From: a virus
Taxonomy: Duplodnaviria > Heunggongvirae > Uroviricota > Caudoviricetes
Length of the DNA: 10,994 nucleotides
Reading direction: 5' to 3' (one strand)
Virus record (IMG/VR): IMGVR_UViG_3300021963_008171
Span: 1-10,994 of that record
Below are positions 1-10,994 of this stretch, one piece after another. How positions within the stretch are numbered: position 1 is the stretch's first letter; each line of letters starts with the position of its first letter. The notes below the pieces were generated by a model. It saw only the letters and a program-made list of their open reading frames with translations, did no database searches and was not told the DNA's origin. A program made the translations under genes and the position numbers.

Positions 1-309
1 TGGGACAAGACCGATGCTAATAAACAAGAGCTAAAGAAATACCAAAGAGTTGAAATAGAGGCTGGAATAATCTTTAATAATACTCAAAAGGCAGAACCTG
101 TTAAAGGAGCAGAAACTAATCCAGAACCAGTTAAGGTAGATCCTAAAAAACCAATAGAGATTAAAGAAAAAGCTTTCTTTGTGACTATCACAGGAAACGA
201 AAAATGGAAACCTCAATTTAAGTTTTCCGGATTTAATTTAGACCTTGGAAGAATATTTAAATTTGAAAGCAAGAGAAACTGGGGATCAACTAAATGTTAC
301 AAATTTTAA
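1..309 (+). CDS. 3' end of a hypothetical protein (5'-truncated by the window edge)
   Basis: Frame 1 is open from base 1 to TAA at 307-309 (WDKTDANKQELKKYQRVEIE...KRNWGSTKCYKF*). It includes a Pro/Lys/Glu linker (KAEPVKG...PEPVKVDPKKP). Not in the ORF track because the start lies outside the window. Confidence 0.8.
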   Translation, partial: WDKTDANKQELKKYQRVEIEAGIIFNNTQKAEPVKGAETNPEPVKVDPKKPIEIKEKAFFVTITGNEKWKPQFKFSGFNLDLGRIFKFESKRNWGSTKCYKF

Positions 310-310
310 A

Positions 311-934
311 TCATTCTTCAAAAACAAGGGTAACATAAATATCTTTCCCTGTTGAAATTGAACTAACCGAAAAATAATGCCAGAGTGGATTGATTAAATT
401 CCTATAATGAGGAGGAGAATCAATCCACTTTTTTATGATCATTCTTACAAGAGCAGTATACGTTGCCCTGTCAGATTCCCACATAAAATTAAAATCTGGA
501 TATTTGGATTTTAAATACTCGTAATTTTCTTTGTAAAGATTAATGGGTACCGGAGTTGTTTCGAGAAGTAAATTCTCACCAAAGTGTCCTCCACCTATAA
601 CTAATCTTATTCTTTGCGTGAAATTGAGGGAATCCCTTTCGTGAGAGAATTTACCGGTCTTTACCATGTATCTTGTTTGATCCCTAGCTACACTGTCGCA
701 TCTCTCAGAATCCTTTAATTTATTAAGCCCGTTTGATTTCCTGAATCTGTTCAGATCCATTCTAATAATCTCGTCCAGTTTTTCACAATCAATCACCCAT
801 CCCAATTTATCATCATAAATTATTCTATCTGCCATTAGGCTAGCCGCCCTGTCAAGATCTGCGCCAATAATTAATACCTGGGAGTTTGATCTAATGGATA
901 TTAAACAAAAGAGAATTAATATAAGTCTTTGCAT
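311..934 (-). CDS. CAP (SCP/YkwD-like) domain protein with N-terminal signal peptide
   Basis: CAP motifs: N-x-FR-x3-GL, M-x5-FSH, GEN, W-x2-SP-x-H-x2-N-L, terminal YVTLVF. The His/Glu/His triad is present. The likely start is ATG 934 (MQRLILILFCLISIRSNS-Q, a signal-peptide-like stretch) rather than 979. Confidence 0.85.
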   Translation of the reverse strand: MQRLILILFCLISIRSNSQVLIIGADLDRAASLMADRIIYDDKLGWVIDCEKLDEIIRMDLNRFRKSNGLNKLKDSERCDSVARDQTRYMVKTGKFSHERDSLNFTQRIRLVIGGGHFGENLLLETTPVPINLYKENYEYLKSKYPDFNFMWESDRATYTALVRMIIKKWIDSPPHYRNLINPLWHYFSVSSISTGKDIYVTLVFEE

Positions 935-939
935 AGATA

Positions 940-967
940 CAAATATAGAAAGATCTGCCGAAACAAA
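940..967 (-). promoter_or_regulatory. Possible Bacteroidota sigma70-type promoter for the CAP gene
   Basis: The minus strand has TATATTTG (947-940), matching the -7 consensus TAnnTTTG, 5 nt before ATG 934. TTTG at 967-964 lies 16 nt upstream, somewhat shorter than the usual spacing. Confidence 0.35.
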
Positions 968-1009
968 AAAATGTAACATTTGTACAATATTTGAGTACTT
1001 TTAATATAG

Positions 1010-1783
1010 ATGCCTAAAAATAAAAAAATATTTGTTTGTGGGGATAGCTGGATGAGTTCCAGCCCAGAAACCCCAGGTCTACATTTTTCTGAAATAGTTT
1101 CAGAATCATTGGGATGTGACCTTTACAATATCGCTAGGGGTGGAATGAGTAACGGAGGTATTTGTTCTCAGATAGAATTTGCTATGAAATTCCATCCAGA
1201 TCTGATAATTTACAATTCAACATTTCCTGATAGAATAGAATTTCCAACAAAAGATAATTCAGGGGTTCATTTGGACGCATCACACGTGGCATACCAGTAT
1301 AAAAATTCAACAAGCTCTGGATTAGAATTCATAAATAAAGATGTGAGAATGATATCAGATACCCTTTCGGGGCTAGGTTCGTGGTTTACCCCGGATTTTA
1401 TAGAGGGCCTTTACGGTGAATTTTGTCCAGACGTTGTAGAAAAACAAAAAGCAATCAAGAGCTATATAGAACATTTGTACTGTCATCAATGGAAGTCACA
1501 GACTGATAGGCTGATGTTATATTCGATGACCCATAAGATGATAGCATCCCGGATCAATTTTATTTTTATGTGCGATTCACTGGGTGCTATAGATGAAATG
1601 AAATGGCTGGAAAATAGGAATATTGGATATTCGTACGATCTTCTTTTAAGAACAAGGGATCTTCATATAGAAAGGGAATTTGGGCATGGAAATTTCAAAG
1701 ATCCAGGGTATCACACAACCGCGGAAACCCAGAAAGAAATTGCAGAATATACCCTTGAAAAAATTAGGATTTTGGGGATTTAA
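1010..1783 (+). CDS. SGNH/GDSL-like hydrolase or acyltransferase-fold protein (divergent)
   Basis: N-terminal IFVCGDSW (block I nucleophile Ser), ARGGMSN (block II Gly) and C-terminal DPGYH (variant of D-x-x-H). Confidence 0.6.
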   Translation: MPKNKKIFVCGDSWMSSSPETPGLHFSEIVSESLGCDLYNIARGGMSNGGICSQIEFAMKFHPDLIIYNSTFPDRIEFPTKDNSGVHLDASHVAYQYKNSTSSGLEFINKDVRMISDTLSGLGSWFTPDFIEGLYGEFCPDVVEKQKAIKSYIEHLYCHQWKSQTDRLMLYSMTHKMIASRINFIFMCDSLGAIDEMKWLENRNIGYSYDLLLRTRDLHIEREFGHGNFKDPGYHTTAETQKEIAEYTLEKIRILGI

Positions 1784-1807
1784 TTTGAAATTTACTCTAT
1801 AACATAT

Positions 1808-2779
1808 ATGAAGATTCTAATTACAGGAGGGGCTGGGTATTTAGGCTCCGTTATTACCGGAAAAATGTTAAATGCTGGACATGAGGTTGTTGTTTTGGAT
1901 AAATTAATATTCAATCAAACATCTTTATTGGTTTACACTCCAAACCCTAATTTTAAATTCATTCATGGTGATGTTAGAAACGAATCATTATTAGAAAAAC
2001 TTTGCAATGAGGCCGATGCAATTATCCCTTTAGCTGCGGTCGTTGGATTTCCTGCATGTGATGCTGAACCTGAATTGGCTGAGGAAATTAACTATAAACA
2101 AATATTTAATATTTTTAGATTTACCACGGGGAAAGGTAAAAAAATATTATATCCCAATACTAATAGCGGATATGGTATTGGTGTTGGCCAAACAGAATGT
2201 ACAGAAGAATCTCCATTAAATCCCATATCGATTTACGGTAAAACAAAATGTAATGCTGAAGATTTATTAAAATCAGGCACTGATGCTATCATCTTTAGAT
2301 TAGCAACTGTATTCGGTGTATCGCCAAGAATGAGAACAGATTTATTAGTTAATGATTTCACATACAAAGCAATTACAGACAAATACATTGTGGTTTTTGA
2401 GAAAAACTTTAAAAGAAATTTCATTCACATTCAAGATGTTGCAAATGTTTTCTTGTTTATGTTAGAAAATTATGATCAATATAAAGGTGAGATCTTTAAT
2501 GTTGGTTTGACCACAGCAAATTTAAGTAAGCAAGAATTACTTGAAAAAATACAGGATCACGTTAAGAATTTTGCTGTGTCATATAACGATTATTATGAGG
2601 ATCCTGACAAAAGAGATTATATTGTATCAAATGCAAAAATTGAATCAACAGGCTGGTCTCCGGAGTGGGATATAGATAGAGGAATAAAGGAATTAATAAT
2701 GGGTTATCAAATGATAGTACCTAAGATGGGAGCAGAGTTTAGAAACGGATTCCCTTTAGGATATGCAAATAATATGTAA
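1808..2779 (+). CDS. NAD(P)-dependent epimerase/dehydratase/reductase (extended SDR, nucleotide-sugar type)
   Basis: ILITGGAGYLG Rossmann motif, GDVR, LAAVVG, catalytic YGKTK (YxxxK), RLATVFG, RNFIHIQD, FNVG; 323 aa. Confidence 0.93.
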   Translation: MKILITGGAGYLGSVITGKMLNAGHEVVVLDKLIFNQTSLLVYTPNPNFKFIHGDVRNESLLEKLCNEADAIIPLAAVVGFPACDAEPELAEEINYKQIFNIFRFTTGKGKKILYPNTNSGYGIGVGQTECTEESPLNPISIYGKTKCNAEDLLKSGTDAIIFRLATVFGVSPRMRTDLLVNDFTYKAITDKYIVVFEKNFKRNFIHIQDVANVFLFMLENYDQYKGEIFNVGLTTANLSKQELLEKIQDHVKNFAVSYNDYYEDPDKRDYIVSNAKIESTGWSPEWDIDRGIKELIMGYQMIVPKMGAEFRNGFPLGYANNM

Positions 2780-2781
2780 TC

Positions 2782-3327
2782 ATGAGTAACAAATGGGATG
2801 AATTTATAGAAGTACCTTCTAAAGTATTCGGTTACGATGTACCAGTATTTACACCTTCTATCTATAGGGAATATAGAGGAGAGATATTCACGACTTTCCA
2901 TACAGAAGAACATCCGGTAATGCGACATATACATTACGAAAAAAACGAAATAAGTATACACGGAAGATTCTCTAAATCATACAAGGGAGTTCTAAGAGGG
3001 CTTCACTACGACAACAAAACATGGAAACTTGTTCAAGCAGCAGTCGGTGACATCTATCTTGTTGTTTTGGATATGAGAAAAAATTCACCAACCTTTGGTG
3101 ATTGGGAATCCTATATCATTTCAGAAAAAAACAGACAGCAAGTGTTAGTCCCACCGGGATTTGCGAATGGCCATTATGCTTTAACTGATTGTATGTTCCA
3201 TTACAATCTATTCTATAAAGATGGATATGTTGATGCTGATGAGCAGGGGGTAGTCAAATGGAACGACCCTGAATATCAAATGGAATGGCCAACTGATAAA
3301 CCAATATTACAAAAAAGAGATCGATGA
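2782..3327 (+). CDS. rmlC: dTDP-4-dehydrorhamnose 3,5-epimerase-like (RmlC/RfbC cupin family), variant
   Basis: RG-x-F, GVLRGLH (His75), KLV (Lys82), DMRKNSPTFG-x-W, VPPGFANG, Tyr141, WNDP, WP and closing KRD motifs. Confidence 0.88.
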   Translation: MSNKWDEFIEVPSKVFGYDVPVFTPSIYREYRGEIFTTFHTEEHPVMRHIHYEKNEISIHGRFSKSYKGVLRGLHYDNKTWKLVQAAVGDIYLVVLDMRKNSPTFGDWESYIISEKNRQQVLVPPGFANGHYALTDCMFHYNLFYKDGYVDADEQGVVKWNDPEYQMEWPTDKPILQKRDR

Positions 3328-3956
3328 TAAAAAATTTAGAAAAATATCCAATTGTCAACGATGGGATTTACACCAAAGAAGAACTATCGAAATTTGAAAG
3401 ATTGATCGCAGATCACTGGGAAGCAGGAAGAATCAAAGGACCTGTTCATCTCAGTGGCGGAAACGAAGATCAATTAATAGAGATAGGGAAAAGAATTAAA
3501 CCAACAGATTGGGTTTTTTCCACGTGGAGATCCCACTATCATGCTTTAATTAAAGGCGTATGTCCAGTTTGGTTAGAAGAAGAAATTGTTGCTGGTAGAT
3601 CAATCACAATAGTAAGCCAAGAAGAAAGATTTTATGCTTCAGCCATAGTTGGAGCAATAATTCCCATAGCAACCGGTGTTGCTCTTTCTAATAAAAGGGA
3701 AAGAAGAAACGATAAGGTTTGGTGTTTTATTGGTGACATGGCTTTTGAAACTGGGGGATTCTATGAGATGCACAAGTATGCTAAAAATCTAGATCTTCCA
3801 ATCGTATTTGTTGTAGAAGACAATCACGTTTCAACTAACACGCCTACAATAGAAACTTGGGGAGGAATTAAAAGAGAAATTCCAGATAATGTTATCTGGT
3901 ATGAATACGAAAAAGAATGGCCACATTACGGAACCGGTAAATGGGTGGTTTTTTAA
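3324..3956 (+). CDS. ThDP-dependent E1-alpha-like subunit (pyruvate/acetoin dehydrogenase alpha family), short form
   Basis: HLSGG-x-E, DWVFSTWRSHYHAL, ThDP/Mg motif GDMAFETG...LPIVFVVEDN (3732-3824) and C-terminal WPHYGTG. Overlaps the rmlC stop as ATGA (3324-3327). Confidence 0.88.
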   Translation: MIKNLEKYPIVNDGIYTKEELSKFERLIADHWEAGRIKGPVHLSGGNEDQLIEIGKRIKPTDWVFSTWRSHYHALIKGVCPVWLEEEIVAGRSITIVSQEERFYASAIVGAIIPIATGVALSNKRERRNDKVWCFIGDMAFETGGFYEMHKYAKNLDLPIVFVVEDNHVSTNTPTIETWGGIKREIPDNVIWYEYEKEWPHYGTGKWVVF

Positions 3957-3973
3957 TTTAATAAAATAAGAAT

Positions 3974-4522
3974 ATGAGTCAACCTGAATATACACCTTAC
4001 AAAGATGCTCTAACAAATTCGATGACGTTTCTCGGAGAGCAATCAGATACTGTTTTCATCGGACAACAACTTCTGTGGCACGGAAACCCTATGAGTACCA
4101 CAATCGGTAATGTTTCTAAAGATAAAATGATTGAGGTACCAGTGATGGAGGAATCCCAAATGGGAATGTCTCTAGGAATGGCAATGGCAGGAGATTTTGT
4201 TATTACATTTTATCCACGTTGGGATTTTTTAATCTGTGCAACAAATCAGCTGGTTAATCATGTTGACAAGATCACTTTAATGAGCAATGGAAAATGGAGT
4301 CCAAATATGATAGTTCGATTAGGTAAAGGATCTGATAAACCATTGGATCCGGGACATCAGCACAGAGGAAATTATATTGATGAATTTAAATCGATGTGTC
4401 CCAATATTAATTTCTGGGATTTGAAAAATCATGCGGATATTGAAACTACCTATAAGTCAGCCTACGAAAAAGGAGGTATCCACGTTATAGTAGAATACCC
4501 CGAATTGTATTATATAAATTAA
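3974..4522 (+). CDS. ThDP-dependent E1-beta-like subunit, pyrimidine-binding domain only
   Basis: VFIGQ, VPVMEESQMGMSLGMAMAG (ThDP-activating Glu), DFLICATNQLVN, GHQH, ending at VIVEYPELY. The transketolase C-terminal domain is absent (182 aa). Confidence 0.85.
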   Translation: MSQPEYTPYKDALTNSMTFLGEQSDTVFIGQQLLWHGNPMSTTIGNVSKDKMIEVPVMEESQMGMSLGMAMAGDFVITFYPRWDFLICATNQLVNHVDKITLMSNGKWSPNMIVRLGKGSDKPLDPGHQHRGNYIDEFKSMCPNINFWDLKNHADIETTYKSAYEKGGIHVIVEYPELYYIN

Positions 4523-4524
4523 AA

Positions 4525-4926
4525 TTACCAGCTAATCTCCCAATCACTGAAATCCGCGGCTAAGCAATCTATTTTATAATCCTTTCTTCCACCAACTATT
4601 TCTTGAATCTTGTTCTTTGCAGTATTTCTTATCCCGTTTAATCCATGGGTAAGTTCTAAGTTATTCCCGTCCTTTATTCCCTTTCTGTAATTAGATTCAT
4701 TATGCCAAATATGGAGATTCATTTGGGAAAGAACCACAATAGCTCTGATTGTTTCAGCATTAACTTTTTCACTGGAATCAAGTAGCACTTGAATATCATG
4801 AACTATATCTTTTATCTCTTGTGAATATTCCTCCTTGTGCTGTGGTATAAAAACCTCCTTCAATTGAGAAATGCTTAATCTGTCAACCAATTCTGCTAAT
4901 GTGGGTAAATATTTTCTTTCTGCCAT
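4525..4926 (-). CDS. Helical hypothetical protein resembling the DUF4254/DUF6165 families
   Basis: AELVDRLSI-x2-LK, N-x2-IWH-x-E-x3-R and N-x2-R-x3-K-x2-I patterns. A-rich, SD-less upstream region. The family call is from memory of the motif only. Confidence 0.7.
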   Translation of the reverse strand: MAERKYLPTLAELVDRLSISQLKEVFIPQHKEEYSQEIKDIVHDIQVLLDSSEKVNAETIRAIVVLSQMNLHIWHNESNYRKGIKDGNNLELTHGLNGIRNTAKNKIQEIVGGRKDYKIDCLAADFSDWEISW

Positions 4927-4988
4927 GTCTTTTTTATTATCTTAGTTTATTTGGGACCCTTTGTTTCTAAAAGATCAATTTATGTATC

Positions 4989-4998
4989 TGATATATAG
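4989..4998 (+). promoter_or_regulatory. Candidate phage late-promoter motif TGATATATAG
   Basis: Lies 18 nt upstream of ATG 5017. An identical 10-mer occurs at 7084-7093 in another short intergenic gap. Confidence 0.45.
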
Positions 4999-5016
4999 AA
5001 TTACTATAACTATAAA

Positions 5017-5331
5017 ATGAAGCACCTAAAAGTATATGAAGCTTATCCGAGTGAGGAAAAAATAGTACTTAAATCAAGGCAAGGAAGGGAGATTACATTC
5101 ACTGTTAAGAGCGGAAGAATAGAATCCATTGAGAATGAAGCAGGAATGAGATTTCCTTATTCTGTAGGGCAATCATATAACATGGGAATGAAAACATGGG
5201 CTTGTAACAATGGATTTAAATGGAACGGAGAAGATCCTTGTCCAGAAGAAAAAATATTTGGGATCAATAAAAAAGATATACCCCAGGGGCACGAATTAAG
5301 AATGATGTTCCCGCATAAATTTAGAAATTAA
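5017..5331 (+). CDS. Hypothetical phage protein with MKHLKVYE N-terminal leader (candidate capsid-internal protein)
   Basis: 104-aa ORF. It shares its N-terminal MKHLK with the next gene, whose ATG is 1 nt after this stop. Confidence 0.85.
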   Translation: MKHLKVYEAYPSEEKIVLKSRQGREITFTVKSGRIESIENEAGMRFPYSVGQSYNMGMKTWACNNGFKWNGEDPCPEEKIFGINKKDIPQGHELRMMFPHKFRN

Positions 5332-5332
5332 T

Positions 5333-6256
5333 ATGAAACACCTTAAATTATTTACCCCGTTTATAAACGAGCAAGAAACCAGTAAAAAAATCTCTGCTGG
5401 GGAAGACACAACAGGCACATCAAAAGATGTTGCAGCTTCTTTATCTAGTGTAGGAGATCTTTTTAAAAAATATGGATTCGATTTTGGAATAGGGGGCGAC
5501 GCCGAAGGTGGCGGTGCAACATGGGGCGAAAGGTTACAAGGAAGTGGTGCTAAAGTTCCTTCCGCAGAGGATGTTAAAAAAGGAGTAGAAGCTGTAAATA
5601 AAGCAATGGATAGACACGGAATTACCGATAAAAATATGAGAGCATCTATTCAGGGTGTTATCGGTAAAGAGTCTGGGTGGGCACCACAGAACGAGGCTCC
5701 TTATACCAACACCAATAATGATAGAATTAGAAAAATTTTCGGTAAAAGGGTTTCTTCCTTAAGTGATGCTGAGATTAATGCTCTAAAAGCTGACACCACC
5801 AAATTTTGGGATAGGGTTTATGGTCCAGATGATCCCACCGGTGCTTCCCAAAAAATGGGAAACACACAGCCGGGTGACGGAGCTAAGTATTTGGGAAGAG
5901 GATTTAATGGAATAACATTTAAGTCTGGCTACCAAAGGATGCAGGATCTTTATAACAAATATGGAAAATTAGGGAAAAGCGTTGATTTCGTAAGTAACCC
6001 TGATGCTTTAAACGATCTAGATATTGCTGCTGAAATTGCAATTTTATATTTCGTCGAGAATTTAAAAAATCCTAAAGTTAAATCTATGTATGGATCTAAT
6101 GATCCTAACGAGTTTCCTGATAAAGATGCGGCACTCAAAGCGGTTTTTCACGTTAACGCTGGACTGGGCAACGATTTAAGTAGACCTATATTCCAAGAAA
6201 CTCTAGCAAAATCAACTGCTTTCAGAGATGATATGCTATCTAAAAATATGGTTTAA
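5333..6256 (+). CDS. GH19-family lysozyme/chitinase-like peptidoglycan hydrolase with MKHLK leader
   Basis: KESG-x4-NE (two candidate catalytic Glu), DG-x-KY-x-GRGF-x2-IT, FVSNPDAL and AA-x2-A-x2-YF match the phage GH19 endolysin pattern. About 75 aa of leader and Gly-rich linker precede the domain. Confidence 0.8.
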   Translation: MKHLKLFTPFINEQETSKKISAGEDTTGTSKDVAASLSSVGDLFKKYGFDFGIGGDAEGGGATWGERLQGSGAKVPSAEDVKKGVEAVNKAMDRHGITDKNMRASIQGVIGKESGWAPQNEAPYTNTNNDRIRKIFGKRVSSLSDAEINALKADTTKFWDRVYGPDDPTGASQKMGNTQPGDGAKYLGRGFNGITFKSGYQRMQDLYNKYGKLGKSVDFVSNPDALNDLDIAAEIAILYFVENLKNPKVKSMYGSNDPNEFPDKDAALKAVFHVNAGLGNDLSRPIFQETLAKSTAFRDDMLSKNMV

Positions 6257-6257
6257 T

Positions 6258-6806
6258 ATGAATCAATTTCAAAATGATCAAAATTTATCTGAGCATTTAC
6301 AATTTCATATCAAAAATGGAATCTGTATTGCTGAATCAATATTCAGACCTGGCAGCGATTCTCATATTGATTTACTAAAAGAGGCTAGAGATCTATACCT
6401 TTCTGGAAATATCTATGTTGATAAACCAACATCGCTTCTTTTCGAAGCGACTGACCTTGGTTTAGTTGGCGTATACGAGAACGAAATCGTTCCCCTTGAT
6501 ATGCCATTGGAAATTTTAGACGAGGCAGAATACCAAGGAAAGAATGTGAAACTAGGGTATCCTATGAGAGGAGGATCTAAAAAGTTTTACGTTTATGTTA
6601 AGAACAAAAAAGGAAACGTAATTAAGGTTCAATTCGGAATTCGCGGGATGTCTTCTAAGGTTAGCGATCCTGAACGCAGGAGAAGCTTTGCAGCAAGACA
6701 TAAGTGCAAGGAGAAGAAGGACAAGACTAAAGCAGGATATTGGGCTTGTAGGATTAATAGATATGCCCATATATGGGGAGGTAAAACATATCCTGGATTT
6801 TGGTAG
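6258..6806 (+). CDS. Conserved phage hypothetical protein: acidic N-terminal region plus basic C-terminal domain (EAEYQG...RRRSFAARHKC...AGYWAC)
   Basis: The C-terminal pattern is one I recognise from uncharacterised proteins of T4-like/large phages. The start is set at ATG 6258 (1 nt after the GH19 stop) rather than 6228, which overlaps the upstream gene. Confidence 0.8.
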   Translation: MNQFQNDQNLSEHLQFHIKNGICIAESIFRPGSDSHIDLLKEARDLYLSGNIYVDKPTSLLFEATDLGLVGVYENEIVPLDMPLEILDEAEYQGKNVKLGYPMRGGSKKFYVYVKNKKGNVIKVQFGIRGMSSKVSDPERRRSFAARHKCKEKKDKTKAGYWACRINRYAHIWGGKTYPGFW

Positions 6807-7066
6807 TGGAAAAACCATACACAGACACTGTAACGATCGATTCCACGATTCGTAAATTTTCACAGGACATAGATCCAATAGAGCTCATGTGGCACAGGGA
6901 TCTTAAGAATAGATCAGTAAAATTATTGGAAGGATCCGGTTGGAAAATACAATTGGATAATTCCCTTCCCCTCGATTTCAATGAAATTACAATTCCTAAA
7001 CTAATATGGCATCGGGTCATCAAGGGATCTGGCAATCTTGTAGTGGAGATAAAGGAGTGGGATTAG
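6800..7066 (+). CDS. Small cupin-fold phage hypothetical protein
   Basis: Cupin-like His motifs WHRD and WHRVIKG. The start is either TTG 6800 or GTG 6806 (overlapping the upstream TAG as TAGTG). Confidence 0.7.
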   Translation: MVVEKPYTDTVTIDSTIRKFSQDIDPIELMWHRDLKNRSVKLLEGSGWKIQLDNSLPLDFNEITIPKLIWHRVIKGSGNLVVEIKEWD

Positions 7067-7083
7067 CGCGTATTCGCATCAAT

Positions 7084-7093
7084 TGATATATAG
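7084..7093 (+). promoter_or_regulatory. Second copy of candidate late-promoter motif TGATATATAG
   Basis: Exact match to 4989-4998, 4 nt before ATG 7098. Confidence 0.45.
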
Positions 7094-7097
7094 GGGT

Positions 7098-7304
7098 ATG
7101 AAAGAAGAAAAATCTGTCAACCCCTATTTAAGTGGAGAAAAAAACCCAAACTCTAAATTAACAGAATCTCAGGTTCAAGAAATCAGAACTTTGTACAAAT
7201 CCGGATCATTCACTATGATCCAGCTTGGTGAAAAATTTGGTATGTCAAGGAGAAGTATTTCCGCTATCATTAATAAGGATAGATGGAAACATATAGAATC
7301 TTAA
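7098..7304 (+). CDS. Stand-alone helix-turn-helix protein of the type found at the C-terminus of phage HNH endonucleases
   Basis: GEKNPNSKLTESQVQEIR...LGEKFGMSRRSISAIINKDRWKHI matches GE-x4-KLT-x3-V-x-EIR...FG-x-S-x3-I-x2-I-x4-W-x-H. No HNH nuclease part. ATG 7098 is preferred over TTG 7083. Confidence 0.75.
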   Translation: MKEEKSVNPYLSGEKNPNSKLTESQVQEIRTLYKSGSFTMIQLGEKFGMSRRSISAIINKDRWKHIES

Positions 7305-7320
7305 CATATACAATATCCAT

Positions 7321-9018
7321 ATGTACATACTTGGTATATCAGCTTATTACCACGACTCCGCTGCGTGTTTATTCAGAAATGGAACCTTATTGGGTGCAGC
7401 AGAAGAGGAGAGATTTACAGGAATAAAGGGTGATAAATCATTCCCCAAGAAAACCATAGATTGGCTTTTGAAATCAAATGGCATTTCTATATCTGATGTT
7501 TCCACTGTTTGCTGGTACGAAAATCCAGATCTAAAAAGGAGTAGGGTATTAAAAACGTTCAGAAAAAAACCAATCAGAAACTTTAGAAGGATAATCAAAT
7601 ATTTTTTATGGGACAGTTTTCCAAAGCTATGGAAGATATTGAACGAAGAGATAGGATTTTACGGAAAAATACATATAGTAGATCACCACCTTTCCCACGC
7701 ATCTCTTGCTTATTTCACCTCCTATTTTGAGGAATGTAACATAGTTACTGTTGACGGGGTAGGTGAACATGAAACTATAACAATTTCTAAAGCAGAAAAA
7801 AATAAAATAACCAAAATTGCTTCTATAAACTATCCGCATTCTTTGGGCTTGTTCTATTCAGCTTTCACAGCATATCTAGGATTTAAACCAAACGAGGGTG
7901 AATACAAGCTTATGGGTCTTGCAGCATACGGAGATCCCTCGATATACTCCGAAAAAATAAAAAAGACAATCTCTTTTAGCAACGGGGATCTGAATGTGGA
8001 TATGTCATATTTCACATGGGACTATTCAGACAAGATAATGTTCAACGAGAACCTGTGTCATTTATTAGATCTTCCTCCTAGAATGGATGGGGAATCATTA
8101 AATGATGAATACAAGCACGTAGCTGCTTCTGTTCAGAAAATATATGAAGAAATATTGTTTGAGATATTAAATCACAGCTACGAGCTTAATATGAGTGAAA
8201 ATTTGTGTTTAGGCGGGGGATGTGCCTATAACGGAGTAGCAAATGCTGGAATTCAAAAAAATACGCCATATAAAAAAATATGGATACCTCTATCTCCGTC
8301 CGATAGCGGATCTGCTATAGGTGCTTGTCTTCACTATATCAACGTGAAGAAGGGACAAAAAAAGAAGGGAGCATTTGAGCCATACCAGGGACCCTCATTT
8401 AATATAACCGAAATGAGATCCTCAATAATTAAATATGACGACAGGATTGAATGGGAACATATGGAGACTGGCCCATTGATCAAGAAAACAGCAGAACTCC
8501 TGAACACCGGAAATGTCTTTGGGTGGTTTCAGGGAAAGATGGAATTTGGAGCTAGAGCTCTTGGTAATAGATCAATATTGGCATCCCCTATATTCCCAGG
8601 AATGCAGGATAGAATAAACCTAGTGATAAAGAAGAGGGAGCTTTTTAGACCCTTTGCACCATCGGTTTCCTTCGATAAAGCCAGCACGTATTTCGAGATA
8701 GATTCTCCAGTTCCATATATGAATATGGTGGTTAAAGTGAAACCAGGATGGAATCTACCTGCTATAACGCATGTAGACGGCACTGCAAGGGTACAAACCG
8801 TAACATCGTTTGAAAATCCAAGATATCATAGACTATTGAAAGAAATGGAGGAATTATCAGGTTATCCAATACTATTAAATACATCTTTTAATTTTAAGGA
8901 TCAAACGATTACATTATACCCAGAAGATGCTATTATAAGATTTTTAGATTCAGAAATGGATTATTTAGTTTTAGGTAATTTTTTCATCTCAAAAAAGAAT
9001 ACCAATGATAGGTGTTAA
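7321..9018 (+). CDS. O-carbamoyltransferase, NodU/CmcH/TobZ family
   Basis: ILGISAYYHDSAA, AAEEERF, DHHLSHA (metal ligands), DGVGE, SLGLFYS, GEYKLMGLAAYG, GGCAYN, DSGSAIGA, GKMEFGARALGNRSILA, KRELFRPFAPSV, THVDGTARVQTV, LLNTSFN. Both the Kae1-like and YrdC-like domains are present. Confidence 0.96.
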   Translation: MYILGISAYYHDSAACLFRNGTLLGAAEEERFTGIKGDKSFPKKTIDWLLKSNGISISDVSTVCWYENPDLKRSRVLKTFRKKPIRNFRRIIKYFLWDSFPKLWKILNEEIGFYGKIHIVDHHLSHASLAYFTSYFEECNIVTVDGVGEHETITISKAEKNKITKIASINYPHSLGLFYSAFTAYLGFKPNEGEYKLMGLAAYGDPSIYSEKIKKTISFSNGDLNVDMSYFTWDYSDKIMFNENLCHLLDLPPRMDGESLNDEYKHVAASVQKIYEEILFEILNHSYELNMSENLCLGGGCAYNGVANAGIQKNTPYKKIWIPLSPSDSGSAIGACLHYINVKKGQKKKGAFEPYQGPSFNITEMRSSIIKYDDRIEWEHMETGPLIKKTAELLNTGNVFGWFQGKMEFGARALGNRSILASPIFPGMQDRINLVIKKRELFRPFAPSVSFDKASTYFEIDSPVPYMNMVVKVKPGWNLPAITHVDGTARVQTVTSFENPRYHRLLKEMEELSGYPILLNTSFNFKDQTITLYPEDAIIRFLDSEMDYLVLGNFFISKKNTNDRC

Positions 9019-9460
9019 TATATTTTCAGCTTCCGAGATAGCAACGAGCGATTACTCAAAAGAGCAGTTACCCAAATGGGAACTTGATATTGTGGATTAC
9101 AGAAAACTCTGCGACATAGGAAAGTCCGGGGTTGAGATTTTTGATCTAGGGCACTCTAGAATATCTCCAGAATTTCTAATTGCAAAAATATACAGGACAG
9201 GAACCAAAGTCACATCAAAACTTAGAACAAGAATGAATAATGGGGATTTGATAGAATTCGAAAGGAGTGAAATAATGTCAAATTTAGAATACGACTCATT
9301 ACAGGGAATAATACCAAGAACAACAATCAGGATCAATAACGAATCTGTAATTACAGAAAAATATAAGGAAATTCAAAAAGTACATGATTTTGATTCCCTT
9401 AGAGAATTCTATTCTAATGATTGGATTTCTTCTAAAAACCTAGAAACATTCCCTCAATAA
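9005..9460 (+). CDS. Hypothetical protein
   Basis: 151-aa ORF on the coding strand, overlapping the carbamoyltransferase stop by 14 nt and filling the gap to rpsU. No recognisable motif. Confidence 0.75.
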   Translation: MIGVNIFSASEIATSDYSKEQLPKWELDIVDYRKLCDIGKSGVEIFDLGHSRISPEFLIAKIYRTGTKVTSKLRTRMNNGDLIEFERSEIMSNLEYDSLQGIIPRTTIRINNESVITEKYKEIQKVHDFDSLREFYSNDWISSKNLETFPQ

Positions 9461-9461
9461 A

Positions 9462-9471
9462 TAAATATATA
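9462..9471 (+). promoter_or_regulatory. Variant of the candidate late-promoter motif (TAAATATATA) upstream of rpsU
   Basis: 4 nt before ATG 9476, the same spacing as the 7084 copy. Shares the ATATATA core. Confidence 0.35.
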
Positions 9472-9475
9472 AGTT

Positions 9476-9670
9476 ATGATAATTGTAGACGCAACGAAAT
9501 ACGGATCGATCGAACAGGCACTAAAGGTTTATAAAAACAAGGTTAATAAGACTAAAATGATTAACCAACTGAGAGAAAGACAAACTTACACCAAGCCGTC
9601 GGTAGTTAGAAGAAAGGAGGTACTTGATGCAATATACAAGCAACAAGTCATTAATTCCTTGGGAGATTAG
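9476..9670 (+). CDS. rpsU: Ribosomal protein bS21, phage-encoded, Bacteroidota-type
   Basis: 64 aa: SIEQALK-x-YK-x-KV-x-K...LRERQ-x-Y-x-KPSV-x-RR...A-x-Y54-x-Q. Stand-alone, with no other ribosomal genes nearby. Confidence 0.92.
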   Translation: MIIVDATKYGSIEQALKVYKNKVNKTKMINQLRERQTYTKPSVVRRKEVLDAIYKQQVINSLGD

Positions 9671-9695
9671 GTATTTAAACCAACACCCTAAATAT

Positions 9696-9974
9696 ATGAG
9701 TAACACCACTAAGGAAAAATGTGTTATGTGCGGGCAAGAAACCCAATATAACATATCGGACAACATTAATTTAAGATATGGATACATCGAAGGAATGGGA
9801 CAGCTTTGCTCTCCGTGCTACCAGGGGTCCTCAAGAAAGTCTTTTTTAGTGGACCACAGAACTGTTTTAGATACTCCCAATGATATGGAGCTAGGAGTTA
9901 AGATAAGAAAAGCGTATCATGATTCATTAGATTCCGCCCCACCAATGAAATGGGAATCCATCGGGAGAGTGTAA
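9696..9974 (+). CDS. Small zinc-finger-like phage protein (CxxC-x25-CxxC)
   Basis: KCVMCG-x-ET-x-Y...R-x-GYIEG-x-GQLCSPCY. The start is set at ATG 9696 because 9624 lies inside rpsU. Confidence 0.8.
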   Translation: MSNTTKEKCVMCGQETQYNISDNINLRYGYIEGMGQLCSPCYQGSSRKSFLVDHRTVLDTPNDMELGVKIRKAYHDSLDSAPPMKWESIGRV

Positions 9975-9979
9975 ACAAA

Positions 9980-10994
9980 ATGCCAAGAAAAATATCAGAC
10001 CAGTCTCTTAGATTTTTAAAAAGGTCAGTCTCCGGATCCTGGGAGATTGATGAAAATAATTCCATCATAATAGAGGGGGACCTGGACTGTGCAAGAGGCC
10101 TCTGGCCAGATCAGAAAGAACTCCCCAGATTAAACATTGAAAGGGTCTCTGGAAATTTTGATTGCTCTAACAATGCTTTAACCTCGCTGAGAAATGTGCC
10201 AAAGCATGTTGGAGGATCTTTTAGATGCTCGGGAAATAAGCTTACCTCATTAATAGGATCCCCAATAACAGTCGGATTAAATTTCGATTGCATGTACAAC
10301 CGAATCAAAACCCTAGAGGGATGTCCAGCTAAAATACCCGGAAGCTTTATAGCAGATTTTAATGAATTAGAATCACTCGAGTATGGCCCTGATATAGTTC
10401 TTGGTGATTATAGGATTTCCACAAATAAAATAACATCTCTTGTCGGATCCCCAAAAAGCATCAGTGGTTCTTTTCAATGCGAAAATAATATGCTAACCTC
10501 ACTTGTTGATGGACCTTCAGAAGTTGGAGGATTTTATAATTGCTCCGAAAATAGTCTATCGTCATTAAGCGGATCACCAAGTCACATCAAAGGTAGATTT
10601 ATATGTTCAAATAATTTATTGGAAACCCTGGAATTTGGTCCTAAGATAGTTGATGGCGATTATCTTTGTCATTCAAATAGGTTAAAGAATTTATTTGGAT
10701 CCCCCGAAAAAATGGGATCGGCTTTAAATTGCTCATCAAATTTGATAACCTCACTAGAAGGATTGCCCATAATGAATCCCGAGAATTTAGTTATATCATC
10801 TAATAAAATATCAGAGAAGACATTAATGATGTTAGCTAAAGATGTAGCTTTCGGAATACCATTTAGTGTGTCACTTGCATTATCATGGGATATGATAGAT
10901 TACAGGGATCAAGAAAATTTAAGTTGTTTTTTAGATTTTTTGAAAGTGTCTGATTATATTTTTGACAATTTTTCTAATGATCCAGTCGAGACCA
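9980..10994 (+). CDS. Leucine-rich repeat protein (21-aa repeats), 3'-truncated by the window edge
   Basis: Open frame from ATG 9980 to the window end (338 codons; MPRKISDQSLRFLKRSVSGSWEIDENNSIIIEGDLDC...). Not in the ORF track. Confidence 0.9.
   Translation, partial: MPRKISDQSLRFLKRSVSGSWEIDENNSIIIEGDLDCARGLWPDQKELPRLNIERVSGNFDCSNNALTSLRNVPKHVGGSFRCSGNKLTSLIGSPITVGLNFDCMYNRIKTLEGCPAKIPGSFIADFNELESLEYGPDIVLGDYRISTNKITSLVGSPKSISGSFQCENNMLTSLVDGPSEVGGFYNCSENSLSSLSGSPSHIKGRFICSNNLLETLEFGPKIVDGDYLCHSNRLKNLFGSPEKMGSALNCSSNLITSLEGLPIMNPENLVISSNKISEKTLMMLAKDVAFGIPFSVSLALSWDMIDYRDQENLSCFLDFLKVSDYIFDNFSNDPVET
10145..10774 (+). repeat. Ten tandem 63-bp (21-aa) LRR units, consensus V-x-G-x-F-x-C-x-x-N-x-L-T-S-L-x-G-x-P-x-x
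   Basis: Units start at 10145, 10208, 10271, 10334, 10397, 10460, 10523, 10586, 10649 and 10712. Examples: VSGNFDCSNNALTSLRNVPKH, VGGSFRCSGNKLTSLIGSPIT, ISGSFQCENNMLTSLVDGPSE. Confidence 0.92.

What the first reader, a model, noticed from the sequence alone, without database searches (positions are those of the whole stretch)
1808..4522. Phage operon that looks like a branched-chain sugar pathway (SDR + RmlC-like + ThDP alpha/beta carboligase)
Seen: four co-oriented, tightly spaced genes (gaps of 2, -4 and 17 nt) put an E1-alpha/E1-beta pair directly behind two nucleotide-sugar enzymes, with no E2, E3 or lipoyl gene in the window. Established: ThDP enzymes add a pyruvate-derived two-carbon branch to NDP-4-keto-6-deoxysugars (YerE for yersiniose; PDH alpha/beta-like pairs AviB1/AviB2 in avilamycin and AlmDI/AlmDII in aldgamycin). 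Inference: this phage makes a C2-branched, yersiniose/eurekanate-like sugar (epimerise, add acetyl, reduce) for decorating the virion, its DNA or the host surface, rather than supplementing pyruvate dehydrogenase. I know of no characterised viral pathway of this kind. The nucleotidyltransferase, 4,6-dehydratase and glycosyltransferase are not in this window.
Basis: partly seen in the sequence, partly recalled or inferred. Interest (0 to 1): 0.8.

Follow-up and report, generated by a model that had tools for sequence, protein, structure and literature searches.

The report
Phage mini thiamine enzyme, heptose cassette
A giant uncultured phage carries a four-gene cassette (sugar C4-oxidase, epimerase and a stripped-down two-part thiamine enzyme) that most likely turns a host GDP-heptose into a carbon-branched sugar; no such pathway has been described for a virus, and this enzyme family has not been studied.

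Summary
Four co-oriented genes lie at 1808-4522 with gaps of 2, -4 and 17 nt, and all are under strong purifying selection.

The E1-like pair is not a dehydrogenase E1:
- Alpha (210 aa) keeps only the diphosphate-binding domain and beta (182 aa) only the pyrimidine-binding domain.
- The lipoyl-transfer and E2-docking parts are missing.
- Two complete relatives have no E2 or lipoyl gene.
- All short forms make one clan, far from 49 full-length E1 alphas.

- The SDR is 56% identical to PDB 6VO6. From memory this is Cj1427, the C. jejuni GDP-heptose C4-dehydrogenase.
- The cupin is closest to the C. jejuni GDP-4-keto-heptose 3/3,5-epimerases.
- So the order is oxidise, epimerise, then branch. No nucleotidyltransferase or 4,6-dehydratase is needed, and complete relatives have none.

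The linkage is conserved in 61 viral contigs. In 28 cellular genomes the pair sits next to heptose kinase and nucleotidyltransferase genes. Cyanophages S-SM2 and P-TIM68 carry a fused form.

The carboligation itself is inferred, not shown. This scan has reached the same reading of this enzyme family on other DNA at least eight times.

The parts
1808..2779 (+). Extended SDR, Cj1427-like nucleotide-sugar C4-dehydrogenase. Proposed to oxidise C4 of a host GDP-heptose or GDP-mannose to the 4-keto sugar.
   Evidence: Pfam Epimerase 2e-34. PDB 6VO6/6VO8 E 1e-102, about 56% identity over residues 2-310, with GxxGxxG, NTNSGYG and YGxxK conserved. Orthologues at 41-54% identity lie beside the short alpha/beta pair in 13 of 28 cellular loci.
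2782..3327 (+). RmlC-fold cupin, GDP-4-keto-heptose C3 or C3/C5 epimerase-like.
   Evidence: Pfam dTDP_sugar_isom 2e-34. It scores below the NCBIfam rmlC cut-off (117 vs 156 bits). Best PDB hits are MlghB/DdahB (7ANG, 7AN4, 7ANI) and Cj1430-type heptose epimerases at 5e-37, against 1e-25 for true RmlC. The RGLH His, the KLV Lys and the Tyr residues are conserved in the alignment.
3324..3956 (+). Short E1-alpha-like subunit: ThDP diphosphate-binding (PP) domain only.
   Evidence: E1_dh positions 7-170 of 300. The family profile hits human PDH E1 alpha at 7e-26, BCKDH at 1e-14, split transketolase at 7e-9 and DXS at 2e-7. There are 5421 homologues of about 210 aa. No C-terminal extension occurs in any of 89 short forms, against 125-170 extra residues in nearly all of the 49 complete long forms.
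3732..3824 (+). ThDP-Mg binding motif G137-D138-(X28)-N167 of alpha (GDM...EDN).
   Evidence: G137 and N167 are invariant, and D138 and E165 are at least 90% conserved, in 45 diverse homologues. The motif aligns to GDG...ENN of human PDH E1 alpha.
3974..4522 (+). Short E1-beta-like subunit: pyrimidine-binding (Pyr) domain only, with no Transketolase_C (E2-docking) domain.
   Evidence: Transket_pyr 1e-7 covers residues 9-174 of 182. PDB E1 beta hits cover only chain residues about 6-176. E59 (4148-4150) and H130 are invariant in 68 short forms and aligned with Glu and His of long-form betas.
4525..4926 (-). 133-aa protein of unknown function, convergent with beta. It is a conserved neighbour of beta; membership in the system is uncertain.
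   Evidence: 64-97% identical copies lie next to beta in many viral loci. Weak DUF7783 hit, 2.6e-4. Only viral hypothetical clusters in the Atlas.
1010..1783 (+). 257-aa protein 24 nt upstream of the SDR on the same strand. The N-terminal 'GDSW' looks like SGNH/GDSL block I. Membership is uncertain.
   Evidence: Sequence. No Pfam or PHROG hit. Viral-only clusters in the Atlas. Not conserved next to the cassette in relatives.
7321..9018 (+). NodU/CmcH-type carbamoyltransferase, a recurrent neighbour of the cassette. Possible O-carbamoylation of the glycan (inference).
   Evidence: Carbam_trans_N/C 4e-60 and 2e-62. Homologues at 42-86% identity lie within 10 kb of alpha in many related loci.

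Best explanation
The cassette is a phage copy of a nucleotide-heptose tailoring pathway whose last enzyme is a minimal, two-subunit ThDP carboligase.

Proposed steps:
1. [quoted passage not shown]
2. The cupin epimerises C3 and/or C5.
3. The alpha/beta ThDP enzyme decarboxylates a 2-oxo acid, pyruvate by analogy. Its PP domain comes from alpha and its Pyr domain with the activating Glu59 from beta.
4. The ThDP enzyme adds the resulting acyl carbanion to the C4 ketone. The product is a 4-C-acyl branched GDP-sugar with a tertiary alcohol.
5. Glycosyltransferase-like genes elsewhere in the genome then use this sugar. The two GDP-fucose-synthase-like SDRs, the 2OG oxygenase and the carbamoyltransferase may tailor it further.

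What is shown: gene identities, domain truncation, conserved catalytic motifs, conserved linkage, a separate clade, and the absence of E2 and lipoyl genes and of sugar-activation genes.

What is inferred: the substrate, the position of attack, the donor and the fate of the product.
For: - Alpha and beta keep the ThDP motif, the E1-type HL..G.E and R.H motifs, and the Pyr-domain Glu and His.
- Both lack the parts needed for lipoyl transfer and E2 docking.
- No E2, lipoyl domain, GHMP kinase, NTP_transferase or SIS gene is found in the contig or in two complete relatives.
- The SDR hits 6VO6 at 1e-102, and the epimerase is closest to GDP-4-keto-heptose epimerases. The window's cassette has no C4-reductase, so the 4-keto sugar is left for the ThDP enzyme.
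- Among 61 viral loci, the SDR is present in 45, the epimerase in 55 and beta in 51.
- In 26 of 28 cellular loci alpha and beta are adjacent. HddA-like GHMP kinase occurs in 16 of 28, NTP_transferase in 12 of 28 and DegT in 10 of 28. In full-length E1 loci the figures are 1, 4 and 5 of 52.
- Cyanophages S-SM2 and P-TIM68 carry alpha-beta fused (402 aa) inside a GmhA/kinase/nucleotidyltransferase cluster.
- All 44 short forms make one clan with SH-aLRT 99.
- There is precedent. E1-like alphaKADH2 pairs add a pyruvate-derived C2 branch to keto sugars, and the branch is then reduced or transaminated (PMC12247030, PMC4425429). YerE/YerF do the same (PMC9306805).
Against: - No biochemical data exist for any short-form member.
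- I could not obtain named alphaKADH2 sequences (AviB1, Pau11, AlmDI, KbDH). The short forms do not nest among the candidate long-form sugar-linked pairs (L108, L116, L131) in the tree.
- The reading of 6VO6 as Cj1427 rests on my memory. The PDB title says only 'putative sugar-nucleotide epimerase/dehydratase'.
- Relatives place two GDP-4-keto-reductase-like SDRs between alpha and beta. An unbranched Cj1427/Cj1430/Cj1428-type product is therefore also possible, with the ThDP step on a side branch.
- No C-branched heptose turned up in the papers I searched.
Confidence: 0.58

Rival explanations
1. The enzyme and pathway are the same, but the ThDP chemistry differs. It could be transketolase-like transfer of a hydroxyacetyl unit, or a longer, functionalised 2-oxo acid donor (ErwE/MyGE style, or 2-oxoglutarate). 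It could also be addition to an aldehyde, which would extend the chain rather than branch at C4.
For: Beta is a Transket_pyr domain, and split transketolase and DXS appear among the profile hits. A split transketolase is proposed for hydroxyacetyl branching in miharamycin (PMC12247030). ErwE and MyGE use C4-C8 donors (PMC9306805). The missing alpha C-terminus may widen the active site (inference).
Against: The profile prefers PDH E1 alpha by 17 orders of magnitude over transketolase, and E1-type motifs are retained. All known E1-type branching enzymes use pyruvate (PMC12247030). The SDR and epimerase point to a C4 ketone as acceptor.
Confidence: 0.2
2. The ThDP pair acts before sugar activation. 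It would be a DXS- or transketolase-like synthase that supplies or builds an unusual heptulose or deoxy-ketose phosphate for the heptose pathway.
For: In cells and cyanophages the pair sits beside early-pathway genes: GHMP kinase, nucleotidyltransferase and GmhA.
Against: Complete phage relatives keep the pair with the C4-oxidase and epimerase but have no kinase, isomerase or nucleotidyltransferase to activate a new sugar phosphate. The tightest partner is the 4-keto-forming SDR.
Confidence: 0.08
3. It is an auxiliary E1 that feeds the host pyruvate, acetoin or branched-chain dehydrogenase complex.
For: Source annotations call homologues 'pyruvate dehydrogenase E1 alpha'. The closest solved structures are PDH E1.
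Against: Beta lacks the Transketolase_C domain, and alpha ends about 150 residues early. No E2 or lipoyl genes are present. The short forms are a distinct clan on a long branch. The neighbours are sugar genes, not E2/E3.
Confidence: 0.02
4. The three sugar genes make an ordinary unbranched epimerised heptose with reductases encoded elsewhere. The ThDP pair would have an unrelated or merely accessory role, such as disposing of or supplying a keto acid for the ping-pong SDR.
For: Cj1427-type enzymes need 2-oxoglutarate as oxidant (PMC10680097). The genome holds GDP-fucose-synthase/Cj1428-like reductases.
Against: C. jejuni runs that pathway without any ThDP enzyme (PMC10680097). Co-occurrence, overlap of the reading frames (-4 nt) and the fused or embedded arrangements argue for a step in the same pathway. 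No known E1 chemistry regenerates 2-oxoglutarate.
Confidence: 0.07

Closest known systems
alphaKADH2-type two-subunit ThDP sugar-branching enzymes (AviB1/AviB2, Pau11/Pau12, AlmDI/DII, KbDH-alpha/beta)
   Same: Both are E1 alpha/beta-like ThDP enzymes without E2/E3. Both are encoded among keto-sugar genes. In the known enzymes the branch is later reduced or transaminated. Here SDRs, an aldo-keto reductase and DegT are frequent neighbours in cells (PMC12247030, PMC4425429).
   Different: The known enzymes are full length (Pau11 325 aa, Pau12 345 aa), come from actinomycete antibiotic clusters and act on dTDP-deoxyhexose-derived sugars. This pair is 210 + 182 aa, falls in a separate clan, sits in a GDP-heptose context, and occurs in phages, candidate-phyla bacteria, SAR11, Verrucomicrobiota and small archaea.
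Campylobacter jejuni capsular heptose modification pathway (Cj1427/MlghA, Cj1430/MlghB/DdahB, Cj1428/MlghC)
   Same: The first two enzymes match. The SDR is 56% identical to 6VO6, and the cupin is closest to the heptose epimerases. Reductase-like SDRs lie elsewhere in the genome.
   Different: The C. jejuni pathway ends with C4 reduction and contains no ThDP enzyme (PMC10680097, PMC7949155). Here the ThDP pair stands where the reductase would be.
YerE/YerF (yersiniose A), ErwE, MyGE
   Same: The proposed logic is the same: a ThDP-dependent acyl addition to a nucleotide-4-keto sugar followed by tailoring (PMC9306805).
   Different: YerE is a single-chain enzyme of the decarboxylase (acetolactate-synthase-like) ThDP superfamily and acts on CDP-3,6-dideoxy-4-keto-glucose. 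This pair is E1/transketolase-type and split into two chains.
Cyanophage S-SM2 SSM2_198 and P-TIM68 'transketolase central region-containing protein'
   Same: Homologous at 41-43% identity to alpha and 30-31% to beta. Also viral and also in a heptose or nucleotide-sugar cluster.
   Different: Alpha and beta are fused in one 402-aa chain. A Zn-alcohol-dehydrogenase lies upstream instead of the Cj1427-like SDR. Those phages also encode GmhA, a kinase and nucleotidyltransferases. The function has never been assigned.
Pyruvate/branched-chain 2-oxoacid dehydrogenase E1 alpha2beta2
   Same: The fold family, the ThDP motif and the active-site His, Arg and Glu motifs are shared.
   Different: This pair lacks the alpha C-terminal half and the beta C-terminal domain. 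There are no E2/E3 partners.

Membership tests
2-oxoacid dehydrogenase complex E1 (PDH/BCKDH/acetoin) | ThDP-Mg motif GDG-X(25-30)-N and the Pyr-domain activating Glu | tested here: met
   G137-D138...N167 in alpha. E59 is invariant in beta.
2-oxoacid dehydrogenase complex E1 (PDH/BCKDH/acetoin) | Full-length alpha (about 320-400 aa) including the C-terminal region used for reductive acylation of lipoyl-E2 | tested here: not met
   Alpha is 210 aa. It aligns to human E1 alpha residues 44-216 only. Short forms have 0-3 residues beyond the window alpha's end, against 125-170 in nearly all long forms.
2-oxoacid dehydrogenase complex E1 (PDH/BCKDH/acetoin) | Beta with a C-terminal Transketolase_C domain that docks E2 | tested here: not met
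   Beta is 182 aa, with Transket_pyr only.
2-oxoacid dehydrogenase complex E1 (PDH/BCKDH/acetoin) | E2 (lipoyl + acyltransferase) encoded with it | tested here: not met
   PF00198 and PF00364 are absent from G000-G004, two of them complete. None is in the window.
2-oxoacid dehydrogenase complex E1 (PDH/BCKDH/acetoin) | Falls within the clades of true E1 alpha | tested here: not met
   The 44 short forms are separated from 49 long forms by a branch of 1.37 + 0.69 with SH-aLRT 99.
alphaKADH2 sugar C-branching enzymes (AviB/Pau11-12/AlmD/KbDH) | Two-subunit E1-like ThDP enzyme encoded within a keto-sugar pathway, without E2/E3 | tested here: met
alphaKADH2 sugar C-branching enzymes (AviB/Pau11-12/AlmD/KbDH) | Full-length subunits (Pau11 325 aa, Pau12 345 aa) | tested here: not met
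   210 and 182 aa, against the lengths given in PMC4425429.
alphaKADH2 sugar C-branching enzymes (AviB/Pau11-12/AlmD/KbDH) | Groups phylogenetically with the named enzymes | not tested
   The named sequences could not be fetched. Candidate long-form sugar-linked pairs (L108, L116, L131) lie on the long-form side of the tree.
alphaKADH2 sugar C-branching enzymes (AviB/Pau11-12/AlmD/KbDH) | Pyruvate-dependent acetyl addition to a keto sugar | not testable with these tools
   Needs an enzyme assay.
Cj1427-type GDP-heptose C4-dehydrogenase | Close full-length similarity with the SDR catalytic motifs | tested here: met
   E 1e-102 and about 56% identity to 6VO6. GGAGYxGS, NTNSGYG and YGxxK are conserved. 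That 6VO6 is Cj1427 is my own knowledge.
Cj1427-type GDP-heptose C4-dehydrogenase | Tightly bound NADH recycled by 2-oxoglutarate; GDP-D-glycero-D-manno-heptose as substrate | not testable with these tools
   The context supports a GDP-heptose: HddA-like kinase and nucleotidyltransferase lie beside cellular orthologues.
GDP-4-keto-heptose C3/C5 epimerases (MlghB/DdahB/Cj1430) | RmlC fold with catalytic His and Tyr; closer to the heptose epimerases than to RmlC | tested here: met
   5e-37 against 1e-25, with motifs conserved. It scores below the NCBIfam rmlC cut-off. Whether it is a C3-only or a C3/C5 epimerase cannot be told.
YerE-type branching enzymes | Single chain with TPP_enzyme_N/M/C domains (decarboxylase superfamily) | tested here: not met
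   The best Pfam hits are E1_dh and Transket_pyr. TPP_enzyme_C gives only a weak partial hit.
Split transketolase | Transketolase N-terminal chain plus a Pyr + Transketolase_C chain | tested here: not met
   The profile hits E1 alpha at 7e-26 and split transketolase 6YAK at 7e-9. There is no Transketolase_C domain.

The most novel reading that the evidence does not exclude
Giant phages divert a host GDP-heptose into a C4-acyl-branched heptose, a sugar type I found described in no paper searched. They do this with a minimal ThDP carboligase family shared with SAR11, candidate-phyla bacteria and small archaea. The Cj1427-like SDR may close its own redox cycle by reducing the new side-chain ketone with its bound NADH, which would make the three-enzyme cassette redox-neutral. 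The product would decorate virion fibres or the surface of the infected cell.
Probability: 0.35. Interest if true: 0.8.

Novelty: new variant of a known kind. Interest (0 to 1): 0.7.

Why it matters
If the reading is right, ThDP-dependent sugar C-branching would extend beyond actinomycete antibiotics and a few LPS sugars. It would reach a very abundant aquatic gene family: 5421 close homologues, 61 viral contigs, and many bacterial and archaeal phyla. It would also reach viruses.

The reading predicts a new class of branched heptose. It points to the smallest E1-type carboligase so far (about 390 residues for the catalytic pair), which is of interest for biocatalysis of tertiary alcohols. It would also correct a widespread mis-annotation as 'pyruvate dehydrogenase E1 alpha' or 'transketolase central region protein', which could otherwise be read as a central-carbon auxiliary metabolic gene in viromes.

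Tried and rejected
- Megablast of the window against 50,697 phage records found nothing.
- The 45-sequence alignment was too diverse for the genome scan. A 9-sequence alignment worked.
- Three neighbourhood look-ups of 50%-cluster representatives landed on contigs too short to help.
- I could not confirm from held papers that 6VO6 is Cj1427. PMC7509852 and PMC7500870 are not held, and a text search for the PDB codes gave only noise.
- I asked whether the 572-aa protein that follows alpha in relatives is a degenerate beta. It is not: BLASTP gave E 0.24. It is a member of a roughly 400-aa paralogous module.
- I asked whether that module resembles a Pfam-GT10 protein from a Pelagibacter locus. 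There was no significant similarity and no Pfam hit.
- The promoter and terminator scan showed nothing above the shuffled controls.
- The Atlas look-ups for the 133-aa and 257-aa neighbours gave only viral hypothetical clusters.
- I ran no complex prediction. The natural alpha-beta fusion and the homology to E1 heterotetramers already make the pairing near certain.


Full report
OBSERVATION. The window is the first 10,994 bases of a 74,994-base IMG/VR virus record, which CheckV rates 22% complete. Four + strand ORFs lie at 1808-2779 (323 aa), 2782-3327 (181 aa), 3324-3956 (210 aa) and 3974-4522 (182 aa). Pfam assigns them to Epimerase/GDP_Man_Dehyd, dTDP_sugar_isom, E1_dh and Transket_pyr. No ORF of the window hits an E2, E3 or lipoyl family. 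All four genes are under strong purifying selection, with dN/dS 0.03-0.08 against orthologues that have dS 0.7-1.6.

THE THIAMINE PAIR: ANATOMY.
- Alpha matches only positions 7-170 of the 300-position E1_dh model. It aligns to residues 44-216 of the 365-residue human PDH E1 alpha.
- Beta matches only the pyrimidine-binding domain and has no Transketolase_C domain.
- Among 45 diverse homologues, H42, G118, G137, L158 and N167 are invariant. D138, E165, R69, H71 and H201 are at least 90% conserved.
- These residues form the GD(M)-X-N ThDP-Mg motif and the E1-type 'HL..G.E' and 'R.H' motifs. They align with CHLCDGQE, YRAHG and GDG...ENN of human E1 alpha.
- In beta, E59 and H130 are invariant in 68 short forms. 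They align with the Glu and His of full-length betas. From general knowledge of the fold, this Glu is the one that activates ThDP.
- The catalytic core is therefore intact. What is missing is the alpha C-terminal half and the beta C-terminal domain. From my knowledge of E1 enzymes, these parts carry the His and loops for reductive acylation of lipoamide and the E2 docking site.

THE THIAMINE PAIR: A DISCRETE FAMILY.
- The family profile prefers PDH E1 alpha (7e-26) over BCKDH (1e-14), split transketolase (7e-9) and DXS (2e-7).
- The short form is a conserved family, not a fragment. One search found 5421 homologues of about 210 aa. One search found 115 clusters at 50% identity with E below 1e-30.
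- Across 89 short-form loci, alpha ends within 0-3 residues of the window protein's end. Nearly all of the 49 complete long forms carry 125-170 extra residues.
- In a tree of 93 alphas, all 44 short forms (viral, cyanophage-fused and cellular) make one clan. A long branch with SH-aLRT 99 separates them from all 49 full-length forms.
- The window's viral clade is sister to Pelagibacteraceae short forms.
- No E2 catalytic domain or lipoyl domain is present in the contig or in four relatives of 217-336 kb. Two of those are CheckV-100% complete, and all four carry a large terminase.

THE TWO SUGAR ENZYMES.
- The SDR hits PDB 6VO6/6VO8 at E 1e-102. Identity is about 56% over the whole length. The next hit is at 1e-24. 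The NAD-binding glycines, the NTNSGYG motif and the YGxxK motif are conserved.
- The PDB title is only 'putative sugar-nucleotide epimerase/dehydratase'. From my own knowledge these entries are Cj1427 of Campylobacter jejuni (Huddleston et al. 2020, cited in PMC10680097 and PMC7949155). I could not confirm the code with a tool.
[quoted passage not shown] It uses 2-oxoglutarate to re-oxidise a tightly bound NADH (PMC10680097).
- The cupin's best solved relatives are MlghB and DdahB (7ANG, 7AN4, 7ANI; identities confirmed in PMC7949155). The entries titled GDP-D-glycero-4-keto-D-lyxo-heptose 3- or 3,5-epimerase also score about 5e-37. True RmlC scores 1e-25. The cupin is below the NCBIfam rmlC cut-off.
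- So the pair is an oxidase plus an epimerase that together make and scramble a GDP-4-keto-heptose. In C. jejuni a C4-reductase follows. Here the thiamine pair follows, and its start overlaps the epimerase gene by 4 nt.

CONSERVATION OF THE LINKAGE IN VIRUSES.
- The scan returned 61 IMG/VR loci with alpha at 53-98% identity.
- An SDR orthologue is present in 45, the epimerase in 55 and beta on the same strand in 51.
- Beta is adjacent to alpha in only 10 loci, which include the window's closest relatives. In 33 loci beta lies 4.4-7.6 kb downstream.
- The intervening genes are one or two copies of a roughly 400-aa module without a Pfam match, two SDRs, a 2OG-Fe(II) oxygenase and a 274-aa protein.
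- In the window's own genome the same gene set lies at 53.9-59.9 kb. It holds an 831-aa double module, a 555-aa SDR-2OG fusion, a 324-aa SDR and a 310-aa protein, followed by the same radical-SAM gene.
- Both of those SDRs are closest to GDP-fucose synthase and to the C. jejuni heptose C4-reductases. This again points to GDP-linked 4-keto sugars.
- In L053 and L056 beta is fused to the 400-aa module in one 580-aa protein.

CONSERVATION OF THE LINKAGE IN CELLS.
- One scan of 185,579 species genomes gave 28 loci with short alphas at 41-58% identity. After these, identity drops sharply to 35% or less in full-length E1.
- The carriers are Patescibacteria, Pelagibacteraceae, Verrucomicrobiota, Omnitrophota, Nitrospirales, Massilia, a Burkholderiaceae MAG, Desulfosudaceae, Actinomycetota, Dehalococcoidales and Woesearchaeota.
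- Beta is adjacent to alpha in 26 of 28 loci. A Cj1427-like SDR lies within the locus in 13.
- Pfam scans of five loci found a GHMP kinase (HddA-like) next to the pair in every one. They also found NTP_transferase (once fused to a HAD phosphatase), further SDRs, an aldo-keto reductase, DegT aminotransferase, GT2 and GT10 glycosyltransferases and a B12-radical SAM enzyme.
- Homology counts in short-form loci are GHMP kinase 16 of 28, NTP_transferase 12 of 28 and DegT 10 of 28. In full-length E1 loci they are 1, 4 and 5 of 52.
- The cyanophages S-SM2 and P-TIM68 encode alpha-beta as one 402-aa protein. It is annotated 'transketolase central region-containing protein'. It lies between a Zn-alcohol dehydrogenase and a carbohydrate kinase, nucleotidyltransferases and phosphoheptose isomerase.

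WHAT THE PHAGE LACKS. Neither the contig nor the complete relatives encode NTP_transferase, a GHMP kinase or a SIS-type isomerase. The phage must therefore start from a host nucleotide sugar. This argues that the thiamine enzyme works at the nucleotide-sugar level, after C4 oxidation.

MECHANISM.
- Shown: the identities and the context described above.
- Inferred: the SDR makes a GDP-4-keto-heptose, the cupin epimerises C3 and/or C5, and the alpha/beta enzyme decarboxylates a 2-oxo acid and adds the acyl carbanion to the C4 ketone.
- The precedents are the E1-like alphaKADH2 pairs of aldgamycin, kibdelomycin, paulomycin and avilamycin. These add a pyruvate-derived C2 unit to keto sugars, and the branch is afterwards reduced or transaminated (PMC12247030; PMC4425429). 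YerE/YerF is a further precedent (PMC9306805).
- The frequent DegT, SDR and aldo-keto reductase neighbours in cells fit such tailoring of a new side-chain ketone.
- One untested idea: the Cj1427-like SDR could re-oxidise its bound NADH on that ketone, which would make the cassette redox-neutral.

RIVALS. Other ThDP chemistry on the same sugar (hydroxyacetyl transfer, longer donors, chain extension) cannot be excluded, and I put it at about 0.2. A role before sugar activation is unlikely given what the phages lack (0.08). A true dehydrogenase E1 is essentially excluded (0.02). A pathway ending in an ordinary unbranched heptose, with the ThDP pair accessory, remains possible (0.07).

NOVELTY. 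I found no paper that links a ThDP enzyme to a heptose pathway or to a phage sugar pathway. The 2025 review lists viruses as unexplored. The kind of reaction is known. The minimal architecture, the GDP-heptose context and the viral setting are new, so I class this as a new variant of a known kind.

EARLIER NOTES OF THIS SCAN. At least eight earlier notes, on other genomes, reached the same reading of this family. I read them after my own analysis, and they agree with it. Earlier notes on this genome describe it as a fragment of a giant phage with a glycan island next to fibre genes. I did not re-test the host or the fibre claims.

Noticed in passing
L012-L072 (viral loci); G000 53,940-59,977: In 33 of 61 related viral contigs, alpha and beta are split by a 4.4-7.6 kb block of sugar genes (400-aa modules, two SDRs, a 2OG oxygenase and a 274-aa protein). 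In this genome the same block lies about 50 kb away, and alpha and beta are adjacent.
   Followed up: yes
L053:8001-10400 and L056 (IMG/VR contigs): Beta is fused to a roughly 400-aa module of unknown family in one 580-aa protein. The same module occurs in several paralogous copies per locus and twice in the 831-aa ORF of this genome. My BLAST and Pfam checks neither confirm nor refute that.
   Followed up: partly
G000 56,432-58,099 (L010:9432-11099): A 555-aa fusion of a GDP-fucose-synthase-like SDR with a 2OG-Fe(II) oxygenase domain. In relatives these are two separate genes.
   Followed up: partly
window 4525-4926 (-): A 133-aa protein that is convergent with beta, the two stop codons 2 nt apart. 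It is conserved beside beta at 64-97% identity in many viral loci. It has only a weak DUF7783 hit and viral hypothetical clusters.
   Followed up: partly
window 1010-1783 (+): A 257-aa protein with an N-terminal 'VCGDSW' motif that recalls SGNH/GDSL hydrolases. It lies 24 nt upstream of the SDR. It matches no profile and is not conserved at this position in relatives.
   Followed up: partly
window 7321-9018 (+): A NodU/CmcH-type carbamoyltransferase that recurs within 10 kb of the cassette in related contigs. It may carbamoylate the glycan.
   Followed up: no
window 9476-9670 (+): Bacterial-type ribosomal protein bS21 gene (Pfam 2e-13), conserved in close relatives at 80-86% identity.
   Followed up: no
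window 311-979 (-): CAP / cysteine-rich secretory protein family domain protein (Pfam 2e-9), unusual in a phage. It is conserved at 72-76% identity in close relatives.
   Followed up: no
L131 (Omnitrophota MAG), also L108, L116, L118: Full-length E1 alpha/beta pairs (332-338 + 342-379 aa) sit beside sugar genes. In L131 these include a 50%-identical Cj1427-like SDR and a GHMP kinase. They are candidate cellular long-form branching enzymes that bridge the short family and the actinomycete enzymes.
   Followed up: partly
L006 (S-SM2) 7969-10191; L007 (P-TIM68) 7970-10194: In both cyanophages a Zn-dependent alcohol dehydrogenase gene lies directly upstream of the fused alpha-beta gene. It may be the keto-forming partner there instead of the SDR.
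   Followed up: no
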